Shown: piece after piece, positions 1 through 36,915 of the stretch
Position numbering within the stretch: the first letter of the stretch is position 1
Layout of the letters: the number at the start of each line of letters is the position of its first letter
Virus genome (UHGV): UHGV-0071814
Source of the DNA: a virus
DNA length: 36,915 bases
Direction: 5' to 3' (one strand)
Notes under the pieces: model-generated
Databases searched by the model: none
The model's input: the letters and a program-made list of their open reading frames with translations, nothing else
Told to the model about the DNA's origin: nothing
Translations under genes and position numbers: made by a program

Positions 1-491
1 TTTACATTTAAGAAAAGAGCATTGTTTTCATGCTGAGTTATAGTTACAGCCCCGGTAAATGGCTGCCTTACCCCAATTAATGCATCACCTTTTGAATCAT
101 CATTAATGTATGCTCCTGATTGAGATAACTGCTCTTTGAAGTCTGGGCCAAACTGATCTGGATCGTATTTTAATACATTTGGAAAATAAAACTGCTGAGT
201 GCCATAAGCATCGTAAACAGCCATAGAATGGCCTTGCACGGTTACGAATTTGGCAATCTGTCCGTTATATACCGGATATCCAGCAGCGTTAATGATTATT
301 GGTTGCGAAACAGGAATGTGAGAACCGTCTTCGTTCTCTACATAAACCTGAATCTGGTTTTCAGGATTTACCGGGTCAGTGTCAATTTTACCGATATAAA
401 TTTTGCCATTGGCTACGGCTTTAAAAGAACGCGCCATAGTGAAGAGTTGCGAAGGCATACTCACTACAACATTGGCTGTAATGTCTGTCAT
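1..491 (-). CDS. Tailspike protein, N-terminal head-binding domain (partial; gene continues past window start)
   Basis: Minus-strand translation from ATG at 491-489 reads [43 protein letters not shown]..., matching the conserved P22/Sf6/HK620 tailspike N-terminus as I recall it; not in the ORF track because there is no stop in the window. Confidence 0.85.
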
Positions 492-559
492 TTAATTTGC
501 TCCAGATACAAGGAATCGCCGCAGCATTGCCACAGTGATGCATTATTAATCAAACAAAG

Positions 560-574
560 AGACCACTGTGGTCT
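560..574. promoter_or_regulatory. 15-bp perfect palindrome AGACCAC-T-GTGGTCT in the mnt/tailspike intergenic region; candidate Mnt operator
   Basis: Inverted repeat read directly; lies between the divergent mnt and tailspike starts. Confidence 0.45.
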
Positions 575-637
575 TATTGAGGATGCAACCAGCAGATAAT
601 AAGATGCCGATCCACTCACAAAAGCGAGGCATCAAGA

Positions 638-889
638 ATGGGAAGAGATGACCCGCAATTTAATCTGCGGCTACCTTACGAATTAAAGGAAAAACTAAAA
701 CAGCGAGCCAAATCCAATGGCCGCTCTCTTAATTCAGAATTAGTTCAGATAGTGACTGATGCCGTATCAAAGCCATCCAAAATTTCAGGCTATCGAGACG
801 ATGCGGAACGCATCGCTGATGAGCAGTCTGAACTTGTTAAGAAGATGGTGTTTGATACGCTGAAGGATTTGTACAAAAAACCCACCTGA
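638..889 (+). CDS. mnt: Mnt repressor (ribbon-helix-helix, Arc/Mnt family)
   Basis: 83 aa, MGRDDPQFNLRLPYELKEKLKQRAKSNGRSLNSELVQIV...DEQSELVKKMVFDTLKDLYKKPT; same length and near-identical C-terminus to P22 Mnt as recalled. Confidence 0.85.
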   Translation: MGRDDPQFNLRLPYELKEKLKQRAKSNGRSLNSELVQIVTDAVSKPSKISGYRDDAERIADEQSELVKKMVFDTLKDLYKKPT

Positions 890-906
890 AGGTGGGTTAA
901 TTTTTG
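879..906. terminator. Intrinsic terminator hairpin (AACCCACC-TGAA-GGTGGGTT) with T-tract; mnt stop codon lies in the loop; A/T runs on both sides
   Basis: Stem-loop and flanking A/T tracts read directly. Confidence 0.6.
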
Positions 907-988
907 CATTTACCTGGGCCATATTGACTACTTATAAAATGAGATCAATATTTAATCGCCCAATAACGGGTGTATGTTGAGGTATATC

Positions 989-1168
989 ATGGCGAAAAAA
1001 CCAGGTGAAAACACAGGAAAAAACGGCGGAATATACCAAGAAGTTGGCCCACGCGGCGGTAAGAAAGACAATTTTGCAACCGTCAAGGACAACGAAAGGC
1101 TTCCACCAACAACAAAGCCAGGTCATGGCTGGGTATTGGATAAGCGAACTCCAGACAGCAAAAAGTAA
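989..1168 (+). CDS. YjzC-like small protein (KGG/stress-protein-like)
   Basis: ATG at 989 with GAGG 7 nt upstream; MAKKPGENTGKNGGIYQEVGPRGG...ERLPPTTKPGHGWVL resembles the YjzC-family pattern. Confidence 0.5.
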   Translation: MAKKPGENTGKNGGIYQEVGPRGGKKDNFATVKDNERLPPTTKPGHGWVLDKRTPDSKK

Positions 1169-1174
1169 TAATCA

Positions 1175-1197
1175 AGCCGGGTCACTCCGGCTTTTTG
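1175..1197. terminator. Intrinsic terminator (AGCCGG-GTCACT-CCGGCT + TTTTT) between convergent genes
   Basis: GC-rich hairpin followed by T-tract; sits between the ends of the 989-1168 and 1182-1547 genes. Confidence 0.55.
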
Positions 1198-1547
1198 ATA
1201 TGTCGCTCGCAGAACTCAACAAGCCTGCTCATTAAGTAGCAGTAAGTCTCGTTGGCTCTTCCTGGTTCAACATCAACACCTACCCTTGAGCAGATATCGA
1301 ATGCCATGTGAGCGCACTCATGGGCAATAGTAGATAGTTTGCCATTGAACACGCCTATCACATGCAAAACACCATTCTCGCTACTCATTGTATGAGACGC
1401 TCCGTTGGCGTCCGAGTCATGCACGTCAACGCCAAGTTTTTGATGCAGGCGTTGCCATTCTGGAAAGTCTCTACAAAACACAATTGTACCGCTCTCAAAG
1501 AGCGGAACGAGCATCTTTGGTACGTTTCCAATGTTAACTTTTTTCAT
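1182..1547 (-). CDS. Hypothetical protein with HExxH motif (possible small metallopeptidase-like protein)
   Basis: 121-aa ORF; HECAH within IAHECAHMAFD; AGGAT upstream of start. Confidence 0.45.
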   Translation of the reverse strand: MKKVNIGNVPKMLVPLFESGTIVFCRDFPEWQRLHQKLGVDVHDSDANGASHTMSSENGVLHVIGVFNGKLSTIAHECAHMAFDICSRVGVDVEPGRANETYCYLMSRLVEFCERHIKKPE

Positions 1548-1581
1548 GGTATCCTGCGCAAAACTAAGGAGAGTTAATTAT

Positions 1582-2067
1582 ATGAAAAAATCACTGTTAA
1601 TTATCCCGCTTCTGCTGGCTGGGTGCGCAAAAGTAAGTGACTATCAAGCAAGTTGCGAACAACGCTATCAAAAGCTTAGCGATATGGCTAATTGCCTTGA
1701 TGCCAGTGTGAAGAACGACTCACGCATGGCATCAGCACCAACACCTAAGCTGTATGTCCTTGCTGCAAAGATGCTCGGGCAAGGTGTCGATGAAGGCAAG
1801 ATAAGTGACGCACAGGCAAGACTTGAGCTTCAGAATCTTTATGTTCAATTACAAAGCCAAGAACAAGCCCAACAAATAGCACAAAGCCAAGCATTCCAGC
1901 AGGCTTTATTGAATTATCAGGCTGTAAACACAATGCAAGCGATCGAGCAAAAAGCGCGCCAGCCTGTTATAACTCAACCTTACCCAACACGCGTTGACAC
2001 ATATACAAACTGCAATTCAGGATTTGGAAACGCGGTAACATGCAACAGTAGCAGTAACATCAGATAA
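1582..2067 (+). CDS. Lipoprotein (signal peptide plus lipobox LLAGC), Q-rich C-terminal part
   Basis: ATG at 1582 with GGAGAG upstream; MKKSLLIIPLLLAGC; start trimmed from ORF-track 1531. Confidence 0.65.
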   Translation: MKKSLLIIPLLLAGCAKVSDYQASCEQRYQKLSDMANCLDASVKNDSRMASAPTPKLYVLAAKMLGQGVDEGKISDAQARLELQNLYVQLQSQEQAQQIAQSQAFQQALLNYQAVNTMQAIEQKARQPVITQPYPTRVDTYTNCNSGFGNAVTCNSSSNIR

Positions 2068-2157
2068 CAATCAGCAAAGGTATCGCCTATGCAGAGGAAT
2101 ACGATAAACCTCGCGTTCTACATATTTGGTTTTTGCACGTTCCTGGTGTTTGAAAGG

Positions 2158-4155
2158 CTATTCTGACAACGAATCAGACTTAGCACCCTGCGTCAGTGCA
2201 TTAATCGCTTTTTGCGCTTGCTGCATGGCTTTCTCAAACGCTGTCGATCCGCGTGGTGTGTTTGCCATTCGGAGCATTGCATTTCTGAATGGTTCGCTCT
2301 CATAGGCGCGAGTAAGAAGTCCGTAGCTTACCGCTGCGCCAGTTGTCGCCGGGTTCATTGCTGTCCCATACCCGATAATGAACGGGATGGTTTGCTGCCC
2401 TGTTGGTGTTGTTACTGCCGCTTTTGCAGCCTGCTGCGTGGATTGCAGGTAGTTTTTCAATCCTTTCAGATAAGCAGCGTCCTGCCCCTTAAATGTGATG
2501 CCAGTCTGGTTTTGCAGGATGTTAAGCTGTCGAAGGAACTGATCAGGGGAACCACCTGATTTCTCCATCGCCTTTCCAATGATGCCATTGCGCATTTGCG
2601 CCCTGCCAACACGACCAACTGAGTTATACAGCGTCTTAATTTCCGATTTGTTCTTGCTGAATAGCATGTTGTTGACAACTTCCGGCGTCAGGTCGCCTTT
2701 CATGAGAACATTCTTCAGCATGGTATTCTTTAGTTTCGCCGCTTCGTCAGCGTAGACGGCATTGGCCTGCTGATATTTACGGAGAGTATCGTTGCCAAGA
2801 TTCTGACCAATGGCACCATTGATATCGTCGGTCATTGCCTTGTAAACGCGCTGAATGGCAGCATCGGAACGGTTTGGTAACACTGGTCGCTCACCCTTCA
2901 CATCCATTCTGAACTGGCTGCGCAGATCGCTTAATTGCTTCAAATCCAGATTTACCGGACCATCAGGACCAGCATTGCGAACAAGCTCATCACGATAGGA
3001 CTGAAGTTTTGAAATAGTCTCGTTATCAGCAACCTTACCAAGCTTCTGCAGGTTAGATATTTCTGTATCAATCTGCTGAATTGCTCTTGCAGGCTGAATG
3101 TTTATTCCCGCCATAGCATTCTGAACCTGCTCCAGTCGATTACCGGCGGCACGACGAATTCCTGATGTTTTCGCTTTAAGGCTGTCAATAACAACCGCTG
3201 GATCATACTCACCGAATTTATCAGCAAATCTCTGAACCAACTGGCTTCTCGCTTCCTGTTGCGTTGCTCTCATTCCGCTTGTGCCAGCCAGGGGGATATT
3301 TTCTGCTGTCGTTTGCGCCATTTTTCCGACGCGGGAAGTAGGCTGTAACAGGTCTGTGGTGTGCAGAGGAACTCCTTCACGCTCTGCAAATCTGATAGCC
3401 TGCTGCGCTTCTGGCGCAATAGCACCACGAACGCCACGATAAGCAGCACCTAATCCACGTCCGGCAGCGTTAATAGCACCGCCAGCCAGAACGCCAACGC
3501 CTAAATCGGTGGCGAGTGCTTCCGCATCATCTTTCGCACTATTTGCAGCAAGTGATCCAACTGCGTTTTCTGCTAGAAGGCGAGTTGCCCCCTGAGCAAT
3601 TCGACCAGCAAGTGTTGGTGCCTGTGCTGCCGCTCTCTCAACGCCAGCAGGAGTGAGGTAAGGCAATGCTTCAGCAAATACCCTTCCCTCTGTCGTTTGT
3701 GGAGTGAGCGCGCCTTGCTGAAGGCCAAAGTCCTGCTCTAACCCCTGCGTTGTTACTCGTGGCGCTGGTTGATATGTACCATCGCCAATGCCGAGTTTAC
3801 CGCCAGCCCATGCCGCCGCGCTTGTTACAGCATCGGCAACTGATGCAGGTATGTTTGCCACGTTCACGCCAGCCTGCACCAGTCCGCGACCAGTTTCTTT
3901 CACGGCTTCACCAAGATCCGACATAAATCCACTTTGCTGTGGTTGTTGCTGTGATACTGGTTGTTGTGTCTCCACTGGCTGCACAGATGGCAATGGATAG
4001 GCAGCATAGAAAGCTTGCTTAGCCTGCTCTGCATTTTCTCCGGCTTGCGGGGCAACGACTTCATTGAAGTATTGCTCCTGAGCCTGCGCTTTTTGTTCTG
4101 GTGCTAACGCCTGATACTGTGGAGAGGCGATAACATCTTTCCATGCTTTAGCCAT
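2158..4155 (-). CDS. DNA ejection/injection protein (P22 gp16-like)
   Basis: 665-aa Ala/Gly/Gln-rich protein at the end of the gp7-gp20-gp16 block after the tail needle. Confidence 0.7.
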   Translation of the reverse strand: MAKAWKDVIASPQYQALAPEQKAQAQEQYFNEVVAPQAGENAEQAKQAFYAAYPLPSVQPVETQQPVSQQQPQQSGFMSDLGEAVKETGRGLVQAGVNVANIPASVADAVTSAAAWAGGKLGIGDGTYQPAPRVTTQGLEQDFGLQQGALTPQTTEGRVFAEALPYLTPAGVERAAAQAPTLAGRIAQGATRLLAENAVGSLAANSAKDDAEALATDLGVGVLAGGAINAAGRGLGAAYRGVRGAIAPEAQQAIRFAEREGVPLHTTDLLQPTSRVGKMAQTTAENIPLAGTSGMRATQQEARSQLVQRFADKFGEYDPAVVIDSLKAKTSGIRRAAGNRLEQVQNAMAGINIQPARAIQQIDTEISNLQKLGKVADNETISKLQSYRDELVRNAGPDGPVNLDLKQLSDLRSQFRMDVKGERPVLPNRSDAAIQRVYKAMTDDINGAIGQNLGNDTLRKYQQANAVYADEAAKLKNTMLKNVLMKGDLTPEVVNNMLFSKNKSEIKTLYNSVGRVGRAQMRNGIIGKAMEKSGGSPDQFLRQLNILQNQTGITFKGQDAAYLKGLKNYLQSTQQAAKAAVTTPTGQQTIPFIIGYGTAMNPATTGAAVSYGLLTRAYESEPFRNAMLRMANTPRGSTAFEKAMQQAQKAINALTQGAKSDSLSE

Positions 4156-5456
4156 TAATCACCCCATAGCGAAGAAAAGTTACTGCCAGTAGTAGATTGT
4201 TGCCCTGGCATATTCTGCACCGGCTCCTGATAATCAAACTGTTTTTTAACAGTGCTCAACTTGCTTTCAAGCTGATTTCTAATCTTTCCGATAGAGTCAC
4301 GAAAAGCCTTTTCACTCATTTTGGGGCTTAGGGCACCAACCGCATCGGATAATTTTTTACCCTCTGCATCTGAAAGAGCGCCCATACCCTTCAGGGACTG
4401 CACCATAGGAAGGAATGTTTGAGCTTTAAAGGTGTCGAGCCTTGCTTCAAAGTTAGCCGCATCAGAGCCAGGAACTGTCGGAAACGCTGAGCGAATTCCT
4501 ACTGCTTTTGAAAGGCCGGGGCTTTGCTCTATCTCGTTGAGAGAATCAAGCGCGGTGCTGAACGTATCAACTGCACCCTGAGCGGCGGCCTGCCTGTCAG
4601 CGCGGGCTATGTCAGCCTTTTGCCGAACATCTGCCTGTTTCTGTTTTAGCTCTTCAAGCTTTAACTGATTGCTTTCTCTGGCTATCTGTCTGTCCAGAGC
4701 CTTTTCTTGTAATTCTGCTCTTTGTATTTCTCGGGAAAGAGCAGCATTCTGTGCGCTGATGTTCTGTCCACGTATCTGGATGTCCTGACCTCGAGCTGTT
4801 AGTGCTTCTCCTGCCTGATTGCTGCGGATTGTCTCTGCCAGCCTGCCTCGGTCAATCTCACGACCAGCCATCTTGTCCTGAACATTGAAGTAATCAATCG
4901 GACCAAGAGCAGCCATTCCAAGGTGATCAACAAACTCACCAAATCCTGAAGGATTCTGCTGATACATCTGAGCAACGTTATTAGGGTCAACACCGACGCG
5001 AGTCAGTTCCTTGGCGTTGTTTTGCAGCCATGATTGCATTGCTTCTGGAGACGATGACGCAAGGCGTGCGCCAGCCGCTAAGGTACCGATGGAATTGCGC
5101 TGGTCTTCGTCTGCCCACTTCATACCAGACTGAATCTTCTCTAATTGACCAGGATATTTGGTCATCAGATTTCGAACCTGCTGTCGATCGCCGGACTGGA
5201 TGGCTGCCGCATATTCTTTTTGGAATGCAGCATCCGCTTCCTGTTGCTTTGCGGCTTGATATGCTTGAGCGACACTACCAAGACCCTGCAACGCCTGAAG
5301 GCCGATGTTATTGCGACCTGAGCGCTCCATTTCGTTGTTCTGGCGAATATAGGCCAACGCCTCACTTACATCACTTGCCTTTGGCGCATTTGAGTTTTGC
5401 CCACCGATACCAGCAAGAAAGCCGCCTGAGTTGATTCCTTGTTGCCAAGTAGCCAT
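4155..5456 (-). CDS. DNA ejection protein (P22 gp20-like)
   Basis: 433 aa, coiled-coil-rich, correct synteny; start overlaps upstream stop. Confidence 0.7.
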   Translation of the reverse strand: MATWQQGINSGGFLAGIGGQNSNAPKASDVSEALAYIRQNNEMERSGRNNIGLQALQGLGSVAQAYQAAKQQEADAAFQKEYAAAIQSGDRQQVRNLMTKYPGQLEKIQSGMKWADEDQRNSIGTLAAGARLASSSPEAMQSWLQNNAKELTRVGVDPNNVAQMYQQNPSGFGEFVDHLGMAALGPIDYFNVQDKMAGREIDRGRLAETIRSNQAGEALTARGQDIQIRGQNISAQNAALSREIQRAELQEKALDRQIARESNQLKLEELKQKQADVRQKADIARADRQAAAQGAVDTFSTALDSLNEIEQSPGLSKAVGIRSAFPTVPGSDAANFEARLDTFKAQTFLPMVQSLKGMGALSDAEGKKLSDAVGALSPKMSEKAFRDSIGKIRNQLESKLSTVKKQFDYQEPVQNMPGQQSTTGSNFSSLWGD

Positions 5457-5465
5457 ATTCCCACC

Positions 5466-6140
5466 TTAAAACAATGATCCAAGCCCACCGATAATACCGC
5501 CACCAATAGCGCCAACAGCTGTACCTATTCCAGGCACCACAGAGCCAATCATCGCCCCTGATGCAGCACCGCTCATGGCACCTCCCAAGGCTGATTGCAG
5601 TCCTGATGGTCGGTTAGCATTAGCCGCAGATGCTGCCGCCTGCTGTTGATACAATTGGCTGACGTTGTTAGCGTAGTTCTGTCCGGCATTTGCCTGACCT
5701 GTAAGAGCACCAAGGCCGATATTTGCCAGATTGTTGTAGTTGTTCATCTGACCTGACAGCCAGTTTTGACCGAGTGTAGGTGCGATTGCTGCTAACTGGT
5801 TTCCTGTTGCTGTAGAGCCTAATCCACCAGTTGCCTCTGCTGCTGCCAGACTCTGATAGCGCGCCTGCCCTGCAAGGTCTTTATACTGCTGAGAGTTGTA
5901 ATACTGGTTAAGCGCCTTACCTTGCCCATGAAGAGAGGAAAGATTTTGCAACTCTGATACGTACTGCTGAGCGAGTGGCGTAAACGGTGCAAGGTTCTGC
6001 ATGTTCGTTTGCCACATTTCACGCTGCAGTTCGATGCCCTTCTCAGTGGCGCGTGCCTGGGCTTTTGAACCGCCATCACCGCCACCTTTGCAGTAAACAG
6101 TTTTGCTGAGGTGCTTATTGGCAATCTGGAAAATTAACAT
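5466..6140 (-). CDS. DNA ejection protein (P22 gp7-like)
   Basis: 224 aa, Gly/Ala/Gln-rich C-terminus, synteny. Confidence 0.6.
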   Translation of the reverse strand: MLIFQIANKHLSKTVYCKGGGDGGSKAQARATEKGIELQREMWQTNMQNLAPFTPLAQQYVSELQNLSSLHGQGKALNQYYNSQQYKDLAGQARYQSLAAAEATGGLGSTATGNQLAAIAPTLGQNWLSGQMNNYNNLANIGLGALTGQANAGQNYANNVSQLYQQQAAASAANANRPSGLQSALGGAMSGAASGAMIGSVVPGIGTAVGAIGGGIIGGLGSLF

Positions 6141-6597
6141 TCTTTAGCTCCTCGTATTTTGAGCGCGGTAACTGATAAATCGTGATGCCTACAGGCTTTC
6201 CATTGCTGGTATAAGCATCATCAAGGTGACCAACACGGGTAGCGCCAAGCAAACGGATAATTGACCGTCCGTATTTCGTGGTGTCAGGAACCATAGTGAT
6301 GCTGTTAAGGAATGGTGAGTTTTCGAGAAGCCATTTGCAGAATAATCGATGCCCTTGCAGTGCATATTCGCCACGGAATCCGGGGTCGTACACCGCATGG
6401 CATTCAACAACGCTATGCCAGAAGTTACGCACTTCATGCACTCCGACCAGCATCAGTCCTTCGTAGATGCCGAGGTATACCGCATCAGGCTTGATGTAGT
6501 ATTTGTCTCCACTGTCTACGATATTTCCCGTGTTTGCCGGGTTGTTGAGGAATTCTGCAAGCTTCACCGGATTATCGATGAGCTTTATTTCCATCAC
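6115..6597 (-). CDS. gp14-like virion protein
   Basis: 160-aa ORF between tail needle and ejection genes; assignment by position. Confidence 0.5.
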
Positions 6598-7442
6598 TGC
6601 TCCGCAATGATTTTGATGGTTGTGGCAGTAAACGCCGCCCCATTTGACTGAATGGTTAACGTACTGCCATTTGTGGCAAGAAAGCCGTCTTTATCCACGC
6701 TGAAGAACGTAGCTAACAGGATGTTGTCGGTTGTTGTCGCCGCATTACGACTGCTGACCAACGTGTCAGGAACAGAGCCGGAAAAGGTTAGCTGCATTGA
6801 CCTGTTGGCGGTTCCGCTGGGCCACGTCCCGACGATCGACAGCTTGAAGAACAAGGTTTTGTTCTCGTTGAACACAACCATCTTGTTGTTAACGGTGTCG
6901 AAGAATGGTGCCAACGAGCCTGATGACGGCGTGAGCGTTTTCAGCAGGCTAACAAGGTTGGTCGGCGCTGTCGGGATGGTTACAGATACGCCAGAGTAAA
7001 CAACCTCTGACTTCTTGCGAGTAGTGGCATACTCCAGGGCATCGATGCGCGTTTCATGGTCTGAAACCTGCGACTCCAGCGACTGAACTCTGGTATCAAG
7101 AGACGCAATATCGCTTTCATTCTGAGCGATTCTCGTTTCATGTTCCTGAAGAGTTGATTCTGCCTGGCTGATTCGCTCCTCATGATTAACAAGCGTTGCT
7201 TCCGCAGCAGAAATTCGCTGCTCATGGTCAGCGAGAATCACATCCTGCTCATCGTTCCTGACTTGTGCGTCATAAGCGCCCTGTCCGGCCTCGTTGGCCT
7301 TGTTAGCCACGTTACCAACATCAGTGTCCTGTGCGATAACGTAAAGCAGATACGACTGCGAGAAGATATTGCGTGGAAGGACTGATGTATCAAGCCGCGT
7401 AGCTTGGATGATTACCGGCACATTGAGATTCGAATCCGCCAT
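6594..7442 (-). CDS. Tail needle (P22 gp26-like) with extended C-terminal domain (Sf6-type knob)
   Basis: [43 protein letters not shown]... matches gp26 N-terminus as recalled; heptad coiled coil; 282 aa versus 233 in P22. Confidence 0.85.
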
Positions 7443-8860
7443 TACTCAATCCTTATCTGGCAACCAGACAGAGTGACAGGTGACTTCGTGATAACGCGCA
7501 ATTTGAAACCGACATTTTTCCTGATGCGCCCTACTCGCTTCCACAAAACGCGTTTGTCGTAAACGAACGGTTCATTCTGCTCAATCATCTGCTCACGCCC
7601 GTAATTGATGCCGTCAGTGGTTGCAGAGAGGAACAGGCGGTCGGCGTACTGAGCTACGCCAGTGGATGATTCCACCTCCAGATCGAAGCATCTGGCGTTA
7701 TCCGCTTTGAACAGTGGAGTAAACAGCAGGTGTTCCTGTTGAAGCCCATACTGACTGCTGATATCGAACTGCAATTTCCCGGTCACCGATTCCAGCTTAT
7801 CGCCGCACGTTATCTGATTTCCTTCGTAAATGAAGTCGATAGCGCGGTACACATCGTCATACAAGCCTGTTTTCAGTACACACCATTGTGGGCCATTGGC
7901 GCTTGAAGATGCGTCGTACACGAGGACGTGACGCGGAAGGTGGATAATCAGCAACTCATGAGCATCAAATCGCAGAGACTCCATCACGCCATCAGCCAGT
8001 TCATCAGCAGTGTAGGAGCGGAGGATTTTCTCAATGCTCGCGCTGGCGATTGGTGATACCTGACCAGATCCGATGATGTACACAGACGGCGCACCTGTTG
8101 CCGGATTGCTGATGAACGCATACGAATCAGCGAATGGTGTTTTACAGTAGGTTCCGGCAATACCTTTCTGCACCATCAGCGATGGCTGCGCGACATACAA
8201 AGCAGCACCAACGGTAGTTGCGCCTGTCAGGGAGAAATATTCAATCGTCGATGAACCAAAGCAGACGATGAAGTCTCGCCATGTTCCGATGCCGATGATG
8301 CCGTCAGGCTGAGACTCGGCACGATATTGTGCGCTGTAACGGTCAGGATGTGTTTCGTCATCAAGGTCAGTGATAAACCATGAATCAGTGCCGTCTTTTG
8401 ACCACGCATAACGCCCGCGCAAGCGCGTAATGTCACGAACCGAACCTAACTCATACTGAGTGAATCCGCTATCTGTAGGCCAGTTTGAGACGGTTTTAAC
8501 CGTGCCATCATAGCGGTATTCGACCAGTTGCCCGTTAACACCTACCGCCTGTGATGTCCGACCATGTGCCATTGATACGCGACCACTTCCGGCAACGTCA
8601 CCGACTTCACTTTCGCCTTTGTAGAGCTTGCCACCACACACGCGATAAACAGCACTCTGCGCCATGTTGTACTCGACGCCGCGCGATACACCGTTCACAT
8701 CAGAGCGTTTGGCAATGCCCGGGAATGAGCGAAGATATCCGCTGCTGTTCAGGATTTCTTTGGGTGTAGCCAACATATTCACTGGCAGATAGTCGATATA
8801 GTCAGCGTTTCGAAAGTCTTTGCCGACACCTTTCATAAGCGGAAGTTGCTGAATCGGCAT
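7442..8860 (-). CDS. Tail hub/head completion protein (P22 gp10-like)
   Basis: 472 aa (same length as P22 gp10), synteny. Confidence 0.75.
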
Positions 8861-8869
8861 TTATTCACC

Positions 8870-9331
8870 TCACGTACTCGGATCATCTTTCTCGATGTAA
8901 AACCGATTCCACGTAAACGCGCTTTTGTTACCACTACCGCGAGGCATGTCATTTCGCCGCTCAAGTGGTGGTATTTTTGTTAAAGCGATACAGATTGTCT
9001 GATATGCACTGTCAGCAGCGGTCAGGAGAGCATCCGACGGCTGAATGACGTTATCCATGCACACTTGCACAGCGAGCTTCAAAGCGACGCCATCATTTGC
9101 CCATGCAGGGATACCTGAATCATCGTCAGGTAACGGCATGATGCCGTTTTCTGTATCCGCAAACTGATATCCAAGCTCGATACCTTTCGCCTGCCATGCT
9201 GCCATCATGTCTTCAAGGTCATTAATGGCATCTTCAATTGCCTGAGGGTCGGCATCTGTCAACGTGGCATTGGAATACAGCCCGGCTTTTCGTAAAGCCT
9301 TTAGAACGAGATCACCCTTCGTTTTCGCCAT
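8870..9331 (-). CDS. Tail accessory/DNA stabilization protein (P22 gp4-like)
   Basis: 153 aa, position between coat-proximal small ORF and gp10. Confidence 0.6.
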   Translation of the reverse strand: MAKTKGDLVLKALRKAGLYSNATLTDADPQAIEDAINDLEDMMAAWQAKGIELGYQFADTENGIMPLPDDDSGIPAWANDGVALKLAVQVCMDNVIQPSDALLTAADSAYQTICIALTKIPPLERRNDMPRGSGNKSAFTWNRFYIEKDDPST

Positions 9332-9500
9332 CTTCTTCCGCCTTAGCCACTTTTTGCTTCGTTGCGGTTTCTTCAGGAGTTTTTACCCAACCTTTTTTCA
9401 GGTGAGATTTAACTTCTTCGTCATCAACAATGATGTAATCGACAGCAAACTGACCACAGGTGATCATGTTGCCAGGCTTATAGAGCATTGTTCGTGCCAT
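9312..9500 (-). CDS. Small hypothetical protein downstream of coat gene
   Basis: Start moved to internal ATG (MARTMLYKPG...) with GGAG upstream; ORF-track start would sit in the terminator hairpin. Confidence 0.35.
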   Translation of the reverse strand: MARTMLYKPGNMITCGQFAVDYIIVDDEEVKSHLKKGWVKTPEETATKQKVAKAEEDGENEG

Positions 9501-9514
9501 TGTCTTCTCCCAAT

Positions 9515-9540
9515 AAAAATGGGGCCGAAGCCCCACCAAA
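9515..9540 (-). terminator. Hairpin (GGGGC-TTCG-GCCCC) with T-tract just after the coat gene; likely partial terminator
   Basis: Stem-loop and T-run read on the minus strand. Confidence 0.5.
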
Positions 9541-9541
9541 A

Positions 9542-10795
9542 TTACTGCCCGGCAATAACGATGCCCGTATATTCAGGAACAAGTACAGAGCAACCGTACA
9601 GAGTGGTGAAACGAGCAGTGGTTACGCCTTTGATGTGGTCGAAGGCGTAAGACATGATCAGCGTAGCGCCCTGCTCGGTGGTTGCTGTCATTACCTGTGG
9701 ACCCTGACCAGTCGGGAACGCTAGTTTGCCGTACATCAGCTCAACAGAACCATCAGCCCAGAACAGGTTAGCAGGTGCTGCGTTCTTGTTGAGAATGGTG
9801 ATTGCTGCTGATTCTGCCGGTTTGGCATCGACGTTTGCATATGGACGACTCGCAACATCGGTATTTTCAACAGGGAGAATCTTTGGAGAGATTGTTACGG
9901 TAGTTCCGCTAACAGCCAGAACACGGAATACCTGCGGTTGCCCGGTGGTATCTTTTGTGATCTGGTGTACGGAATTCACACCGGCAATGGTGAACGCATC
10001 ACCAACCTGCAAGCCAGATGCAGATACCGTAATAGTCCCCTGTCGGTTATCAACTGGCATACCATTTGAATCTTTCGCTTCAACCTTGTGTTCAGGTTGG
10101 CCTGATACTGTCAAGGATTCAGCGCTTCCTTTCGGTAATCGACCAGAAATATCGGTCTTGTAGCTATCAAAGGAAGCAACCGGAGGGATCTGCGCTTTTT
10201 CGTATGCTGTCAGGGTTGCGCCCTGAGCGTAGGCACGGTGACCAAGCTCGCCAGCAAGGTCTTTGTAGTTGAAGGGGTTCCAGAAAGAGCGACGGTTGAT
10301 ACCCTGCGGTACACCAATCGCCGTCATGGTGGCATCAATACCTGCCGCACAGTTCCACAAATCACGGCCCTGTGTACCTGTGGTTGAGTCAGACATTGTG
10401 ATCACGTTAGTAGCACGCTGCGTAACCATGGAAATCAGGTCAGAGTCAATCTGTGCAGCAAGGCGCATACCTGCGGCGCGACCAGCTTCAGTTTTATGCT
10501 CAGGGTCACGCATTTCACGCGCATCCAGAGTGTACAGAATGTTTTTCGGCTCCTTGAACACAGAAGGAACAAGGCGCTGAACCAGTGCTGTAGGCGTTTT
10601 GCTGCTGAGATCGAGGCCTTCCTCAATGTTCATGTGGTAATGCTGCGGACGATACAGAACATCACCTGCTCGCTGCATTGCTGTATCACCGGGACGGAAT
10701 TTTTTAGCGTTACGGGAAACTACGCAGGCGGCCTCAAAGCCTTCAACGTAGTTTTCGAACATGATTTCAAGGTCTTTTGCTAATTGGTTAGCCAT
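9542..10795 (-). CDS. Major capsid (coat) protein, P22 gp5-like
   Basis: 417 aa, follows scaffold and portal in P22-like order. Confidence 0.85.
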   Translation of the reverse strand: MANQLAKDLEIMFENYVEGFEAACVVSRNAKKFRPGDTAMQRAGDVLYRPQHYHMNIEEGLDLSSKTPTALVQRLVPSVFKEPKNILYTLDAREMRDPEHKTEAGRAAGMRLAAQIDSDLISMVTQRATNVITMSDSTTGTQGRDLWNCAAGIDATMTAIGVPQGINRRSFWNPFNYKDLAGELGHRAYAQGATLTAYEKAQIPPVASFDSYKTDISGRLPKGSAESLTVSGQPEHKVEAKDSNGMPVDNRQGTITVSASGLQVGDAFTIAGVNSVHQITKDTTGQPQVFRVLAVSGTTVTISPKILPVENTDVASRPYANVDAKPAESAAITILNKNAAPANLFWADGSVELMYGKLAFPTGQGPQVMTATTEQGATLIMSYAFDHIKGVTTARFTTLYGCSVLVPEYTGIVIAGQ

Positions 10796-10813
10796 GCTTA
10801 ATGCTCCGATAGG

Positions 10814-11707
10814 TTATTTTTTTGCCTTTTTAGCGGCGAAATACGGCGTCCAGTCACCAGTTTCCAGCGCCTTGGCTTTCAATTTGTCGAGGTTGTTGAT
10901 TACTGCGCCGTTGCTCCCCTTAACTGTCGGGGTTGTGGCTGCCGTGGTTTTTGCTTTTGGCATGATTCTGGCCTTCGATTCGATACGTTCCAGCAGACGA
11001 CCAATTGCTACGGGGTTGGTAGCTTCTGCCAGTTGCTTGCGCAGTTCAGCGTTGCGACCGAGCGCCAGAACAACGATTTCCGGCTTCTCTGACTCAAGAA
11101 GGATCATGTCCTGAATATGAACAGGAACATCTTCGCGTACAGCCTGCTCTGCATCCTGGTAGCCAGCCACTTTCAGTGCTTTTACTCTCTGCATGTAATT
11201 GGCTGCTTTCTGCTGAAGCGTTGCGGTACGCGCCTCTTCCTCTCGCTTCCGCTCTCGTACTTGCTCCTGGTATTTGCCGTTATCCTCTGCCCACTTAGCC
11301 ATGCGTTGCTGGTAGATTTCTTCATCGAAACCGATGTCCTCATCGTCCAGTTTTGGCATTCGCGGTGGTTGAGTGATTACCGGCTGCTGCTCGACGGGTT
11401 TCTGAGACTGACGCATCAGCTCTTTCAGCTCGCGGTCTTTCTCTTTAATCGTCTTGCGCAAGTGTTTTACCAGTCCATGCTCAGCTCCATCTTCGCTGGT
11501 TGGCGAATCCAGCTTTTCGTCACCAAAGTAGAATTCCTGTTCTGATTCGTCGTCATCAGTGTCAGTAGCTTCCTCTGCATCATTTCCTGAGGACTCACTG
11601 CCATCTGCTGTTTCGACTTCTTCAGCCAGTTCGACATCATCAGGAATCTGCTCTGACGCGTCGGTTTCGATTTCAACTTCTGGTGTGTTTTCTGCCATCT
11701 GGTCCAT
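10814..11707 (-). CDS. Scaffolding protein (P22 gp8-like)
   Basis: 297 aa, acidic N-terminus, highly charged helical protein between portal and coat. Confidence 0.8.
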   Translation of the reverse strand: MDQMAENTPEVEIETDASEQIPDDVELAEEVETADGSESSGNDAEEATDTDDDESEQEFYFGDEKLDSPTSEDGAEHGLVKHLRKTIKEKDRELKELMRQSQKPVEQQPVITQPPRMPKLDDEDIGFDEEIYQQRMAKWAEDNGKYQEQVRERKREEEARTATLQQKAANYMQRVKALKVAGYQDAEQAVREDVPVHIQDMILLESEKPEIVVLALGRNAELRKQLAEATNPVAIGRLLERIESKARIMPKAKTTAATTPTVKGSNGAVINNLDKLKAKALETGDWTPYFAAKKAKK

Positions 11708-11797
11708 TTTTTACCCCTGTTTACTCGATGTTCAGCCCATCGGAAGGCAATAGGGTGCCAGGCCTCATAAAGACAGCCATTGCACGTTATGGGTTAA

Positions 11798-13996
11798 TTA
11801 CTGCTGTGGTTGTTGCTGAGTTGATTTTTGCAGGATGCTGTTGATGTCCATGCGCTGCGCATGGCCCTGCGCCTGACTCTTCAGGACAAGCTCTGCATCA
11901 GCACGGGCATTATCTCCTTGCTGTTGCTGGAACTGTCCGAGCAGTTTCAGCGCCTCACGGATATCAGATTTTTGCTGGCTATCGGCAGATGCGAGGATTT
12001 TCACAACATTTGCCGCAGCAACCTGAGCATCCGTCTGTGCCTGGAATGCTTTAACCTGAATGGCTGCTTGTTCGTTCTGCGCTTTCTGCAATTCAGCCTG
12101 ACCAGCAAGAAGCTGACCTTGCGCAGCAACCATAGCCGGATCTGGCTGACTGGCCTGTTGTTGTTTCGCCTGCTCAACCATTTGCTGTTCTTCAGGCGTT
12201 CTCGGCTTGATAACGCCAGACAGAAGCAACTGATTGCGGTTGTATTCTTTCAGGTCGTCCATCCCTTCGCCGTCCATATTGTCGAGAATCATCGACGATA
12301 CAAGGTCATGCTTCGGCGTTCCTGGCGGGATAAGTGCCAGCATGGAAAGTAACGACTTAACCGTTGCATCACGGCGAGTAGCGAACGACTGACCGACATC
12401 GACAGTCACTTCATAGTTACCCTGCGAAAGGTCGTTAAGCGCGATAACCTGCCCTGTCTGACGGTCAACCACTTCACCAGTCATCAGCGCCACGTCATCG
12501 CTGCCGTCCTCATTAACGATACGCATCGGCGTATCGCTGCCATAGACTTCACGCGCCATAGAAAGCCACACAACGCCAGCGCGACGCATGGATTTAGCCA
12601 TGTTGTCCATGTAGATATAGGACTGCGTGTCCATCCGGTTAAAAATGCTATCAACGGTATCGGTGGCGACGTTGCTCGGCATGTTCTCAAGCTGCGAAGC
12701 ACCTGTAATTTGCTGAATAGCCGTTCCGGTGTACTGCAATAGCCCGGCAAGAGCTGGAGGCATTTGTGTCGGAGGCGTCCAGCCAGCAACCTGAGCCTCT
12801 GAAATGACCGTTCCGTTTTTGTCCTTCTTGCTGGTCATGGGAAGAACTGCTGGTCTTTTCTTATTCCTCTCTGCCCAGTGATTCATTAATGGACCGGGAA
12901 TGAAATCAACATCCACGATAGGAATGCCATCACCGCCAGCCTGAGTAGCGTTATCTGCAATCATGGAAACCATCAGGTTCTCAAGACGCTGTGCATCCAT
13001 CGCTTTTGCAGCGTGGCCTTCGATTCGCTCCTGATTATCAACAAATGAGCGACGCCCATATACCGGGATGAGAGGAATATGTTCGCCCGGAATACGCTTC
13101 GGTTCTTCCAGCCATTCAGCGCCAGACAGAAGGCCGCAATAAACGCGGCGTTTCTTCACTGTCCGCTCGCCAATCAGTTCGAATGCGCCATCGGTCAGCT
13201 CGTCAACAATATCTTTGATTTGCTCTTCATCATAGATTGCCGTTTCTCCGCTAACAGGGTTGCGCCACGCCGTGAGCTTCACCTTCTCTATGCGAACTTC
13301 GTAGTAGCGTCCAACATAGATGACATCGGGCGTTGACCAGTCATACTGAGTGCCAGTGTCATCACGAGAAAGGCTTGCCGCGATGGAATCAGGGTATTCA
13401 GTCTCGAACGCTTTAGGCGTCATGGAGAACATTTCCATAGCCCACATAGCATCAGAACGGTCATATTGCTTGCTGTCCTGATCGAAGAAGACGCATGTCG
13501 CTGGGTCGTAAACAGGAAGAAAGCTGATGCGGCGCTGCTCGTTACTCGGATCCATTTCATCTTCGTAATCGGCACACATGCGGAAACAACCGAATCCGCC
13601 CGTTACAGCATCATCAAATGCGTTATCACACGCTTCGCCACCGGATGTTTCCTGATAGTCAGCGCGGAATTTGCCGTTCATCTTTTCGGCTAACGCTTCC
13701 GATGCCTTATCGTCCTTCGGCCTGAATTTAACGCTGATGCGATTCTGTCGATACTCGCCAATGATGCGATCACATTCACGGGCAATCTTATTCAGTTCAA
13801 AGCGCGGGTAATGCTCAAACCTGCCTTCATCAAATGAGTAACCAGCGTTTGTGCTGCCTTCCCACTGTGCGCCGGACACCCGGACGAAACGTTGAGCCTC
13901 AATAATCTGCTCACGCATATCCTGCATTGCTGACCAGGCATTATCAAAGTTGCACAGCACCTTGCGATGCCAGTCAGTCATCTTTTTTTCTGCCAT
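11798..13996 (-). CDS. Portal protein (P22 gp1-like)
   Basis: 732 aa, Q-rich C-terminal barrel-like tail, directly after TerL. Confidence 0.9.
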   Translation of the reverse strand: MAEKKMTDWHRKVLCNFDNAWSAMQDMREQIIEAQRFVRVSGAQWEGSTNAGYSFDEGRFEHYPRFELNKIARECDRIIGEYRQNRISVKFRPKDDKASEALAEKMNGKFRADYQETSGGEACDNAFDDAVTGGFGCFRMCADYEDEMDPSNEQRRISFLPVYDPATCVFFDQDSKQYDRSDAMWAMEMFSMTPKAFETEYPDSIAASLSRDDTGTQYDWSTPDVIYVGRYYEVRIEKVKLTAWRNPVSGETAIYDEEQIKDIVDELTDGAFELIGERTVKKRRVYCGLLSGAEWLEEPKRIPGEHIPLIPVYGRRSFVDNQERIEGHAAKAMDAQRLENLMVSMIADNATQAGGDGIPIVDVDFIPGPLMNHWAERNKKRPAVLPMTSKKDKNGTVISEAQVAGWTPPTQMPPALAGLLQYTGTAIQQITGASQLENMPSNVATDTVDSIFNRMDTQSYIYMDNMAKSMRRAGVVWLSMAREVYGSDTPMRIVNEDGSDDVALMTGEVVDRQTGQVIALNDLSQGNYEVTVDVGQSFATRRDATVKSLLSMLALIPPGTPKHDLVSSMILDNMDGEGMDDLKEYNRNQLLLSGVIKPRTPEEQQMVEQAKQQQASQPDPAMVAAQGQLLAGQAELQKAQNEQAAIQVKAFQAQTDAQVAAANVVKILASADSQQKSDIREALKLLGQFQQQQGDNARADAELVLKSQAQGHAQRMDINSILQKSTQQQPQQ

Positions 13997-13997
13997 A

Positions 13998-15413
13998 TCA
14001 ACCTACACCACAAGGAATTGAGTAACTGGAATAGTCGGGTTGCGCAGCCGACTCCGGGCAATGCATACACATCATCAGCGCATCAGCCAGGTTAGGAGAT
14101 GGGATACCGAGCTTCTGCTTCATTTCGACCTTAGTCATAAGCTCCAGCTTCCCGTTATTATTGAATTTGCGCTGAATCTGCGTCAGTTCTGCAAACAGCT
14201 TCTCCAGCATCTTCTCGCCTATCGCTTCTTTGTCGAAGCTCAGCATGTCGTCGGGGTCTGCATACTCACCGTGGACAACCGCCCGATATGTCAGATACAG
14301 CCTGTCAGCCAGCGCGTAATAGAATTGCGCTCGCTTATTGCGGAACACATCACCAATAGTGCGAACGTTGTCGCCCTGTACGACTTCATCAGCCCATGCT
14401 CCGGCCTGATACGGCGCATCTTCATCGAATGGCGATTCACTGCCCTTGAACATCGTGGCGGTGATTTTCTTACCGGAGAATGCTTCCGTTGTCTGTCTGC
14501 GTAGCCCCGCACCGACGCCATCACCATCCCACAGGTAATGGTCAGCGCTGTCTTCAATCGCCAGCGAAGTAGCCCAGTCAGCACCCTCGTTGATGTCCAT
14601 CAGCAGACCTTCGGCAATGCGCTTAACCACCGAACCGTGACGCGATGCGTAACCTTTAGCATCTGGCCCTGTATCTGACGGGTCATGCGCAGAAACAACC
14701 GCACCTTTCGCTTTCCATCCGAGTTTCTTGTGCGCATCGGTTGCGGCTTCAAGCCATTCACGTTTGATGATTGCCATATCACTTGCGCTTACCGGCTCAC
14801 CAAGCCAGATGTGACGATACAGTGTCGGATTTCTGCGTTTGCACTCTTCCATCTCCAGACGGAGAACTTCAGGAAAGTGCGGGTTGTCGGTGTAGTTCAC
14901 CGTCAGCAGACAAATATCATCGGGAGGGTTTACTACGAATCGCTGATAGGTATCGTCGAGGATGTTTTTCGGGTTGAAGCTCACCCATATTTCGGAAAAT
15001 GGCTTGCGGATGGTTGGTATCAGGATATCCCATGATTCCTTCGTTACCGCTTCCGCTTCCTCCACCCAGCAGATATCAATGCCTTCGAGCGATTTAATCT
15101 TCGTCGGGTTGTTTTTGATGCCGTAGAACATGAACTCAGCATTCGTTCCGAGATGACGAATCATTGAACGCTGAATTTCAAACTCAGCCGAATACCCTTC
15201 CCGCTCTATGGTGTCTTCAAGCAACCGGATTACCGAATCGCTAATACTGTTTTGCAGTTCACGAGCGCAGAGAATACGCACCGGCTGCCGACGCGCCGCT
15301 TCAACAAGCAGCCTCGAGATTGCCCATGACTTACCGCTACCTCGACCGCCTTTGGCGACTTTATAGCGATGCGCCTCAATGAACGGTTCAAAGATAGGAT
15401 TAATCGAGGTCAT
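13998..15413 (-). CDS. Terminase large subunit
   Basis: 471 aa; Walker A KGGRGSGKS near N-terminus; start overlaps TerS stop. Confidence 0.9.
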   Translation of the reverse strand: MTSINPIFEPFIEAHRYKVAKGGRGSGKSWAISRLLVEAARRQPVRILCARELQNSISDSVIRLLEDTIEREGYSAEFEIQRSMIRHLGTNAEFMFYGIKNNPTKIKSLEGIDICWVEEAEAVTKESWDILIPTIRKPFSEIWVSFNPKNILDDTYQRFVVNPPDDICLLTVNYTDNPHFPEVLRLEMEECKRRNPTLYRHIWLGEPVSASDMAIIKREWLEAATDAHKKLGWKAKGAVVSAHDPSDTGPDAKGYASRHGSVVKRIAEGLLMDINEGADWATSLAIEDSADHYLWDGDGVGAGLRRQTTEAFSGKKITATMFKGSESPFDEDAPYQAGAWADEVVQGDNVRTIGDVFRNKRAQFYYALADRLYLTYRAVVHGEYADPDDMLSFDKEAIGEKMLEKLFAELTQIQRKFNNNGKLELMTKVEMKQKLGIPSPNLADALMMCMHCPESAAQPDYSSYSIPCGVG

Positions 15414-15850
15414 TTTCCGAATAGAGTGCTCATCGGTGATGTTTCAATCTGGATTGCGCCGCCGTCTTTGCCTGTTAGCTCGTGATCAACCTTATCGCGC
15501 CATTTATCCTTCTGTCGGTTCTTAAGCCAGAAGATGGCGGCGGTTGTATCAGGCGGGTAATACTTCTCAAGCGGAGTTTCGACAATTCTGTTTTCAATAA
15601 CACGAATATCGATGTCTGGAGCCACGAAGCCCATAGCGCGTTGATAAAGACGATCACTAACTTCTGCATCAGCGACGGCCTTACCCTTTTTTATGGACTC
15701 CGAAAACTCAGGATAATCAAGCTTCCACTTGTTAATAGTTGACTCACTGACCTCGAAGAAATCAGCAAGCTCTGCATCGGTGTAGCCCAGCAAGCACAGT
15801 TTGCGTGCCTGTTCGGCATACGCCTCTTGATACTTTGTTGGGCGCGCCAT
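15410..15850 (-). CDS. Terminase small subunit (Sf6 gp1-like)
   Basis: 146 aa; N-terminal HTH-like region; C-terminus ...GKDGGAIQIETSPMSTLFGK as recalled for Sf6 gp1. Confidence 0.75.
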   Translation of the reverse strand: MARPTKYQEAYAEQARKLCLLGYTDAELADFFEVSESTINKWKLDYPEFSESIKKGKAVADAEVSDRLYQRAMGFVAPDIDIRVIENRIVETPLEKYYPPDTTAAIFWLKNRQKDKWRDKVDHELTGKDGGAIQIETSPMSTLFGK

Positions 15851-15852
15851 GT

Positions 15853-16095
15853 TTATGCTCCGGTAGTGAACAGGTCTAACGCTTCCTTCGATTTACGTAC
15901 CGCTTCGATAGTGCGGGTCGTGATATCTGAATTAGCGCCGCCTGACTGGAAGTGAATTTTGAATAGCTCAAGCTTCAGCTCGTCAGTGCCGATGAATTGA
16001 AATGCTTCTTCTGCGGCTGCGTTCTGGTTCATGACCAGCTTGTAAATCTCTAACTGGAATTTCTGTTCTTCAGTCATGGGAATAATCTCTGCCAT
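15853..16095 (-). CDS. Hypothetical protein
   Basis: 80-aa ORF with GGAG upstream, adjacent to TerS. Confidence 0.45.
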   Translation of the reverse strand: MAEIIPMTEEQKFQLEIYKLVMNQNAAAEEAFQFIGTDELKLELFKIHFQSGGANSDITTRTIEAVRKSKEALDLFTTGA

Positions 16096-16198
16096 TGTTG
16101 GCTCCGTTTATCCGTTAAAAGGGATATCAGTTAAGTTATCCCGTGTAGGGTATAAGCCATTATCAAAGCCACTCTGTAGGGAATGGCTTTTGTAATAA

Positions 16199-16570
16199 CT
16201 ACTGTTCGCTTAGCTTCTGCTTCAGCAAGTAACCTTCGAGCATCCAGATTTTGTTTACAGCATTCTGCCGGGCAATCTTCCGACCGATCTCCGGGTCGAA
16301 GTTTTCCGGGCTGGCGCAGGCACTTTCGCCGGTGACGGTGAAGCCGTTGCGCAGCACCAGGACGCAGAATGTAAGAAGCTTTAATGCTTCCTGACTTTCG
16401 GTTAAATCAAGCGCGGATTTGTATGTCGCCATAGCGCCCTCTCCGCCAATACCATCGTATGCGGTGAAGCAATGCTCGCTTTTAATCACGTCTTCGATGT
16501 GCTGCGGGGTGATTCGCGGTGCCGTTTTGCCTTTCTCAACGATTTCTTTTTCGATTTGCTGGTCGTTCAT
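16199..16570 (-). CDS. Gp49-like phage protein (N4 gp49/Sf6 gp66 family)
   Basis: 123 aa, MNDQQIEKEIVEKGKTAPRITPQHIEDV... recalled as this family. Confidence 0.5.
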   Translation of the reverse strand: MNDQQIEKEIVEKGKTAPRITPQHIEDVIKSEHCFTAYDGIGGEGAMATYKSALDLTESQEALKLLTFCVLVLRNGFTVTGESACASPENFDPEIGRKIARQNAVNKIWMLEGYLLKQKLSEQ

Positions 16571-16748
16571 AATTATGACCCTGTAGAGTGGTTGCTTGAT
16601 TAGGATGTCTTTCCATCAGTCCGCCACCACAAAGAATCTTTTTTGCCATAAGGCTGGAGGTTCATCTTTCAGTGGCTGCCAGTGTTATTTCCCCACTTAC
16701 TGGCTTGGGTTGTTTCGCTGTACTGCCGTTAATTGGTGAGTCCGGGGA

Positions 16749-17234
16749 TTATTTCAGTTCGTTACCAGGCATTTCTTTTAGCTCTTTCAAATGACAACGA
16801 TTGAGACTAAACCACTCCCCGTGCGACCTATAGTTGTAATATTTTTGGTGCAATTTGGTTTCAAGCTCTCTATCGGCCGGAATCTTTGCAATTAGATTTA
16901 GCTTCCCACCACTCATGCGAGATATCTCTGAAATCCGTTTATTAACCCTGCGACTAAACCCTATTTTTGTTAGCCCACTATCTTCAGCATGCAGAACGTA
17001 CACATATGATTTTTGCGAAGCACTGGGTGCGACTTTGTTGTAATTAATCATGTCAAACATGAAGCCTTGCTTTAGCAAAGTTTCAAAAAAGATAGAATTA
17101 ACACACCCATTCCTTCTCAGCTCTGCACTTAGCTTGTCAATTTCCTCTATGATGTCGCCAGACCCCTTTCCACTTATAAGAAAATCTTGGTACATGCGAC
17201 CAATTCTTGAGGTAATTTCAACAAAGTTATTCAT
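16749..17234 (-). CDS. T5orf172 (GIY-YIG-like) domain protein; AT-rich moron
   Basis: C-terminal YVYVLHAEDSGLTKIGFS...LHQKYYNYRSHGEWFSLN fits the T5orf172 pattern; markedly AT-rich versus flanking genes. Confidence 0.6.
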   Translation of the reverse strand: MNNFVEITSRIGRMYQDFLISGKGSGDIIEEIDKLSAELRRNGCVNSIFFETLLKQGFMFDMINYNKVAPSASQKSYVYVLHAEDSGLTKIGFSRRVNKRISEISRMSGGKLNLIAKIPADRELETKLHQKYYNYRSHGEWFSLNRCHLKELKEMPGNELK

Positions 17235-17378
17235 AGCGTTTACCTTTTAGAAAGATGAGCCTGTTCGCACAGAAAAGCCGCCCCGAGATGGTCGCCACCA
17301 TATACGGCAGTTCTCAGGCTCAGCTTTCTGAAAGACTCGGGATTGTTACGCGCTGCGATGCGCGGTTTACTGCAGATG

Positions 17379-17404
17379 TAAAAAAGCCCCGCAAATGCGA
17401 GGCT
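17379..17404 (-). terminator. Intrinsic terminator-like hairpin (CCTCGCATTTGCGGGG + TTTTTT) between Rz and the T5orf172 gene
   Basis: Read on minus strand. Confidence 0.45.
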
Positions 17405-17577
17405 AAATCCTGGTGTTTGTGATGACTGGCTCTTATCTCAACGCAGCCCCTTACCGCGCGCCAGATGCTCAATATCAAGCATCAGCAATGAGATGTTTAA
17501 TCTGGATTCACTCCAGAAGTGTTCACCACCCTTCCTACAGAGCCAGATGTGAAGGATGATGAGTAAAATTATCGCTA

Positions 17578-18015
17578 TCATCGAAGGCATTGCGTCCTGA
17601 TGTACTCCTGCAGGTAGTTAACCTGCGCGGTTATCCTGTCGATTCCACTTCGGAGACGGTAATAATTGAGTTCAGCATCTGCTGTAAGTCTTGGGCTTTC
17701 TCCATCGCCCATGCTGCTGGCTCCGGTCGTTGACTTTGCACAGGTGGCGGCGACTTGCAGGCGCTTACGACCAGCAGAAACATCAGCACGGAGACTTTCG
17801 ATAGTCGCGTTAGCATCAGCAAGCTCCTTTGTGTATCTGGCGTCGAGTTCTGCTACATCACGTTGACGCTTCTGCATGTCAGCGATGATGGATGTGGCTT
17901 TATCGCGCTGGTCTTTGTAGGCGATGGCGTTATCACGGTAATGATTAACAGCCCATGACAGGCAGACGATGACGCAGATAACCAGAGCGGAGATAATCGC
18001 GGTTACTCTGCTCAT
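17578..18015 (-). CDS. Rz: Rz i-spanin
   Basis: [31 protein letters not shown]...; N-terminal TM helix, lambda Rz-like. Confidence 0.85.
17631..17822 (-). CDS. Rz1: Rz1 o-spanin lipoprotein, embedded in the +1 frame of Rz
   Basis: Signal peptide, lipobox VVSAC, proline-rich [13 protein letters not shown]; fully nested in Rz. Confidence 0.75.
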
Positions 18016-18488
18016 ACCTCAATCTCTCTGACCGTTCCGCCTGCTTCTTTAAATTTTGCAATCAGGCTGTCAGCCTTATGCTCGAACTGACCATAACCAG
18101 CGCCCGGCAGTGAAGCCCAGATATTGCTGCAACGGTCGATTGCCTGACGGATATCACCGCGATCAATCATCGGTAAAGCGCCACGCTCCTTAATCTGCTG
18201 CAATGCCACAGCGTCCTGGCTTTTCGGAGAGAAATCTTTCAGGCCAAGCTGCTTACGATAGGCATCCCACCAACGGGAAAGAAGCTGGTAACGGCCTGCA
18301 GCTGTTGATTTGAGTTTGGGGTTTAGCGTGACAAGTTTGCGAGGGTGATCTGAGTAATCAGTGAATAGCTCTCCGCCTACAATGACGTCATAACCATGAT
18401 TTCTGGTTTTCTGTCGTCCGTTATCAGTTCCCTCTGACCACGCCAGCATATCGAGGAACGCCTTACGTTGATTATTGATTTCCACCAT
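18012..18488 (-). CDS. R: Endolysin, lambda R-type lytic transglycosylase
   Basis: 158 aa [35 protein letters not shown]..., near-identical to lambda R as recalled. Confidence 0.9.
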
Positions 18489-18795
18489 CTTCTACTCCGG
18501 CTTTTTTAGCAGCGAAGCGTTTGATAAGCGAACCAATCGAGTCAGTACCGATGTAGCCGATGAACACGCTCGTTATATAAGCGAGATTGCTACTTAGTCC
18601 GGCGAAGTCGAGAAGGTCACGAATGAACCAGGCGATAATGGCGCACATCGTTGCGTCGATTACTATTTTTGTAAACGCACCGCCATTATATCTGCCGCGA
18701 AGGTACGCCATTGCAAACGCAAGGATTGCTCCGATGCCTTGTTCCTTTGCCGCGAGAATGGCGGCTAACAGGTCATGTTTTTCTGGCATCTTCAT
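18472..18795 (-). CDS. S: Holin, lambda S-type (dual-start Met1-Lys2-Met3)
   Basis: 107 aa [22 protein letters not shown]...; three TM segments. Confidence 0.9.
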
Positions 18796-19037
18796 GTCTT
18801 ACCCCCAATAAGGGGATTTGCTCTATTTAATTAGGAATAAGGTCGATTACTGATAGAACAAATCCAGGCTACTGTGTTTAGTAATCAGATTTGTTCGTGA
18901 CCGATATGCACGGGCAAAACGGCAGGAGGTTGTTAGCGCAGCCTCCTGCCACCCGCTTTCACGAAGATCATGTGTAGAAGGCCGCAGCGTAACTATCACT
19001 GATGAGTTCAGGATAGCCAGTGGCTACGGCTCAGTTA

Positions 19038-19113
19038 TGGTGCTGGTTAACGGACTTGAACCGCTACCCATTCGCTTACAAGGCGACTGCTCTACCATTG
19101 GAGCTAAACCAGC
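19038..19113 (-). tRNA. tRNA, probably Thr (anticodon UGU)
   Basis: Manual fold: 7-bp acceptor stem, D arm GCTC/GAGC, anticodon loop CUUGUAA, T arm with GGTTCAAGTCC, 3' CCA. Confidence 0.6.
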
Positions 19114-19118
19114 ATATT

Positions 19119-19193
19119 TGGCGGGACAGCGTGGACTCGAACCACGATAAGAAGGTTAACAGCCTTCCGTAATGACCTTTATACGACTGACCC
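19119..19193 (-). tRNA. tRNA, probably Asn (anticodon GUU); one T-T mismatch in acceptor stem
   Basis: Manual fold: anticodon stem GAAGG/CCTTC, loop CUGUUAA, T arm GGTTCGAGTCC, 3' CCA. Confidence 0.55.
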
Positions 19194-19196
19194 AAA

Positions 19197-19216
19197 TAAA
19201 AAATCCCGAAACCGTT
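19197..19216 (-). terminator. tR'-like intrinsic terminator (end of lambda 6S-like leader)
   Basis: Minus strand AACGGTTTCGGGATTTTTT; flanking sequence matches my recollection of lambda tR'. Confidence 0.6.
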
Positions 19217-19386
19217 GTGCAGGCTCTAACTATTACCTGCGAACTGTTTCGGGATTGCATTTTGCAGACCTCTCAGCCTGCTATGGTTGGAGTTCCAGAC
19301 GATACGTCGAAGTGACCAACTAGGCGGAATCGGTAGTAAGCGCCGCCTCTTTTCATCTCACTACCACAACGAGCGAATTAACCCAT

Positions 19387-19878
19387 CTATCCCATACTGG
19401 AGAATTCACCATGATATTTTATCCTGGCATTTTCCATTGCCTTTCTCGCCTCCTCGATATCGTCAAAACACCCTACATGAATCCTTTTACCATTGACCCT
19501 AATTCTTCCAACCCACTTGTTTGCAGCAGAATTAAAAGTCACCCCCTTCACACCAGATGAATTGTTTTTCCTCATCTTGCTGTTCCATGAGTTTTGAGTG
19601 TTAGTAACAACACGAAGATTGGCTATCCGGTTATCAGATCTATCACCATTAATATGGTCAATCACATCGGTTGGCCAATCATTGTAAACCATCAGCCATG
19701 CAATTCTATGGACATATAGCCGCATTCCATAAAGTTTTACCTGCAGATATCCATTTGTTTCATAGCCAACAACAGCGCCATAGATAAATCTAGAGGACCG
19801 AGGTGGATTCTTCCATGTAAGAATTCCAGTATCTGGATTGTAATTAAAAAGTCTCAATGCATCTTCACGTTTTAACAT
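19387..19878 (-). CDS. HNH homing endonuclease with C-terminal AP2-like domain
   Basis: 163 aa; ...VHRIAWLMVYNDWPTDVIDHINGDRSDNRIANLRVV...SGVKGVTFNSAANKWVGRI... Confidence 0.7.
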   Translation of the reverse strand: MLKREDALRLFNYNPDTGILTWKNPPRSSRFIYGAVVGYETNGYLQVKLYGMRLYVHRIAWLMVYNDWPTDVIDHINGDRSDNRIANLRVVTNTQNSWNSKMRKNNSSGVKGVTFNSAANKWVGRIRVNGKRIHVGCFDDIEEARKAMENARIKYHGEFSSMG

Positions 19879-20078
19879 AGGCGAACCACATAGATATTAG
19901 AGCCTGCTGACATAGAAATATCACCACGAGAGAAGTCGCCAAAAGCGATATTTCTCAGGCTCTATTCCTATGTGCTCTCGAGTTTATGATGCGCATGTCA
20001 GTGCGCTTAGAACTTAAAGATGAGGTGGGTAAAAGCTGAAAGAATGTGAACGGATATAAATCTGCCATTCTTGGGTCA

Positions 20079-20107
20079 AATTTACCCAACTTTATTCAAA
20101 AAGTCAA
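20079..20107 (-). promoter_or_regulatory. Late promoter PR' (-35 TTGACT, 17-bp spacer, -10 TAAATT) with Q-utilisation region
   Basis: Minus strand TTGACTTTTTGAATAAAGTTGGGTAAATT just downstream of Q; closely resembles lambda PR' as recalled. Confidence 0.6.
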
Positions 20108-20149
20108 TATCATGCCGTTAATATGTTGCCATCCGTGGCAATCATGCTG

Positions 20150-20773
20150 CTAACGTGTGACCGCATTCAAAATGTTGTCTGCGATTGACTCTTCTTTGTG
20201 GCATTGCACCACCAGAGCGTCATACAGCGGCTTAACAGTGCGTGACCAGGTGGGTTGGGTAAGGTTTGGGATTAGCATCGTTACAGCGCGATATGCGGCG
20301 CTTGCTGGCATCCTGGAATAGCCGACGCCTTTGCATCTTCCGCACTCTTTCTCGACAACTCTCCCCCACTGCTCTGTTTTGGCAATATCAACGGCCCGGC
20401 CAGTACCGTGGCAATCTCTGCATCTTGCGCCCGGTGTCGCGGCACTACGGCAATAATCCGCATAAGCGAATGTTGCGAGCACTTGCAGCACCTTTGCCTT
20501 AGTATTTCCTTCGAGCTTTGCCACACCACGGTATTTCCCCGATACCTTGTGTGCAAATTGCATCAGATAGTTGATAGCCTTTTGTTTGTCGTTCTGGCTG
20601 AGTTCATGCTTACCGCAGAATGCAGACATTCCGAATCCGGCTTGTGATTGCGCCATCCCCATAGCAGCCATCACATCAGTACCGGAAAGAGAGTCAGAAG
20701 CCGTAGCCCGTGGTGAGTCGCTCATCATCGGGCTTTTTGGCGAATGAAATTTAGCTACGCTTTCGAGTCTCAT
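20150..20773 (-). CDS. Q: Late antiterminator Q (lambda-type)
   Basis: 207 aa MRLESVAKFHSPKSPMMSDSPRATASDSLSGTDV..., near-identical to lambda Q as recalled; zinc-binding Cys cluster. Confidence 0.9.
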   Translation of the reverse strand: MRLESVAKFHSPKSPMMSDSPRATASDSLSGTDVMAAMGMAQSQAGFGMSAFCGKHELSQNDKQKAINYLMQFAHKVSGKYRGVAKLEGNTKAKVLQVLATFAYADYCRSAATPGARCRDCHGTGRAVDIAKTEQWGRVVEKECGRCKGVGYSRMPASAAYRAVTMLIPNLTQPTWSRTVKPLYDALVVQCHKEESIADNILNAVTR

Positions 20774-20958
20774 GGTCTTCCCCTCTTGCCCTGTTTGACC
20801 ATCAGGACGCCGTTAACTATTACGTGACGCTCACCTTTGCTGTCTCGGTTGTACTTGAGCACTGTTCCTCTTGCACAGGAAAGCATCCTCGCCACTTCGG
20901 TCTGATTGCCTCGTGTCTGGATAAGAAGCTCTGGTATCGTTTGAATTGTGGCGTTCAT
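20770..20958 (-). CDS. ninH: NinH-like protein
   Basis: 62 aa with GNQTEVARMLSCARGTV HTH-like motif, position between rusA and Q. Confidence 0.65.
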   Translation of the reverse strand: MNATIQTIPELLIQTRGNQTEVARMLSCARGTVLKYNRDSKGERHVIVNGVLMVKQGKRGRP

Positions 20959-21317
20959 ACGTTCTCCAGTTCGGTGATTTTTATTCCAAGCCTTCCGCCT
21001 GGTACTTTCACGCCACGAATTACGCGAATGTCATCGAATTGCTCGTCGTCTTCCGCAAATCCGGCGTGGATAAGGGAGTCGAGTAAACCTTTCAGGATGT
21101 TGTCGAGGTCGCGGCGGCGGGAGTCTGGAACGTCTGCGATGACTTTGATGCGGAGTCGTGATTTGGTGAAAATGTCTAACTTGAGTTGGCGGATGATTTG
21201 CTGAACGTCTTTTCGGTATTTCTGGCCTTTATCGCTGATGTAGTATTGGCTTCCCCGTCTTCGCCAGTAGGTGTTCAGCGACGGTGGGTACGGAAGTGTG
21301 AATCTGTATTCTGCCAT
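20955..21317 (-). CDS. rusA: Holliday junction resolvase RusA
   Basis: 120 aa MAEYRFTLPYPPSLNTYWRRRG...; RusA family. Confidence 0.85.
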   Translation of the reverse strand: MAEYRFTLPYPPSLNTYWRRRGSQYYISDKGQKYRKDVQQIIRQLKLDIFTKSRLRIKVIADVPDSRRRDLDNILKGLLDSLIHAGFAEDDEQFDDIRVIRGVKVPGGRLGIKITELENV

Positions 21318-21842
21318 TTATCCTCTCCCATGATTATGGTGATAGCCCAATCGTGATTCCGCCAATTTTCTGGCATTAACGGCTAGAGATATGTCATCGT
21401 ATAATCCAAGAAATATCTTTTTATTATCACTGTTTATATATGCGCCCCACTTTTTATTCTTCTTATAGTAGGCAACACCAATTACTCCAGAGCGATTATT
21501 AATAGGCTTTTTTCTGTTCCTTGAGTTCTGTTTATCATCTACAACGCGCAAATTGCATATTCTGTTATCGCTTTTAATTCCATTTATGTGGTCAATTTCC
21601 CCATCAGGTTCACTTCCATAAAAGGATATCCATGCGATTCTATGAGCTCGACAAACTTTTTTATTTACAGATATACGAACGTATCCTTTTTCATCTATAG
21701 AACCAGCAATCTTACCGGCATATGTTGAATTCCAGCACTCTCTTACACTTTCTCTTCTCTTGTATATAAACAAACCTGTTTCGCTATTATATTCATACAA
21801 TTCATTGATTTCTTTTTGTGTTGGATATCTTTTACCGTTCAT
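21318..21842 (-). CDS. HNH homing endonuclease with AP2-like domain (paralog of 19387-19878), AT-rich
   Basis: 174 aa; ...RAHRIAWISFYGSEPDGEIDHINGIKSDNRICNLRVV...SGVIGVAYYKKNKKWGAYI... Confidence 0.7.
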   Translation of the reverse strand: MNGKRYPTQKEINELYEYNSETGLFIYKRRESVRECWNSTYAGKIAGSIDEKGYVRISVNKKVCRAHRIAWISFYGSEPDGEIDHINGIKSDNRICNLRVVDDKQNSRNRKKPINNRSGVIGVAYYKKNKKWGAYINSDNKKIFLGLYDDISLAVNARKLAESRLGYHHNHGRG

Positions 21843-22129
21843 GGCTTAATCTTCCCCTCCTTCAGCAGTATCGCCTGCGTCCTGATCACGCCTTCGAGGT
21901 GGTAAAGTCTGGCGTCTTTGTTGTCGAGATTATAGGTGCGTCGGTCGATTTCATCGTGACACGCGCTACAAGCCCATGCGCCGATCAGGTCGTCAGGCTT
22001 CATTCCCGTTCCGCAAATTCCAGCCATCCGGTAATGTGCCAGAACTGTAGTTTCAGGATTGCCATTGCATACGCCGTAAATACGTACCTGGCATTCTCTG
22101 CCGCGTGCTTCTTTGCGTAGATTAGCCAT
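21839..22129 (-). CDS. Cys-rich phage protein (NinX/DUF1364-like)
   Basis: 96 aa with CQV...C...C...CSAC spacing; family assignment from memory. Confidence 0.45.
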   Translation of the reverse strand: MANLRKEARGRECQVRIYGVCNGNPETTVLAHYRMAGICGTGMKPDDLIGAWACSACHDEIDRRTYNLDNKDARLYHLEGVIRTQAILLKEGKIKP

Positions 22130-22851
22130 TAAGCAGCCTCCCCTGTTACTTTCAGCATTCCGTTATCGAGCAGCTTTCTGGTCAGCCACTGTTGACCACG
22201 CCCGGTGATTTTTGTGGTGAACGATATCTGTATTCCGTGATTTGTGTTGACCGCTGTTTCTTTCACTGTGAAATAGCCGCGCTCCATATATTCCTGCATT
22301 GGCACATTGCGCCGGGAACCTGAAGCAATAAGGATTTTGTGATCGCGCATCCACGCAAACAGTTTGTTTGGACCAATTCCAACAACCTTTGCAAAGTTTC
22401 CAATCAAAATTCCACTGGCCTCGCCAACGCGATCGGCAAACTCAACTTTAGGTGCGGCAATTGCGAGCTGGTTTTCCAGTTGCATTTTCTGCTCAGCAAG
22501 ATCAGCAGCAAGGCGCAACGCTTCTGGTAGCGTTTTTGGGATATTAACCGCAGCTTCTTCAAGCTCTCGCCAACGGTCAACAAGGCGAGCCGTGAATTCC
22601 GGCGACAACTGGGCAACGACAATAATGCTGTCGCGCTTACCTTGTTCGCCTTCGAAGACGTAAGCCTCGACACTACGGCGCAGTCCTAAGTTATTGATTT
22701 TTTCGAAAACCTGCAATGCAGGAAGTTGAATAACTCCAGATTTAGCCAGGCGCTCTATTGATATTTTTACATTATCTGGACGACTTCCCACCAACTCAGC
22801 GATTTCAATGCTTGTCATTTTGATGGCATTGCCATTTATTAACTCATTCAT
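22129..22851 (-). CDS. Rha-family regulator/antirepressor (Rha N-terminal domain + KilA-C/ANT C-terminal domain)
   Basis: 240 aa; domain assignment from memory of family patterns. Confidence 0.6.
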   Translation of the reverse strand: MNELINGNAIKMTSIEIAELVGSRPDNVKISIERLAKSGVIQLPALQVFEKINNLGLRRSVEAYVFEGEQGKRDSIIVVAQLSPEFTARLVDRWRELEEAAVNIPKTLPEALRLAADLAEQKMQLENQLAIAAPKVEFADRVGEASGILIGNFAKVVGIGPNKLFAWMRDHKILIASGSRRNVPMQEYMERGYFTVKETAVNTNHGIQISFTTKITGRGQQWLTRKLLDNGMLKVTGEAA

Positions 22852-23014
22852 CGTCTTCTTCCTCGTACATTGAGCTATTCGGATCGCTCATCAGTTCTGC
22901 GCAGCAGTGCTCACACACGTGAACTTCCAGCACATGCAGCTTCTGACCGCAGTTAGCGCACGTTAAAGCCCGCTCGACGCTTTCTTGTTCGTAACTTCGA
23001 TTTGGGTCAATCAC
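22844..23014 (-). CDS. Small zinc-ribbon protein (NinF-like), GTG start
   Basis: Manual translation (M)[55 protein letters not shown]; GAGGA 7 nt upstream of GTG; stop overlaps downstream start; absent from ORF track (<60 aa). Confidence 0.35.
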
Positions 23015-23193
23015 CTTGTTTTCCTCGCACGTTCTCTAAGCCACCGGATATCCCACAGGTGAGCCGTGTAGTTGAAGGTTTTTACGTCAGATTCTTTTGG
23101 GATTGGCTTGCGTTTATTTCTGGAGCGTTTCGTTGGAAGGTATTTGCAGTTTTCGCAGATTATGTCGGTGATGCTTCGTCGCTGTCGTCTCAT
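23011..23193 (-). CDS. ninE: NinE-like protein
   Basis: Internal ATG at 23193 gives 60-aa [52 protein letters not shown]...; ATGA overlap with methylase stop. Confidence 0.6.
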
Positions 23194-23717
23194 GCAGCCC
23201 TCCTGACGCCCTGCCCGATCGCCATCAATGCCGCTTTGGATACGGTAGTAAACATCCGTCGAGGACTGATGAACGGTCGCCAAATCAGCAGCATGGAGCC
23301 TTTGCTGTTTCCCTTCTTCTCCAGCCCTGTCGATGGTTCGATAAAATTAATCCGTCCATCAGTGATAATACGAACTTCGTCAACACTCTCCAGAGCCTTG
23401 CTGAACCATCCGACAGACATATCCTCTGGCACAAGCATCACTACCGTCTGTCGCTGTTGTATACACTGCTCAGCGGCTTTTTCCACCCACGGCCTGATAT
23501 TGCTGTACGGTGGGTTATTCCAGATTGCACCGTGGCTTACCCACTCAGAATTGAGCGCGTCGTCGTCCTCAGTTAGCCAGTGAGCACACAGAGCATTTTT
23601 GTCGCTCGCTGCCGAATCCAGCCAGAATCCAAACTCAATATCCAGTGCATCAAAAAGCCAAAGCGGCGTTTGCCAGCAGTCCTTGTCGTGTGCTGGCGTA
23701 TTTGATTTGATAGTCAT
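23190..23717 (-). CDS. DNA N6-adenine methyltransferase (phage Dam-like)
   Basis: NPPY motif (WNNPPYSN); start [18 protein letters not shown]... at ATG overlapping ninB stop. Confidence 0.75.
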
Positions 23718-24154
23718 GCAGCCCGATCTCCCCATCTCGCTTTCCACTCCAGAGCCAGTCTCGCTTCGTCTGACCACTTAACGCCACGCTCTGTACCGAA
23801 TGCCTGTATAAGCTCTAATAGCTCCGCAAATTCGCTTACACGCATCCTGCTGGTTGACTGGCCTATTACCACAAAGCCATTCCCGGCAAGGTTAGGAACA
23901 ACATCCTGCTGCTTTAATGCTGCGGTAAACACACACTTCCAGCTTTCTGCATCCAGCCAGCGACCATGCCATTCAACCTGACGAGAGACGTCACCAAGGC
24001 AAGCCCAAAGCTTTCGATTCTGGTCTAAGCTGCGGTTGCGTTCCTGAATGGTTACTACGATTGGTTTGGTTGGGTCTGGAAGAATTTGCTGTACCGCGTG
24101 AATAGCGTTTTGCTGATGTGCTGGAGATCGAATTTCAAAGGTTAGTTTTTTCAT
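23714..24154 (-). CDS. ninB: NinB recombination protein
   Basis: MKKLTFEIRSPAHQQNAIHAVQQILPDPTKP..., near-identical to lambda NinB as recalled; start trimmed to MKKLTF. Confidence 0.85.
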   Translation of the reverse strand: MKKLTFEIRSPAHQQNAIHAVQQILPDPTKPIVVTIQERNRSLDQNRKLWACLGDVSRQVEWHGRWLDAESWKCVFTAALKQQDVVPNLAGNGFVVIGQSTSRMRVSEFAELLELIQAFGTERGVKWSDEARLALEWKARWGDRAA

Positions 24155-24170
24155 GACTTCCCTCTCCCCC

Positions 24171-24202
24171 AAATAAAAAGGCCTGCGATTACCAGCAGGC
24201 CT
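24171..24202 (-). terminator. Intrinsic terminator (tR2-like) between helicase gene and ninB
   Basis: Minus strand AGGCCTGC-TGGTAATC-GCAGGCCT followed by TTTTTATTT. Confidence 0.6.
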
Positions 24203-24230
24203 GTTATTAGCTCAGTGATGTAGATGGTCA

Positions 24231-25682
24231 TCAGAATCCTCCTTTCTTCTTGGATTGCGGTTCCTCGCGTTCACGGCGGCGCATTTCAGCAGACTGTTGG
24301 TCTGTGTCATAAATAGCGCCATTTGCCTGAATGCAATACACCGTGCCGGTATTGCCATGACGATTGAGACGAAGGATTAGTTCGGTTTCACCAGGTGGAA
24401 CACTGTCATCAAAAGCGCCTTCACGATGGATCCCAACCCAATAATCGCAATCCTGTTCAATCTGCCCTGTATCTCGTGAGTCACTTGGTAATGGGCGTTT
24501 ATTGGTTCGGCTTTCCAGTGCGCGGTTAAGCTGTGTCAGAAGCACAACAACGCAATCAAGCTCTTTGGCAAGGTTCTTCAGTCCTTTGGTGATCATGCCG
24601 TAAGCAAGGTCGTTGCGATCGGCCTTCTCAGCAGTCATTAGTGTCAGGTAATCGACCAGAATCATGCCAACACATCCTTTTTCTCGCTTGATTCGACGGC
24701 TTTCGCTGACGATTTGAGCCAGAGATAATCCCGGCGTGTCGTCGATGTAAAGCATGTCGATTTCACTCAAGCGATTGGCTGTTTCGATCGCCCTGTTGAA
24801 GTCACCATCGTAATCACCCTGATAGCCGTCATCGGCGTCATTTGTCGCCGGAAGGTAAAAAATATTCGGGTTAACACCAGACTTCTGCCCTACCAGTTTT
24901 TCCAGTATCTGATCACCTGGCATTTCAAGGCTGAACATCAGAGCGGGCTTTTTCTCATGCACTGCGCAATTGATTGCCATCTGGCTGTATAGCGTCGTTT
25001 TCCCCATCTTAGGGCGAGCGCCAATGACAAACAGAGAGCCTTTCACCAGACCTTTCGGTGACAGCATCCTGTCCAGCGATGGGATCCCTGTGCTCATTCC
25101 TCGCTGTTCGCCTGACGGGTCAAATCGCTTCTCAAGGTCGCTAACCCAGTCTTCCATGACCTCACCAAATGAGCGAAGGCCGCGACGCGATCCGGTTTTT
25201 GCATGGTCTGTCAGTTGCGTGAAAATCGCCTGAATAGCTTCGTACTTCTGCGTTGCAGTCATTCCGTTGCGGGAATAGAGCAATTCCGTCGCTTCAGTCA
25301 TGCGGTTGATGGCGTAGCGTTCCATTGCGGTTTCACGAACCTGCATTGCATAGGCAACGATGTTTGCTGCGCTTGGCGTGTTCTTTGCGATCTCAGCGAT
25401 ATAAGCAAAACCGCCAACAGACGCCGTTAACGATTTACGCTCCAATTCATCGAAAAGCGTCAGGCCATCTACTGGCTTTTGCTCCCGGTGCATTCTGGTT
25501 ATTTCTTCGAAAAGGATTTTGTGTGGCCGGCTGTAAAATGAGTCAGGCTTCAGCATCGCCAGAACTTTCTGGACGCGCTCACTGCTGTCATCATCCAGAA
25601 GCAATCCACCAATCACCGCCTGCTCTGCCTCGATGCTATGGGGCGGCGCATAAAAATTATCGGTCATCGTGTTCACCCTCAC
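24231..25682 (-). CDS. Replicative DNA helicase, DnaB family (P22 gene 12-like)
   Basis: 483 aa; Walker A GARPKMGKTT; DnaB-like N-terminal domain. Confidence 0.9.
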   Translation of the reverse strand: MRVNTMTDNFYAPPHSIEAEQAVIGGLLLDDDSSERVQKVLAMLKPDSFYSRPHKILFEEITRMHREQKPVDGLTLFDELERKSLTASVGGFAYIAEIAKNTPSAANIVAYAMQVRETAMERYAINRMTEATELLYSRNGMTATQKYEAIQAIFTQLTDHAKTGSRRGLRSFGEVMEDWVSDLEKRFDPSGEQRGMSTGIPSLDRMLSPKGLVKGSLFVIGARPKMGKTTLYSQMAINCAVHEKKPALMFSLEMPGDQILEKLVGQKSGVNPNIFYLPATNDADDGYQGDYDGDFNRAIETANRLSEIDMLYIDDTPGLSLAQIVSESRRIKREKGCVGMILVDYLTLMTAEKADRNDLAYGMITKGLKNLAKELDCVVVLLTQLNRALESRTNKRPLPSDSRDTGQIEQDCDYWVGIHREGAFDDSVPPGETELILRLNRHGNTGTVYCIQANGAIYDTDQQSAEMRRREREEPQSKKKGGF

Positions 25683-26547
25683 GAACTTTCAGGTAGGTAT
25701 TATCGTTAAGCAGGAAATCAAATCCCTTTTTGTGCCAGACGGTTCCGCGTTGATGGTTTGGGCGTTCTTCGAACATCCATCGGCAATTTTCGCCTACGTA
25801 GCTCAAATAATTTCTCCAGTCCTGCATCGTGAACCCATGCCCGTCAAGCTGGCGGGTTATCACTCCGGCTTTGCGCCAGAACGTTCGGATCTGGTTTTTA
25901 CGCTTGTCATTCAGTGCGCGGATTCTTGGCGCTTCAGGAAGGATTTCGTGGTAAGCATCGACAACATCCTGACAGCTAACGGAAGGTTTTTTCTTGTCAG
26001 ACTTTTTGTCTGCTGTGGCACTCTCTAATACGTCAGTATTAGAGATATTATTTATATTATTGTTTATGGACAACCATTGGACAACCGTTGGACAATCTCC
26101 GCTGAGAGTCGCGCCATTACTGGTGTTTGCGTTGGACAACCGTTGGACAACCGTTGGACAATTTTTTGCCTGAAAATCGTCATATTTAACGATTGTAAAC
26201 AGGCTAAATTTCTTCCCCATCGAGCAAATATTAAGCATCCCTTTCGACTCAAAAGTCCGTAATAAGCTCCGAACTTTGTTGTCGGGGATGAATGTTTCTC
26301 TGACCAGCGACGGGCGTCCAGTTATCATCTGACCGCGATCAACAGTTATCGGACCGATATCCGTATTGACGACAGTAGATTCGTGATTAGCCTTGAGGAT
26401 TAAGTGAAGCCAAAGATGTACTGCCTGAGAGTCCTTATAGAGCCTGCTGTCCATAAACTGGCGGTGTATAGAGACATACCCCATACTGGATGCCTCCTGA
26501 TGTTGTACAGGGTTATGCCTGTAATCAGCTAACTTAACGACGCCCAT
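25657..26547 (-). CDS. Replication initiation protein (O-like; P22 gene 18-like); alternative start at ATG 26484
   Basis: Iteron array lies inside the gene; both candidate ATGs have AGGAG-type RBS. Confidence 0.7.
   Translation of the reverse strand: MGVVKLADYRHNPVQHQEASSMGYVSIHRQFMDSRLYKDSQAVHLWLHLILKANHESTVVNTDIGPITVDRGQMITGRPSLVRETFIPDNKVRSLLRTFESKGMLNICSMGKKFSLFTIVKYDDFQAKNCPTVVQRLSNANTSNGATLSGDCPTVVQWLSINNNINNISNTDVLESATADKKSDKKKPSVSCQDVVDAYHEILPEAPRIRALNDKRKNQIRTFWRKAGVITRQLDGHGFTMQDWRNYLSYVGENCRWMFEERPNHQRGTVWHKKGFDFLLNDNTYLKVREGEHDDR
26068..26163. repeat. Replication origin iterons: two clusters of three 11-bp-phased repeats (TTGGACAACCG/TTGGACAAT) flanked by AT-rich tracts
   Basis: GGACAACC/GGACAAT at 26068, 26079, 26090, 26134, 26145, 26156; AT-rich 26046-26066 and 26161-26215. 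Confidence 0.75.
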
Positions 26548-26695
26548 GTTTCACTCCTGCTTTGGCTAGTCTGTAAACACCAACAAGGCGCTCTGCGAAC
26601 GCCCTGTTATTTGCTGCGGCTACCACTGATCCCTCAGGTGAATCAGGGTGTCGAATCTCTTCTTTTTCCTGGTATTTCTTACGACGTTTTGTCAT
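26534..26695 (-). CDS. Small basic hypothetical protein between cII and O
   Basis: 53-aa ORF MTKRRKKYQEKEEIRHPDSPEG... with AGGAG 6 nt upstream; below ORF-track size cutoff. Confidence 0.3.
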   Translation of the reverse strand: MTKRRKKYQEKEEIRHPDSPEGSVVAAANNRAFAERLVGVYRLAKAGVKHGRR

Positions 26696-26729
26696 AATTA
26701 CTCCTGTGGATTGATCCAGTCTTTCTACA

Positions 26730-27008
26730 TCAGGCCTCGAAGAATTCGCCGTTCTTCGGGGCTTTTTCTTTTGTCAGCATTCTTGCTACTTTCTTAGCCA
26801 GTTTCGCCAACTCCTCGTCTTCAACACCCCATTCAAGAACAGCAAGAAGCATTCCCATTTTGGGGATGAAGCTGTCTTTCCATCGCGAAATTTGCGATTC
26901 ATTAATCCCTAACGCGTCGGCAACCTTTCGCTGACCACGTACAGCAATTCGATTCAGGATGTTGCTTGTAATTGCATTCGCTTTCTTGCGAGTACTTGTA
27001 AGTTGCAT
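26730..27008 (-). CDS. cII: cII-type transcriptional activator
   Basis: ...GINESQISRWKDSFIPKMGMLLAVLEWGV... matches lambda cII/P22 c1 core as recalled. Confidence 0.8.
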   Translation of the reverse strand: MQLTSTRKKANAITSNILNRIAVRGQRKVADALGINESQISRWKDSFIPKMGMLLAVLEWGVEDEELAKLAKKVARMLTKEKAPKNGEFFEA

Positions 27009-27066
27009 ATGTAAGTATTTCCTTAACTAATAAGAAGTTATGCGCATCAACTTATGCGCGTTGTAT

Positions 27067-27111
27067 TCCCGCATTTCGGCGGGAATGAGGACCATGACTG
27101 TTAAAGAGCGG
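27067..27111 (-). promoter_or_regulatory. nutR: boxA (CGCTCTTTAAC) followed by boxB hairpin (CCCGC-CGAAAT-GCGGG)
   Basis: Same boxA and boxB sequences occur at nutL (28740-28779) on the plus strand. Confidence 0.65.
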
Positions 27112-27116
27112 TGTTA

Positions 27117-27317
27117 CTATTTGTTTTTCTTGTTGCTTGGGAAAGGACGAACTTCCTCTCCAATCACACTGCCATCAGGCTTTACCGTAACCATAATGTT
27201 ACGGCCTGCCAGAATGGCCTTGCTGATAGCGCACTGGATTACACCAAAGTCACTGGCTGCTTTAGCCTGTCCATGGATTTTGGCGTAATCGGCAAGTGTC
27301 ATTCGAATCATATGCAC
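27117..27317 (-). CDS. cro: Cro repressor
   Basis: 66 aa; ...[37 protein letters not shown] resembles lambda Cro; divergent from cI. Confidence 0.8.
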
Positions 27318-27342
27318 TCTCCGTTATTAACCATGAACAAAG

Positions 27343-27406
27343 AATACTACAGGTATTCAAAGCAATCAATACTCAGGGTATTTTTAGTTTAAGTACCTTA
27401 GCTATT
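27343..27406. promoter_or_regulatory. OR operator region: three 15-bp sites with AATAC-N5-GTATT symmetry (27343-27357, 27368-27382, weaker 27392-27406), overlapping PR/PRM
   Basis: Palindromic half-sites read directly; centre spacing about 25 and 24 bp. Confidence 0.6.
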
Positions 27407-27417
27407 AGAATTAAGCT

Positions 27418-28134
27418 ATGGAAAATAAAAAATCACTGACGACAGAACAGCTCGAAGACGCTAAGCGGCTTAAGGCTTTGTATGAGTCAAAAAAGAAAGA
27501 ATTGGGAATAACCCAATACTCAATCGCTGATGAACTGGGTATCACCCAAGGAGCGGTAGGGCATTATCTTAATGGCAGAAACGCGCTAAACGTTGAGGTT
27601 GCATCTGGTTTTGCACGATTGTTGCAAGTCTCAATTGCTGATTTTAGCCAGTCAATTGCTGCCAAGGTTGCAGAACAGGCAGAAAGCCTTAAGAGCGATG
27701 CCAACGTAAGGTATGCAGGGGAATACAGAGCAGGAAAGAGGTATCCGGTGTTAAGCAGTATCCAGGCTGGCTCGTGGTGTGAAGCATGCGAACCATACAC
27801 CATTAAAGACATAGATGTTTGGCTTGAGTCTGACGCGCATATTCAAGGTAATGCGTTCTGGCTTAAAGTGGAAGGTGATTCAATGACGGCACCGGTTGGG
27901 TTAAGCATTCCAGAGGGAACATTCGTTCTTTTCGATACCGGAAGGGAGGCGATCAACGGCAGCTTGGTCATAGCAAAACTTTCTGACTCTAACGAAGCAA
28001 CATTCAAGAAGCTGATAATCGACGGCGGAAATAAATACCTCAAGGGACTTAATCCTGCATGGCCTCTCGTGCCAATCAATGGAAACTGCAAGATTATAGG
28101 CGTTGCAATTGAGACAAAACTAAGGCTGGTTTGA
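27418..28134 (+). CDS. cI: CI-type prophage repressor (HTH N-terminal domain + S24 LexA-like peptidase domain)
   Basis: 238 aa; LTTEQLEDAKRLKALYESKKKELG..., FWLKVEGDSMTAP...; homologous to lambda cI as recalled. Confidence 0.9.
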   Translation: MENKKSLTTEQLEDAKRLKALYESKKKELGITQYSIADELGITQGAVGHYLNGRNALNVEVASGFARLLQVSIADFSQSIAAKVAEQAESLKSDANVRYAGEYRAGKRYPVLSSIQAGSWCEACEPYTIKDIDVWLESDAHIQGNAFWLKVEGDSMTAPVGLSIPEGTFVLFDTGREAINGSLVIAKLSDSNEATFKKLIIDGGNKYLKGLNPAWPLVPINGNCKIIGVAIETKLRLV

Positions 28135-28151
28135 TCACGCAAGGGGCGATT

Positions 28152-28520
28152 ATGGTTGGAACCGCTATAGCAAGCTTTTTGGGGATGTTGGCAATCTCAA
28201 CAATTTACGGCTTAGCGCATGCTTTTATTGCGAAATCTCTATCAGAAAAAATAAGCCAGGCTTGGGCGCATAGATCTGCTCGTTTCATGATTCTGGTGAT
28301 CATAGCAATACAAGGGATATCTGCATTTATCCTCTATGGATCAAGCTTATACCTGTTGTATCAAGGCGCGACATTTACGCCTTACACCAGTGATTACGGA
28401 ACTCTATACGATGGTAGTGAAGACATCTCTATGGCTTGGATCGTCTTTGGTTTATCTATGGCCGTGTCTGTTGTAGCAGACATCATTAAGGTAATTCTCG
28501 TCTTAACCTTCGCTGACTAA
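28152..28520 (+). CDS. Small multi-pass membrane protein directly downstream of cI (rex-position cargo)
   Basis: ATG at 28152 with AAGGGG upstream; about 122 aa with three or four hydrophobic segments; ORF-track start 28131 is TTG. Confidence 0.55.
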   Translation: MVGTAIASFLGMLAISTIYGLAHAFIAKSLSEKISQAWAHRSARFMILVIIAIQGISAFILYGSSLYLLYQGATFTPYTSDYGTLYDGSEDISMAWIVFGLSMAVSVVADIIKVILVLTFAD

Positions 28521-28606
28521 CCTATAATCCCGGCAGCAATAGCTATCGGGATCCACTTCACATATCCCGCATAAAAAGCACTGAACAAGCAGACACCGAA
28601 AAAATA

Positions 28607-28691
28607 AATATCCTTTGTATTCATTTGCTTATCATTATTTCACCCAAAATAAATACCTTGGGTATTTACACAATAAAATACCTACAGTATT
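28607..28691. promoter_or_regulatory. OL operator region/PL: three sites with the same AATAC-N5-GTATT symmetry (28607-28621, 28652-28666, 28677-28691); candidate PL -35 TTTACA / -10 TATTCT
   Basis: Motifs identical in half-sites to OR sites. Confidence 0.55.
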
Positions 28692-28739
28692 CTTTAGCCA
28701 TCAGCAGGACGCTGGTAGCCAAACGGAACAGATTGGCAG

Positions 28740-28779
28740 GCTCTTTAACATTGATGGGATTGTCCCGCCGAAATGCGGG
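28740..28779 (+). promoter_or_regulatory. nutL: boxA GCTCTTTAA and boxB hairpin CCCGC-CGAAAT-GCGGG
   Basis: Exact counterpart of nutR elements; about 110 bp upstream of N. Confidence 0.65.
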
Positions 28780-28887
28780 AACCAAAGAGTAGTTGGCTTT
28801 GGGGTGACGTGAAGTGCAGCTGCACGACGGCAACCGGAAGATAAGCACCCGGCGCGTCACCGCCAAAGTCAATCATCGGAGGTCAAC

Positions 28888-29193
28888 ATGACAGTAGTCA
28901 TTACATATCTGGCTGATGATAACGCCAGAAATCGCCGCAGAGCACGCAGACAGGCTCAACGTGAACAGGCAATGCAAGAGCAGCGACTGGCACGAAAAAT
29001 TGCGCTAAAGCTCTCTGGTTGCGTCAGAGCAGATAAAGCAGCATCACTCGGAAGCCTTCGCTGCAAGAAGGCAGAAGAAGTCGAGCGTAAACAGAACCGT
29101 ATTTACTACCGCAAGCCACGCAGTGAAATGGGTGTGACTTGTTCAGGCCGCCAGAAGCAACGCGGAAAATCAATTCCAGCTTATTACGATTGA
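28888..29193 (+). CDS. N: Antitermination protein N
   Basis: Arg-rich motif NARNRRRARRQAQREQ near N-terminus; C-terminus ...YRKPRSEMGVTCSGRQKQRGKSIP like lambda N; AGGAGG RBS. Confidence 0.8.
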   Translation: MTVVITYLADDNARNRRRARRQAQREQAMQEQRLARKIALKLSGCVRADKAASLGSLRCKKAEEVERKQNRIYYRKPRSEMGVTCSGRQKQRGKSIPAYYD

Positions 29194-29200
29194 GGTGAGC

Positions 29201-29338
29201 CATGCTCAAGAAAGTCAAACGCCGACTTTACAAAGAAGGTAGATATTCATGCCATTTGCCAAAATGCGACACAGCAAAATGGAGTGTCGACGATTGGTGT
29301 AACTGGATAGATAGATACGGAACTTGGTGGGATAAATA
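29201..29338 (+). CDS. Small Cys-rich hypothetical protein
   Basis: 45-aa ORF MLKKVKRRLYKEGRYSCHLPKCDTAKWSVDDWCNW...; GAGGTGAG upstream; below ORF-track cutoff. Confidence 0.3.
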
Positions 29339-29393
29339 ACAGGTAACTTAAGCATATTTACTTTCGCAGCAAACCACTTATTTGAGGTGAGAT

Positions 29394-29864
29394 ATGACAA
29401 AATCATGGAGCGTACCTTTTCCTGAATCAGAAACTGAACATGATGGAATGCCTGTTTTCTGGAGATTCCAGGCGACAGTTGAAGAAGATGGAATCAAAAT
29501 ATTCGCACTTCAATATATAGCTTTTCATCAGACAGAGCATTATGCATGGTTGGTTCCTGCGCATTGGATTGTTAATTTTAAACCAACACCAAATCAGTGG
29601 TTACAGGAATGGAAACAAAGGAGAAATAGATATGCAATTAAGAAAGTAGCAAAAAATGCAGAAAGATCTTTTGCATTCCCGACGAAGAAACTTGCCATTG
29701 AAAGTTTATTGCGCCGGAAGAAATACCATTTAATGAGAATCAAACAAGATTTGGCTGTTGTATCAACTCTTGTTGATGGGATGAAGAATATTGATACATC
29801 AACACCAGATATTGAATATAACTTTGGACACAACCAAGAAACAGAAAACTGGGTGTTTTATTAG
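29394..29864 (+). CDS. Hypothetical protein, AT-rich moron downstream of N
   Basis: 156-aa ORF with low GC; followed by two hairpin terminators. Confidence 0.5.
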   Translation: MTKSWSVPFPESETEHDGMPVFWRFQATVEEDGIKIFALQYIAFHQTEHYAWLVPAHWIVNFKPTPNQWLQEWKQRRNRYAIKKVAKNAERSFAFPTKKLAIESLLRRKKYHLMRIKQDLAVVSTLVDGMKNIDTSTPDIEYNFGHNQETENWVFY

Positions 29865-29968
29865 TACGAATAAGCACTGTGTATTCATTCCAACGAGTGA
29901 ATACACGGAGCAATGTCGCTCATAACTAAACAGGAGCCGACTTGTTCTGATTATTGGAAATCTTCTTT

Positions 29969-29994
29969 GCCCTCCAGTGTGAGGGCCTTTTTAT
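29969..29994 (+). terminator. Intrinsic terminator (GCCCTC-CAGTGT-GAGGGC + CTTTTTAT)
   Basis: Read directly; a second weaker hairpin plus T-run at about 30013-30035. Confidence 0.5.
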
Positions 29995-30058
29995 ATGCAT
30001 ACCAATAACGCTTCACTCGAGGCGTTTTCGTTATGCATTCAAACAGAAGGAGCATCCT

Positions 30059-30229
30059 ATGCAACAGTTCGCTATTGCAGGGGCGGCATTGGTTCGCCCT
30101 TTCAACCCGATTTTATCGGTACAGCATTCACGAAAAAATATTTTAACCGGAGCAGACTTTAAACAACCAAGAATGAAAAGTTTGCTCGAAAAGCTTTGGG
30201 ATATTTTGAAACAACAAGGCCGTCCATGA
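30059..30229 (+). CDS. cIII: CIII-like protein (candidate FtsH inhibitor)
   Basis: 56 aa MQQFAIAGAALV...LWDILKQQGRP resembles lambda CIII (MQYAIAG...LIDILNQPG) as recalled; AGGAG RBS. Confidence 0.45.
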   Translation: MQQFAIAGAALVRPFNPILSVQHSRKNILTGADFKQPRMKSLLEKLWDILKQQGRP

Positions 30230-30384
30230 GTTTTACAGATAACTGGTCAGACGAAGAATTCATTCGTCAGATGAAAGAATTAATCGGTAACGAAGGAGAT
30301 ATTCATGTCACTTGCAACCACAGTGAAGGAGAGCAAGTTACAGAGACGCATGTACACGCAGAAAGCTCTCTGGTATCGCCATAA
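30226..30384 (+). CDS. Small acidic hypothetical protein
   Basis: ATGA overlap with preceding gene; MSFTDNWSDEEFIRQMKELIG... Confidence 0.35.
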   Translation: MSFTDNWSDEEFIRQMKELIGNEGDIHVTCNHSEGEQVTETHVHAESSLVSP

Positions 30385-30483
30385 TGGTGACCGCGAAGGA
30401 ATGCGGGTATGCCTTAATTTGTCCCGAGTCGAAGTATTAAATCAGCGTTATTTCCTTGGGCCGTGTCCATTCTGAGGTGAATT

Positions 30484-31191
30484 ATGGATTTGAATAAATT
30501 CGATGAGCCATTCAGCCCTGAAGATATCGAATGGCGAATACAGCAAAGCGGTAAAACACGCGATGGCAAAGTGTGGGCTATGGTGCTGGCTTATGTCACG
30601 AACCGGGCAATCATGAAACGCCTGGACGATGTTTGCGGCAAAGCAGGATGGCGCAATGAATACCGCGATATTCCCAACAACGGCGGCGTTGAATGCGGCA
30701 TATCAATAAAGATTGATTCCGAATGGGTAACCAAATGGGATGCTGCTGAAAACACGCAGGTAGAAGCCGTCAAAGGTGGTCGTTCCGGTGCAATGAAGCG
30801 CGCTGCCGTTCAGTGGGGAATCGGTCGGTATCTGTATAACCTTGAGGAAGGTTTCGCACAAACATCTCTCGATAAAAAGCAGGGATGGCACAGGGCAAAA
30901 CTCAAGGATGGAACAGGATTTTACTGGCTCCCTCCATCGCTGCCGGGATGGGCAATCCCAGCATCTGGCAATCAACCATCACCAGAAAATACCAACCAGA
31001 AATCTCCATCGGTTGACTGCGAGCAAATCCTGAAAGACTTCAGCGATTATGCGTCAACAGAAACTGACAAGAAAAAACTCATCGAGCGTTATCAGCATGA
31101 CTGGCAATTAATGGCTGGCAATGAGGATGCGCAGGCTAAATGCGTTCAGGTAATGAGCATCAGAGTTAACGAACTAAAACAGGCGGCATAA
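30484..31191 (+). CDS. Single-strand annealing recombinase (Rad52/Sak-type SSAP)
   Basis: 235 aa; motif ...AAVQWGIGRYLYNLEE...; immediately upstream of ssb. Confidence 0.65.
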   Translation: MDLNKFDEPFSPEDIEWRIQQSGKTRDGKVWAMVLAYVTNRAIMKRLDDVCGKAGWRNEYRDIPNNGGVECGISIKIDSEWVTKWDAAENTQVEAVKGGRSGAMKRAAVQWGIGRYLYNLEEGFAQTSLDKKQGWHRAKLKDGTGFYWLPPSLPGWAIPASGNQPSPENTNQKSPSVDCEQILKDFSDYASTETDKKKLIERYQHDWQLMAGNEDAQAKCVQVMSIRVNELKQAA

Positions 31192-31665
31192 ATGGCAAGC
31201 AGAGGCGTAAATAAGGTGATCATTATTGGTCGCCTTGGGCATGATCCAGAAATCAGATATTCACCATCAGGAACGGCATTTGCAAACCTTACAGTTGCTA
31301 CGTCAGAAAAATGGCGTGATAAGCAAACTGGAGAGCAAAAGAAGCAGACGGAGTGGCACCGCGTGGTAATGAGCGGAAAACTGGCAGAAATTGCCAGCGA
31401 ATATCTGCGAAAAGGCTCTGAGGTTTATCTTGAAGGAAAATTGCGGACAAGAAAATGGCAGGATCAAAGCGGACAGGATCGGTTCACTACCGAAGTTATC
31501 GTAGGCGTTGGTGGAACCATGCAAATGCTTGGTGGCAAGCAAGGAGGCAATGAACAGTCTTCACCTCAGCGAAATAACGGTCAGCAACAAAGACAGCAAC
31601 CTCTGCAGCAGGGAAATCACAGCGAACCACCTATGAACTTCGACGATTCGGATATTCCGTTCTAG
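31192..31665 (+). CDS. ssb: Single-stranded DNA-binding protein
   Basis: OB-fold N-terminus [27 protein letters not shown]..., Gly/Gln-rich linker, acidic tail DDSDIPF. Confidence 0.9.
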
Positions 31666-31674
31666 GAGCTGAAT

Positions 31675-32154
31675 ATGAAAATCTGCTCAAGATGCCATCA
31701 ACAGAAGGAAGAAAAGGACTTTCAAATCAGAAGAGCATCCAGAGATGGATTAACTGCCGCTTGCCGGGCTTGCCTGGCTGAATACGACAAAGAGCGCGCG
31801 GGATTGCCACATCGAGTATCAGCAAGGAGAGAATATCAATCATCGGAACGCGGCAGAGAACGGTGTAACGCAGCCAAAAAGCGGTTCATTCAGAGCAACC
31901 CATGGAAAAGAAAAGCCCACATCATCGTGGGTAATTTTTTGCGCGACGGTAAGCTAATCCGACCACCACAATGTGAGTGCTGCGGATCAGAATGTAAACC
32001 ACAGGCGCACCACTGCGACTACAGCAAACCAACCGATGTGATGTGGCTCTGCAAGTCATGTCATGTCGAGTGGCACAAACATAACAAACCTATCTACCCA
32101 GACGAGGAACCAGTAACTCTCCCCTTCCCTCGTCACGCTATTCACGCAATTTAA
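31675..32154 (+). CDS. Cys/His-rich protein, possible HNH-type nuclease
   Basis: 159 aa; CxxC pairs and HHCDY...CKSCH...WH. Confidence 0.45.
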   Translation: MKICSRCHQQKEEKDFQIRRASRDGLTAACRACLAEYDKERAGLPHRVSARREYQSSERGRERCNAAKKRFIQSNPWKRKAHIIVGNFLRDGKLIRPPQCECCGSECKPQAHHCDYSKPTDVMWLCKSCHVEWHKHNKPIYPDEEPVTLPFPRHAIHAI

Positions 32155-32167
32155 TCAGGAGAAAATC

Positions 32168-32464
32168 ATGCCAGCGCCTCTGTATTGTGCGGATGACGCG
32201 CGCCGCTGTTCCGGCAATTCCGTATCGGAGGTGCTGGATAAATTCAGAAAAAACTACGATCGAATAATGTCTCTACCGCAGGAAACGAAAGAGGAAAAGG
32301 AATTTCGCCACTGTATATGGCTTGCAGAGAAAGAAGAACGCGAGCGAATTTACCAGACATCAATCCGACCATTCCGCAAAGCCACATATACCCACTTCCC
32401 TGAATATATCGACCCGCGCCTGCGTAATTACCGCTCACGCTATGGCGCTATCAGTAATGACTGA
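32168..32464 (+). CDS. Hypothetical protein
   Basis: 98-aa ORF in early-left operon. Confidence 0.45.
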
Positions 32465-32475
32465 GGAATTTACCA

Positions 32476-32639
32476 TGAGAGGTCTTGCATACAATCCCGG
32501 CATTCTTCCGGCAGAAATGATTATTCGCCAACGCGTAAAGCCAATGCCATCGAGAGAGGAATTGCTAAAGAGAAATTCTTTTCCGTCAGTGAATCAAAAC
32601 AAATATCTGAATGCGATGTGGCGGAGTGGGAAGAAATGA
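32476..32639 (+). CDS. Small hypothetical protein
   Basis: 54 codons with GAGGAA RBS; stop overlaps next start (ATGA). Confidence 0.3.
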
Positions 32640-33118
32640 AACAAATGTCACTAATTGAGATGGATGGATTTCTGAAAGGTAAATGCATCCCAAGTGATTT
32701 AAAGGTTAACGAAACAAACGCTGAATACCTTGTCCGTAAGTTCGGTGAACTTGAATCAAAACTGGAAACGGCGTTGCGGGAGTGTAGTTCTGCTGGAATC
32801 ACGATTGATAACCTTGAGGCTAAATGCGCGAAGATGGCTGCTGAAAATACCTCACTTAAGCAATCTGAGAAGGAATTTAATGACTTTTGTCGTGAGGAGT
32901 TTAGCGAATGGGAAGATGATGTTACTGAAACCCCAGCCACCGATGCTTTCCTGGCTGAAGTACGGGCGCAGGGGGTAGAGATGTACGCAGATAACCTCGA
33001 CAACGGAGCAGACGACGCAGAACGAGGTGGTTTTGATGATGCCGTTAAGTTTCTACGCAGTGAAGCGTCTGGTGTACGTTTGTTCGCCGACCAGCTTCGC
33101 AAAGGAGGCAACCAGTGA
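32636..33118 (+). CDS. Hypothetical acidic coiled-coil protein
   Basis: Start at ATG 32636 ([11 protein letters not shown]...) rather than ORF-track GTG 32618. Confidence 0.45.
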
Positions 33119-33666
33119 GCAAGATTGATTATCAGGCACTGCGTGAGGCGGCAGAACGTGCAATTTCGGCAATGGAACGCCTGTTAATGTTGCCAGTTGA
33201 TGATGATCCGATAAGCGAACAGGAACTTAAAGATTACGGTGTGGATATTGATGCGCTCAACGCCTTCAAATTTCTGGCCGGACCAGAAACCGTGCTGGCG
33301 CTGCTGGATGAACGGGAAAGAAACCAGCAATACATAAAACGCCGCGACCAGGAGAACGAGGATATTGCTCTTACTGTTGGGAAGCTGAGAGTTGAGCTTG
33401 AGGAGACAAAATCAAAACTCAACGAGCAGCGTGAGTATTACGAAGGTGTTATCTCGGATGGAAGTAAGCGCATAGCAGAGTTAGAAAGTGATTCTCAGGC
33501 ACAAAAGTTAGTTGAAGCAATCATTGTTGCGATAGAAAACGAACAGGAACGTCTTTTTGATGAAGATTACCTAATGGATTCGAAAGAATGCATTGACGTA
33601 ATTCGTGAAGAAGTAAAGCGATGGAATGATTCCCGCGCCGCTGGCATTCGCATCAAAGGAGAGTGA
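33115..33666 (+). CDS. Ead/Ea22-like protein
   Basis: N-terminus [16 protein letters not shown]... typical of Ead/Ea22 family as recalled; coiled coil. Confidence 0.5.
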   Translation: MSKIDYQALREAAERAISAMERLLMLPVDDDPISEQELKDYGVDIDALNAFKFLAGPETVLALLDERERNQQYIKRRDQENEDIALTVGKLRVELEETKSKLNEQREYYEGVISDGSKRIAELESDSQAQKLVEAIIVAIENEQERLFDEDYLMDSKECIDVIREEVKRWNDSRAAGIRIKGE

Positions 33667-33667
33667 T

Positions 33668-33865
33668 ATGGATAAAAACACTACTGCTTACTGGAGTCTG
33701 TCACTTGATACCGAATGTCCCAAATGTGGTCACAATTTCGATCTGCTTTGTGATCCAGATTTCTGGGAGTTTTCTGGAGCTAAACAGGCATGTGAAGAAA
33801 TAAAAGGTTACGAAACATGCTGTCCAGAATGTAACCATGAATTTAAAACAGATTTTGTGTATTGA
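33668..33865 (+). CDS. Small zinc-ribbon protein
   Basis: MDKNTTAYW...CPKCG...CCPECN; GGAG RBS. Confidence 0.4.
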   Translation: MDKNTTAYWSLSLDTECPKCGHNFDLLCDPDFWEFSGAKQACEEIKGYETCCPECNHEFKTDFVY

Positions 33866-33875
33866 GGCATAACAA

Positions 33876-34487
33876 ATGACCACTATTACCAGAGAACAGG
33901 CACAGAAAATTATTCAAGCAGCCGATGAGGTTATTAGTGCGCTGGCCGGAACTAATGAGGATGTTAACCCTGATAGCAATGACATGCTACGTCTGTGGGA
34001 TGACCTGAATGACCGTCACGCGCCCCCTGAAGTTGTGCGTGAGCTGGCACGAATTGCACTGGCATCACTGGGAGCAGAACCTGTAAGCCAAGCTTACAAC
34101 TTGCCAGAATTAATCGAAGGCATGGAGGTTTCCATTGATGTAAGCACTTGTGATGCGGATTTAGGTAATCGCTATTTCGGTACCGTCACCGAGGCGTTAG
34201 AACTTGATACTGCCAAGAATGGTTACATCCTCCTGGTTCAGGACGCAGAGCCAAACTTCGATGTAAATGGCAACTCTCCGGTAACTCCAGATGGTTGGAT
34301 AAGCTGTAGTGAGCGAATGCCCGCTCAAGATGATTGGATTTTAATTTATTCAAAGCACGGTGAGTATATGGCAGGACAGGGGCAAGGGGAATACGTGGAG
34401 TTGAGCGACGGCACTTTATCCTGGTTAGGGAACGCCTTGTTCTGGATGCTGCTACCAGAACCGCCGCAGGAGGTTAACCGTGGCTAA
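33876..34487 (+). CDS. DUF551-domain protein
   Basis: C-terminal WISCSERMPAQDDWILIY... fits DUF551 pattern. Confidence 0.5.
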   Translation: MTTITREQAQKIIQAADEVISALAGTNEDVNPDSNDMLRLWDDLNDRHAPPEVVRELARIALASLGAEPVSQAYNLPELIEGMEVSIDVSTCDADLGNRYFGTVTEALELDTAKNGYILLVQDAEPNFDVNGNSPVTPDGWISCSERMPAQDDWILIYSKHGEYMAGQGQGEYVELSDGTLSWLGNALFWMLLPEPPQEVNRG

Positions 34488-34764
34488 CCTGCAACTTGCC
34501 GTAAAAGGTGAATACTTCGATGCCATGATTCGCGGAGAGAAAACGGAAGAGTATCGCCTGTGTAATGACTACTGGAATAAGCGAATTATGTTCCGGGAGT
34601 ATGACCGCCTGATTATCACAAAGGGATATCCGAAGCGCGACGATTCCATCCGTAGAATTGATGTTCCGTATGATGGATATGAAATCAAGACAATCACGCA
34701 TCCCCACTTCGGCGATAAACCGGTAAAGGTGTTCGCGATAAAGGTGAATATCGGCAATGAATAA
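34480..34764 (+). CDS. ASCH/DUF3850-like protein (GTG start)
   Basis: 94 aa ...KGEYFDAMIRGEKTEEYRLCNDYW... Confidence 0.4.
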   Translation: MANLQLAVKGEYFDAMIRGEKTEEYRLCNDYWNKRIMFREYDRLIITKGYPKRDDSIRRIDVPYDGYEIKTITHPHFGDKPVKVFAIKVNIGNE

Positions 34765-34836
34765 CAATCCTCGCATTCGCGGGGATTTCTTTTATCTGAA
34801 CTCGCTACGGCGAGTTTTGTTTTATGGAGATGATAA

Positions 34837-35004
34837 ATGCACTTCCGAGTCACAGGTGAATGGAATGGAGAACCATTCAACAGAGTTATCGAAGCAGAGA
34901 ACATCAACGACTGCTATAACCACTGGATGATATGGGCGCAGATAGCGCATGCAGACGTAACCAATATTCGAATTGAAGAACTGAAAGAACACCAAACCGC
35001 CTGA
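34837..35004 (+). CDS. Small hypothetical protein
   Basis: 55-aa ORF with GGAG RBS; stop inside terminator loop. Confidence 0.3.
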   Translation: MHFRVTGEWNGEPFNRVIEAENINDCYNHWMIWAQIAHADVTNIRIEELKEHQTA

Positions 35005-35017
35005 TGGCGGTTTTTTA
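34995..35017 (+). terminator. Intrinsic terminator (AACCGCC-TGAT-GGCGGTT + TTTTTAT)
   Basis: Read directly. Confidence 0.55.
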
Positions 35018-35030
35018 TTGGAGACAAGAA

Positions 35031-35375
35031 ATGTCAGATTTGGCTATGAAGATTTTGAAATGGCAATCGACTGGCGATGTCGGCATCAGTAGCGCAACTC
35101 TTGCCTCAATCGCATGTGGTCTGAAAAAGAATATCTATGGTCATCACTTCGGCGCTCCCCATGACGCAGCAGACTTCCGGCGATGCGTTGCACTTGTTGA
35201 GCAGATTCCAGAAATCAGAGATTCATTCGACAAGGTTGCAAAGCGTGTTCCGGCATTCAAAGGCATCCTCAACGAATGGGATTCCCTCGTTGCTCTGTTG
35301 AAGTCTGAAATGAAGATACACGGAAACAAAGCACCAGAGACTTACAGAAGAATCAGCGAGCTACGCAAGGACTAA
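35031..35375 (+). CDS. Hypothetical protein
   Basis: Start at ATG 35031 (MSDLAMKILKW...) with GGAG RBS. Confidence 0.45.
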   Translation: MSDLAMKILKWQSTGDVGISSATLASIACGLKKNIYGHHFGAPHDAADFRRCVALVEQIPEIRDSFDKVAKRVPAFKGILNEWDSLVALLKSEMKIHGNKAPETYRRISELRKD

Positions 35376-35390
35376 CCCGCCTCACACTCG

Positions 35391-35810
35391 ATGAGGCCTG
35401 TACATTTCTCAAGATATCCAGACCTACCGCAATCATGTCAATCCAATAAATGGAGATTCCAGGTGGAAGAAGAAATCTTCACTCGTGAAGAAGCTGCGTC
35501 GTATCTGAAGGTAGACAAAGGCACTATCACACAGTGGATACGAAGTGGACGACTTCAGGCCGCAAAGATAAATCCAGATAAACCTAAAAGTCCATATCGC
35601 ATTTGCAAGTCAGACTGCATTGTGGCGCTTAAGTCTGTGAGACACAATAGCGCGGTGAATGCGGTTGATGTGCAGGAGGTTAAAGCATGTCAATCAAACT
35701 ACGCGGTGGCACGTGGCACTGCGATTTCGTCGCGCCAGATGGATCAAGAGTTAGACGCTCTCTTGAAACATCGGACAAAAGGCAAGCGCAAGAACTTCAC
35801 GATCGTCTAA
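35391..35810 (+). CDS. xis: Excisionase-like DNA-binding protein; start uncertain (ATG 35391 or GTG 35461); overlaps int by about 124 bp
   Basis: HTH-like segment FTREEAASYLKVDKGTITQWIRSGRLQAAKI; immediately upstream of int. Confidence 0.55.
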   Translation: MRPVHFSRYPDLPQSCQSNKWRFQVEEEIFTREEAASYLKVDKGTITQWIRSGRLQAAKINPDKPKSPYRICKSDCIVALKSVRHNSAVNAVDVQEVKACQSNYAVARGTAISSRQMDQELDALLKHRTKGKRKNFTIV

Positions 35811-36847
35811 AAGCAGAAGCGTGGAGAGTAAAAAATCTCGGGGAATCACCGAAAAAGCTATTCAAGGAAGCCTGCATACGGTGGCTGCGTGAGAAATCGG
35901 ATAAGAAGTCCATTGATGATGACAAGAGCATTATATCGTTCTGGATGTTGCACTTCAGAGAAACCATTCTCTCAGACATAACAACAGAAAAAATAATGGA
36001 GGCGGTAGACGGGATGGAAAACCGCCGCCATCGCCTGAACTGGGAAATGAGCCGGGACAGGTGTTTGCGGCTTGGCAAGCCAGTGCCGGGGGATAAACCA
36101 ACGTTGGAAAGCAAAGGAACGAAGACGCGGCATCTGGCAATACTTCGCGCTATTCTCAATATGGCTGTTGAATGGGGATGGCTTGACAGGGCGCCCAAAA
36201 TATCAACACCACGCGTTAAGAATGGACGAATCAGATGGCTTACAGAGGAGGAATCGAAGCGCCTGTTTGCAGAAATTGCTCCTCATTTCTTCCCTGTGGT
36301 CATGTTTGCAATCACGACAGGCCTTCGCCGTTCCAACGTTACAGACCTTGAGTGGTCACAGGTCGATCTGGATAAGAAAATGGCATGGATGCACCCTGAT
36401 GAAACAAAAGCTGGCAATGCGATCGGAGTTCCTCTTAACGAAACCGCATGCCAGATATTAAGAAAACAGCAGGGTCTCCATAAGAGATGGGTGTTTGTCC
36501 ACACCAAACCTGCCTACCGAAGCGACGGAACAAAAACAGCAGCGGTAAGGAAGATGAGAACCGACAGCAACAAGGCATGGAAGGGAGCGTTAAAGCGGGC
36601 AGGCATTAGCAACTTCCGCTTCCATGACCTGAGGCATACCTGGGCAAGCTGGCTGATTCAGTCCGGTGTCTCTCTTCTTGCACTTAAAGAGATGGGAGGA
36701 TGGGAAACTCTCGAAATGGTTCAAAGATACGCCCACCTTTCAGCCGGGCATCTCACCGAGCACGCGAGCAAAATCGATGCGATTATAAGTCGCAATGACA
36801 CAAATACGGCACAAGAGGAGAACGTAGTTTACTTAAATGTGAGATAA
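35687..36847 (+). CDS. int: Tyrosine-type site-specific integrase
   Basis: 386 aa; catalytic motifs ...FRFHDLRHTWAS... and ...VQRYAHL...; AGGAGG RBS; adjacent to tRNA. Confidence 0.9.
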   Translation: MSIKLRGGTWHCDFVAPDGSRVRRSLETSDKRQAQELHDRLKAEAWRVKNLGESPKKLFKEACIRWLREKSDKKSIDDDKSIISFWMLHFRETILSDITTEKIMEAVDGMENRRHRLNWEMSRDRCLRLGKPVPGDKPTLESKGTKTRHLAILRAILNMAVEWGWLDRAPKISTPRVKNGRIRWLTEEESKRLFAEIAPHFFPVVMFAITTGLRRSNVTDLEWSQVDLDKKMAWMHPDETKAGNAIGVPLNETACQILRKQQGLHKRWVFVHTKPAYRSDGTKTAAVRKMRTDSNKAWKGALKRAGISNFRFHDLRHTWASWLIQSGVSLLALKEMGGWETLEMVQRYAHLSAGHLTEHASKIDAIISRNDTNTAQEENVVYLNVR

Positions 36848-36861
36848 CTTATTGATTTTAA

Positions 36862-36915
36862 TGGTGCCGATAATAGGAGTCGAACCTACGACCTTCGCAT
36901 TACGAATGCGCTGCT
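36862..36915 (-). tRNA. thrW: tRNA-Thr (anticodon CGU), 3' portion only; prophage attachment site
   Basis: Minus strand ...AGCGCATTCGTAATGCGAAGGTCGTAGGTTCGACTCCTATTATCGGCACCA; anticodon loop and T arm through CCA match E. coli thrW as recalled; truncated by window end. Confidence 0.8.

Follow-up and report, generated by a model that had tools for sequence, protein, structure and literature searches.

What does the superinfection-immunity island of a P22-like prophage encode when sieA, arc and ant are missing from it and a small lipoprotein gene stands in the sieA position? This question is raised by a 36,915-nucleotide stretch of viral DNA (hereafter the window), in which positions 491-2157, between a gp16-type gene and the tailspike gene, form the variable island of a P22-like (Lederbergvirus) E. 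coli prophage. The same interval has been described in related phages as the 'ant moron' (PMC2629481), and the initial annotation of the window regarded it as a known defence hotspot; the literature agrees in so far as prophage-expressed superinfection immunity is encoded there. P22 encodes there SieA, which blocks DNA injection and is described as a protein of the inner membrane, with transmembrane helices predicted and the motif FxRYPxEAxxFNK on the cytoplasmic side (PMC10883804). In BTP1, the prophage expresses the RNA STnc6030, which gives superinfection immunity (PMC7067206) and is antisense to the gene 16/tailspike junction.

The island itself, the genes orf59a and hkcC and both terminators within it were already known. 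Here, we describe a computational analysis whose new focus is the gene in the sieA position, encoding a 161-aa lipoprotein that we call Lpp161. We regard the chances as evenly balanced that one joint reading accounts for the whole interval, namely a mosaic ant moron of four units in which HkcC is made late and Lpp161 most likely serves the exclusion of P22-like phages.

Anatomy of the interval

Positions 491-2157 are a reduced and mosaic form of the ant moron (the immI/sieA interval). Nucleotide identity to P22, HK620, ST160 and Gally is 91-97% in the shared parts, and the annotations of P22 and HK620 transfer onto the window (Table 1). One E. coli chromosome is 99.9% identical to the window, and part of the window is matched in 1152 of 5426 complete E. 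coli genomes. Position, flanking genes and strand logic are those of the P22 and HK620 ant moron, with which mnt, orf59a, hkcC, tMNT and tORF59A are held in common at 76-99% protein identity. In contrast to both phages, the window lacks arc, ant and Pant, and an unrelated lipoprotein gene is present where P22 has sieA and HK620 has hkcB. The absence of arc and ant, already claimed in the initial annotation, was borne out by tblastn with the P22 proteins: no homolog of Arc, Ant or SieA was found in the whole 36.9-kb window, and the Arc query cross-matched only the N-terminus of Mnt.

The four open reading frames, two terminators and divergent gap recorded in that annotation were all recovered, with 34 bp separating the hkcC ATG at 1547 from the lipoprotein ATG at 1582. 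Its description of the interval as one cluster containing three unrelated cargo genes has to be revised. The interval comprises four independent units rather than a single cluster; two of the supposed cargo genes, orf59a and hkcC, belong to the ordinary gene set of P22 and HK620, and the 59-aa and HExxH proteins thought to be missing from P22 are encoded there at 98-99% identity. The terminators were correctly placed and are not novel, as they correspond to the tMNT and tORF59A already annotated in HK620. Each consists of a hairpin (879-898 and 1174-1193) followed by a T tract and scores as a terminator on both strands; terminator-like sites in 300-2400 number 9, against 2.3 +/- 1.7 in shuffled sequences. 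The profile searches proposed for the small proteins were partly informative: PHROG families were matched, and PADLOC, Pfam and NCBIfam gave nothing above threshold for the HExxH protein or the lipoprotein. In PADLOC-DB v2, Mnt, Orf59a, HkcC and the lipoprotein had zero matches at E<=0.1.

Table 1. Features of the interval and its borders (positions in the window)
Feature	Position	Strand	Basis
Tailspike gene, 5' part (P22 gene 9 homolog, head-binding domain); left border	1..491	-	Pfam PF09008 Head_binding, E=6e-68, residues 1-113
Candidate Mnt operator variant, dyad AGACCAC-T-GTGGTCT	560..574		aligns with P22 dyad GGTCCAC-C-GTGGACC, presumably Omnt
Pmnt-like promoter, TTGAGG-17-TAAGAT	577..605	+	promoter scan; same position as P22 TTGAGA-17-TATCAT, which we take to be Pmnt
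mnt, ribbon-helix-helix repressor with Mnt tetramerisation tail	638..889	+	Pfam Arc and Repressor_Mnt
tMNT, bidirectional intrinsic terminator	879..906		8-bp stem, 4-nt loop, T tracts on both strands; annotated tMNT in HK620 (AF335538)
Promoter-like site for orf59a, TTGACT-17-AATATT	924..952	+	consensus match alone; sole site reaching 9/12 in 300-2400
orf59a (HK620 'HkcD'), 59-aa basic Gly-rich protein	989..1168	+	phrog_3202, E=7e-31
tORF59A, bidirectional terminator overlapping last codons of hkcC	1174..1197		terminator scan; annotated 'bidirectional terminator; tORF59A' in HK620
hkcC, 121-aa putative minimal gluzincin-type metallopeptidase	1182..1547	- (late-operon strand)	phrog_1365; equals HK620 hkcC
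sieA-slot leader (equivalent of P22 PsieA region), Shine-Dalgarno AAGGAG	1497..1581	+	near-identical to P22 up to Shine-Dalgarno, divergent beyond
Lpp161 gene, 161-aa lipoprotein in sieA slot, candidate exclusion protein	1582..2067	+	phrog_6067, E=9e-110
Gene 16 homolog (ejection/DNA-transfer protein); right border	2158..4155	-	phrog_770 'DNA transfer protein', E=2e-238

Mnt and its operator

Mnt of the window belongs to the Arc/MetJ superfamily and possesses an N-terminal Arc-like ribbon-helix-helix domain (PF03869, E=3e-22, above the curated cut-off) and the C-terminal tetramerisation domain (PF11423, E=2e-18, residues 53-80). It is 76% identical to P22 Mnt, and residue 6, a His in the P22 protein, is Gln. 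The candidate operator lies 76 bp ahead of the tailspike ATG, immediately 5' of the Pmnt -35 element, and is the sole such site in the window. Of the 44 loci encoding the Gln6 type of Mnt, about 40 have the operator core, GACCAC-N-GTGGTC, at a distance of 59 bp 5' of the mnt start, and repressor and operator together appear to be a specificity variant different from that of P22. Mnt probably regulates its own synthesis and may also act as a roadblock before the tailspike gene in the lysogen. A complete immI, in which Mnt controls Pant ahead of arc-ant, is not present in the window: arc, ant and Pant are all missing, and the promoter scan found no Pant-like promoter on the minus strand. The label 'orphan' given earlier to mnt is nonetheless misleading, as the gene retains Pmnt and a cognate dyad operator.

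The missing arc, ant and Pant could indicate that the interval is a decaying immI remnant in which mnt and the small open reading frames are functionless leftovers, a possibility that has been raised for the mnt-like gene of phage L (PMC8022706). We consider this improbable here. All four open reading frames are intact and conserved across many genomes, and the frequent frameshifts that decay would leave are not seen. In about 40 loci the Gln6 type of Mnt is accompanied by a symmetric operator whose distance from the mnt start does not vary, HkcC homologs of as little as 24% identity retain every catalytic-type residue, and the arrangement in the window is the commonest among the sampled hkcC-bearing genomes.

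HkcC, a putative late metallopeptidase

HkcC is 99% identical to the product of an intact P22 open reading frame that is unannotated in one P22 record, and a profile search at E<=0.001 places it in a family of 517 representatives. Residues 76-80 form the motif HECAH. No variation is seen at H76, E77, H80, E100 and G49 among 50 homologs of 24-43% identity, and almost none at N99 in a closer homolog set. HkcC shares with gluzincins the pattern HExxH-x19-(N)E, the conserved Glu standing 20 residues past the second His, a spacing equal to that of thermolysin H142/H146/E166. In the AlphaFold2 model (mean pLDDT 89) a helix spanning residues 100-116 begins at E100, and the predicted order of beta-sheet, active-site helix and Glu helix fits a zincin core. 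Weak SprT-like, myroilysin and SPRTN signals are all centred on the HExxH motif; SprT-like PF10263 does not match HkcC of the window, and matches 7 of the 50 homologs below threshold (best E=0.009). HkcC is predicted to be a cytoplasmic mini-gluzincin-like protein, and activity as a zinc peptidase is to be expected.

Within the interval, hkcC is the only gene that reads in the direction of the late operon. All 80 loci with near-identical hkcC have it in the orientation of gene 16 and the tailspike gene, and relatives are co-oriented with tail genes in two siphovirus-type prophages. In a divergent HkcC clade the gene is placed where the lysis genes meet the small terminase gene; it shares their strand in 73 of 73 loci, and in 53 of 80 the stop-to-start gap falls in the range -1 to +10 nt. 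The junction between lysis and terminase genes in the window itself was considered as the site of a second paralog; the open reading frame there (16199-16570) is unrelated. Because hkcC is always on the late-operon strand, it probably belongs to the late genes and not to the prophage cargo. From its strand and the operon coupling of its paralogs, we infer that it is most likely made late, by antiterminated transcription running from gene 16 to gene 9. A less likely proposal is that HkcC, that of P22 included, is a late-expressed mini-gluzincin that cleaves a host protein or a defence protein of a resident prophage. A literature search found no functional study of hkcC or orf59a, and neither gene is mentioned in the main text of the paper behind the P22 RNA-seq data.

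Orf59a and its association with hkcC

Orf59a is 98% identical to its P22 counterpart. Its likeness to YjzC is remote: the score against the Pfam profile (PF14168) is 19.4 bits, below the cut-off of 25, and five of six homologs likewise score 17-19 bits over profile positions 8-54 of 55. With a promoter-like site upstream and tORF59A downstream, orf59a would constitute a transcription unit of its own.

The gene is convergent with hkcC and shares a bidirectional terminator with it, which raises the possibility that the two form a module, such as a protease and a small partner that regulates it, inhibits it or serves as its substrate, and move as a unit. The arrangement is widespread: orf59a is convergent behind hkcC in 70 of 80 P22-like loci, and the same pair occurs in four further contexts, namely siphovirus-type prophages of Klebsiella and of Rosenbergiella, where it lies between tail genes and the tape-measure gene, another P22-like prophage, and metagenomic contigs that keep an Orf59a 61% identical to that of the window beside an HkcC of only 43% identity. 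The linkage is, however, not obligatory. In the remaining 10 of the 80 P22-like loci a 74-aa membrane open reading frame replaces orf59a, with the recombination breakpoint at tORF59A, and orf59a accompanies hkcC in none of the 80 loci of the divergent clade. The two genes also lie on opposite strands with separate promoters and so are probably expressed at different times. A module of this kind seems rather unlikely to us.

Lpp161 occupies the sieA slot

The initial annotation placed the lipoprotein gene in the sieA position, and this placement holds in detail, since the sieA leader, Shine-Dalgarno included, precedes the gene. For sieA of P22, 85 bp of upstream sequence are enough for expression (PMC10883804). 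The leader in the window overlaps the 5' end of hkcC on the opposite strand, and about 40 bp of it remain with the Lpp161 gene even in loci without hkcC. Judged by sequence, the Lpp161 gene is a precise swap for sieA behind a common leader and Shine-Dalgarno. The promoter scan found no sigma-70 consensus promoter upstream of the gene, and no terminator was found downstream of it in 2068-2157. As it is antisense to the late operon and behind the sieA leader, the gene should be expressed from the prophage.

Lpp161 is encoded in P22-like prophages of several genera, all of them Enterobacterales, and its commonest 90%-identity cluster contains 871 member sequences. In every one of the 89 loci that has enough flanking sequence, gene 16 lies convergent directly downstream and the tailspike gene lies on the opposite side. 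The commonest order among the 89 is tailspike-mnt-lipoprotein-gene 16, and in Yersinia ruckeri and Morganella no gene other than that of Lpp161 is called in the space from gene 16 to the tailspike gene. Loci matching the window include clinical isolates, for example an ST131 strain.

The slot itself is highly variable. Among 80 genomes with near-identical hkcC it holds at least 10 alternative cassettes, SieA being encoded in 13 and Lpp161 in 18, and nearly all the cassettes look to be of the signal-peptide, lipoprotein or transmembrane type when their N-terminal sequences are read by eye. Some resemble non-phage functions, for example a T6SS immunity protein of Rap1a type (E=5e-15) and a YobH-like protein, so the slot is not reserved for phage exclusion.

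These loci bear directly on the earlier proposal that these two neighbours, lipoprotein and HExxH protein, with divergent starts 35 bp apart, are a two-component system for superinfection exclusion or receptor blocking. The genes are indeed adjacent and divergent across a 34-bp gap in a known exclusion hotspot; they nevertheless assort independently. The hkcC gene accompanies Lpp161 in 17 of the 89 Lpp161 loci and is absent from 72, and the Lpp161 gene is present in 18 of the 80 hkcC loci, the other 62 having a different cassette in the slot. P22 carries an equivalent hkcC beside sieA, and SieA alone suffices for exclusion (PMC10883804). Furthermore, hkcC relatives occupy other late-operon positions in other phage types with no lipoprotein gene, and the HExxH gene is on the late-operon strand everywhere examined. 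The co-occurrence counts largely refute the pair, which we regard as very improbable.

Predicted structure and location of Lpp161

Lpp161 begins with a lipoprotein signal peptide, MKKSLLIIPLLLAG-C15, whose lipobox LLAGC conforms to [LVI][ASTVI][GAS]C. Across 44 homologs, Cys15, Cys25, Cys38 and Cys154 are invariant, and Gly14 and the +2 residue, Ala16, are nearly so. Under the Lol rule a +2 residue other than Asp predicts sorting to the outer membrane, and the lipobox Cys with Ala at +2 predicts a protein anchored in the outer membrane. In the predicted structure, residues 18-93 form a helical-bundle domain, accompanied by a helical spacer rich in Gln and, at the C-terminus, a small hairpin. 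Two disulfides are suggested by the conserved pairs Cys25/Cys38 and Cys145/Cys154, as would suit a protein of the periplasm.

No Pfam domain and no distant relatives of Lpp161 were found. Identity as GspK was considered and rejected; the NCBIfam match scores 18.7 bits against a cut-off of 130 and is most likely an artefact of Gln-rich composition. A public record names one Lpp161 homolog 'GspK', of which a similar weak match may be the cause.

Discussion

Lpp161 has the slot, strand, leader and Shine-Dalgarno of P22 SieA and is of similar size (161 and 164 aa), and neither family is found outside the gene 16-gene 9 interval of P22-like prophages. The two proteins are otherwise dissimilar. BLASTP gave no alignment of Lpp161 with P22 SieA (type A, of types A, B and C) at E<=100, and reading of the Lpp161 sequence shows nothing beyond an N-terminal signal peptide with a lipobox; the protein lacks the FxRYPxEAxxFNK motif and is predicted to face the periplasm from an outer-membrane anchor. 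Small phage or prophage lipoproteins encoded beside virion host-entry genes include Llp of T5 and Cor of phi80 and N15. To these can be added the phage exclusion lipoprotein Ltp of TP-J34 (PMC10883804). Llp, Cor and Ltp resemble Lpp161 in being small lipoproteins encoded near virion host-entry genes; no sequence or fold similarity to Lpp161 was detected, and they act against siphoviruses, by blocking FhuA or the tape measure, rather than against short-tailed P22-like phages. BTP1 STnc6030 differs in another respect, being a non-coding RNA, whereas the antisense units of the window encode proteins.

Lpp161 is a reasonable candidate for a new phage-exclusion protein, and we infer, as our best guess, that it serves the superinfection exclusion of P22-like phages. 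It would then be a functional analog of SieA and not a homolog, acting from the outer-membrane or periplasmic side, either by interfering with the trans-envelope DNA conduit formed by gp7, gp20 and gp16 or by masking a secondary outer-membrane receptor. That Lpp161 represents in this way a new, unrelated and outer-membrane-anchored type of exclusion, blocking the conduit or a secondary receptor one compartment outside SieA, is a proposal that we advance only tentatively.

Lpp161 might instead be a lysogenic-conversion or fitness factor with no role in exclusion, which merely resides in a permissive slot expressed from the prophage. Such a protein could confer serum or envelope-stress resistance in the manner of lambda Bor, or protection from the periplasmic toxin of a competitor; the Rap1a-like and YobH-like cassettes found in the same slot, and the lack of similarity between Lpp161 and known exclusion proteins, are consistent with this. 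Generic fitness morons such as bor, by contrast, move among phage types, and all 89 Lpp161 loci examined place the gene in the interval from gene 16 to the tailspike gene of a P22-like prophage. The precise replacement of sieA also argues against a fitness role of this kind, which we consider possible yet doubtful.

If Lpp161 does exclude phages, it would provide, beside SieA with its action from the inner membrane (PMC10883804), a second, unrelated protein probe of how P22-like podoviruses assemble their trans-envelope DNA conduit, and would help to predict the phage susceptibility of E. coli. The interval also draws attention to P22 itself, which, though among the best-studied phages, encodes in HkcC a conserved putative metallopeptidase of a family with 517 representatives. 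Finally, the sieA slot is a cassette site, in which at least 10 alternative small envelope proteins are encoded behind one conserved leader, and it is a compact place in which to seek exclusion and immunity functions.

Results

The window is an E. coli prophage of the P22-like (Lederbergvirus) type, and the interval bounded by its homologs of gene 16 and gene 9 (tailspike) is the variable "ant moron" known from the literature. A query spanning 400-2300 is 99.9% identical to one E. coli chromosome, and of 5426 complete E. coli genomes, 1152 contain part of this query. ORF, domain and hairpin scans bore out the ORFs, flanking genes and two terminators of the initial annotation, and nine terminator-like sites lie within 300-2400 as compared to 2.3 +/- 1.7 in shuffled sequences. 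The absence of arc and ant was likewise upheld, as homologs of Arc, Ant and SieA were not found across the whole 36.9-kb window. Elsewhere in the window, ORFs 16749-17234 (-) and 19387-19878 (-), one in the stretch from the lysis genes to the small terminase gene and the other beyond the lysis genes, have PHROG matches to homing or HNH endonucleases (a weak match to phrog_681/18411 and a match to phrog_99 at E=1e-75).

Features of the interval and its flanking genes, in window coordinates
Feature	Position	Strand	Remarks
Tailspike head-binding N-terminus	1-491	-	Pfam Head_binding, E=6e-68
mnt	638-889	+	
tMNT, terminator-like hairpin	879-898		flagged on both strands
orf59a, 59-aa ORF	989-1168	+	
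tORF59A, terminator-like hairpin	1174-1193		flagged on both strands
hkcC, 121-aa ORF	1182-1547	-	HECAH at residues 76-80
Lipoprotein ORF (Lpp161), 161 aa	1582-2067	+	starts MKKSLLIIPLLLAGC, a lipoprotein signal peptide
gp16-type DNA-transfer gene	2158-4155	-	phrog_770, E=2e-238

Gene identities were assigned against the annotated records of P22 and HK620. Relative to P22, the window shows only two differences, the loss of arc, ant and Pant, and the presence of the lipoprotein gene in place of sieA. The 59-aa ORF corresponds to P22 ORF59a (98% identity), whose HK620 homolog, HkcD, is marked merely as a possible gene, and the HExxH ORF is the counterpart of HK620 hkcC; therefore, two of the three small genes first described as unrelated cargo are ordinary components of this interval. 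P22 itself possesses an intact 121-aa hkcC ORF, 99% identical to that of the window (P22 locus L001, 2892-3257 (-), about 13798-14163 of AB362338.2), which lies without annotation between ORF59a and sieA in record AB362338. The HK620 record also annotates both terminators, as tMNT and "bidirectional terminator tORF59A". Earlier descriptions cover the layout of the locus, two of its three small genes and both terminators; HkcC and the lipoprotein family are as yet uncharacterised.

The lipoprotein gene is a cassette in the slot that sieA occupies in P22. Upstream of sieA, the window and P22 are near-identical as far as the Shine-Dalgarno sequence AAGGAG and then diverge; in P22, 85 bp upstream of sieA is enough for expression and exclusion (PMC10883804). 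Among 80 viral contigs with hkcC 99-100% identical to that of the window, at least ten unrelated types of gene diverge from hkcC behind one conserved leader, encoding the lipoprotein (18 genomes), a 109-aa HkcB-type protein (about 15), SieA (13), a 129-aa signal-peptide protein (12), membrane proteins of 75 aa (8), 106 aa (5) and 62 aa (4), and others in a few genomes each. Judged from N-terminal sequences, nearly all of these products are envelope-like, being small signal-peptide, lipoprotein or transmembrane proteins, and most have no match in Pfam. Slot products at two of the contigs (L019 and L065) are YobH-like (PF13996, E=2.5e-8), and that of a further P22-like prophage (L016, 209-562 (-)) is Rap1a-like (PF18602, E=5e-15), a T6SS immunity-protein family.

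The initial annotation had proposed the lipoprotein and the HExxH protein as an exclusion pair. We reject this pairing, as the two genes assort separately in both directions: hkcC is present in 17 of 89 collected loci encoding lipoprotein-family members, where the commonest order is tailspike-mnt-lipoprotein-gene 16, and 62 of the 80 hkcC loci possess a different slot cassette. Lipoprotein loci lacking hkcC still have about 40 bp of leader, Shine-Dalgarno included, ahead of the lipoprotein gene. The 34 bp separating the two divergent starts simply mark the edge of the cassette site.

At 90% identity, the lipoprotein family splits into about 100 clusters, of which the largest contains 871 member sequences, and it is confined to the Enterobacterales; searches returned neither a Pfam domain nor any named or distant relative, and Lpp161 has no sequence similarity to SieA. 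At every one of the 89 loci with enough flank, gene 16 is convergent directly downstream and the tailspike gene lies on the opposite side, and in prophages of Yersinia ruckeri and Morganella the interval has the lipoprotein gene as its sole called gene. Across the family, Cys15 of the lipobox is invariant and the +2 Ala nearly so. By the Lol rule, a +2 Ala directs outer-membrane sorting, which is thus the predicted destination of Lpp161. Two conserved cysteine pairs, 25/38 and 145/154, suggest two disulfides, fitting a periplasmic location. In the AlphaFold2 model, confidence is confined to a helical-bundle domain (residues 18-93); a Gln-rich helix and a small hairpin at the C-terminus are modelled with low confidence. 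In phages Gally (L002, 2007-2426 (-)) and vB_EcoP-720R6, another lipoprotein of 139 aa, encoded on the late-operon strand and with a weak PEGA-domain match (E=0.004), replaces orf59a and hkcC, and the Lpp161 gene is retained beside it.

Because the lipoprotein gene exactly replaces sieA, is strictly restricted to this P22-like position, and lies at a locus with precedents in SieA (PMC10883804) and the STnc6030 antisense RNA of BTP1 (PMC7067206), we tentatively propose, at somewhat less than even odds, that its product excludes P22-like phages from the outer-membrane or periplasmic side. The chief competing proposal is a function in host fitness or immunity, supported by the Rap1a-like and YobH-like cassettes that fill this slot elsewhere.

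A profile search with HkcC recovered 517 family representatives (E<=0.001), of which most are stand-alone proteins 110-130 aa long. Across 50 homologs with 24-43% identity to the window protein, the sole invariant residues are G49, H76, E77, H80 and E100, forming an HExxH-x19-E motif, generally as NE. This spacing equals that of H142, H146 and E166 in thermolysin. AlphaFold2 models the protein confidently (mean pLDDT 89), as a beta-sheet followed by a helix bearing HExxH and a helix beginning at E100. Membership in a known peptidase family could not be demonstrated, and no Pfam or NCBIfam model passed. Seven of the 50 homologs gave sub-threshold SprT-like matches, a myroilysin match at E=0.17 was aligned over HExxH, and all 50 fall in phrog_1365, labelled "unknown function".

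The orientation of hkcC matches that of gene 16 and the tailspike gene in 80/80 P22-like loci. Relatives with 60-62% identity lie on the structural-gene strand of Klebsiella and Rosenbergiella siphovirus-type prophages, in the gap between tail genes and the tape-measure gene. In genomes of P22-like and other phages, a divergent clade that keeps HExxH-NE (L097-L176, about 2995-3384 (+)) separates the lysis genes from the small terminase gene, on the same strand in 73/73 loci and with a stop-to-start gap to the next late gene of -1 to +10 nt in 53/80. These genomic placements argue that hkcC is a late gene, and we infer that HkcC is a putative late-expressed cytoplasmic zinc peptidase.

The neighboring orf59a has a promoter-like site at 924-952, with tORF59A as its terminator; its homologs match Pfam YjzC consistently at a sub-threshold 17-19 bits (cut-off 25). 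It lies convergent after hkcC in 70 of the 80 P22-like loci and in four other contexts, including siphovirus-type prophages and contigs with a 43%-identical HkcC, a recurrence that suggests a travelling two-gene module. In Klebsiella oxytoca and Rosenbergiella siphovirus-type prophages (L009, 5001-5563; L015, 5001-5556) the convergent pair has been inserted so that it separates the tail tube/chaperone genes from the tape-measure gene. The linkage can be broken: a 74-aa hydrophobic membrane ORF replaces orf59a in the other 10 of 80 loci (e.g. L019, L021, L076 and L081 at 4380-4604 (-)), and orf59a is absent from all 80 loci of the divergent clade. The replacement breakpoint falls exactly at the tORF59A hairpin, and therefore this terminator doubles as a module boundary. 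Two short metagenomic contigs with a 43%-identical HkcC (L011, 1330-1968 (+); L012, 1229-1867 (+)) have, after hkcC/orf59a, a gene that matches PF18894, "putative phage metallopeptidase" (E=3e-44), such that two HExxH-type proteins adjoin.

The description of mnt as an orphan was not sustained. Within 492-637, the dyad AGACCAC-T-GTGGTCT (560-574) is the aligned counterpart of GGTCCAC-C-GTGGACC in P22, a dyad that we take to be the Mnt operator, and a Pmnt-like promoter, TTGAGG-17-TAAGAT, lies directly downstream. As the alignment reads, the -10 and -35 positions of P22 Pant are not conserved, and a promoter scan of the region found none on the minus strand. With operator and promoter retained, Mnt probably autoregulates. 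The dyad differs from that of P22 symmetrically, at positions 2/16 and 4/14, accompanied by a His6-to-Gln change in the DNA-binding strand of Mnt, whose residue 6 contacts the operator. The core GACCAC-N-GTGGTC occurs once in the window, and about 40 of 44 loci encoding Gln6 Mnt have it 59 bp upstream of the mnt start. In the window, in L002, L023 and other loci, Gln6 Mnt is accompanied by this dyad and not by the P22 dyad GGTCCAC-N-GTGGACC, and the two look like a natural repressor/operator specificity pair.

Discussion

In the lysogen, we propose that three plus-strand units would be expressed, Pmnt-mnt-tMNT, P-orf59a-tORF59A and leader-lipoprotein, all antisense to the late operon. No terminator-like hairpin was found between the lipoprotein and gene 16 stop codons (2068-2157), so the prophage lipoprotein transcript may run antisense into gene 16, as BTP1 STnc6030 RNA does. 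After induction, antiterminated late transcription on the minus strand would pass from gene 16 through hkcC and then tORF59A, tMNT and the Mnt operator into the tailspike gene; given its orientation, hkcC is therefore the one interval gene that would be read in sense. Mnt may serve as a roadblock positioned 76 bp ahead of the start codon of the tailspike gene, and the moron has been mentioned as possibly having a role in setting tailspike levels (PMC2629481). We class the lipoprotein of this interval as a moron cassette of the prophage, placed at a hotspot known for exclusion and with a candidate function in exclusion.

Follow-up and report, generated by a model that had tools for sequence, protein, structure and literature searches.

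Repressors of the Mnt family have one symmetric operator of ~17 bp adjoining their own gene. In phage P22, mnt is part of the immI region, which also contains its operator Omnt, arc, ant, sar and the divergent, overlapping promoters Pant and Pmnt (PMC2724298), and mnt lies ~1.4 kb from the start of the tailspike gene. In related phages this region is variable: Villafane et al. (2008; PMC2629481) called it the 'ant moron', described ST64T, ST104 and Para1 as possessing there only mnt and a gene whose function is unknown, and proposed that the region may influence the frequency with which late transcription reaches the tailspike gene. The mnt-only arrangement has also been reported for phage L (bioRxiv 10.1101/2020.10.05.325894) and for Gally, a prophage of E. 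coli LF82 (Misson et al. 2023; PMC9928086). The arrangement is thus known from publications and from annotated phage records, and a preliminary description of the present locus as a rewired immI circuit overstated its novelty. What our sequence comparisons add is a candidate Mnt operator in the mnt-only phages, an apparent loss of Pant with retention of Pmnt, and an apparent pairing between Mnt residue 6 and position 5 of the operator half-site; in a limited literature search, we did not find any of the three stated.

The DNA analyzed here (36,915 nt, UHGV-0071814; hereafter, the window) covers the greater part of an E. coli prophage of the P22-like (Lederbergvirus) type, with the 5′ end of the tailspike gene at one end and an integrase gene beside a tRNA fragment at the other. 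The tailspike gene, a homolog of P22 gene 9, is encoded on the minus strand, and its 5′ part with the head-binding domain (positions 1-491; Pfam Head_binding, 6.3e-68) belongs to an ORF that continues past the left window end. Its ATG is the complement of 489-491 and is preceded by a Shine-Dalgarno sequence, GGAG (500-503, minus strand), inside a leader (CATTTAATTTGCTCCAGATNCAAGGAAT) common to the window, P22, ST160 and HK620. On the plus strand, positions 638-889 encode an 83-aa ribbon-helix-helix repressor with 76% identity to P22 Mnt, in agreement with the preliminary naming of this gene as mnt, and a Shine-Dalgarno GAGG (626-629, plus strand) is found 8 nt 5′ of its ATG. The two genes are separated by only 146 nt without any arc-type ORF, compared with the ~1.4 kb in P22. 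Within this gap lies the perfect palindrome AGACCAC-T-GTGGTCT (560-574; 7+1+7), correctly placed by the preliminary description between mnt and the tailspike start, 63 nt from the mnt ATG and 69 nt from that of the tailspike gene. A hairpin with T-runs on both strands, AACCCACCT-GA-AGGTGGGTT (879-898), was detected by terminator scans of both strands and is predicted to be a bidirectional terminator that ends mnt and faces leftward transcription; homologous hairpins are annotated as terminators in HK620, L and epsilon34, and P22, too, has a terminator hairpin after an mnt gene that diverges from the tailspike side.

As expected for an mnt-only ant moron, the interval that separates the tailspike gene from the last injection gene contains mnt as its sole immI gene, accompanied by small genes of unknown function, a layout shared with ST160, L, 720R6 and Gally. 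The order of injection gene, small genes, mnt and tailspike gene is likewise that of the Salmonella phages L, ST64T, ST104, SE1 and ST160, and the promoter layout and mnt leader of the Salmonella mnt-only phages are as in the window, although the window derives from an E. coli host, its tailspike-side spacer is 13 bp longer, the C-terminal part of Mnt is more divergent in L and ST64T, and the neighboring small genes differ. Gally is closer: its Mnt is 100% identical to that of the window, its DNA is ~96% identical across positions 151-897, and the primer published for its mnt deletion matches positions 598-640 (PMC9928086), whereas the remainder of Gally is mosaic relative to the window and mnt has different right-hand neighbors. 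vB_EcoP-720R6 agrees with the window at every one of the 100 nt upstream of mnt. The interval from gene 16 to gene 9 of HK620 resembles the window in its flanking hkcC, an orf59a/HkcD-like ORF and the tailspike leader, but has lost mnt and the operator, with only the mnt and ant terminators remaining.

The statement that the locus has no ant held up for P22-type genes. In tblastn searches of the window with P22 Arc and Ant, the sole match was that of Arc to mnt itself, and Ant gave no match below E = 0.07. Nor do the missing genes appear to lie outside the window, a circumstance that the preliminary description had named as fatal to its reading: the complete Gally phage, the closest complete relative, encodes no arc and no P22-type ant anywhere, including the stretch beyond the tailspike gene. 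For sar, an Rfam search of the window at gathering thresholds matched tRNAs only, and the target of sar, ant, is itself missing. The nin region of the window contains a KilAC/Rha ORF with an 'ANT' domain (22129-22851, minus strand) but no operator copy nearby; we rejected this ORF as a cis target of Mnt, because a search of the window allowing up to three mismatches returned a single operator, located elsewhere. PADLOC and NCBIfam scans of mnt and three neighboring genes gave no informative match.

By homology, which in the case of P22 Mnt spans the entire protein, the gene can be assigned as a true mnt. Both the N-terminal ribbon-helix-helix DNA-binding domain (Pfam Arc, 2.8e-22, residues 3-50) and the C-terminal tetramerization helix (Pfam Repressor_Mnt, 2.2e-18, residues 53-80) are present, the latter being predicted to join two dimers into a tetramer, and the protein matched the solved Mnt structures 1MNT (2.8e-34, residues 3-77) and 1QEY (27 of 31 residues identical at 3e-12). 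The β-strand of P22 Mnt is said, from the work of Knight and Sauer, to face the DNA with Arg2, His6, Asn8 and Arg10. The corresponding DNA-reading strand in the window, RDDPQFNLR, retains Arg2, Asn8 and Arg10 and has Gln6 in place of His6. Since this residue change goes together with a changed operator base (see below), Gln6 is more readily taken as a variant of specificity than as a loss. Two mnt-only loci, those of the window and of Salmonella ST160, gave a dN/dS of 0.095 at a dS of 0.51 when their mnt alleles were compared, and mnt is hence under purifying selection.

Taken alone, the palindrome upstream of mnt is only mildly unusual: the window contains 11 perfect palindromes with arms of at least 7 nt and a spacer of 0-3 nt, and 2.7% of shuffles of the 146-nt intergenic region hold one. 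The real support for its candidacy as the operator is comparative. In P22, the Mnt operator and the Pmnt hexamers upstream of mnt read AGGTCCAC-C-GTGGACC-TA-TTGAGA-17-TATCAT, and the window equivalent is AGACCAC-T-GTGGTCT-TA-TTGAGG-17-TAAGAT; the CCAC-N-GTGG center and the distance from the dyad center to the −35 hexamer are identical in the two. The comparison with the P22 operator that the preliminary description had called for therefore gave a match in position, core and −35 spacing. The dyad ends 2 bp upstream of the Pmnt −35 hexamer and, as in P22, is centered ~45 bp upstream of where mnt transcription is predicted to start. Given the shared center and equal distance to the −35 hexamer, the palindrome can be regarded as the positional homolog of Omnt, and it is, as judged by sequence, the putative cognate Mnt operator of a distinct specificity class (GTGGTC with Gln6, versus GTGGAC with His6 in P22), its conserved core being GACCAC-N-GTGGTC (561-573). 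The sequence CCACNGTGG occurs once in the window, and the pattern search with up to three mismatches found no second operator there beyond 560-574, so the earlier claim that this is the only candidate stands.

The terminator scan also listed the palindrome on the minus strand, as a stem of 6 pairs with a 3-nt loop followed by CTTTGTTTGA, and the element might accordingly be read not as a protein site but as a structure in RNA, either a hairpin or a weak intrinsic terminator, that precedes the tailspike gene. We rejected this reading as extremely unlikely. The minus-strand fold is no better than that of shuffled sequences (z = −1.15), the T-rich tail is missing from the ST160/L version of the palindrome, and the arms are conserved in sequence without compensatory changes, such variants as are seen breaking the pairing. 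Moreover, the same dyad is found at a transcription start in complete mnt/arc/antirepressor modules.

To identify the promoter beside the putative operator, we scored candidates with a simple two-hexamer weight matrix of our own, for which the background per 171 nt on both strands has a median of 6.4 and a 90th percentile of 8.9. The P22 promoters Pant (minus strand) and Pmnt (plus strand) score 16.1 and 13.7, respectively; in the window, TTGAGG-17-TAAGAT on the plus strand (577-605) scores 11.1 and the best minus-strand candidate 5.2. This predicted Pmnt (−35 hexamer TTGAGG at 577-582, a 17-bp spacer and −10 hexamer TAAGAT at 600-605, with a predicted start near 612) aligns hexamer for hexamer with P22 Pmnt and is conserved in ST160/L as TTGTGG-17-TATGAT. 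Pant of P22 consists of TTGACA-17-TATATT on the minus strand with the operator at its start site. At the aligned positions of the window (582-610, minus strand), TCGGCA (610-605) and, after 17 bp, TGCATC (587-582) match the consensus at 6 of 12 positions and are devoid of −11A and −7T, and the intervening spacer, which in P22 contains the Arc operator, is unrelated in sequence. Pmnt thus appears to be retained and Pant to be lost, and of the elements of a complete P22-type immI region, arc, ant, the Arc operator and a strong Pant with the operator at its start are missing from the window, and sar appears to be missing as well. An extended scan of both strands over positions 480-2200 provided no convincing candidate on the minus strand to which the tailspike transcripts of a lysogen could be ascribed.

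A protein-based scan of viral contigs produced 80 loci; together with annotated phage loci and the window itself, this gave 68 loci of the window type (protein start MGRDDPQ), every one of which lacks arc and ant. GACCAC-N-GTGGTC is intact in 62 of the 68, which represent 35 distinct upstream sequences, with single arm mutations in the other six. The central base may be T, C, A or G, and left-arm position 7 varies freely, which fits the P22 half-site GTGGACC, whose position 7 is nearly neutral (effect <3-fold; PMC2726951). Thus, a cognate-looking dyad at the homologous place beside mnt is conserved across loci. Promoter hexamers, mnt leader and ribosome-binding site are conserved as well, the Shine-Dalgarno GAGG showing no variation across the 35 distinct sequences. 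In most loci the tailspike start is 135-147 bp from mnt; about ten carry an AT-rich insert between the two genes, and one an IS1. While the distance from operator to mnt is constant, the tailspike-facing side has 11- and 13-bp indels, and the operator-tailspike segment, which changes in length, is the least conserved part of the intergenic region. The operator hence travels with mnt and not with the tailspike gene. The full junction is present in 112 of 5426 complete E. coli genomes (~2%). A separate scan of viral contigs for the exact operator returned at least 120 matches; among the matches listed, 47 were beside mnt and one was in an end-truncated locus, and the 72 others were set aside, as they lie in unrelated contigs of widely varying G+C content and look like chance or coding matches. 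A genome contig collection yielded no match with the protein query, nor with a pattern combining operator and arc.

The preliminary description had left open whether Mnt regulates its own gene or a promoter reading into the tailspike gene. Because Pmnt is retained, Pant is decayed and the distance between operator and tailspike gene varies, control of the mnt promoter is favored on sequence grounds: autoregulation fits the anatomy, which is that of Omnt and Pmnt in P22, and the tailspike promoter does not.

The conservation data also bear on the view that mnt and its palindrome are functionless leftovers of a deleted immI region, a possibility raised in the phage L paper (bioRxiv 10.1101/2020.10.05.325894). 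HK620, in which the region has decayed to fragments, exemplifies such an outcome, and a few loci are visibly damaged, namely the six with arm mutations and one (L069) with a stop codon in mnt. Against this stand the low dN/dS between two mnt-only lineages, the preservation of both arms, promoter hexamers and ribosome-binding site while the neighboring spacer and the central base drift, and the occurrence of mnt-only loci in at least three Mnt specificity classes. A functionless remnant therefore seems unlikely, and we give this view very little credence.

Expression data from the Gally lysogen (PMC9928086) provide a further test of what the operator might control. In the published table (log2(fpkm+5), rounded means of two replicates, with ranges over five conditions), mnt rises from ~3.7 in LB stationary phase to ~9.0 after 1 h in macrophages, and the tailspike gene from ~3.9 in LB stationary phase to ~7.8 after 6 h in macrophages. 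Between LB stationary phase and macrophages, GALLYPH_14 goes from ~5.5 to 11.0 and GALLYPH_17 from ~4.1 to 8.5, while late gene 12 stays at background (3.6-4.1) in all conditions. The mRNA of mnt is up 40-fold in macrophages, along with neighbors on both strands including the tailspike gene (PMC9928086). This joint rise points to an outside signal and to transcription into the tailspike gene that is independent of the late operon. A ∆mnt lysogen of Gally was viable and survived in macrophages as the wild type did, the one assay reported (PMC9928086). That mnt is dispensable for maintaining the lysogen is expected, as ant is absent.

Could the operator nevertheless serve a leftward promoter into the tailspike gene, a surviving equivalent of Pant through which Mnt would set tailspike expression? 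In P22 and in six complete Gln6 modules (described below) the operator does sit at +1 of a leftward promoter, and since tailspike mRNA of the Gally lysogen climbs from background while the upstream gene 12 remains flat, some transcription must start downstream of gene 12. We nonetheless consider this improbable. Apart from the decay of the Pant hexamers to 6/12 without −11A and the poor conservation and changing length of the segment between operator and tailspike gene, none of the minus-strand candidates within 480-2200 exceeds typical background. In addition, mnt and tailspike mRNA rise jointly from background in LB, where a promoter repressed by Mnt should be open; were a tailspike promoter simply repressed by Mnt, the opposite would be expected. 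The tailspike transcripts of the lysogen could instead come from read-through from the neighboring gene past the 879-898 hairpin, or from a promoter that our scan cannot see.

Mnt bound 69 bp upstream of the tailspike ATG, together with rightward transcription from Pmnt, might also hinder leftward polymerases that arrive from the late operon or from the neighboring gene, and so tune the amount of transcription entering the tailspike gene. The operator does lie in the path of all leftward transcription, and the ratio of tailspike mRNA to that of the upstream GALLYPH_14, as computed from the published Gally values, shifts ~13-fold between conditions. Antiterminated late transcription generally passes such obstacles, however, and in Gally higher mnt mRNA accompanies higher rather than lower tailspike mRNA. 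Thus, even though the P22 ant region is thought to affect the arrival of late polymerases at the tailspike gene, with Mnt and Arc as possible participants (Villafane et al.; PMC2629481), a roadblock of this kind is in our estimation also improbable.

The assignment of the operator is further supported by its covariation with the protein. An exact-dyad scan showed the dyad to occur also beside mnt-like genes accompanied by arc and an antirepressor gene, and a specific pattern retrieved six such contigs. They encode Mnt-like proteins with three different C-terminal domains, every one starting MARDDPQFNLRM, and in all six AAGACCAC-G-GTGGTCT is located at +1 of a TTGACA-17-CAT(T/C)AT promoter driving arc; in five of the six, an antirepressor ORF belonging to either of two types was detected downstream. 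These complete modules with the GACCAC operator are found in metagenomic contigs related to Salmonella ES18-like phages, one being ~82% identical to ES18/SPN3UB-like siphoviruses. Erwinia phage Midgardsormr38 and Salmonella phage SPN3UB, considered as complete-module relatives, were discarded, having other repressors and other dyads. The Gln6 reading strand of the window, MGRDDPQFNLRLPYELKEK, recurs in the Salmonella mnt-only phages, and L (whose Gln6 strand and operator are as in ST160) and ST160 have the operator TAAGACCAC-G-GTGGTCTTA, i.e., that of the window except for the central base, which is T in the window. Conversely, GGTCCAC-N-GTGGACC was found beside each examined His6 Mnt with an adjacent operator (P22, epsilon34 and two E. 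coli prophages with diverged Mnt C-termini), and the complete E. coli immI modules that we examined are of the P22 His6 type. The conserved half-sites thus differ at a single position, being GTGGAC where residue 6 is His and GTGGTC where it is Gln.

At this position 5, each of the three Gln6 operator families encountered has T, as against A with His6. The two further Gln6 families are represented by Emek, with the half-site GTACTA at +1 of the arc promoter, and by Sf101 and VSe13, with NNGGTA adjoining the −35 hexamer. The Emek half-site leads us to reject the notion that residue 6 alone sets the whole site; other Mnt residues matter, too. For comparison with work on P22 Mnt from the Stormo laboratory, we take the residue varied there to be residue 6, and positions 16 and 17 of the 21-bp operator to be half-site positions 5 and 6. 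In that study, a single residue change altered which site was preferred, chiefly at two neighboring positions (PMC1184061). The covariation speaks for our assignment of the operator but does not amount to a full recognition code.

As a whole, the locus is probably best explained as an mnt-only form of the P22 immI region, which would have kept the Mnt repressor, its single operator and Pmnt, and would have lost arc, ant, sar, the Arc operator and a strong Pant. A Mnt tetramer at the operator would then act on its own promoter, where a neutral to positive effect would be likelier than classical autorepression, given that P22 Mnt, bound with the same geometry, exerts no repression on Pmnt. According to Vershon et al. 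(1987), the stimulation of Pmnt by P22 Mnt is reportedly indirect only, resulting from the shutoff of Pant as a competitor. Without Pant, such indirect stimulation would vanish and the conservation of the operator would need another cause, which counts against this explanation. The tailspike gene would be expressed mainly by antiterminated read-through of the late operon and not from a Mnt-controlled σ70 promoter. The mnt-only explanation does not account for the outside signal seen in Gally, nor for the tailspike transcription that is independent of the late operon. Nevertheless, purifying selection is strong, acting on the protein as well as on the two arms of the operator, and suggests a module in use.

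The most plausible role to be added would be repression in trans of the antirepressor operons of incoming phages with the same operator type, attractive in that antirepressor operons with exactly this operator exist. Mnt would act as an 'anti-antirepressor', a proposal that we make tentatively and regard as rather unlikely, and that is compatible with activation of its own promoter and with immunity groups defined by residue 6 and position 5. If true, a Gln6 Mnt would silence incoming arc-ant operons bearing GACCAC-N-GTGGTC, thereby protecting the resident C2 repressor and preventing forced induction, and Gln6/T5 and His6/A5 would represent separate immI 'immunity groups' among P22-like and ES18-like phages. 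Should Mnt at −45 activate its own promoter, this would produce the switch-like, 40-fold rise of Gally mnt in macrophages. Since the GACCAC modules are known from ES18-like metagenomic contigs and those examined from E. coli are of the His6 type, trans-immunity can be proposed only tentatively for the E. coli host.

The locus reveals no new kind of system. Its interest lies in Mnt being a textbook model for β-sheet DNA recognition and quantitative binding specificity: the locus belongs to a naturally occurring series whose members differ jointly at residue 6 and at one operator base, and with which the recognition rules established in the laboratory could be checked against evolution. It also sharpens the question, posed by the phage L and epsilon34 papers, of why many P22-like phages keep mnt without ant, as operator conservation, promoter retention and strong purifying selection all speak for a gene in use.

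The predicted mnt promoter Pmnt is overlapped by an inverted repeat, GATGCC/GGCATC (window 603-608 and 628-633), which spans the promoter's -10 element and the ribosome-binding site of mnt. Its two arms are preserved in all classes of loci that keep mnt without arc and ant (mnt-only), VSe13 included, and the 18-19 nt that separate GATGCC from GGCATC differ between these classes. On the other side of the Mnt operator, the tailspike leader repeats part of the operator core as CCACAGTGA (530-538). P22 carries two copies of the related sequence GGCTACGGTGAATTTT between ant and gene 9 (L004, 1950-1966 and 2060-2076), and HK620, a phage with the same flanking genes that has lost mnt and the operator, carries one copy of this type.

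Sf101 (L212, 1365-1452) and VSe13 (L213, 1351-1485) form a third mnt-only class adjoining the tailspike gene, with EAQFHLRL as the Mnt reading strand and a dyad, ATACC-N5-GGTA, that abuts the ATTG of the -35 element at the same promoter distance as in the window. A different arrangement is found in L070-L073 (about 2700-3250), where a P22-type mnt encoding His6 comes immediately downstream of another ribbon-helix-helix gene (MSDRKYKNPQVNLRLP...). This other gene is oriented divergently to a distant arc-like gene and an ant. Since no CCAC-N-GTGG occurs within 1.3 kb, the His6 Mnt appears to be set apart from any cognate operator. The tailspike start itself also varies: in about ten related loci (L023, about 2181-2605, and likewise L034, L051-L055, L060, L064 and L069), an AT-rich insert of ~280 bp interrupts the usual start (ATGACAGATATT) after four codons. 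The ORF for the head-binding domain 3′ of the insert carries an in-frame N-terminal extension of 31 aa, MNRRLFFKT(L/I)ASLS...SNR, whose sequence resembles a twin-arginine export signal, an odd N-terminus for a virion protein such as the tailspike.

The sole antirepressor-family protein in the window is encoded in the nin region by a 240-aa ORF (22129-22851, minus strand) with a KilAC 'ANT' domain (1.2e-32) as well as a weak N-terminal match to Rha; its homologue in Gally, a prophage of E. coli LF82, is annotated as Roi/antirepressor. The segments 19038-19193 and 19387-19878 (minus strand), between the Q-like antiterminator gene and the lysis genes, hold tRNA-Thr(TGT) and tRNA-Asn(GTT) next to an ORF containing HNH endonuclease and AP2 domains. 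At the far end (35687-36915), the gene for a 386-aa integrase precedes a tRNA gene that the window boundary truncates, leaving its 3′ part; this is probably the attachment site, and ARAGORN made no call for the fragment because the tRNA gene is incomplete.

To the right of mnt, three small genes (974-2067) take the place of P22 sieA/orf59a. One has its own promoter (TTGACT-17-AATATT, 924-952) and encodes 64 aa (phrog_3202), another encodes a 121-aa hkcC-like protein (phrog_1365), and the product of the third, 161 aa long, is a predicted lipoprotein (phrog_6067). PADLOC returned no matches for the three. In published Gally expression data (PMC9928086), the lipoprotein homologue was strongly induced in macrophages, as was the Gally gene at the corresponding position.

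Follow-up and report, generated by a model that had tools for sequence, protein, structure and literature searches.

Two tRNA genes, one for tRNA-Asn(GUU) and one for tRNA-Thr(UGU), lie one behind the other on the minus strand of the window (the whole stretch of DNA analyzed, 36.9 kb), which covers nearly the whole of a P22-like E. coli prophage; the nearest phages are vB_EcoP-720R6, Kapi1, CUS-3 and HK620. The minus strand is the late strand, and the features of the late transcription unit are collected in Table 1. A preliminary description based on a manual fold of positions 19038-19216, a range that takes in both tRNAs and the 3′ end of tR', had placed two such genes with CCA ends on the late strand, a few nucleotides past the T-tract of tR' and upstream of S. 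Indeed, ARAGORN and Rfam call both genes with the anticodons of the manual fold, CCA is encoded in each, and the coordinates agree with the proposed position. ARAGORN found these two complete tRNA genes in the window and no more.

In the order of transcription, the tR' hairpin is followed by U6-A-U3, tRNA-Asn, a 5-nt spacer, tRNA-Thr, 242 nt of leader and then S, R and Rz, with tRNA-Asn starting 4 nt past the U6 run of the terminator. Lambda and the window are nearly identical up to the tR' T-tract, diverge over about 160 bp and become identical again at AACTGAGCCGTAGCC. At the site of the cassette lambda has non-coding sequence, as the preliminary description had stated; it measures about 163 bp and is unrelated to the tRNA genes. 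Since this divergence is bounded by lambda identity on both sides, the cassette represents a clean module replacement. A second departure lies further upstream in the late leader, where pR' is separated from the 6S/tR' sequence by an insert of about 690 bp that holds an ORF for an HNH endonuclease; this ORF is outside the tRNA cassette, yet on the same transcript.

The thrW gene is the attachment site of P22-type phages (PMC8022706), and at its end the window has part of a tRNA-Thr(CGU) gene, which the integrase gene adjoins. A link between the cassette and the integration site was considered and ruled out, the attachment-site tRNA being Thr(CGU), thrW, which is another gene.

Table 1. Features of the late transcription unit and of the integrase end of the window
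Feature	Coordinates	Strand	Basis
Integrase gene	35687-36847		Adjoins partial tRNA-Thr(CGU) at window end
Q late antiterminator, lambda type, 207 aa	20150..20773	(-)	Pfam PF03589 Antiterm, E 1.2e-57; antitermination protein in near-identical E. coli prophage
pR' late promoter, TTGACT-17-TAAATT	20079..20107	(-)	Promoter scan; near-identical to lambda and HK620 pR' (alignments)
HNH_3 + AP2 endonuclease ORF, 163 aa	19387..19878	(-)	Pfam PF13392, E 5.6e-17; PF00847, E 3.1e-8; HNH endonuclease in RefSeq relatives
Lambda 6S RNA homologue, from its +3, ending in tR'	19194..19387	(-)	Near-identity to lambda 44590-44785
tR' hairpin	19256-19202	(-)	-26.9 kcal/mol, z -6.6
tR' U-tract, U6-A-U3	19203-19194	(-)	Sequence
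tRNA-Asn(GUU), 75 nt, encoded CCA	19119..19193	(-)	ARAGORN anticodon GTT; Rfam 55.3 bits, E 1.9e-9
Spacer, 5 nt, AAUAU on the RNA (AACAU in phage 21)	19114..19118	(-)	Sequence comparison
tRNA-Thr(UGU), 76 nt, encoded CCA	19038..19113	(-)	ARAGORN anticodon TGT; Rfam 61.5 bits, E 4e-11
Leader from tRNA-Thr to S, 242 nt	19037-18796		Lambda-homologous (alignment)
S holin, first protein-coding gene past the tRNAs	18472..18795	(-)	Pfam PF05106; lambda alignment

Fold, identity elements and covariation

Both tRNAs span positions 1-71 of 71 of the Rfam model RF00005, and their scores (Table 1) compared to its gathering score of 29 exclude chance as the origin of the two calls. The minimum-free-energy structure is a cloverleaf for each of them. 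The anticodon loops, CUGUUAA and CUUGUAA, have the 7 nt, the U33 and the purine at position 37 that are expected of tRNAs, the T-loops read UUCGAGU and UUCAAGU, in keeping with the consensus UUCRANU, and G18G19 is present in both D-loops. The identity elements for AsnRS are the GUU anticodon and G73, while those for ThrRS are G1-C72, C2-G71, G35 and U36. The window tRNA-Asn carries GUU with discriminator G73, and the window tRNA-Thr carries G1-C72, C2-G71 and, within UGU, G35 and U36, with A73 as its discriminator.

Some positions depart from the canonical form. The T-T mismatch that the preliminary description had noticed in the acceptor stem of the Asn candidate is visible as U4·U69 in the Rfam alignment, which shows a further mismatch at U13·U22. 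In tRNA-Thr, G27·A43 is mismatched, leaving an anticodon stem of 4 bp, and C14 takes the place of A14. These non-canonical positions account for Rfam scores 12-17 bits under those of the host genes asnT (72.6 bits) and thrU (73.8 bits); the P1 and N4 homologues also outscore both window tRNAs. The low scores, the three mismatches (4-69, 13-22 and 27-43) and C14 would fit decaying pseudogenes, or tRNA-like RNA-processing signals whose role in translation has been lost.

The pattern of variation argues against such decay. We compared 18 distinct variants of tRNA-Asn and 20 of tRNA-Thr, all from close relatives and, in the case of tRNA-Asn, with the D-arm fixed by the search pattern. Compensatory double changes were seen in six pairs of tRNA-Asn (5-68, 6-67, 7-66, 28-42, 29-41 and 4-69, the last counted through a variant with G·U and another with U·G) and compensatory changes in four pairs of tRNA-Thr. 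For Asn and Thr alike, the observed covariation score was reached by none of 500 shuffles, and slid controls gave 2 at most. The U4·U69 mismatch is retained in 16 of the 18 Asn variants; because it persists while the neighboring acceptor pairs covary, it is a conserved trait and not a sign of decay. Similarly, G27·A43 is invariant (20/20 distinct Thr variants).

The doubt that had been raised about the function of tRNA-Asn on account of its mismatch is therefore not supported, the more so as the phage 21 tRNA-Thr, identical to that of the window, is active and rescued cells from the toxicity of P2 Old (PMC12445682). In addition, the anticodon loops, the T-loops, G18G19, CCA, G73 of tRNA-Asn and G1-C72/C2-G71 of tRNA-Thr are all intact. 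With the covariation, the conserved mismatches and the published activity of the identical tRNA-Thr taken together, we reject the idea of pseudogenes or mere processing signals as extremely improbable. As judged from their sequences, tRNA-Asn and tRNA-Thr are two functional tRNA genes under selection on the cloverleaf.

Distribution of the cassette and its place on the late transcript

The tRNA-Asn/tRNA-Thr cassette has long been known and is widely annotated, with experimental support for a function of its Thr member; it adds little as a genome feature and does not by itself amount to a discovery. Each of the two tRNAs matches its counterparts in phage 21 (AJ237660) and Sf6 (AF547987) at 100% identity. 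A 171-nt cassette query showed 99.4% identity to phage 21, Sf6 and SfI, with a single spacer base differing between phage 21 and the window. In the Sf6 record the two genes, described as 'similar to phage 21', stand directly after tR' as tRNA-Asn and tRNA-Thr, and the pair is also annotated in mEp506, Kapi1, Bas106, SfI, relatives of phage L and hundreds of RefSeq E. coli prophages. The late leaders of phage 21, Sf6, SfI, HK446, mEp506 and Kapi1 share the Asn-then-Thr order, the start a few nucleotides past the tR' U-tract and the position before the holin gene (PMC3636060; PMC8022706). The Bas106 cassette is identical to that of the window.

Of 5426 complete E. coli genomes, 369 (6.8%) carry the 160-bp cassette, and cassette identity is at least 99% in 259 of 375 E. 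coli records. Among 120 IMG/VR contigs gathered with the Asn D-arm as search pattern, the composition was Asn-Thr in 96, Asn-Gly in seven and Asn-Phe-Thr, with or without a trailing Arg or Arg-Gly, in eight, the remainder being minor variants. A T-run of at least 5 was found within 20 nt before tRNA-Asn in 109 of these contigs. The terminator was of the phage 21 type in 89 of the 120 and of the lambda type in 12; the window thus belongs with the minority that has a lambda-type 6S RNA/tR', whereas phage 21 has a short leader of its own type. A further difference from the phage 21-type systems is the HNH endonuclease ORF that the window leader additionally holds. The junction, TTTTTTATTT followed by GGGTCAG, is common to lambda-type and 21-type terminators. 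The cassette is a small mosaic module lying right after the late-leader terminator in a P22-like (HK620/CUS-3/Kapi1-like) prophage. Recent capture from the host was considered as an origin and ruled out, with identity reaching only 72% to thrU and 63% to asnT.

Such a module could also be functional but nearly neutral in this phage, travelling with the Q/pR'/tR'-lysis module and kept by linkage. A junction at the T-tract TTTTTTATTT that is the same in lambda-type and 21-type contexts fits this idea, as does the state of several relatives: HK620 has no tRNA genes, and IME10 and lambda lack the cassette. Moreover, the second gene is decayed or chimeric in some lineages, namely phage L and JLK-2012, where ARAGORN made no call for the 'Leu' of the former or the 'Thr' of the latter; selection on the cassette is therefore not universal. 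The high conservation among E. coli records, the compensatory nature of the variation where it is present and the occurrence in 6.8% of complete genomes all speak against a passenger, and we consider this explanation improbable.

Besides pR', the sole good upstream match, a sigma-70 scan of positions 18400-20900 returned only one weak site, which lies within the HNH ORF; between tR' and tRNA-Asn, where the 4-nt gap leaves no room for a promoter, it predicted none. A promoter of their own was accordingly ruled out for the tRNAs, which should come from Q-modified read-through plus basal read-through of tR'. This agrees with the co-transcription with the late operon that the preliminary description had thought likely. 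We propose that polymerase starting at the constitutive pR' would mostly halt at tR', with slight read-through even without Q, and that once Q is made it would pass tR' and transcribe Asn, Thr, S-R-Rz and the morphogenetic genes. RNase P and 3′-end processing would then free both tRNAs from the late transcript. Their expression, as predicted from this arrangement, would be Q-dependent. The cell would gain an ACA-reading and an AAC/AAU-reading tRNA with anticodon arms unlike those of the host.

Codon usage of the late genes

The preliminary description had suggested that the tRNAs might supplement codon supply. In its pure form, this explanation would have the cassette provide an ACA decoder, for which E. 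coli has the single gene thrU, and an Asn decoder for the late burst, with no link to defense. The position of the cassette at the head of the late operon suits this role. ACA ranks third among the codons over-represented in the late genes, with 16.0 per 1000 codons there and 5.4 in a set of K-12 genes numbering 42 (odds ratio 3.0, p 6e-12). A similar bias has been reported for SfI (ACA 17.3 vs. 7.1; PMC3636060), and 24 of the 25 Asn codons in the coat gene of phage L are AAC (PMC8022706).

The comparison with a relative that carries no tRNA genes weakens the argument. In HK620, the one genome that served as tRNA-less control, ACA stands at 14.5 per 1000 and the ACA/Thr ratio of 0.28 equals that of the window, so that ACA bias is not specific to tRNA carriers. 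Two codons, AGG and AGA, exceed ACA in their enrichment in the late genes, yet no tRNA is carried for either. Asn codons are enriched only 1.2-fold (45.6 vs. 37.5 per 1000 in K-12; odds ratio 1.23, p 0.01), and E. coli has four Asn tRNA genes. The 3-fold enrichment of ACA thus upholds the suggestion in part, but because the bias is found in HK620 too and the enrichment of Asn codons is slight, codon supply explains the cassette only in part. It is plausible for Thr and weak for Asn, and it does not separate carriers from non-carriers; as the whole explanation of the cassette we consider it rather unlikely.

The tRNA genes ileZ-argN-argO of Stx phages such as 933W, which lie downstream of Q/pR', have classically been explained as rare-codon supply. 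They resemble the cassette in standing at the head of a Q-dependent lambdoid late transcript, and differ from it in their Ile and Arg anticodons and in the stx genes that follow.

Anticodon arms and the nucleases Old and AriB

P2 Old kills lambda-infected cells by cutting the host tRNA-Thr(UGU), thrU (Govande et al., NAR 2025, PMC12445682). Its target in the anticodon stem, of which it cuts both strands, is a paired C28-N-G30/C40-N-G42 motif, and it acts more slowly on Asn(GUU), Lys(UUU) and Val(UAC) (PMC12445682). Phage tRNA-Thr(UGU), including that of phage 21, rescue cells and withstand cleavage; the resistance of the phage 21 tRNA was attributed to C28U/G42A together with a shorter anticodon stem, and the effect of another rescue tRNA hinged on the UGU anticodon (PMC12445682). 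The rescue by phage Thr tRNAs was partial (small colonies), with plasmid expression in a Gam + Old system (PMC12445682). The PARIS nuclease AriB is efficient on Lys(UUU) and Thr(UGU) and less so on Asn(GUU); it cuts between positions 40 and 41 in U36-A-A-U39-C40, and mutation of U39 in tRNA-Lys abolishes cleavage (Belukhina et al., PMC12409363). The T5 versions of the Lys, Thr and Asn tRNAs jointly neutralize PARIS (PMC12409363). Lambda, which PARIS restricts (PMC9122126), is without the cassette.

The anticodons of the cassette, UGU and GUU, match host tRNAs that Old and AriB deplete. We compared the anticodon arms of the host and window tRNAs at the two cleavage sites. Host thrU has the stem ACUGA/UCAGU with the AriB site UAAUCA, and host asnT the stem GCGGA/UCCGU with UAAUCC. 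The window tRNA-Thr, by comparison, has the stem GUCGC/GCGAA and the site UAAGCG, with G39, U28-A42 and no CNG on either strand, while the window tRNA-Asn has the stem GAAGG/CCUUC and the site UAACCU, with C39, a full 5-bp stem and again no CNG on either strand. Both window tRNAs therefore lack U39 and the CNG motifs. As the window tRNAs are only 63-72% identical to those of the host, any particular host motif would be expected to be missing by chance. G39 is found in all five phage Thr(UGU) tRNAs examined (window/21/Sf6, Mulock, P1, N4 and T5).

The window tRNA-Thr shows precisely the published resistance features of phage 21. It has the same gene sequence as tRNA-Thr21 of PMC12445682, with U28-A42 for C28-G42, no paired CNG and a 4-bp anticodon stem, an identity taken from the GenBank entry for phage 21 together with the base changes that the text of that paper gives. 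For tRNA-Asn, the sequence of the anticodon arm suggests that it may resist Old or AriB. Pure codon supplementation leaves unexplained why the anticodon stems are unlike those of the host exactly at the nuclease sites, and why G27·A43 is invariant.

On balance, we think it somewhat probable that these functional late-operon tRNAs have their most specific value in replacing host tRNAs destroyed by Toprim nucleases, with codon top-up secondary. The gained tRNAs would stand in for those destroyed by P2 Old and by PARIS AriB, the latter encoded on P4-like satellites, and topping up a scarce ACA decoder would be a secondary gain. The 100% identity to phage 21 and Sf6, the placement at tR', the covariation, the lost cleavage motifs and the recurrence of an Asn(GUU) and Thr(UGU) pair in P1, N4, T5 and Klebsiella phage Mulock are consistent with replacement. 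Several observations speak against it. PARIS also requires replacement of tRNA-Lys(UUU), and the cassette has no tRNA-Lys; expression that is late and depends on Q might not come in time if Q, which has 4 ACA codons, could no longer be translated; and the cassette may simply have come with a lambda/21-type late-lysis module.

The known trigger of Old, Gam, also bears on the question. The window encodes a P22-type Abc2 (PF11043), which did not trigger P2 Old in the published system (PMC12445682), and a tblastn search of the window found no homologue of Gam (best E 0.12), so that the Gam-type RecBCD inhibitor that triggers Old is absent from this phage. With Abc2 present, Gam absent and Abc2 no trigger in that system, the window phage probably does not trigger Old and the anti-Old benefit may be idle, a point that also suits retention of the cassette by linkage. 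Whereas the rescue by tRNA-Thr21 was plasmid-borne and involved Gam and Old, the phage of the window carries Abc2, and its tRNA would be made from the late operon. We infer the relevance of nuclease evasion to the window phage itself. The locus combines an experimentally validated anti-Old tRNA-Thr, carried by a P22-like phage that is probably no trigger of Old, with an adjoining tRNA-Asn whose anticodon matches that of a tRNA on which Old and PARIS both act secondarily. It illustrates a shift in the reading of phage tRNAs, from codon top-up to replacements for tRNAs cut by defense nucleases.

A broader proposal, which we offer tentatively and hold to be less than an even prospect, is that Asn and Thr form a matched counter-defense unit, carried in lambdoids and independently in P1, N4 and T5, against the ATPase-Toprim nucleases of the P2/P4 family (Old and PARIS AriB). 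The Asn member would then be as resistant as Thr, and the site behind tR' would allow a trickle of tRNA from infection onwards and in lysogens, followed by a burst with Q. If this were true, G27·A43, the lost U39 and perhaps U4·U69 and C14 would be evasion traits and not marks of decay.

The tRNAs of other phages offer points of comparison. T5 shares two of its three anticodons with the window, and U39 is lost in both. The T5 set includes a tRNA-Lys, of which the window has none, the sequences are only 62-66% identical, and evasion of AriB by the window tRNAs is predicted from their sequence. P1 has an Asn/Thr tandem in the C1-repressed ban operon and N4 an Asn-Ser-Thr-Pro cluster; each has the same anticodon pair on one strand with lytic expression, but identity to the window is only 59-88%, the genomic context is another, and N4 adds Ser and Pro. 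P1 retains the paired CNG in its tRNA-Thr and U39 in its tRNA-Asn, whereas the window tRNAs are without both.

The Asn(GUU)/Thr(UGU) pair and its variants

The combination of Asn(GUU) and Thr(UGU) seen in the window recurs in P1, N4, the Klebsiella lambdoid phage Mulock and T5 (see the table). These coliphages are otherwise unrelated and have only a small number of tRNA genes. The Thr(UGU) genes of these phages share G39: this base was found in all five versions compared (that common to the window, phage 21 and Sf6, and those of Mulock, P1, N4 and T5), whereas the host gene thrU has U39.

A second peculiarity concerns position 14 of the window tRNA-Thr (19038-19113, minus strand), where C replaces A. 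A14 is almost universal in tRNAs and pairs with U8. The same C14 is present in the Mulock tRNA-Thr and in nearly all variants among the IMG/VR viral contigs carrying the cassette (>90% conserved). The defence nuclease AriB of the PARIS system has been suggested to contact the D-loop, too (PMC12409363).

In some cassettes the second tRNA gene is chimeric or degenerate, as seen in JLK-2012 and phage L, and ARAGORN made no call for either the JLK-2012 'tRNA-Thr' or the phage L 'tRNA-Leu(TAA)'. JLK-2012 also has tciA/tciB 3′ of its tRNAs, a feature likewise found in P1.

Features of the window and of comparison sequences (L numbers, own coordinates)
Feature	Sequence	Coordinates	Strand	Remarks
tRNA pair	P1 (L012)	2425-2578		tandem, 2-nt spacer, within C1-repressed ban operon
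Asn-Ser-Thr-Pro cluster	N4 (L013)	2337-2586		
Asn-Phe-Thr-Arg cluster	Mulock (L006)	1201-1520		
Asn(GUU) and Thr(UGU)	T5 (L009)			
'tRNA-Thr'	JLK-2012 (L004)	1288-1363		thrU-like 3′ part joined to phage 5′ half; anticodon stem broken
'tRNA-Leu(TAA)'	phage L (L005)	1288-1359		72 nt; acceptor stem in common with cassette Thr
T5orf172/MUG113-domain ORF	window	16749-17234	-	between lysis and terminase genes
HNH_3+AP2 endonuclease insert	window	19387-20066 (ORF 19387-19878)	-	~690 bp; late leader
Rad52/Erf-like annealase	window	30484-31191	+	early-left operon
SSB	window	31192-31665	+	early-left operon
Abc2	window	32168-32464	+	early-left operon; P22-type anti-RecBCD, PF11043
Tyrosine integrase	window	35687-36847	+	adjoins partial tRNA-Thr(CGU)
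Partial tRNA-Thr(CGU)	window	36865-36915	-	34.3 bits; cut by window end; thrW att site

The late leader

The HNH insert is flanked by lambda-type pR' on one side and by lambda 6S/tR' sequence on the other, the lambda homology 3′ of it restarting at 6S +3. The ORF lies downstream of the Q-loading site and ahead of tR', and its transcription from pR' would be constitutive. It was present in all five of the best-ranked E. coli genome matches with 100% coverage of the 801-nt query. HK620 shares pR' with the window as far as ...CAACGATGG and then has a different leader of its own (~650 nt); about +10 is therefore a mosaic joint.

In one of the 120 IMG/VR viral contigs, a window-type pre-HNH leader (...GGAATAGAGCCTG) is fused straight to CATAACGGTTTCGGGATTTTTTATTG, followed by tRNA-Asn. 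The arrangement resembles a deletion with two AGAGCCTG repeats as its end points, in which HNH, the greater part of the 6S sequence and the 5′ arm of tR' have been lost. The late operon of that contig would then lack its leader terminator.

Early-left operon, attachment site and an accessory ORF

No homologue of lambda Gam was found in the whole window by tblastn (best E 0.12), and P2 Old is reportedly not triggered by Abc2 (PMC12445682). The partial tRNA-Thr(CGU) and the adjoining integrase mark thrW, the usual attachment site of P22-like phages (PMC8022706), and this end of the window is therefore a prophage junction. Finally, the T5orf172/MUG113 ORF, in place of which relatives have a KilA-N protein, is probably a further moron or mobile nuclease-like gene.

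Follow-up and report, generated by a model that had tools for sequence, protein, structure and literature searches.

An HNH-AP2 endonuclease gene inside the PR'-tR' late transcription unit of a lambdoid phage, preceded by a conserved leader RNA with two predicted pseudoknots

Translational occlusion of nuclease and DNA-modification genes is known in phages from the I-TevI and mobE hairpins of T4 and from com/mom of Mu. At the level of transcription, the late promoter PR' is constitutive in lambda-type lysogens, where it yields an abundant short RNA (PMC7547250). A related layout has been described in Gifsy-1, where IsrK-orf45-anrP comprises a Q-like gene, a promoter and a short terminated RNA, and readthrough produces a translationally silent structured leader before an antirepressor-like accessory gene (PMC4825925).

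In the window (the whole 36,915-nucleotide stretch that was analysed, virus genome UHGV-0071814), whose annotated features described below all lie on the minus strand, a protein gene occupies the interior of a PR'-tR' unit. The order of features is Q, PR', about 200 nt of non-coding sequence, an ORF with HNH_3 and AP2 domains, the 6S body with tR', the tRNA genes, and then S, R and Rz. With the lambda 6S/PR'-tR' unit and the StxS RNA of Stx phages (PMC7547250), the locus has in common the promoter, the terminator and the position after Q, and probably also an RNA that lysogens produce and that is extended past the terminator only if Q is present. Unlike these units, it would be lengthened from 194 to about 876 nt, and it encloses a protein gene and a structured leader. 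The nuclease gene itself resembles the free-standing HNH homing genes of phages (the T4 mob genes, I-HmuI-type and HNH-AP2 genes): it combines an HNH_3 motif with an AP2 domain, and it is a small gene between conserved genes or sites, patchily distributed, present in multiple copies and found in decayed copies as well. It differs from them in lying inside the short constitutive late-promoter transcript of a temperate phage and in having a conserved pseudoknotted leader, and its similarity to I-HmuI is marginal (E 0.62).

We aligned the region with lambda (J02459) and HK446 (JQ086372) using MAFFT. A single gap of 682 columns was seen in both, at about 20070-19389, and the remainder was near-identical. 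An earlier note on this sequence had seen roughly 680 bp without a lambda counterpart between the promoter and the 6S/tR' segment, and the three-way alignment delimits this extra DNA as a 682-bp block at 19389-20070, flanked by ...TTTGACCCAA and (C)GATGGGTTAATTCG. The junctions read CAA/GAATGG CAG and GGGATAG/ATGG GTTAATT, with the ATGG at both ends that had been pointed out, and they are identical in all ten loci aligned; owing to a GAATGG/GATGG repeat, the edges are ambiguous by about 5 nt. In the block-less form, CAACGATGG runs directly into GTTAATTCG. The block consists of an alternative initial transcribed region, a leader RNA of about 128 nt and an intact HNH_3+AP2 gene. The proposal of an HNH insertion in the PR' leader was thus right about a clean extra block, but the gene did not come alone: about 190 nt upstream of the ORF, with the structured RNA, accompany it, and they do so in relatives down to 56% protein identity.

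On the downstream side, the HNH stop codon is fused to, and overlaps, lambda-type 6S sequence at about +4. The resemblance to the lambda 6S/tR' segment suspected at about 19195-19387 was borne out, with 3 mismatches in about 191 nt, counted from the alignment, between GATGGGTTAATTCG (19387) and the tR' U-run (19196). Alignment and folding place the 6S body from about +4 onward at 19196-19387, including the tR' hairpin and U-run at 19253-19196. The terminator is intact (fold -26.9 kcal/mol, z -5.5, followed by U6) and lies 682 bp farther from PR' than in lambda. Just after it come tRNA-Asn (19193-19119) and tRNA-Thr (19113-19038), which together span 19038-19193 and were identified by ARAGORN and the Rfam tRNA model; according to the alignment, this pair is common to HK446. 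The HNH-stop/GATG...6S-like junction was also found in a related locus (L014) at a dS of about 0.88. Since the same type of junction is present in so diverged a lineage, the placement of the HNH gene inside the PR'-tR' unit is not a one-off accident.

The promoter was located by a consensus scan at 20079-20107 (TTGACT, a 17-bp spacer and TAAATT). Its likeness to lambda PR' had been recognised before: 2 of 29 positions differ from lambda, and the sequence is identical to the HK446 promoter annotated as 'similar to coliphage lambda PR''. Upstream of it lies a Q antiterminator gene of lambda type (20150-20773, 207 aa; Pfam Antiterm PF03589, 1.2e-57), whose protein is 98-99.5% identical across all block-carrying loci. 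We take +1 to be A 20072, from homology to the lambda start site, and a -10-like hexamer, AAGAAT, was read from the sequence at +1 to +6 (20072-20067), where lambda has AACGAT; by analogy with lambda, this hexamer presumably induces pausing. Lambda Q binds between -35 and -10. In the window, the sequence between the -35 and -10 elements, the TTGACC just upstream of +1 and the hexamer AAGAAT are all still beside the promoter. The departure from lambda begins at +3/+4 and is complete from +9, where the window has CAGAUUUAUAUCCG and lambda has GUUAAUUCG, the +16/+17 pause position not being kept. Everything from lambda +4/+9 onward, which takes in the sequence around the +16/+17 pause position as well as the remainder of the 6S RNA, has moved 682 bp downstream. 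The suggestion that the Q-dependent pause region was displaced therefore did not hold for the promoter-proximal signals, which stay at the promoter, and only the part from +4/+9 onward moved. Because these signals are kept, Q would be expected still to load at PR'.

Two different initial regions are consequently found in tandem in the window: AAGAAUGGCAG... at the promoter, and a promoter-less GAUGGGUUAAUUCG after the HNH gene, 682 nt downstream. Aligned with lambda and HK446, the alternative one at the promoter occupies 20010-20072. The late promoters of the related loci L014-L019 lead into homologous initial regions, and the window-type sequence is also present beside a lambda-type Q in two HNH-less prophages (L003, L004). 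A weak 5' hairpin in this region (20072-20040, -6.2 kcal/mol) is not terminator-like, though together with the U-rich stretch after it, this AU-rich hairpin might still act as a partial terminator. A 44-aa ORF at 19955-20089 was considered and rejected as a gene, as it has no Pfam match and its frame is not conserved among relatives.

According to the earlier note, the endonuclease would be transcribed from the constitutive late promoter. We scanned the stretch from PR' to the gene and found no terminator-like site, which makes this a fair inference for the RNA. The structured leader probably limits translation, however, so the claim of expression in lysogens may be true of the RNA but need not be true of the protein. 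With PR' constantly active in lambda-type lysogens, one would expect these to contain an RNA of about 876 nt (194 + 682), carrying the HNH message and ending at tR' unless Q is present. The nuclease message is thus probably made even in a dormant prophage.

The HNH gene (19387-19878, 163 aa, intact) encodes a protein that matches HNH_3 (5.6e-17, 61.5 bits against a cut-off of 24.8) and AP2 (3.1e-08, 34.2 bits against a cut-off of 33.3) in Pfam and belongs to PHROG 99 (1.1e-75). The catalytic/metal-binding residues H57, D74, H75, N77, D82, N83, R84, N87, R89 and N99 are invariant in 45 homologues. The dN/dS ratio was 0.083 in comparison with an 85% identical relative (L014) and 0.048 with a 74% identical one (L015), indicating purifying selection, and therefore a protein that is used. 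The AlphaFold (AF2) model has a pLDDT of 94.4, and its C-terminal domain superposes on the AP2 domains of AtERF1 and TEM1 at 1.3 A over 51 residues. In a Foldseek search of the PDB, the AP2 half was recognised, whereas the protein as a whole had no close match; a PDB sequence search gave marginal matches only, I-HmuI among them. PADLOC returned a weak generic 'HEase' (homing endonuclease) match and no defence-system membership. Homologues below 60% identity occur in more than 3800 phage records, many of which have more than one copy. Judged by sequence, the protein fits the HNH-AP2 homing endonuclease family on every count and is in no way unusual for it. The terminase adjacency of packaging HNH proteins of the HK97 gp74 type was not found, the gene being situated between Q and the holin gene. 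The lysis cassette and three more ORFs lie between the HNH gene and the ORFs at 15410-16095, which are putative packaging genes.

Among 5.8 billion proteins, the closest HNH-AP2 relatives were 85, 74, 65, 62 (Xenorhabdus bovienii) and 56% identical, and all five are encoded immediately downstream of an Antiterm-family Q gene. They lie upstream of lysis genes wherever the contig reaches that far. The Q proteins across this lineage are 207, 254, 273 and 276 aa long. A further relative at 48% identity has an unrelated gene context. Since all of the closest relatives are Q-adjacent, we regard them as an HNH-AP2 lineage living in the Q-to-lysis interval.

Two layouts were seen within this lineage. 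The two most distant Q-adjacent relatives (L018 and L019) have the order Q, promoter, initial region, intrinsic terminator, leader and HNH. As the HNH gene is behind a terminator there, its expression should need Q. A second terminator follows the HNH gene in L019, with a TTTTTCATATCTGC tail like that after lambda tR'. The window, L014, L015 and L016, on the other hand, have no terminator before the leader and one after the HNH gene; in the window, a degenerate T-rich remnant is all that aligns with the terminator tail. In L015, L016, L018 and L019, what follows the HNH gene bears no relationship to lambda 6S. Both layouts keep the lysis genes behind a terminator, and they should differ in whether the HNH message needs Q. 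The nearest functional analogue of the layout, without detectable homology, would be IsrK-orf45-anrP (PMC4825925), whose order of Q, promoter, terminator, leader and cargo is shared by L018 and L019. Unlike that system, the window leader has neither an Rfam isrK match nor an orf45-like upstream ORF, and it has a two-pseudoknot fold.

The leader (copy 1, about 128 nt, 19879-20006) was modelled from RNAalifold, pair counts and covariation. The conserved part extends from GCGCACUGACAUGCGC to the start codon and forms a small hairpin, P1 (20006-19991, with the loop CUGACA at 20001-19996), and a long hairpin in three segments: P2a (19974-19967 with 19894-19887, the latter in the ribosome-binding region), P2c (19963-19956 with 19906-19899) and P2d (19955-19945 with 19924-19914). 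In the predicted fold, pseudoknot PK1 joins the P1 loop to a 6-7-nt bulge in the 3' arm of the long hairpin (UGUCAG, 19912-19907), and PK2 joins a hexamer in the linker (CGAGAG, 19980-19975) to a 3' strand at 19932-19927 within the apical loop, which spans 19944-19925 and also holds UGGCGAC. The long imperfect inverted repeat TAGAGCCTG / CAGGCTCTA, which the earlier note had remarked upon, is real and corresponds to the P2c helix, kept in every relative examined.

Among 29 distinct leader sequences, 98.8% of cells were paired, against at most 50% when the partners were slid. Compensatory changes were seen at 8 pairs, the covariation score exceeded those of all 500 shuffles, and the z-score of the fold was -3.6. 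PK1 occurs in five complementary variants (CUGACA/UGUCAG, CUGACG/CGUCAG, UCUCAC/GUGAGA, UCGCA/UGCGA and UUCUCG/CGAGAA) and PK2 in at least eight across the copies found; complementarity was judged sequence by sequence, the covariance-model alignment misplacing P1 in diverged copies. Two sequences do not vary: UGGCGAC, in the apical loop, and AGCCUGAGAA. With six sequences as input, RNAalifold let CGAG pair immediately ahead of the start codon; this pairing was replaced by the CGAGAG/CUCUCG pseudoknot, which shows compensatory changes. Between the window and L014, at a dS of 0.88, the leader is about 95% identical, and this non-coding stretch is better conserved than the protein.

The Shine-Dalgarno sequence lies in the 3' strand of P2a. 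Most copies, those of Xenorhabdus included, have AGGA there, whereas the E. coli copies that precede HNH have GUGG, which is poor. The leader structure probably limits translation of the HNH gene. As with T4 I-TevI and mobE and with Mu com/mom, the ribosome-binding region of a potentially toxic gene would be buried in an RNA helix. Unlike those elements, the window leader is far larger and more conserved, has loop-bulge and loop-linker pseudoknots, and is common to unrelated cargo.

A covariance model built from the leader sequences detected a diverged second copy in the window itself. This second cassette (17226-17404, after Rz) comprises an intrinsic terminator at 17404-17372 (-15.1 kcal/mol, followed by U6) and leader copy 2 at 17388-17226 (64 bits, E from about 1e-13 to 1e-16), in which the loop UCGCA is complementary to the bulge UGCGA, and CCCGAG to CUCGGG. 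Its cargo is a MUG113/T5orf172 gene (GIY-YIG-like, 161 aa, 16749-17234; Pfam PF13455 4.2e-13 and PF10544 1.1e-09). Similar copies detected by the model precede KilA-N in HK446 and Rha in other E. coli prophages. By exact-pattern scan, the leader was located in one Morganella and 19 Xenorhabdus loci, where an intrinsic terminator comes immediately before it and P22-Ant-like, Rha, HNH-AP2 or unknown ORFs follow; in two annotated Xenorhabdus loci (L028 and L040), it lies between endolysin and Rz. With a looser pattern, at least 120 IMG/VR contigs were matched. Among the 118 matches listed, 109 had a T-run just upstream, which is a crude test for a terminator, and the cargo was Rha-like in 75, KilA-N in 19, T5orf172 in 13, another Rha/antirepressor (Ant) in 6, HNH in 1 and unknown in 1. 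By BLASTN, the leader family was found in 157 GenBank phage records, including epsilon34, Sf101, SPN3UB, HK106 and 73 Stx2a-converting phages, and no RNA feature was annotated at the leader among the GenBank matches listed. At E <= 1 on both strands, Rfam 15 gave tRNAs only over 18700-20300, with no isrK, C4, ribozyme or riboswitch match, and no match in 16900-17700, L019, L026, L036 or L038. As far as these comparisons of sequence go, the leader RNA is a conserved, previously uncatalogued family.

We somewhat favour reading the block as a homing-type nuclease cassette, of a kind widespread in late operons, that was captured between PR' and tR' in lambda-Q-type prophages. Its transcription from PR' would not need Q, and its leader would act as a gate on translation. 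The ribosome-binding region would be held in a helix locked by the two pseudoknots, so that translation would be low or conditional. The HNH protein would act as a free-standing homing-type nuclease, cutting block-less related phages near the site, and the block would be copied in by repair. A lysogen would then be both a standing donor of the block and an excluder of incoming relatives. The HNH_3+AP2 architecture, a precisely placed second HNH gene and the tight breakpoints around the block favour homing. Nevertheless, several observations pull the other way. With a ribosome-binding sequence as poor as GUGG, the E. coli copies may yield hardly any protein. A terminator precedes the leader in L018, L019 and 109 of the 118 listed cassettes, and the ancestral logic therefore looks Q-dependent and not constitutive. 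Finally, the leader also stands before genes that are not nucleases (Rha, KilA-N and Ant), and the cassette is evidently able to move, or to swap its cargo, without the nuclease.

A broader interpretation is put forward tentatively. In the late operons of lambdoid phages, those of Stx phages among them, a range of potentially toxic accessory genes (HNH, GIY-YIG-like, Rha, KilA-N and Ant) may be gated by this leader, either as a double-pseudoknot riboregulator of a new class or as a processing element. Here, the cassette would have lost its upstream terminator and been captured by PR'-tR', and the dormant prophage would continuously make the message of a homing/exclusion nuclease that is translated only on a specific signal.

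Our literature search returned nothing relevant on an HNH gene in the Q-S interval or the PR' leader, and nothing relevant on the leader sequence or on a pseudoknot in Rha, KilA or antirepressor leaders. As far as these searches went, both the placement of an HNH gene inside the 6S unit and its association with a pseudoknotted leader are undescribed. What makes the locus notable is not the nuclease, an ordinary one, but where it lies and, most of all, the leader RNA. PR'-6S-tR' is a textbook regulatory element, and a natural nuclease-bearing variant of it could be used to test how far the initial transcribed region can change without preventing Q loading. Such a variant would also show possible uses of a constitutive 'by-product' transcript. 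Should lysogens produce the nuclease, their prophages could be standing homing donors to superinfecting relatives and exclude them as well. The presence of the leader before Rha, KilA-N, T5orf172, Ant and HNH in many lambdoid phages, Stx2a-converting ones included, makes the regulation of these poorly understood genes testable.

The block was absent from the 50,697 GenBank phage records in which it was sought, and it was present in 16 of 5426 complete E. coli genomes at 98.6-99.4% identity, with the ORF intact in every one. Lysogens that carry it include E. coli P393-F10, AR_0058 and LH85-a. It is present or absent at one fixed site among otherwise near-identical prophages. This sporadic distribution fits a mobile endonuclease gene. 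The flanks of the block are mosaic. Among ten block loci, the nin region differs (NinG-NinH-phosphatase or DUF1364-RusA-NinH, KilAC being present in some loci but not in others), tR' is followed by three or more types of sequence, and there are differences beyond Rz as well. In a comparison confined to the table of the 130 bp upstream of the block, 23 block-carrying loci fell into 15 haplotype rows by hand count, one of them shared with HK446 and one with lambda. Variable sites, or recombination breakpoints, reach within a few bp of the block edge. Such mosaic flanks are also a product of ordinary lambdoid recombination, and they are compatible with homing but not specific to it.

The main rival to the homing reading is that the HNH gene is passive cargo of a recombining 'terminator-leader-gene' cassette and serves the prophage (e.g., in superinfection exclusion) or nothing, with no homing. 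On this account, the block would have come into the PR' leader and spread through ordinary recombination, homologous or illegitimate, between conserved sequences of leader and terminator. We consider this possible, if doubtful. It would account for the unrelated cargo after the same leader (the 75 Rha-like, 19 KilA-N and 13 T5orf172 genes of the 118 listed) and for the Xenorhabdus loci in which the leader precedes Ant, Rha or HNH between endolysin and Rz. The terminator tail TTTTTTAyATCTGC, which recurs at cassette edges and after lambda tR', and the weakness of the PADLOC 'HEase' match point in the same direction. However, the HNH_3+AP2 architecture and the multi-copy, patchy distribution are traits of homing endonuclease genes, and purifying selection indicates that the protein is used. 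The breakpoints within a few bp of the block edge also argue against this account. So does a second HNH_3 gene in the same prophage (21318-21842, 174 aa, identified by Pfam, about 40% identical by tblastn), which lies exactly between YbcO/DUF1364 and RusA, two nin genes that are adjacent in L006-L013; it represents the same kind of element, inserted separately.

Alternatively, the block could be ancestral, and the lambda/HK446 leader the result of a deletion between the GAATGG and GATGG repeats. Deletion derivatives do arise: two IMG/VR contigs (L042 and L050) have a deletion of about 320 bp inside the HNH ORF, and two E. coli prophages (L003 and L004) carry the shortened form described below. 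The HNH-stop/GATG junction is old as well, being common to L014 at a dS of 0.88. We nevertheless consider this alternative improbable. The tandem arrangement of two different initial transcribed regions indicates a fusion or insertion and not an ancestral state. The uninterrupted lambda/HK446-type junction was found in 397 of the 5426 E. coli genomes, against 16 with the block, and is thus 25 times commoner. The lack of any relationship to lambda 6S in the post-HNH sequence of L015, L016, L018 and L019 argues against it too.

Disrupted HNH copies made up 4 of about 19 in IMG/VR, namely the two with the 320-bp deletion and two with a 1-nt indel in the ORF (L046 and L061). These copies, and the weak E. 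coli ribosome-binding sequence held in P2a, would suit a silent relic that is transcribed in a lengthened 6S-like RNA and never translated, with any function residing in the RNA, but a dN/dS of 0.05-0.1, catalytic residues invariant across lineages and an ORF intact in 16 of 16 complete genomes make this very improbable.

In the shortened form, seen in E. coli RMDEC465 and FDAARGOS_943 (L003 and L004), PR' and the alternative initial region are kept, but the leader stops after its 5' half, and the 3' half of tR' is joined on at AGAGCCTG. The resulting hybrid terminator is weak (-11.7 kcal/mol, z 0.33). We considered whether this HNH-less leader might be an empty site and rejected this, because it retains only the 5' half of an otherwise always complete leader and its hybrid terminator is weak. 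The form looks like what would be left if a window-type arrangement had undergone deletion from one TAGAGCCTG repeat to the other.

The double-pseudoknot leader RNA, of which copy 1 stands 5' of the first HNH gene (the HNH_3 + AP2 endonuclease gene of the block that separates PR' from the lambda-type 6S/tR' segment), represents a family that is widespread in lambdoid phages. The family was present in 157 GenBank phage records, for example epsilon34 (H113, 41064-41249), HK106 (H123) and an Stx2a phage (H127), and also in the IMG/VR loci L067-L184. The hosts of these lambdoid phages were Escherichia, Salmonella, Shigella, Klebsiella, Enterobacter, Hafnia, Erwinia and Xenorhabdus, and 73 Stx2a-converting phages were among the carriers. 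The genes 3' of the leader encoded Rha, KilA-N, T5orf172 or hypothetical proteins. No RNA feature was annotated at the leader in the GenBank phage records among the matches listed, and the family had no match in Rfam.

The window itself carries a second, diverged leader within a cassette after Rz (16749-17404, minus strand). Rz is followed by an intrinsic terminator (17372-17404), leader copy 2 (17226-17388) and a MUG113/T5orf172 (GIY-YIG-like) gene (16749-17234), all on the minus strand. In copy 2 the loop/bulge and linker/apical-loop sequences are not those of copy 1, yet their complementarity is kept. In a Xenorhabdus bakwenae prophage (L040), a KwaB-like (Kiwa defence) gene (5781-6680) lies shortly 3' of Rz, downstream of a leader-Rha cassette.

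Two E. coli prophages, in strains RMDEC465 (L003 3001-3165) and FDAARGOS_943 (L004 2990-3092), combine a Q of the lambda type with the alternative initial transcribed region after PR', but their leader is reduced to its 5' half. The 3' half of tR' is joined to this half at AGAGCCTG. Both are apparently deletion derivatives from which the HNH gene has gone. In FDAARGOS_943, an additional GC-rich hairpin is inserted in the initial region and the terminator has a 7-nt deletion. Among the IMG/VR contigs, the HNH ORF of the block has an internal deletion of ~320 bp in L042 and L050, and the block copy has a 1-nt indel in L046 and L061. All four copies could be pseudogenes; alternatively, the 1-nt indels could be sequencing errors.

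Directly 3' of tR' and 5' of the holin gene, the window has tRNA-Asn(GTT) and tRNA-Thr(TGT) (19038-19193, minus strand), a placement shared with HK446, mEp506, Kapi1 and Sf6. In some block-carrying prophages, the spacer between tR' and S is instead that of lambda or belongs to a third type.

A second HNH_3 gene (174 aa, 21318-21842, minus strand), ~40% identical to the first, fits exactly between the YbcO/DUF1364 gene (21839-22129) and the RusA gene (20955-21317), with start and stop codons that overlap or abut. The two flanking genes directly adjoin in loci L006-L013, and locus L057 has a corresponding 40% hit at the same offset. The second gene looks like a free-standing endonuclease that entered the nin region independently. 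In one block-carrying prophage, that of strain HCP4S3_I4, an IS3-family transposase (L013 894-2107) interrupts the stretch from RusA to NinH.

Follow-up and report, generated by a model that had tools for sequence, protein, structure and literature searches.

We identified in the nin region of a P22/lambda-type prophage a small gene, HNH1, that is probably a free-standing homing endonuclease gene of the HNH-AP2 (I-HmuI-like) family which spreads by intron-less homing; its product is a predicted nuclease. The observations behind this reading are the domain architecture and fold of the product, the exact and optional insertion of the gene, its fixed site, its foreign composition, its low diversity relative to the flanks and the rusA haplotype linked to it. 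The DNA analyzed (the whole 36,915-nt stretch of virus genome UHGV-0071814, hereafter the window) represents an almost complete prophage with integrase, immunity, replication, nin, Q, lysis and head genes. Positions 15887-23378 of the window are 100% identical, at the same coordinates, to the ENA metagenome scaffold ERZ28568323 BAEC15-1_SAMEA2580094_METAG-scaffold_296, and are also identical to a Logan contig of ERR525877 (compared as loci L021 and L023).

Results

Position and composition of HNH1

The features of the early-right operon around HNH1 were as follows.

23714-24172, minus strand: NinB
23190-23777, minus strand: Dam methylase
22844-23014, minus strand: NinF
22129-22851, minus strand: KilAC antirepressor
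21839-22129, minus strand: ybcO/DUF1364, a Cys-rich putative nuclease gene, upstream neighbor of HNH1 (Pfam YbcO PF07102, E 6e-44)
21839-21842, minus strand: ATGA overlap of the ybcO stop and the HNH1 start (junction sequence)
21318-21842, minus strand: HNH1 ORF, 174 aa, ATG start, intact (ORF list, Pfam HNH_3, phrog_99, AlphaFold2 model, filled/empty alignment)
21318-21842, minus strand: HNH1 insertion, 525 bp, same span as the ORF
21322-21329, minus strand: GGGAGAGG, Shine-Dalgarno-like sequence within the last HNH1 codons (..HGRG-stop), followed by TAAATG
20955-21317, minus strand: rusA, Holliday-junction resolvase gene, downstream neighbor of HNH1 (Pfam RusA PF05866, E 2e-16)
21274-21317, minus strand: rusA nt 1-44, carrier haplotype (SNP map, junction table, 100-nt search, pi = 0)
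20770-20958, minus strand: NinH
20150-20773, minus strand: Q

The initial annotation had described a strikingly AT-rich gene for a 174-aa protein with the core HRIAW...IDHING..SDNRI.NLRVV, lying between rusA and a Cys-rich nin gene with abutting or overlapping stops, and we found all of this as described. The GC content of HNH1 is 0.349 and its GC3 0.286, vs. 0.50-0.52 and 0.54-0.58, respectively, for ybcO, rusA, ninH, and Q. The TGA stop of ybcO, the Cys-rich gene, shares bases with the HNH1 start, and the TAA stop of HNH1 abuts the rusA ATG. The two kinds of junction read:

empty site: ...AAGCC ATGAACGAATAT...
filled site: ...AAGCC ATGAACGGTAAA...(HNH1)...CATGGGAGAGGATAA ATGGCAGAATAC...

The end points of the insertion are ambiguous by ~7 nt, because ATG(A/G) is present at both ends. 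As the ybcO stop overlaps the rusA start (ATGA) in empty sites, HNH1 inherits a coupling that otherwise serves rusA. The new rusA start of filled sites, ATG-GCA, was brought by HNH1, and GGGAGAGG is a putative, Shine-Dalgarno-like ribosome-binding site for rusA that would be supplied by HNH1 as well. According to the junction alignment, both ybcO and rusA are undamaged by the insertion. An internal HNH1 promoter was considered and rejected: the only consensus match lies antisense in AT-rich DNA, and the region has fewer matches than its shuffles.

Domains and predicted fold of the HNH1 protein

HNH1 matched Pfam HNH_3 (PF13392) over residues 65-108 with 60.7 bits (cut-off 24.8; E 1e-16) and, over residues 1-173, the "HNH endonuclease" family phrog_99 (E 7e-63). 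In a 70-sequence family alignment H67, D84-H85, N87, D92-N93, N97, and N109 are invariant and N106 is at least 90% conserved; the conserved residues align to the DH...N...N motif of I-HmuI. No match was obtained in NCBIfam, and in PADLOC the protein hit just the generic "HEase" model, weakly, and no specific defense or exclusion family. As sequence searches of the PDB gave marginal results (I-HmuI at E 0.016 by phmmer; AP2 matches at E 0.6-0.9), a comparison of folds was needed.

For this we used an AlphaFold2 model of HNH1 built from the family alignment, with a mean pLDDT of 94.2. The best structural match of the N-terminal ~111 residues was I-HmuI (PDB 1U3E; Foldseek E 4e-4, probability 1.00, 111 aligned columns), and this part of the model has the beta-beta-alpha-metal fold together with the I-HmuI-type N-terminal region. 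The C-terminal part is modeled as an AP2 fold with strands at 123-126, 131-138, and 141-148 and a helix at 151-165. Superposition of the last 45-50 residues on AP2 domains from plants (TEM1, WRI1, AtERF1) gave 1.2-1.6 A and a probability of 1.00. On the strength of these fold matches and of the invariant residues, we assigned to HNH1 a predicted I-HmuI-like HNH nuclease head and an AP2-fold DNA-binding tail. The AP2-like tail had been proposed from the sequence, and it is borne out by the predicted structure and by BLASTP homology to the Pfam-positive AP2 region of a second protein of the window, HNH2 (19387-19878), but not by Pfam itself: AP2 (PF00847) reached 14.7 bits (E 0.038) against a cut-off of 33.3 and covered profile positions 1-28 only.

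Relatives and origin of HNH1

The initial annotation had further called HNH1 a diverged relative of HNH2, and the two as paralogous. BLASTP aligned them at 40% identity over 156 aa (E 1e-30), so that they are not unrelated, and a profile made from 70 family members matched exactly these two proteins in a six-frame translation of the window. They are thus members of one family. A duplication within this phage is not indicated, however; at 40% identity, and with HNH1 equally distant from HNH2 and from unrelated metagenomic homologs, a recent origin of HNH1 from HNH2 was rejected, and the two are better described as old family members.

Among 5.8 billion proteins, HNH1 formed one 90% cluster found entirely in E. 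coli, and its next full-length relatives were 46-49% identical. Relatives occur in ~3,500 phage genomes; none of those in the phage genome collection is more than 60% identical, so no donor phage can be named. The sole relative among GTDB species representatives was a 41% identical protein from a Kiritimatiellae MAG, which is uninformative. The picture suggested by these sequences is of a gene that arrived recently from an unsampled AT-rich source and was then passed among lambdoid backgrounds.

HNH1 is an optional insertion at the ybcO/rusA junction

HNH1 was detected in 33 of 5,426 complete E. coli genomes, always as a single copy adjoining DUF1364 and, in 32 of the 33, with an identity of at least 99%. 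The gene is an intact annotated CDS in 30 of these matches and in all carrier loci that were fetched. The ybcO and rusA flanks matched 1,001 records from the same genomes. For an evenly spaced sample of 40 rows from the ranked matches, the flanks were contiguous (650 bp, i.e., 1,175 - 525) in 34 (~85%), and extrapolation from this sample gives roughly 850 empty sites in total. One such empty allele is that of E. coli JNE132847 (NZ_AP028094, 2829100-2829300). The occupancy is therefore low, with 33 of ~900 sites (~3-4%) filled and ~96% of otherwise similar phages lacking HNH1; this is not what would be expected of a very efficient drive. The gene is clearly not universal at its position, and neither is HNH2 at its own, found in 16 of 5,426 genomes; the comparison with relatives proposed along with the initial annotation thus came out in favor of mobility for both.

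In addition, the rusA start codon was found to be a mosaic junction in two loci (L005 2597-2600 and L007 2597-2600), where it follows a KilAC antirepressor remnant or an unrelated small ORF and not ybcO.

HNH1 is less diverse than its flanks

Ten carrier loci (the window, L002, and L009-L016) were compared; estimates of diversity and selection rest on these 10 loci and on 10 variable sites in the gene. The carriers are different lambdoid mosaics. Upstream of ybcO they have the KilAC antirepressor or one of three unrelated small ORFs, they span three Q types, and their terminases are of the cos type (nohD, L010) or of the headful/PBSX type. The same YbcO allele can moreover be found with and without the gene: WP_000002244 adjoins an empty site in L003 and a filled one in L002, L011, and L015, and WP_000002243 an empty site in L006 and a filled one in L009. 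Nucleotide diversity (pi) among the 10 carriers was 0.0063 for HNH1, vs. 0.033 for ybcO and 0.027 for rusA nt 45-363, so that the diversity of the gene is about one fifth of that of its flanks. Four loci that share one HNH1 sequence differ from each other at 8-22 flank positions; under uniformity, the probability that none of these differences falls within the gene is 5e-3 to 5e-7. The variable sites of HNH1 comprise six synonymous and four non-synonymous ones (over 104 synonymous and 418 non-synonymous sites), giving a dN/dS of ~0.17 for the 10 loci.

Lambdoid phages recombine freely, and passive shuffling could also account for the movement of an inert gene flanked by ybcO and rusA, which are conserved. 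According to such an explanation HNH1 was inserted once, now encodes an inactive or irrelevant nuclease, and is moved by homologous recombination in the ybcO/rusA flanks. The high mosaicism of lambdoid nin regions would suit it, and the rusA start is itself a module boundary (preceded by other genes in L005 and L007); so would the low occupancy and the presence of a carrier, L015, with a frameshifted rusA beside HNH1. We nevertheless consider passive transport unlikely. An irrelevant nuclease is difficult to reconcile with an ORF that is intact in the carriers listed and inspected, with the conservation of all catalytic residues, and with the dN/dS estimate given above. Points of exchange lie 1-45 bp from the ends of HNH1, while the gene itself gained only 0-6 changes, which implies that recombination was stimulated locally.

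A rusA haplotype linked to HNH1

The two flanks of HNH1 behave differently. For rusA, compared on a MAFFT alignment owing to the 1-bp frameshift in L015, nt 1-44 are invariant in all 10 carrier loci, and their haplotype was not found in HNH1-less alleles. The rusA 5' end of carriers, ATGGCAGAATACAGATTCACACTTCCGTACCCACCGTCGCTGAA, differs from that of the common empty allele, ATGAACGAATATCAGTTTGTGCTTCCATACCCGCCGTCGGTGAA, at codon 2 and at 12 further positions. When a 100-nt query from the carrier rusA 5' end was searched, exactly 33 full-length matches were returned, each abutting HNH1; gene-less alleles aligned only in part and differ from the carrier tract at 12 or more positions. From nt 45 onward the carriers are polymorphic again, with variants common to empty alleles, and on the ybcO side they are polymorphic up to positions -11 and -1, likewise with variants common to empty alleles. 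An invariant rusA tract on one side and a polymorphic ybcO on the other is the pattern expected if the empty allele is broken within or beside the 5' end of its rusA. Based on this pattern, the target of HNH1 is probably the ybcO/rusA junction together with the 5' end of rusA, and nt 1-44 of carriers are predicted to be a co-converted, cleavage-resistant version of it. Single pieces of the carrier haplotype are nonetheless present in alleles without HNH1 (L005 has nt 12-21, L007 has nt 33 and 40); the tract may therefore partly mark the ancestral background and not cleavage resistance.

We also considered that the AP2 fold might read a GCC-box-like CCGCCG at rusA nt 30-35 (CCACCG in carriers); this is unsupported, as the same change is present in the gene-less L007. 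A separate observation concerns L015 (E. coli NRZ105822), where the rusA following HNH1 (7639-8000) lacks 1 bp near nt 69, is thereby frameshifted, and carries a pseudogene annotation.

HNH2 occupies a separate site in the PR' leader

The window contains the following features between Q and the lysis genes.

20079-20107, minus strand: PR' late promoter, TTGACT-17-TAAATT, near-identical to lambda PR' (comparison with lambda)
19387-20068, minus strand: HNH2 optional insertion, 682 bp, made up of a 190-nt structured leader and the ORF (filled/empty alignments)
19387-19878, minus strand: HNH2, HNH_3 + AP2 endonuclease gene, 163 aa (HNH_3 E 6e-17; phrog_99 E 1e-75; AP2 34.2 bits, which passes the threshold)
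19196-19256, minus strand: tR' terminator, lambda-type 6S RNA, downstream of HNH2 (alignment with lambda)
19038-19193, minus strand: tRNA-Thr(TGT) and tRNA-Asn(GTT), directly after tR' and followed by holin and lysozyme

The HNH2 insertion lies in the initial transcribed region of PR', just after the -10 element and inside the sigma-70 pause element of the Q-utilization site (19387-20072, minus strand). The lambda-type leader at this site is AACGATGGGTTAATTCG. In the lambda-type empty site TAAATTTGACCCAACG is followed directly by ATGGGTTAATTCG, and the filled site reads TAAATTTGACCCAAG[AATGGCAGATTT...GGGATAG]ATGGGTTAATTCG. All HNH2 carriers have AAGAAT, vs. AACGAT or AACAAT in empty alleles; by the change from AACGAT to AAGAAT a -10-like hexamer was thus rebuilt at the insertion. 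Full-length copies were found in the 16 genomes mentioned above, and many others have the same PR' leader without HNH2. HNH1 and HNH2 assort independently: L002 has only the former and L003 only the latter, none of the 5,426 complete E. coli genomes has both, and the combination was seen in metagenome scaffolds only.

HNH2 is placed between PR' and tR', i.e., upstream of the terminator. Given the constitutive activity of PR' in lambda, transcription of HNH2 from the resting prophage is possible. The 190-nt leader folds into a long, unusually stable hairpin with an MFE of -56.8 kcal/mol (z = -3.76 vs. shuffles; 19870-20075, minus strand). This hairpin stops just before the HNH2 start codon, where no obvious Shine-Dalgarno sequence was seen, and it may serve in translational or processing control.

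Two further observations were made on this part of the prophage. The tRNA-Thr/tRNA-Asn pair is present in L003, L004, L010, L011, and L015 and absent from L018-L020, which have the same holin; it is another optional cassette in this interval. A 161-aa protein with a T5orf172/MUG113 domain (E 1e-9 and 4e-13; 16749-17234, minus strand) is encoded behind the lysis genes, in a variable slot that is filled by Rha, KilA-N, or DUF551 genes in relatives. This family is likewise treated as homing-endonuclease-like in phages, and the gene could be a third mobile nuclease gene of the prophage.

Sister genes at other sites

Further HNH-AP2 genes were found in related prophages, at 9588-10094 and 10901-11512 of L010 (which carries three in all) and at 9071-9577 of L013/L014. 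One sister gene splits ninF into two annotated fragments and one is located between the helicase gene and ninB. The "HNH endonuclease" next to ninG in L018 (5307-5682), known by its annotation alone, may be another case. The HNH-AP2 genes of E. coli lambdoid prophages are 35-42% identical pairwise, have a GC content of 0.35-0.40, and are all optional, with a separate fixed site for each; by these sequence comparisons the sister genes are independent colonizations and not copies of HNH1. With several such fixed-site genes in related prophages, the recurrent intron-less homing suggested by the initial annotation fairly describes the whole region.

Discussion

A model for the spread of HNH1

In the model we favor, HNH1 is a selfish site-specific element that has settled in the nin region of lambdoid phages of E. 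coli, at the ybcO/rusA junction. Having no promoter of its own, it would be read within the delayed-early PR operon, translationally coupled to ybcO and, judging from lambda biology, made only during lytic growth or induction. During replication of a carrier in a cell that also contains a related phage or prophage whose junction is empty, the protein would bind the empty allele through its predicted AP2 domain and nick or cut it, presumably within the first ~44 nt of rusA or at the junction itself. The lesion would then be repaired by recombination with the carrier, whereby the 525-bp gene and the 44 nt of rusA next to it would be copied. The stretch between the break and HNH1 would always be co-converted, while the exchange on the far side could resolve anywhere in ybcO. 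Carriers would be protected from re-cutting by the 44-nt rusA tract and by the disruption of the site by the insert. HNH2 is supposed to have done likewise at its separate site in the PR' leader.

A role of HNH1 in the service of the phage was also considered. As a domesticated or competitive nuclease, HNH1 would cut the DNA of competitors (marker exclusion, or interference with resident or superinfecting lambdoid phages), or it would make breaks that feed NinB/YbcO/RusA recombination; such a function is compatible with homing. Its position among recombination genes and the purifying selection acting on it point in this direction, as do the weak match to the PADLOC "HEase" model and a precedent from lactococcal phages, whose I-HmuI-like HNH genes show marker exclusion when expressed (PMC12724721). 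Yet HNH1 is rare, sporadic, and conserved in no lineage, it matches no specific defense or exclusion family, and both its composition and its isolated place in sequence space speak for a foreign gene that arrived recently, so that we regard a benefit to the phage as quite improbable as the main explanation. Finally, a packaging function, in which HNH1 would assist terminase in concatemer cutting as HK97 gp74-type HNH proteins of lambdoid-like siphoviruses do (PMC10448857), can practically be dismissed, given that HNH1 belongs to the early nin operon, ~5.5 kb away from the terminase genes, co-occurs with both cos-type (nohD, L010) and headful/PBSX terminases, is missing from ~96% of otherwise similar phages, and has an HNH_3/I-HmuI-like domain with AP2 and not a packaging-type HNH.

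Comparison with known systems

The closest parallel to homing by HNH1 is the mobE gene of phage T4, a promoterless free-standing HNH gene between nrdA and nrdB; the nick made by MobE and the points of recombination lie, in the phage lacking the gene, in the 5' region of nrdB (PMC2790892). Both genes are promoterless, free-standing, and wedged between two genes of an operon, both are expressed by read-through, and in both cases the 5' region of the downstream gene is implicated, by the nick of MobE and by the linkage of HNH1 with the first 44 nt of rusA. MobE differs in combining HNH_3 with a zinc-finger DNA-binding part where HNH1 has AP2, and in residing in a virulent T-even phage where HNH1 resides in temperate lambdoid phages. 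Furthermore, the activity of MobE was established by experiment, while that of HNH1 is predicted from comparative data. I-HmuI, the HNH nicking endonuclease of SPO1 and the best match among solved structures, shares with HNH1 the N-terminal beta-hairpin region and the HNH beta-beta-alpha-metal core; it is, however, intron-encoded and ends in a helix-turn-helix, whereas HNH1 is free-standing and ends in an AP2 fold.

The combination of HNH and AP2 is that of a recognized homing-endonuclease family of phages, cyanobacteria, and ciliates/protists (PMC10448857, citing Magnani et al., 2004), with examples in Xanthomonas phages (PMC2248197). HNH1 has the same order of domains, an N-terminal HNH followed by a C-terminal AP2, and matches phrog_99 over its full length; it differs in that full-length proteins beyond its own cluster reach at most 49% identity with it and in that its AP2 part is too diverged for Pfam. 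The same family includes HNH2, the gene that splits ninF, and the one located between the helicase gene and ninB, all of them likewise optional and low in GC; their insertion sites are different and their sequences diverged. In the literature searched we found no description of the HNH1 insertion at the ybcO/rusA junction or of the HNH2 insertion in the PR' leader.

A broader joint reading of these genes may be offered tentatively, and we hold it to be rather doubtful. The early-right/late-promoter region would be a colonization zone for site-specific HNH-AP2 homing genes, with at least four or five sites (the ybcO/rusA junction, the PR' leader, the inside of ninF, the space between the helicase gene and ninB, and that next to ninG), and the breaks made by their products would drive the classic mosaic boundaries of lambdoid phages. 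In addition, HNH2, transcribed from the resting prophage, would be a weapon permanently at hand, cutting the qut region of lambdoid phages that lack the gene and that enter, or already reside in, the same cell.

In RefSeq HNH1 is simply annotated as "HNH endonuclease signature motif containing protein". It is a well-delimited case of a known enzyme class and no new type of system, and it alters nothing known about that class. Most work on homing endonuclease genes has dealt with virulent phages, such as the T-even phages, T5, SPO1, and ICP1. HNH1 in complete E. coli genomes offers a clean natural experiment in temperate lambdoid phages, with an exact pair of empty and filled sites, an occupancy of ~3-4%, a linked 44-nt flank that predicts the site of action, and sister genes elsewhere. 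Both the specificity of the enzyme for its target and the part that such nucleases play in lambdoid mosaicism thereby become open to direct tests.

What the first reader, a model, noticed from the sequence alone, without database searches (positions are those of the whole stretch)
26046..26215. Origin of replication: two triplets of 11-bp-phased iterons inside the O-like gene
Six copies of GGACAACC/GGACAAT at helical-turn spacing in two clusters about 37 bp apart, flanked by AT-rich stretches, fit a lambda-style ori embedded in the initiator gene. The array also produces spurious ORFs on both strands.
Basis: seen in the sequence. Interest (0 to 1): 0.35.

Follow-up and report, generated by a model that had tools for sequence, protein, structure and literature searches.

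The report
Phage replication origin inside initiator gene
This is the predicted replication origin of a P22/Sf6-like prophage, lying inside the gene for the initiator protein that should bind it; it has six 11-bp binding repeats, an easily melted AT-rich stretch and a small hairpin, and it is real but ordinary because the same sequence is already annotated as a putative origin in phages Sf6, HK620 and L.

Summary
Six 11-bp direct repeats (gene strand TTGTCCAACGG) form two triplets at window 26130-26162 and 26064-26096. All six sit in one 11-bp register, with the triplets 66 bp apart start to start. They lie inside a 296-aa O-like initiator gene (25657-26547, minus strand), upstream of a phage DnaB-type helicase gene.

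The gene is 99% identical to Sf6 gene 43, whose GenBank record marks exactly these bases as a putative origin. The phage L paper describes the same repeat.

In 51 related loci the layout is kept: three repeats, a 33-bp spacer, three repeats, an AT-rich tract, then a hairpin. The repeat sequence changes together with the predicted recognition helix of the N-terminal winged-helix domain. The C-terminal domain instead tracks the partner gene, either a DnaB-like helicase or a lambda-P-type loader.

It is maintained by many compensatory changes and is mirrored in ori-lambda.

The origin differs from lambda in two ways. Its iterons are short direct repeats, as in plasmids, and the initiator's N-terminal domain is not in the lambda O family. 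Verdict: already known, low interest.

The parts
25657..26547 (-). O-like replication initiator gene (296 aa) that contains the origin
   Evidence: ORF. phrog_345 'replication initiation O-like' E = 1.5e-84 over residues 1-296. 99.2% DNA identity to Sf6 gene 43.
26164..26547 (-). Coding region for the N-terminal winged-helix domain (aa 1-128), the predicted iteron-binding domain; predicted recognition helix aa 89-101
   Evidence: AlphaFold2 with a 51-sequence alignment gives pLDDT 81.6, helices 40-52, 78-85 and 89-101, and a beta wing at 105-119. Nearly all of the strongest Foldseek PDB matches are winged-helix DNA binders, but weakly (best E = 7.8e-3). Relatives give weak Pfam hits to Phage_rep_org_N, GntR, IclR and MarR. 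Residues 93-94 co-vary with the iteron core.
26130..26162 (-). Iteron triplet 1 (promoter-proximal): ATTGTCCAACG GTTGTCCAACG GTTGTCCAACG
   Evidence: Covered by the Sf6 putative rep_origin annotation.
26097..26129 (-). 33-bp spacer between the triplets, equal to three empty 11-bp slots; less conserved than the iterons
   Evidence: A free search over 0-6 spacer slots chose 3 in all 40 assessable enterobacterial-type loci (L091-L127, L129, L130, L137; L128 is partly masked by Ns). Spacer identity to relatives is 70-94% against 83-98% for the iterons.
26064..26096 (-). Iteron triplet 2: ATTGTCCAACG GTTGTCCAATG GTTGTCCATAA
26046..26066 (-). AT-rich tract, the predicted DNA-unwinding element; A-rich on the gene strand and translated as Asn/Ile codons (INNNINN)
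   Evidence: GC minimum of the gene is 0.225. Gene nt 484-508 are 88% A+T with 14 A and 8 T. Present at the same place in all relatives. [quoted passage not shown]
26022..26045 (.). Perfect inverted repeat TCTCTAATAC-TGAC-GTATTAGAGA (10-bp stem, 4-nt loop) next to the AT-rich tract; not part of the original finding
   Evidence: As single-stranded DNA, free energy is -7.5 kcal/mol with z = -5.5 on either strand. Across 30 distinct sequences from 51 loci, 97% of cells are paired, all 10 pairs show changes on both sides, and there are no one-sided changes. Ori-lambda has a counterpart with 12-nt arms and a 4-nt loop.
25657..25980 (-). Coding region for the C-terminal domain (about aa 190-296), the predicted helicase-recruiting domain
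   Evidence: phrog_24933 matches residues 170-296. In the AlphaFold2 model the folded segment is 190-280 and the linker 122-189 is disordered. This domain co-occurs with a DnaB-like helicase gene in 44 of 44 loci. The 6 loci with a lambda-O-type C-terminal domain all carry a lambda-P-type loader instead.
24231..25682 (-). Phage DnaB-family replicative helicase gene (P22 gp12-like), overlapping the 3' end of the initiator gene
   Evidence: Pfam DnaB (3.4e-31) and DnaB_C (2.8e-60). NCBIfam TIGR03600 phage_DnaB scores 583.7 bits, above the 498.65 cut-off.

Best explanation
The element at 26022-26162 is the theta-replication origin of a P22/Sf6-like lambdoid prophage. It is embedded in the linker-coding part of its own initiator gene.

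Proposed mechanism, inferred by analogy and from comparative evidence:
1. The O-like protein is made from the early-right (pR) transcript.
2. Its N-terminal winged-helix domain binds the six 11-bp direct repeats. The repeats are spaced one helical turn apart, so the bound domains line up roughly on one face of the DNA, head to tail, in two groups of three.
3. This nucleoprotein complex, together with negative supercoiling and probably transcription through the region, melts the adjacent 21-bp AT-rich tract.
4. The C-terminal domain recruits the phage's own DnaB-type helicase (next gene downstream) onto the opened DNA, bypassing the host DnaB/DnaC.
5. The 10-bp inverted repeat at the far edge of the AT-rich tract is a conserved DNA-level part of the origin. 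Its role is unknown. My best guess is that it extrudes as a hairpin or cruciform that stabilises or delimits the opened region and helps helicase loading or priming.

Shown here: the anatomy, its conservation, the iteron/recognition-helix co-variation, the C-terminal-domain/partner co-occurrence and the hairpin covariation. Inferred: binding, melting, helicase loading and the hairpin's role.
For: Identity with annotated origins:
- 99.2% identity to Sf6 gene 43, whose putative rep_origin maps to window 26067-26162.
- Equivalent annotations exist in HK620, VT2-Sakai ('ori iteron 1/2') and phage L.
[quoted passage not shown] It also cites genetic evidence that the L and P22 replication regions exchange only as a unit (PMC8022706).

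The constraint is on DNA, not protein:
- An 11-bp period is not a multiple of 3, so each triplet is read in all three frames.
- Iterons are 83-98% identical to relatives, against 71-94% for the N-terminal coding DNA and 70-94% for the spacer; in each of the six comparisons the iterons are the more conserved.
- The array falls in a predicted disordered linker, residues 122-189, pLDDT 22-39.

Conserved layout:
- Three repeats, a 33-bp spacer, three repeats, an AT-rich tract and a hairpin are found in 51 loci, down to about 32% protein identity.
- Twelve different iteron cores occur, all containing CCA.

Specificity coupling:
- Predicted recognition-helix residues 93-94 track the base 5' of CCA.
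- [K/R]S goes with TGTCCA or AATCCA, KY goes with [G/A]TGCCA, and QY goes with TTACCA, GTACCA or TTCCCA.

Modularity:
- HK022, HK620, VT2-Sakai and others share 98% identity only over window 25657-26067. Homology breaks at the junction between the AT-rich tract and the iterons, and these phages carry a different N-terminal domain with different iterons (TTACCAGCA).
- Conversely, 6 loci combine this N-terminal domain and iteron layout with a lambda-O-type C-terminal domain and a lambda-P-type loader. All 44 loci with the window-type C-terminal domain carry a DnaB-like helicase.

Same three-part order as ori-lambda: iterons, then an AT-rich tract that is A-rich on the sense strand, then an inverted repeat with a 4-nt loop.

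Hairpin. The inner 9 pairs are paired in 270 of 270 cells, and 93 cells show changes on both sides against 33 +/- 3.5 in shuffles (0 of 500 shuffles reach the observed value).
Against: - No experiment on this origin type (binding, footprint, origin mapping or plasmid replication) was found in four literature searches. All database annotations say 'putative'.
- The initiator's N-terminal domain is not a detectable lambda O relative. It has no PF04492 hit and BLASTP gives E = 4.7. The mechanistic analogy therefore rests on layout, not on homology.
- Structural matches are weak and generic (Foldseek best E = 7.8e-3, TM about 0.45).
- The iteron/helix and domain/partner associations come from linked DNA in related phages, so shared ancestry partly confounds them.
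- The iterons are direct repeats without conserved dyad symmetry. Binding stoichiometry therefore cannot be copied from lambda.
- Nothing here shows what the hairpin does.
Confidence: 0.85

Rival explanations
1. The repeats bind the initiator, but for autoregulation, titration or copy control ('handcuffing') or for incompatibility, and replication starts somewhere else in the genome.
For: No origin mapping exists for this family. In iteron plasmids extra iterons do serve control functions (review PMC5043065). Stx-phage origins contain iterons that are bound only weakly (PMC7466680).
Against: The iterons are always followed directly by the AT-rich tract and the hairpin, in the order seen in the experimentally defined ori-lambda. 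The phage L and P22 replication regions substitute for each other only as whole units (Hilliker 1981, cited in PMC8022706), which places the origin within this small region. No other iteron array was found in the window: of the 9 pattern hits, the 3 outside the array are isolated.
Confidence: 0.07
2. The array is only a duplicated peptide in the initiator's linker (CPTVVQRLSN...CPTVVQWLSI), with no function as DNA.
For: The two triplets do encode a repeated 11-residue peptide. The 66-bp unit varies in copy number in nature, giving 274-, 296- and 318-aa proteins.
Against: Within each triplet the period is 11 bp, so the three copies are read in three different frames and encode no repeated amino acids. 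The peptide differs widely between lineages (VPADYQQITT, VPTECQQSAN, CPADVQPVS) while the 3+3 11-bp DNA layout is invariant. The region is predicted to be disordered. The iterons are more conserved than the flanking coding DNA.
Confidence: 0.03
3. This rival concerns the inverted repeat only. It acts at the RNA level, either as an intrinsic terminator for antisense (window + strand) transcription running toward the iterons or as an mRNA processing or stability hairpin. It would then not be part of the origin.
For: The simple scan lists it as terminator-like on the + strand: 10 pairs, 3 G-C pairs, tail TATTATTTAT. The phage L record carries automated 'terminator' features on that strand at the equivalent place. 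In lambda the palindrome is also followed by a T-rich run on the antisense strand.
Against: Among 300 pair cells from 30 distinct sequences there is not one one-sided change, so no G-U intermediates; G-U pairs occur only as UG in the outermost pair (3 cells). That pattern suits Watson-Crick DNA symmetry better than RNA. The stem is AT-rich and weak (-7.5 kcal/mol). The number of terminator-like sites in the region equals chance (2 found, 1.9 expected). No Rfam family matches here. The repeat always sits at a fixed distance from the AT-rich tract, whichever helicase system follows.
Confidence: 0.1
4. The repeats are a partition (centromere-like) site bound by a winged-helix protein, like TubR on tubC, rather than an origin.
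For: The best Foldseek hits for the N-terminal domain are TubR chains. From my own knowledge, TubR binds clustered roughly 12-bp direct repeats.
Against: The hits are weak (E = 7.8e-3, 11% identity) and the other leading hits are generic winged-helix proteins such as CodY, CRP and MarR. The protein carries a C-terminal domain that tracks a helicase or helicase loader. It occupies the O position of a lambdoid early operon. This phage type integrates (integrase at 35687-36847) and has no TubZ or ParA partner nearby.
Confidence: 0.02

Closest known systems
Putative origins of phages Sf6 (gene 43), L / ST64T / ST160 (gene 18), IME10, HK75, HK106 and mEp234
   Same: This is the same element. The gene is 99% identical to Sf6 and the HK/mEp coliphages and 84% identical to the Salmonella phages. 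It has the same TGTCCAACGG iterons, the same 3+3 layout, AT-rich tract and hairpin, and the same DnaB-like helicase partner. It is annotated or described as a putative origin.
   Different: Only point differences. For example, the fifth iteron here is GTTGTCCAATG, and Salmonella phages have GATGTCCAACG in several copies. The published annotations cover the iterons only, not the inverted repeat.
Origins of HK022, HK620, VT2-Sakai and Stx1 phage (sister specificity type)
   Same: The C-terminal half, AT-rich tract and hairpin are identical (98% over window 25657-26067), as is the helicase. The 3 + 33 bp + 3 layout at 11-bp spacing is the same.
   Different: The N-terminal domain differs (about 48% identity) and so do the iterons ([G/T]TACCAGCA). 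The predicted recognition helix carries QY instead of RS.
Ori-lambda within gene O
   Same: The origin lies inside the initiator gene, between the DNA-binding and partner-binding domains. The order along the gene is iterons, then an AT-rich tract (A-rich on the sense strand), then an inverted repeat with a 4-nt loop. It sits in the pR operon after cII. The iteron number varies among relatives (PMC5043065; PMC7466680).
   Different: Lambda has four 18-19-bp iterons that are inverted repeats and bind O dimers. Here there are six 11-bp direct repeats in two triplets. The N-terminal domain is not PF04492 and shows no BLASTP similarity. The partner is a phage DnaB-type helicase, not the P loader plus host DnaB. 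The AT-rich tract is about half as long.
Ori of P22 (gene 18)
   Same: Same genomic position, a DnaB-type gp12 helicase partner and an origin inside gene 18 (PMC8022706).
   Different: According to that paper, P22 gene 18 has four roughly 20-bp repeats and its protein is only 25% identical to the L-type protein. It is therefore a different specificity class.
Iteron-plasmid origins (P1, RK2, R6K, pPS10 type)
   Same: Direct repeats in phase with the DNA helix, next to an AT-rich unwinding element, and bound by winged-helix initiators (review PMC5043065). Weak Foldseek hits to a plasmid initiator, chains 4pt7 and 4pql, which from my own knowledge is staphylococcal plasmid RepA.
   Different: Plasmid iterons are about 17-22 bp (my own knowledge), twice this length. 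No DnaA box lies near the array. The origin is inside the initiator's own coding sequence. Only one winged-helix domain is predicted.
RSF1010 oriV (recalled from memory, not tested here)
   Same: Iterons, then an AT-rich region, then an inverted repeat. There the repeat forms the hairpins (ssiA and ssiB) used for priming after a plasmid-encoded helicase opens the DNA. This is a useful model for what the hairpin here might do.
   Different: The RSF1010 repeat is much larger, and its proteins RepA, RepB' and RepC are unrelated. No phage primase is evident next to this origin.

Membership tests
Sf6 / L / HK620-type lambdoid origin (phrog_345 initiator with 3+3 11-bp iterons) | Initiator belongs to the phrog_345 'replication initiation O-like' family | tested here: met
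   E = 1.5e-84 over residues 1-296 against profile positions 1-292 of 297.
Sf6 / L / HK620-type lambdoid origin (phrog_345 initiator with 3+3 11-bp iterons) | Two triplets of 11-bp direct repeats separated by 33 bp, in the middle of the gene | tested here: met
   Spacing 11, 11, 44, 11, 11. The same spacing occurs in 51 relatives.
Sf6 / L / HK620-type lambdoid origin (phrog_345 initiator with 3+3 11-bp iterons) | AT-rich tract and a 9-10-bp inverted repeat with loop T[G/A]A[C/A] immediately downstream | tested here: met
Sf6 / L / HK620-type lambdoid origin (phrog_345 initiator with 3+3 11-bp iterons) | Near-identity to a sequence annotated as rep_origin in a reference phage | tested here: met
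   Sf6 AF547987 rep_origin 28385-28480 maps to window 26067-26162, with 99.2% gene identity.
Ori-lambda type (lambda, 434, 21, 933W) | Origin lies inside the initiator gene, in the order iterons, AT-rich tract, palindrome | tested here: met
   Window. Lambda.
Ori-lambda type (lambda, 434, 21, 933W) | Iterons are 18-19-bp inverted repeats, each binding an O dimer | tested here: not met
   The units are 11-bp direct repeats. The weak internal dyad GTTG-TC-CAAC of the window's unit is absent from the sister types (GATGTCCAAC, ATTACCAGCA). The lambda description comes from PMC5043065.
Ori-lambda type (lambda, 434, 21, 933W) | Initiator N-terminal domain belongs to Pfam Phage_rep_O (PF04492) | tested here: not met
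   The window protein has no PF04492 hit, whereas lambda O hits at 5.7e-36. BLASTP against lambda O gives E = 4.7.
Ori-lambda type (lambda, 434, 21, 933W) | C-terminal domain works with a lambda-P-type loader that brings in host DnaB | tested here: not met
   The downstream gene is a phage DnaB-family helicase (TIGR03600). There is no lambda P or lambda O C-terminal similarity here, although 6 related loci do have both.
Ori-lambda type (lambda, 434, 21, 933W) | Initiator binds the iterons and the fragment supports replication | not testable with these tools
   This needs EMSA or footprinting and a plasmid replication assay. No published test was found.
Iteron-plasmid origins | Direct repeats in helical phase next to an AT-rich unwinding element | tested here: met
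   11-bp register across all six copies, with the AT-rich tract adjacent.
Iteron-plasmid origins | Iterons of about 17-22 bp, a Rep protein with two winged-helix domains, and DnaA boxes in the origin | tested here: not met
   The unit is 11 bp and one winged-helix domain is predicted. TTWTNCACA with up to 1 mismatch is no more frequent than chance, and the only hit in the array is the weak TTATGGACA at 26064-26072.

The most novel reading that the evidence does not exclude
The small perfect inverted repeat at the far edge of the AT-rich tract (26022-26045) may be an essential, structure-specific part of lambdoid origins. It has a conserved loop, T[G/A]A[C/A], arms that change freely through Watson-Crick compensatory changes, and a counterpart in ori-lambda. 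It could act as a DNA hairpin or cruciform that sets the boundary of the opened region or serves as a helicase-loading or priming signal. If so, it could also be the kind of origin-associated palindrome that Lamassu/DdmABC-type defences sense (PMC12663957). It is not covered by the rep_origin features of Sf6, HK620 or L, or by the VT2-Sakai iteron features. To my knowledge it has never been tested in this family.
Probability: 0.3. Interest if true: 0.45.

Novelty: already known. Interest (0 to 1): 0.2.

Why it matters
In practice this gives a secure annotation. The prophage carries the Sf6/L-type replication module, and its origin can be placed at 26022-26162. About 2.7% of complete E. coli genomes (145 of 5426) carry this iteron type, and 6.8% (371) carry at least the AT-rich/hairpin module.

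Conceptually the family is a clean natural experiment in origin-recognition specificity. One fixed layout carries at least a dozen iteron sequences that change together with two or three residues of a predicted recognition helix. The same recognition module is plugged into two different helicase-delivery systems.

That makes it a convenient system for working out a winged-helix/iteron recognition code. It could also be used to ask what the origin-flanking hairpin does. None of this is surprising to a lambdoid-phage specialist.

Tried and rejected
- **PDB by sequence.** The single protein gave no hit at E <= 1. The A3 profile gave only spurious low-complexity hits.
- **hhalign of A3 against lambda O.** It gave 97% probability. 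I reject this as evidence for the window protein, because A3 contains Erwinia phage Eho59, whose C-terminal half is a true lambda-O-type domain, and the alignment is driven by that half.
- **Full-length AlphaFold2 model with a shallow alignment.** It was poor (pLDDT 51). I used it only for domain boundaries and the disordered linker, and did not use it for fold search.
- **DnaA boxes at the origin.** None beyond chance. I did not pursue the loose resemblance of TTGTCCA to the DnaA box TTATCCA.
- **Internal dyad symmetry of the 11-bp unit.** GTTG-TC-CAAC and the junction palindrome CAAC-G-GTTG are present in the window's version but not in the L, HK620, Klebsiella or CobraSix versions, so they are not a defining property.
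- **Rfam.** Nothing at the origin.
- **Viral-contig scan with the single protein.** It returned only 98-100% identical copies, which are useless for covariation. Diversity had to come from tblastn on phage records and from the genome-contig scan with an alignment.
- **NCBIfam.** No model for the initiator. Pfam gave only a sub-threshold DUF7376 hit.
- **Literature.** Four searches found no binding or replication experiment for this origin type. The P22 genome paper (PMC94795) is not held.
Full report
**1. What is in the sequence**

Window 26064-26162 holds six copies of an 11-bp unit. On the + strand it reads TTGGACAACCG. On the gene (minus) strand it reads [A/G]TTGTCCAACG.

- Tandem Repeats Finder finds two period-11 arrays, at 26067-26095 and 26130-26161.
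- The repeat finder gives spacing 11, 11, 44, 11, 11. All six copies therefore share one 11-bp register, and the two triplets start 66 bp apart.
- Six of the nine window-wide matches to TTGGACAAYC (up to 1 mismatch) lie within this 98-bp stretch.
- The six slots share 9.2 of 11 positions on average. In Markov controls the value was 4.3 +/- 0.26.
- GC falls to 0.225 at 26020-26079 and to 0.25 at 26160-26199.
- Directly beyond the lower AT-rich tract lies a perfect 10-nt inverted repeat with a 4-nt loop (26022-26031 / 26036-26045).

**2. Context**

The array sits in the middle of a 296-aa ORF on the minus strand (25657-26547), covering aa 129-161.

- That ORF matches phrog_345 'replication initiation O-like' (E = 1.5e-84).
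- Upstream on the same strand are orf53, cII (Pfam Phage_CII) and cro. The cI-type repressor gene is divergent on the + strand.
- Downstream are a DnaB-family helicase (Pfam DnaB and DnaB_C; NCBIfam phage_DnaB above its cut-off) and ninB.
- The window as a whole is a P22/Sf6-like prophage, with an integrase next to a truncated tRNA at its right end.

**3. It is already annotated**

- The gene is 99.2-99.4% identical to those of Sf6, HK106, mEp234, IME10, HK75 and others, and about 84% identical to gene 18 of Salmonella phages ST160, SE1 and L.
- The Sf6 record (AF547987) carries 'rep_origin 28385-28480, putative; repeat region reminiscent of the phage lambda origin; similar to phage HK620'. 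This maps to window 26067-26162.
- HK620 has a two-part rep_origin. VT2-Sakai labels each triplet 'ori iteron'. Phage L has 'putative origin of replication'.
[quoted passage not shown] It contrasts this with the four roughly 20-bp repeats of lambda and P22 (PMC8022706).
- I found no experimental test for this origin type.

**4. Comparative anatomy**

I collected relatives from phage records by tblastn (loci L003-L006 and L087-L090). I collected more from one genome per species using a protein alignment (L091-L138).

- A search free to choose 0-6 empty slots between two triplets chose three (33 bp) in all 40 assessable enterobacterial-type loci (L128 is partly masked by Ns).
- The unit sequence differs by lineage: TGTCCAAC, TGTCCAGCC, [G/T]TACCAGCA, TTACCAACAG, GTGCCAACA, AATCCAA, AAGCCAA, TTCCCAG and others. 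All keep a CCA core.
- After the last unit come 12-28 bp of A-rich AT-rich DNA and then a 9-10-bp inverted repeat with loop TAAC, TGAC or TAAA.
- Three distant relatives from other phyla (L131, L134, L135) have six contiguous 11-bp repeats followed by AT-rich DNA, with no spacer and no hairpin.
- Ori-lambda read with the same tools has four iterons, about 43 bp of A-rich AT-rich DNA, then a repeat with 12-nt arms and a 4-nt loop. The order of parts is the same.

**5. The constraint is on DNA, and the array lies in a protein linker**

- An 11-bp unit is read in three frames within a triplet. Only the 33-bp triplet as a whole repeats at the peptide level (CPTVVQRLSN / CPTVVQWLSI).
- That peptide is quite different in other lineages, while the DNA layout is fixed.
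- Against relatives with the same iteron type, the iterons are 83-98% identical. The N-terminal coding DNA is 71-94% identical and the spacer 70-94%; in each of the six comparisons the iterons are the more conserved.
- AlphaFold2 on the full protein was poor overall. It still clearly separates a folded N-terminal part (about 23-121), a disordered stretch at 122-189 (pLDDT 22-39) and a folded C-terminal part (190-280).
- The whole origin (aa 129-176) therefore sits in the disordered stretch. The AT-rich tract is translated as INNNINN.

**6. Who binds the iterons**

- With a 51-sequence alignment, the N-terminal 128 residues fold confidently (pLDDT 81.6). The model is a winged helix-turn-helix with a predicted recognition helix at 89-101 and a beta wing at 105-119.
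- Nearly all of the strongest Foldseek matches in the PDB are winged-helix DNA binders (TubR, CodY, CRP/NtcA and MarR family). Two weak hits further down are chains 4pt7/4pql, titled 'initiator' and 'N-terminal domain of DNA binding protein' (staphylococcal plasmid RepA, from my own knowledge). All are weak.
- Relatives give weak Pfam hits to Phage_rep_org_N and several winged-helix families.
- Across 49 loci, the residues at positions 93-94 sort with the iteron core. [K/R]S goes with TGTCCA or AATCCA, KY goes with [G/A]TGCCA, and QY goes with TTACCA, GTACCA or TTCCCA. Shared ancestry confounds this, but it is what a recognition helix reading the bases 5' of CCA would produce.

**7. Natural domain swaps**

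- Megablast shows that HK022, HK620, VT2-Sakai, the Stx1 phage and CP-1639 match only window 25657-26067, at 98%.
- Homology ends exactly where the iterons begin. Upstream, these phages carry a different N-terminal domain and TTACCAGCA iterons. The same breakpoint appears in E. coli genomes.
- In the other direction, six loci (Eho59, L116, L128-L130, L137) join this N-terminal domain and iteron layout to a lambda-O-type C-terminal domain. All six are followed by a lambda-P-type loader.
- All 44 loci with the window-type C-terminal domain are followed by a DnaB-like helicase.
- The N-terminal domain and the iterons therefore form one module. The C-terminal domain and the helicase-delivery gene form another. 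This is the classic logic of lambdoid initiators.

**8. The hairpin**

- On 30 distinct 32-nt windows from 51 loci, the 10-pair stem is paired in 97% of cells. The inner nine pairs are paired in 270 of 270 cells.
- Every pair shows changes on both sides. There are 93 such cells, against 33 +/- 3.5 in shuffles (0 of 500 shuffles reach the observed value).
- Controls with the partner slid by 1-3 columns pair in only 28-45% of cells.
- There are no one-sided changes at all, so no G-U intermediates; the only G-U pairs are 3 UG cells in the outermost pair. This favours a DNA-level Watson-Crick dyad over an RNA hairpin.
- As single-stranded DNA it folds at -7.5 kcal/mol (z = -5.5) on either strand, similar to the lambda palindrome.
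- It also scores as a weak terminator-like site on the antisense strand, which I keep as a rival reading.
- Its role is not established by anything here.

**9. Copy-number variation**

- The protein database contains 318-aa and 274-aa versions of the initiator.
- At the DNA level these have three triplets (nine iterons) and one triplet respectively. They differ by exact 66-bp units.
- The nine-iteron form sits in an intact-looking cI-cro-cII-O-helicase context.
- The one-triplet form in Shigella flexneri 8401 sits in a prophage whose cI/cro region is replaced by an IS4 element. It is probably a decaying copy.

**10. Mechanism and comparison**

The best-supported model is a lambda-like initiation pathway with plasmid-like iterons.

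- Winged-helix domains bind one-turn-spaced direct repeats on one face of the DNA, in two groups of three.
- The adjacent AT-rich tract opens.
- The C-terminal domain brings in the phage's own DnaB-type helicase.

The review by Jha et al. notes that lambda iterons are inverted repeats binding dimers. It notes that plasmid iterons are direct repeats in helical phase binding monomers (PMC5043065). On that criterion this origin is on the plasmid side.

It is a member of the Sf6/L/HK620 origin type. It works like ori-lambda in outline. It fails the membership tests for ori-lambda on iteron structure, N-terminal domain family and helicase-delivery partner.

**11. Verdict**

The novelty rating is 'already known'. 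The conserved hairpin and the residue/base co-variation are modest additions worth a specialist's note. Interest is low (0.2).

Noticed in passing
window 26022-26045; same place in L001-L006, L087-L130, L137; lambda L139:563-590: A 9-10-bp perfect inverted repeat with a conserved 4-nt loop T[G/A]A[C/A] follows the AT-rich tract in every enterobacterial relative. Its arms differ through Watson-Crick-only compensatory changes. Ori-lambda has a counterpart with 12-nt arms and a 4-nt loop. It is not covered by the rep_origin features of Sf6, HK620 or L, or by the VT2-Sakai iteron features.
   Followed up: yes
L140, L141 (gene at 2001-2957); L142, L143 (gene at 2001-2825): Natural variants of the same gene carry three triplets (9 iterons, 318 aa) or a single triplet (3 iterons, 274 aa), differing by exact 66-bp units. 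The single-triplet form in Shigella flexneri 8401 lies in a prophage whose cI/cro region is replaced by an IS4 transposase gene.
   Followed up: partly
window 26067 (junction between the AT-rich tract and the iterons): This is a sharp mosaic breakpoint. HK022, HK620, VT2-Sakai, the Stx1 phage and CP-1639, plus many E. coli chromosomes, are 88-98% identical up to 26067 and unrelated beyond it. The origin itself is therefore a recombination boundary between specificity modules.
   Followed up: yes
L131 (Spongiibacteraceae MAG), L134 (Elusimicrobiales MAG), L135 (Bacteroidia MAG): Distant relatives of the N-terminal domain from other phyla have six contiguous 11-bp direct repeats (CAACAGATGAA, GTGAACAACCA, ACGACCGAACA) followed by AT-rich DNA. 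They have no 33-bp spacer and no hairpin. The 11-bp iteron period seems to be an old property of this domain family.
   Followed up: no
window 26693-26720 (-) and 26732-26764 (+): There is a perfect match to the 28-nt lambdoid pO/oop conserved sequence quoted in PMC3349717. On the opposite strand a strong terminator-like hairpin (14 pairs, tail TTTCTTTTGT) overlaps the 3' end of cII. Together these suggest an OOP-type antisense RNA.
   Followed up: partly
window 26534-26695 (-): A 53-aa ORF lies between cII and the initiator and overlaps the initiator's start. It is the counterpart of P22 orf48, HK97 gp53 and Sf6 gene 42. It has no NCBIfam hit and its function is unknown.
   Followed up: no
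window 19038-19113 and 19119-19193 (-): Two phage-borne tRNA genes, tRNA-Thr(TGT) and tRNA-Asn(GTT), lie in tandem in the late-regulation/lysis region.
   Followed up: no
window 35687-36847 (+) and 36865-36915 (-): A 386-aa ORF at the right end, which I presume to be the integrase, is followed by the 3' part of a tRNA gene cut off by the window edge. This is probably the prophage attachment site.
   Followed up: no
L092 (CACSKA010000001.1, labelled Chryseobacterium sp. 18061): A 799-kb contig labelled as a Bacteroidota species carries an 86%-identical copy of this enterobacterial initiator gene, with identical iterons and hairpin. The record may be mislabelled or contaminated.
   Followed up: no
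P0039 (292 aa) and window ORF 26064-26252 (-): One database protein reads through the array in the alternative frame (IVQRLSNGCPTQTPVMARLSAEIVQRLS) and then returns to frame. This is the same frame as the 62-aa 'spurious' ORF. The repeats keep more than one frame open, so small indels in the array need not truncate the protein.
   Followed up: no

Follow-up and report, generated by a model that had tools for sequence, protein, structure and literature searches.

Layout of the early-control region

The DNA analyzed here, referred to as the window, is a stretch of 36,915 nucleotides from the virus genome UHGV-0071814. Part of it is laid out as a canonical lambdoid immunity region, which runs in the opposite direction to the conventional lambda map. 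On the plus strand, cI is followed by a gene for a small membrane protein, PL, the site designated nutL, a long leader hairpin and N. On the minus strand, PR is followed by cro, the site designated nutR, a further hairpin and cII. Most of the remainder of the window is occupied by a P22-like (Lederbergvirus) virion module, and an integrase gene adjoins a partial tRNA at the right end, which marks the window as an integrated prophage.

The repressor gene cI (27418-28134, plus strand) lies between the two nut sites; its product has HTH and S24 peptidase domains, and its position agrees with the cI annotation of phage HK620. The PL promoter (28665-28693, plus strand), located by a promoter scan and by mapping of HK620 pL and OL1-3, consists of TTTACA and TATTCT with a 17 nt spacer and overlaps the OL operators; its transcript is predicted to start near 28700. 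PR (27341-27369, minus strand) was read from the sequence and from the mapping of HK620 pR and OR1-3, and consists of TTGATT, a 17 nt spacer and TATTCT overlapping the OR operators. The PL/OL region is an inverted repeat of the PR/OR region. The cro gene (27117-27311, minus strand) is recognized by Pfam Cro (E = 3.6e-26) and by the HK620 cro annotation. Directly after nutR, folding reveals a putative tR1 hairpin, GCGCAU-AAGUUG-AUGCGC (27042-27059, minus strand), followed by a moderately U-rich tract and coinciding with the tR1 annotation of HK620. The first gene past nutR and tR1 is cII (26730-27008, minus strand; Pfam Phage_CII, E = 2.2e-42).

On the other side, the part of the N leader that separates boxB from the ribosome-binding site of N folds into a long stable stem-loop (28792-28875, plus strand), and the leader as a whole (28700-28890) folds at -69.8 kcal/mol with z = -2.8. 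Any role of this stem-loop is suggested by the lambda N leader. Downstream of N in the PL operon, a terminator scan picked out two intrinsic-terminator-like hairpins (29969-30026, plus strand). These are consensus matches only, in a scan whose count of terminator-like sites downstream of N was not above shuffle expectation, and they stand as candidate targets of N antitermination. Rfam returned no match in the region at gathering thresholds and only meaningless hits (E > 0.6), none of them to a nut site, at permissive thresholds.

Two nut-like sites and an adjacent N gene

Across the whole window, the boxA sequence GCTCTTTAACA is present in exactly one copy per strand, and the hairpin UCCCGC-CGAAAU-GCGGGA is likewise a single copy on each strand. 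The boxA 11-mer GCTCTTTAAC(A) occupies 28740-28750 on the plus strand and 27099-27109 on the minus strand, two exact copies where dinucleotide-preserving shuffles predict 0.02; reduced to a 10-mer with one mismatch allowed, boxA alone is not significant, with 2 matches found in the window against 2.1 expected from shuffles. The boxB sequence CCCGC-CGAAAT-GCGGG stands at 28764-28779 on the plus strand, and its reverse complement at 27068-27083 is read on the minus strand, so that both copies have the same reading on the strand that carries boxA (2 found, 0.01 expected from shuffles). Identity between the two sites extends further still, to the 19 nt TCCCGCCGAAATGCGGGAA (28763-28781 and 27066-27084), for which zero are expected. 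These counts, together with the shared 19 nt, confirm the statement of the initial annotation that identical boxA and boxB elements occur once on each strand.

In nutL, the boxA GCUCUUUAACA (28740-28750, plus strand) is followed by the spacer UUGAUGGGAUUG (28751-28762), which resembles the phage 21 nutL spacer, and by the boxB hairpin (28763-28780), whose 6-bp stem of a U-A pair plus CCCGC/GCGGG presents the loop CGAAAU at 28769-28774. In nutR, the boxA CGCUCUUUAACA (27099-27110, minus strand) starts 7 nt past the last base of the cro stop codon, and the boxB hairpin (27065-27086, minus strand) has an 8-bp stem, AUUCCCGC/GCGGGAAU, with the same CGAAAU loop at 27078-27073. The element GCUCUUUAACA lies 12 nt upstream of the stem in nutL and 12-15 nt upstream in nutR. 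It conforms to the rrn-type CUUUA consensus and not to lambda's CUUA; the rrn and lambda boxA sequences and the consensus CGCUCUU(U)A have been documented, as has the role of an AUU-containing spacer in NusA binding (PMC2724277). The nutL spacer contains AUU if the last boxA base is included, and by analogy it may serve here as a NusA-binding element. Folding of both RNAs returned the hairpins as predicted, at -10.5 kcal/mol for nutL (z = -3.1) and -12.5 kcal/mol for nutR (z = -3.9).

Both sites therefore place a consensus boxA 5' of a hairpin on the transcribed strand, and the hairpin is a stem-loop with a conserved purine-rich loop, the GNRA-like three-dimensional fold of which is presumed. 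There are exactly two such sites, one on the PL transcript upstream of N and the other on the PR transcript between cro and tR1/cII. Their spacing from the promoters was described at the outset as the expected one, and it proves to be so: the distance from the PL start to nutL is 40 nt, and the nutR boxA comes just past the end of cro.

The N gene (28888-29193, plus strand) encodes an antiterminator of 101 aa with an arginine-rich N-terminus. Its existence had been asserted from the sequence and is upheld, as the reading frame is present, its ATG is preceded by GGAGG, and its product matches phrog_271, 'anti-termination protein N-like', with E = 2.4e-36. The arginine-rich motif, DNARNRRRARRQAQRE, spans residues 11-26. 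Within it, A13-R-N-R-R-R-A-R-R21 aligns with A3-Q-T-R-R-R-E-R-R11 of lambda and A13-K-S-R-Y-K-A-R-R21 of phage 21, so that A-x-N-RRR-x-RR here corresponds to A-x-T-RRR-x-RR in lambda. Toward the other end, residues 62-98 align with residues 74-109 of lambda N in the antitermination complex of PDB 6GOV (E = 2.6e-6), and residues 37-97 share 88.5% identity with phage 21 N. Over residues 1-30 there is no difference from the N proteins of HK620 and mEpX2, whose C-terminal parts are distinct. Judged from these alignments, N is a mosaic protein. The sites are thus accompanied by a cognate N that combines an N-terminal arginine-rich motif with a lambda-N-like C-terminal region. On its own, a protein of this kind is expected to be disordered. 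The Pfam N_peptide model scored N below its cut-off (19.1 vs 27.9 bits); PHROGs and a search of PDB sequences gave more information on this protein than Pfam did.

The nut sites are, in fact, already known. Over about 70 nt, both nut regions of the window are 100% identical to the nutL and nutR of HK620 and likewise to those of mEpX2. The HK620 record (AF335538), annotated in 2001, carries the features 'nutR; putative N-utilization rightward' and 'nutL; putative N-utilization leftward', which transfer to 27065-27110 and 28739-28780 of the window, respectively; the comparison with HK620 rests on this GenBank annotation. The pL, pR, OL1-3, OR1-3 and tR1 annotations of HK620 map onto the window in register, and the mEpX2 record also marks boxA elements. 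Identity to annotated nutL and nutR thus joins position, strand, boxA and boxB anatomy and an adjacent N in bearing out the initial designation of a matching nutL/nutR pair. The sites are very probably the nutL and nutR of a P22-like (Lederbergvirus) E. coli prophage that carries an HK620 immunity and early-control module.

That the sites and N are correctly identified yet have become inactive relics is conceivable for a window that represents an integrated prophage. This is very unlikely, however, given that N, cI, cro and cII are all intact reading frames and that HK620, HK630, mEpX2 and HF4s, all isolated as viable phages, have nut sites, promoters and operators that match those of the window completely or at about 98-99% identity. 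More broadly, the immunity regions of HK620, HK630, HK140, mEpX2, HF4s and several Stx phages match the 2.7 kb around the sites at 98-99% identity.

Pairing of N motif and boxB across phages

The association between N and boxB can be followed through 80 viral contigs that encode a relative of this N. The HK620-type motif (DNARNRRRARRQAQRE) is found in 70 of the 80 loci, and the boxB 16-mer occurs once per strand in 68 of these 70, the sequence of the remaining two breaking off upstream of N. The nut sites of the HK620-motif loci enclose seven unrelated immunity cassettes and are 1153-2862 nt apart. Five different cro ends are seen upstream of the nutR boxA, and the sequence is conserved from boxA onward.

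The phage 21 motif (GTAKSRYKARR) is found in 10 of the 80 loci, and there the phage 21 boxB with its CUAACC loop occupies both sites. The hairpins are CUCAAC-CUAACC-GUUGAG in nutL and UCACCU-CUAAC(C/A)-GGGUGA in nutR, and they match the phage 21 boxB in lambda imm21. In boxA and in the C-terminal part of N these loci agree with the HK620-motif loci, and their spacer is similar. Between the HK620-type and phage 21-type contigs, one motif is never combined with the boxB of the other type; in other words, boxB type co-varies with N motif type between phages. The motif and both boxB elements are therefore swapped jointly, as a matching set, on a shared backbone. Inheritance of nutR in the E. coli lineage is invariably coupled to that of the adjacent cII module, and part of the association between N and nutR could therefore reflect linkage instead of selection. 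Overall, the comparison with other phages supports the pairing of N with boxB as judged by their co-occurrence.

A diverged lineage was retrieved with a pattern of boxA plus CGAAAT at variable distance, followed by a second search with the variant stem. Its N carries the motif DNARNRRRAKRAAERE and has unrelated C-terminal parts, and its hairpins are UCUCCGC-CGAAAU-GCGGGGA in nutL and CUCCCAC-CGAAAU-GUCGGAG in nutR. Neither the CGAAAU loop nor the C-G pair that closes it has changed; a compensatory change has turned the second pair from G:C into A:U, and a C.C mismatch (once C.A) takes the place of the third stem pair. Pairing holds in 87.5% of cells over 23 distinct hairpins, and both sides have changed in four of the eight pairs; the inner four pairs are constrained by the search patterns, and only the outer pairs constitute an unbiased test of covariation. 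Sliding the stem register lowers pairing in the same 23 hairpins to 36-60%. The core of boxB is nearly invariant, leaving covariation within the inner four pairs thin.

Orientation provides a separate line of evidence. The first 200 related loci contain 302 core hairpins, and in all but one, which is truncated by a contig end, a boxA-like sequence lies no more than 45 nt upstream on the same strand. Such consistent placement argues for a strand-specific element that acts at the level of RNA. The alternative is that the inverted 19-mers act as DNA, either as a palindromic protein-binding site or as a recombination hotspot at the edges of the immunity module, with the RNA hairpin being incidental. 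Both copies do lie at mosaic junctions, since phages differ in the sequence that precedes the nutR boxA and in that which follows the nutL boxB, and one nutR copy has a nutL-type spacer that suggests exchange between nutL and nutR. Yet junctions are expected at nut sites in any case, as conserved functional sequence offers homology for recombination. A symmetric DNA site, moreover, needs no particular orientation, whereas the asymmetric loop here reads CGAAAU on the transcribed strand behind boxA throughout these hairpins with the single exception above, and the loop is constant across stems that have undergone compensatory change. The DNA-palindrome reading was rejected on strand specificity and loop conservation, and it must be regarded as extremely unlikely. 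Just as little credence can be given to the notion that the hairpins are other RNA elements (intrinsic terminators, RNase III sites or mRNA stabilizers) near boxA-like sequences by chance: they are indeed stable and GC-rich, and another hairpin and the annotated tR1 directly follow nutR, but the loop sequence, beyond the stem, is conserved across diverged stems, the hairpin type switches along with the N motif type, the terminator scan called neither hairpin, and neither is followed by a U-tract (the next bases are AACCAAAGAG and AAUACAACGC), which led to rejection of the terminator reading in particular.

The N-utilization sites identified in this prophage are by no means confined to it. Of 5426 complete E. 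coli genomes, 522 contain the nutL 61-mer and 501 the nutR 66-mer, which places the HK620-type pair in about 9% of them. No feature is annotated under the nut sites in any of the ten matches listed, out of about 500 matching genomes in all; in those ten, RefSeq annotation omits nut sites. A search of species-representative genomes with the 19-mer gave 16 hits, and the two-copy arrangement occurs only in Escherichia sp. E1V33 and in a 'Segatella copri' contig, the latter probably mis-binned. Tatumella punctata has a single copy, and the 13 other single copies, in unrelated genomes, are probably chance matches.

Loop recognition and comparison with known N-boxB systems

In the mechanism that these features suggest, the PL and PR transcripts would each carry boxA, a spacer of 12-16 nt and the boxB hairpin, in this order. 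Through the arginine-rich helix at its N-terminus, N would bind the boxB loop, NusB and NusE (S10) would bind the consensus boxA, and NusA would contact N as well as the spacer. The C-terminal part of N, like the RNA-polymerase-binding tail of lambda N, would keep the RNA loop on the elongating polymerase, which could then read through tR1 and the terminators of the PL operon. A search of the accessible literature found no biochemical or genetic test of this N/boxB type (binding, Nus-dependence or antitermination) and no structure or binding data for the HK620-type class, and this widespread class of motif and boxB appears not to have been characterized biochemically or structurally before.

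The boxB loop had been noted for having 6 nt instead of the 5 nt of lambda. The size is correct, but it marks no departure from lambdoid biology, given that phage 21 also has a hexaloop. In that CUAACC hexaloop, a non-canonical C-C pair flanks UAAC, which folds in a GNRA-like manner (PDB 1NYB; PMC12550061), and in the P22 boxB loop, GACAA, the extra C is looped out in the complex (PMC12550061). Rare variants of the present loop are CGCAAU (two loci) and AGGAAU (one locus). Because these few variants all keep the central G-N-R-A, the likeliest structure for the loop is that of a GAAA tetraloop seated on a C.U pair of non-canonical type, paralleling the phage 21 hexaloop.

It is tempting to go further and regard the HK620-type pair, with the motif DNARNRRRA(R/K)R and a boxB of the form C-[GNRA]-U, as a fourth class of N-boxB recognition. 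What N recognizes would then be a genuine GNRA tetraloop, formed in advance and stacked on a C.U mismatch; no loop base would be extruded, and there would be no cross-reaction with lambda, P22 or phage 21. This proposal is a tentative one, and we hold it to be possible but doubtful. If it were true, the extruded base of the lambda pentaloop would be absent and the assembly of NusA could differ. As a discovery, the sites matter little, as they confirm that the window has a standard lambdoid early-control region. They do offer a clean natural example of a matched swap, in which the RNA-binding motif of N and both boxB elements are replaced on an otherwise phage-21-like backbone. The HK620-type pair could also become an additional orthogonal peptide-RNA tethering pair alongside lambda N/boxB.

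Of the known systems, HK620 is the closest. The layout of pL, pR, operators, cI, cro and cII is the same at about 98% identity, and residues 1-64 of N are 98% identical. The two phages part ways within N itself, which here has 101 aa and a phage-21/lambda-like C-terminal third, whereas HK620 N has 90 aa and a P22/H-19B-like tail; the genes downstream of N differ as well.

From phage 21, by contrast, the backbone is shared and the recognition elements are not. The boxA GCUCUUUAACA is identical, the nutL spacers (AUUGAUGG against AUCGACGG) and nutR spacers (AGUCAUGGUCCU against AGUUCUGGCCUU) are similar, both loops have 6 nt with pyrimidines as first and last bases, and the close match over N residues 37-97 adds to this picture; in terms of sequence, the backbone of boxA, spacer and these N residues is phage-21-like. 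The loop, however, is CGAAAU and not CUAACC, and the motif is DNARNRRRARRQAQRE and not GTAKSRYKARRAELIAERR. The boxB is accordingly not of the phage 21 type, with which it has in common only the size of the hexaloop and its setting of boxA, spacer and N C-terminus.

Lambda follows the same logic of boxA, spacer and boxB, with N downstream of nutL and nutR just past cro (its nutR boxA begins 8 nt past the end of cro, versus 7 nt here). The motif core A-x-(T/N)-RRR-x-RR and a homologous C-terminal tail of N are common to both, as is a purine-rich loop beginning with G-A-A, which in lambda is the GNRA-like pentaloop GAAAA or GAAGA. The lambda boxA, CGCUCUUA, is one U shorter, and Trp18 of lambda N has no counterpart in the N described here. 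The lambda loop of 5 nt is closed by U-A and extrudes one base, whereas here C and U flank a G-A-A-A that contains no additional base.

P22, whose gp24 acts with a nutR boxB of CCGC-C-GACAA-C-GCGG, has in common with this P22-like prophage the stem core CCGC/GCGG, the pyrimidine flanks of the loop and the N-terminal leader MTV(V)ITY. It differs in its GACAA loop with the extra C and in its motif, NAKTRRHERRRKLAIER. The lambda and P22 types of boxB are both characterized by a GNRNA or GANAA pentaloop with one extruded base; the boxB of this prophage is set apart from them by a predicted 6-nt loop with a central G-A-A-A and no fifth inserted base.

The N gene and its leader

The antiterminator N (28888-29193, +) is a mosaic of three parts. 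Residues 1-36 are of the HK620 type, residues 37 to about 85 resemble phage 21, and the tail, SGRQKQRGKSIPAYYD, is nearer to that of lambda (SGRQKIKGKSIPLI) than to that of phage 21 (VGRQKIKLGSKPLI). Across 83 tallied loci, about 70 of which carry the HK620-type arginine-rich motif, 33 distinct C-terminal parts of N were found.

The leader of N holds a long and very stable stem-loop (28792-28875, +), downstream of the nutL boxB and upstream of the ribosome-binding site of N; folding of the RNA from 28700 to 28890 gave -69.8 kcal/mol with z = -2.8 for this region. In lambda, translation of N is controlled by a leader stem that is processed by RNase III; the stem-loop here has the position of that lambda stem.

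Features of the immunity region and elsewhere in the prophage

Directly 3' of the nutR boxB lies a hairpin, GCGCAU-AAGUUG-AUGCGC (27042-27059, -), followed by AUAACUUCUUAUU. The tR1 annotated in the HK620 record (AF335538) maps to this hairpin, a weak candidate for an intrinsic terminator, and a terminator scan did not call it.

The interval between cI and PL, which in lambda is the location of rexAB, is filled here by a gene for a small, apparently multi-pass membrane protein (28152-28520, +), corresponding to HK620 hkaS and belonging to a family of unknown function (phrog_6534). This hkaS-type gene is a candidate for an exclusion or defence function expressed in the lysogen.

An integrase of 386 residues (35687-36847) adjoins a partial tRNA gene (36865-36915, -) at the right end, presumably the attachment site. 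The prophage also carries genes for tRNA-Thr(TGT) and tRNA-Asn(GTT) at 19038-19193 (-).

Variation and possible exchange among nut sites

In one contig among the IMG/VR loci with related N, nutR contains the nutL version of the boxA-boxB spacer, ATTGATGGGATTGT, which suggests gene conversion between the two sites. In a diverged lineage of N and nut (contigs L092, L094, L095 and L207 and about 35 further IMG/VR loci), the boxB stem of nutR recurrently has a C.C mismatch, once C.A, at its third pair. Loop variants also occur: CGCAAU in the nutR of L095, and CGCAAU in nutR and AGGAAU in nutL of L207.

A 4.2-kb contig from a MAG assigned to 'Segatella copri' (L255, JAJXBQ010000254.1) has both copies of the HK620-type boxB, arranged as nutL and nutR; it is probably an Escherichia phage contig that was mis-binned.

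The nutR boxB of P22, CCGC-C-GACAA-C-GCGG (NC_002371, 2430-2490; locus L241), is nearly the HK620-type boxB with one looped-out C added. These two boxB types may be immediate neighbours in evolution.

Follow-up and report, generated by a model that had tools for sequence, protein, structure and literature searches.

Identical short palindromes that recur on both sides of a repressor gene raise the question of whether they are the operators of that repressor and, if so, which immunity type they define. The initial annotation of this locus had read an AATAC-N5-GTATT core, said to be present at both OR and OL, as the repressor target. We analysed the claim in the window, namely the whole stretch of 36,915 bp. 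The motif AATACNNNNNGTATT gave exact matches at 27343-27357, 27368-27382, 28652-28666 and 28677-28691, and all four were thus found just where they had been placed. The window-wide motif search that had been proposed as a check returned zero further exact copies. One pair of exact sites lies in the gap between cro and cI, which are divergent, and the other pair precedes N; the start-to-start distance is 25 bp in each pair (OR1-OR2 and OL1-OL2).

The genes around these sites are those of a lambdoid switch. The cI product gave a full-length match to lambda repressor (3bdn, E 2.9e-52), and its recognition helix, QGAVGHYLNGRN, lies in a lambda-cI-like HTH N-terminal domain, while the recognition helix of Cro begins Q-C-A-I-S-K. 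The divergent cI (HTH plus S24) and cro genes flank a short intergenic region of 106 bp, which contains three related imperfect palindromes; a second set stands at OL before N. At PR and at PL alike, the -35 and -10 hexamers overlap with operators, and the site nearest to cI overlaps a putative PRM read from the sequence. Elsewhere the window shows the backbone of a P22-like prophage, in which two adjacent tRNA genes, tRNA-Thr(TGT) and tRNA-Asn(GTT), were seen at 19038-19193 (-). The features of the immunity region are collected in Table 1. The repressor-operator reading is supported by this lambdoid gene context, by the overlap with early promoters and by the phylogenetic footprint described below. 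We therefore regard the sites, with a probability of about 0.9, as predicted OR and OL operators of a HK620-immunity lambdoid switch on a P22-like prophage.

Table 1. Genes, promoters and predicted operators of the immunity region (positions in the window).
Feature	Position	Strand	Sequence or product	Remarks
cII	26730-27008	-		canonical position; replication genes also follow cro
cro	27117..27311	-	64 aa, lambda-Cro family	PF09048 E 3.6e-26; 1cop E 4.7e-19
PR	27334..27369	-	-35 TTGATT (27369-27364), 17-nt spacer, -10 TATTCT (27346-27341)	
OR1 (predicted)	27342..27358 (core 27343-27357)		GAATACTACAGGTATTC	exact core; = HK620 OR1; overlaps PR -10
OR2 (predicted)	27367..27383		CAATACTCAGGGTATTT	exact core; overlaps PR -35, abuts putative PRM -35
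PRM (putative)	27383..27411	+	TTTAGT, 17-nt spacer, TAGAAT	read from sequence
OR3 (predicted)	27391..27407		AAGTACCTTAGCTATTA	2 core mismatches; overlaps putative PRM spacer and -10
cI repressor	27418..28134	+	238 aa	HTH_3 and Peptidase_S24 (autocleavage) domains
hkaS-like membrane protein	28152..28520	+	phrog_6534, function unknown	between cI and OL
Third OL site (best candidate)	28606..28622		AAATATCCTTTGTATTC	1 core mismatch; within HK620 tIMM palindrome
OL3 of HK620 record	28629..28645		TTATCATTATTTCACCC	3/10 core positions; PWM rank about 17,886/36,895 (median)
OL2 (predicted)	28651..28667		AAATACCTTGGGTATTT	exact core; = HK620 OL2; overlaps PL -35
PL	28665..28693	+	TTTACA, 17-nt spacer, TATTCT	promoter scan; annotated pL in HK620
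OL1 (predicted)	28676..28692		AAATACCTACAGTATTC	exact core; = HK620 OL1; overlaps PL -10
N-like antiterminator	28888..29193	+		first gene of PL operon; canonical position

The motif counts were compared with dinucleotide-preserving shuffles (n=100). Four exact cores were seen against 0.04 expected, and 0/100 shuffles reached four. When one mismatch was allowed, the window held 5 sites against 0.77 expected; with two mismatches it held 17 against 13.2, which is the chance level. Might the palindromes then be inverted repeats that arose by chance in AT-rich promoter DNA and bind nothing specifically? Both regions are indeed AT-rich, and the two-mismatch count is what such an origin would give. 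However, the exact and one-mismatch sites far exceed their expectations and all fall in OR or OL, and their cores are invariant across phages of diverged genera while the spacers vary. This explanation is thus effectively refuted.

A symmetrised position weight matrix (PWM) was built on 35 distinct exact-core sites from the window phage and its relatives, and 36,895 positions were ranked by it. The four exact sites scored 22.8-25.6 bits. In essentially all 35 family sites, the N5 spacer begins with a pyrimidine (C or T) and ends with a purine (G or A). As this preference was not imposed by the search, the half-site is really AATACY. The count of four exact plus two degenerate sites made in the initial annotation was also borne out, the degenerate sites being those at 27392-27406 and 28607-28621.

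The first of these is OR3. Its core, AGTACCTTAGCTATT, lies 24 bp from OR2 and ranks 7/36,895 with 5.5 bits. In both the window and HK620 it reads AGTAC-N5-CTATT, with two mismatches, and is weaker than the OR3 of most diverged relatives, which stands at the same offset with one mismatch (AATAG-N5-GTATT, or AATAC-N5-CTATT in Hafnia phage Pocitis76). The weak sequence of OR3 suggests that, in the E. coli lineage, PRM autorepression or the binding of Cro is weaker. As for the promoters at OR, the PR hexamers were read by eye from the sequence; they match at 8/12 positions, under the threshold of the promoter scan, and the pR of the HK620 record is the identical sequence. PRM is absent from the HK620 annotation, and its TAnnAT hexamer is kept at that offset in the relatives. 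Six nt separate the end of the putative PRM -10 from the cI ATG, and a Shine-Dalgarno sequence is absent; as in lambda, cI is therefore probably translated from a leaderless mRNA.

To which immunity group do these operators belong? The record of coliphage HK620 is said to go back to Clark et al. 2001 (J Mol Biol 311:657). It annotates OR1, OR2, OR3, OL1, OL2, OL3, pR and pL (AF335538), and the immunity region of the window is 98.9% identical to it over 1.9 kb, with none of the 20 SNPs falling in five of the operators. After coordinate transfer, OR1-3, OL1-2, pR and pL were base-for-base identical, i.e. 5/6 sites. Hence, the comparison with known lambdoid operator sets that had been proposed as a check ended in sequence identity with the HK620 operators. 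Given 98.9% identity of the N-terminal domain of cI and the same operators, the window phage is predicted to belong to the HK620 immunity group; its backbone is a different P22-like mosaic. The same immunity region, 98.9-99.4% identical, was found in HK620, HK630, HK140, mEpX2, HF4s and some Stx phages, and a survey of 5,426 complete E. coli genomes found it in 146. As the operators already stand in the HK620 record of 2001, their presence here is a known and ordinary finding; the operator annotation of that record is itself a sequence-based prediction. At the right-hand side, the N-like ORF has 101 aa in the window, compared with 90 aa (273 nt) annotated in HK620. Because the 3' ends of N differ, the immunity module probably has its right-hand mosaic boundary in N or immediately behind it.

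Diverged relatives were drawn from IMG/VR loci and GenBank phages. Whole-protein identity of cI was 76-87% in the IMG/VR loci, and identity of the cI N-terminal domain was 67-84% in Hafnia phage Pocitis76, Serratia phage vB_SspS_OS31 and Erwinia phage vB_EhrS_49. The recognition helix QGAVGHYLNGRN was identical in all of them. Exactly or with up to two core mismatches, AATAC-N5-GTATT occurs in these relatives at three offsets from the cI ATG (-72 to -76, -48 to -51 and -25 to -27) as well as at OL. In the Hafnia, Serratia and Erwinia phages the operator offsets from cI are the same as in the window, while the spacers and central bases differ; operator annotation was not seen in these three records as far as they were inspected. 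In an OR alignment of 10 lineages (related to one another rather than independent, and aligned in part on the motifs), 24/30 core positions were invariant against 12/70 non-core positions (Fisher p = 3e-9). The core of OR1 was unchanged across all 10, and their non-core OR DNA is 43-59% identical to the window. Near-identical copies vary at 23 positions of OR and OL, of which no more than one falls within the 60 core positions (p = 0.003). When this test was split, OL alone gave p = 0.008, while OR alone was not significant (p = 0.18). Specificity is thus shared across genera although the DNA-binding domains have diverged by 16-33%, and Escherichia, Hafnia, Serratia and Erwinia phages with QGAVGHYLNGRN and AATACY may form a cross-genus homoimmune group.

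A natural variant was found in Escherichia phage Fostie (L004 1920-2000). Its cI helix is QSAVGHYLNGRN, with one change from G to S, and position H2 of its Cro helix is Ile in place of Cys (QIAISKA). Three sites stand at the same offsets in its OR, and their half-sites are ACTAC, AGTAC or CATAC. Helix and half-site have therefore changed together, which is the covariation expected if the helix reads those bases, and by this comparison Fostie looks like a neighbouring immunity specificity.

These observations bear on a second alternative, namely that the palindromes are real binding sites of a regulator other than cI, such as a host factor, cII or Cro alone. The literature searched contained no direct binding evidence for HK620-type immunity, be it a footprint, an EMSA or a genetic operator mutant, and this leaves such a regulator some room. 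Yet every phage with QGAVGHYLNGRN has the same operator core, Fostie, whose helix is QSAVGHYLNGRN, has an altered one, and the sites are arranged about the cI start, PR and PL as in lambda. As to cII, its sites are TTGC-N6-TTGC repeats, which are annotated elsewhere. We consider a reader other than cI highly improbable.

The likeness to lambda is one of architecture. The cI and Cro proteins of lambda are homologous to those of the window, and its operators are also 17-bp sites, odd-symmetric about the central base pair. Measured from the cI ATG, the centres of OR3, OR2 and OR1 lie at 19, 43 and 68 bp in the window and at 19, 42 and 66 bp in lambda (J02459 annotation), and the overlap of the operators with PR, PL and PRM is the same, the PRM of the window being putative. 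The rex position of lambda is occupied by the hkaS-like gene.

The initial annotation had stated that the half-site differs from that of lambda, and this proved correct: (A/G)AATACY and TATCACCG agree at positions 2, 5, 6 and 7, where lambda likewise has A2, A5, C6 and a pyrimidine, and they differ at the other three (1, 3 and 4). The recognition helices differ too. The lambda cI helix is QSGVGALFNGIN, of which 6/12 residues are changed in QGAVGHYLNGRN, and the lambda Cro helix is QSAINKAIHAG. The window phage thus has neither the half-site TATCACCG nor the helix QSGVGALFNGIN of the imm-lambda group. Because both half-site and recognition helix are different, it is predicted to be heteroimmune to lambda. 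The cI changes Ser->Gly, Gly->Ala and Ala->His presumably correspond to S45, G46 and A49 of lambda. For Cro, an 'evolutionary code' reportedly originated with Hall, Lefevre and Cordes 2005. As summarised in PMC6649833, the code pairs Gln at H1 with A+2, Ala at H3 with A+5 and Lys at H6 with G-6 (= C+6). The window Cro agrees with the code, as lambda does, having Gln H1, Ala H3 and Lys H6 together with A2, A5 and C6. The half-site changes at positions 1, 3 and 4 coincide with Ser->Cys at H2 and Asn->Ser at H5 of Cro. It is conceivable from these substitutions that Cro H2 and H5, together with the cI residues at S45, G46 and A49, set the new specificity.

What did not hold fully was the regular geometry of the two triplets, which had been described as spaced by about 25 bp. 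This is true of OR (25 and 24 bp) but not of the third OL site, as nothing motif-like stands about 25 bp from OL2. Two segments tried as OL3, 28627-28641 and 28630-28644, of which the second is the one annotated in HK620, each agree at 3/10 core positions and rank near 17,800/36,895. The only one-mismatch site of the whole window is AATATCCTTTGTATT at 28607-28621, which lies 45 bp from OL2 and ranks 5/36,895 with 12.0 bits. Since 45 bp is 21 bp, or two helical turns, beyond the usual 24-25 bp, helical phase would be kept. A degenerate site likewise stands at -45 in the relatives L070 and L071 and in Serratia phage OS31, and 0/10 core positions of 28606-28622 are polymorphic among 60 near-identical OL loci. 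Other relatives place the third OL site elsewhere: 29 bp from OL2 with two mismatches in Pocitis76, and 21 bp with an exact core in EhrS_49, in which three exact OL sites were observed at spacings of 21 and 25 bp (L090 3912-3972).

The HK620 record offers a different assignment, in which 28629-28645 is the third OL operator and the palindrome at 28602-28632 is the cI-operon terminator tIMM (AF335538, 2001). Besides being the existing GenBank annotation, it sets OL3 22 bp from OL2, near the 20 bp that separate OL2 and OL3 in lambda and the 21 bp in EhrS_49, against 45 bp for our candidate. However, the annotated OL3 has 3/10 core positions and a median PWM rank. It also differs between HK620 and the window at 2/17 positions, and 4/17 of its positions are polymorphic in the 60 near-identical OL loci, accounting for 4 of the 13 variable positions of 28599-28700. 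By its sequence, 28629-28645 is not supported as an operator. Nor did tIMM behave as an intrinsic terminator: its hairpin is all-A/T, with an RNA dG of -0.6 kcal/mol, 148/200 shuffles fold at least as well, and the terminator scan made no call at the palindrome. The assignment of the record is thus unlikely.

A further alternative is that OL has only two functional operators, the -45 site being a non-functional relic. The L073 group, which shows no comparable third OL site and lacks one at the -45 offset, and the atypical 45-bp spacing both point in this direction. Conservation speaks against it, as the -45 offset is kept in four diverged lineages, among them L070, L071 and OS31, with no polymorphic core position in the near-identical loci and a PWM rank of fifth in the window. 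A two-operator OL is a possibility that we take seriously but find rather doubtful. On balance, we lean modestly towards 28606-28622, rather than the annotated OL3, as the third OL operator. The OL3 and tIMM features of the HK620 record accordingly look misassigned, and their reassignment would be a probable correction.

Several other elements near OL were observed. A hairpin at 28527-28552 (AUCCCGG...CGGGAU) stands directly past the hkaS stop, with a U-tract absent; the 80-nt fold that holds it has about -15 kcal/mol and z -2.1. The actual 3' structure of the cI-hkaS transcript may be this hairpin instead of tIMM. A 34-aa hydrophobic ORF, MNTKDIYFFGVCLFSAFYAGYVKWIPIAIAAGIIG, runs from 28624 to 28520 (-), so that its start adjoins the -45 site and it converges on hkaS. 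As a divergent OL-regulated gene it was rejected: a stop follows after three codons in L070 and L071, and Pfam gave no match. The ORF is unlikely to be a gene. The RefSeq PGAP annotation of at least one E. coli genome has an 81-aa hypothetical protein antisense over OL1, PL, nutL and the N start (L087 1677-1922, window about 28666-28911, -). This call is likely spurious, the DNA being regulatory. An Rfam scan of 26500-29500 gave one match only, at chance level (SCARNA7, E 0.95).

Taken as a switch of the lambda type, the locus would work as follows. Dimers of cI and of Cro would read 17-bp odd-symmetric sites with the half-site (A/G)AATACY. In the lysogen, cI at OR1 and OR2 would block the -10 and -35 of PR, and cI at OL1 and OL2 would block PL; the third OL site would most likely be the one at 28607-28621. 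Repressor on OR2, whose centre is at about -43 relative to the start of the leaderless cI message, would be placed to activate PRM, while the weak OR3 over PRM would provide negative autoregulation and a target for Cro. RecA-stimulated autocleavage of the S24 domain of cI would lift repression. We infer the actual binding, the cooperativity, the activation of PRM and the looping from this arrangement.

The prophage is thus predicted to be of an HK620-like immunity type, heteroimmune to lambda, 434 and P22. The immunity type predicts which superinfecting phages the prophage excludes, and has little import beyond annotation. What the analysis adds is a probable correction of OL3 and tIMM and the recurrence of one operator specificity in several enterobacterial genera. 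The series of HK620, Fostie and lambda provides a clean natural case of covariation between recognition helix and half-site in the lambda cI/Cro family.
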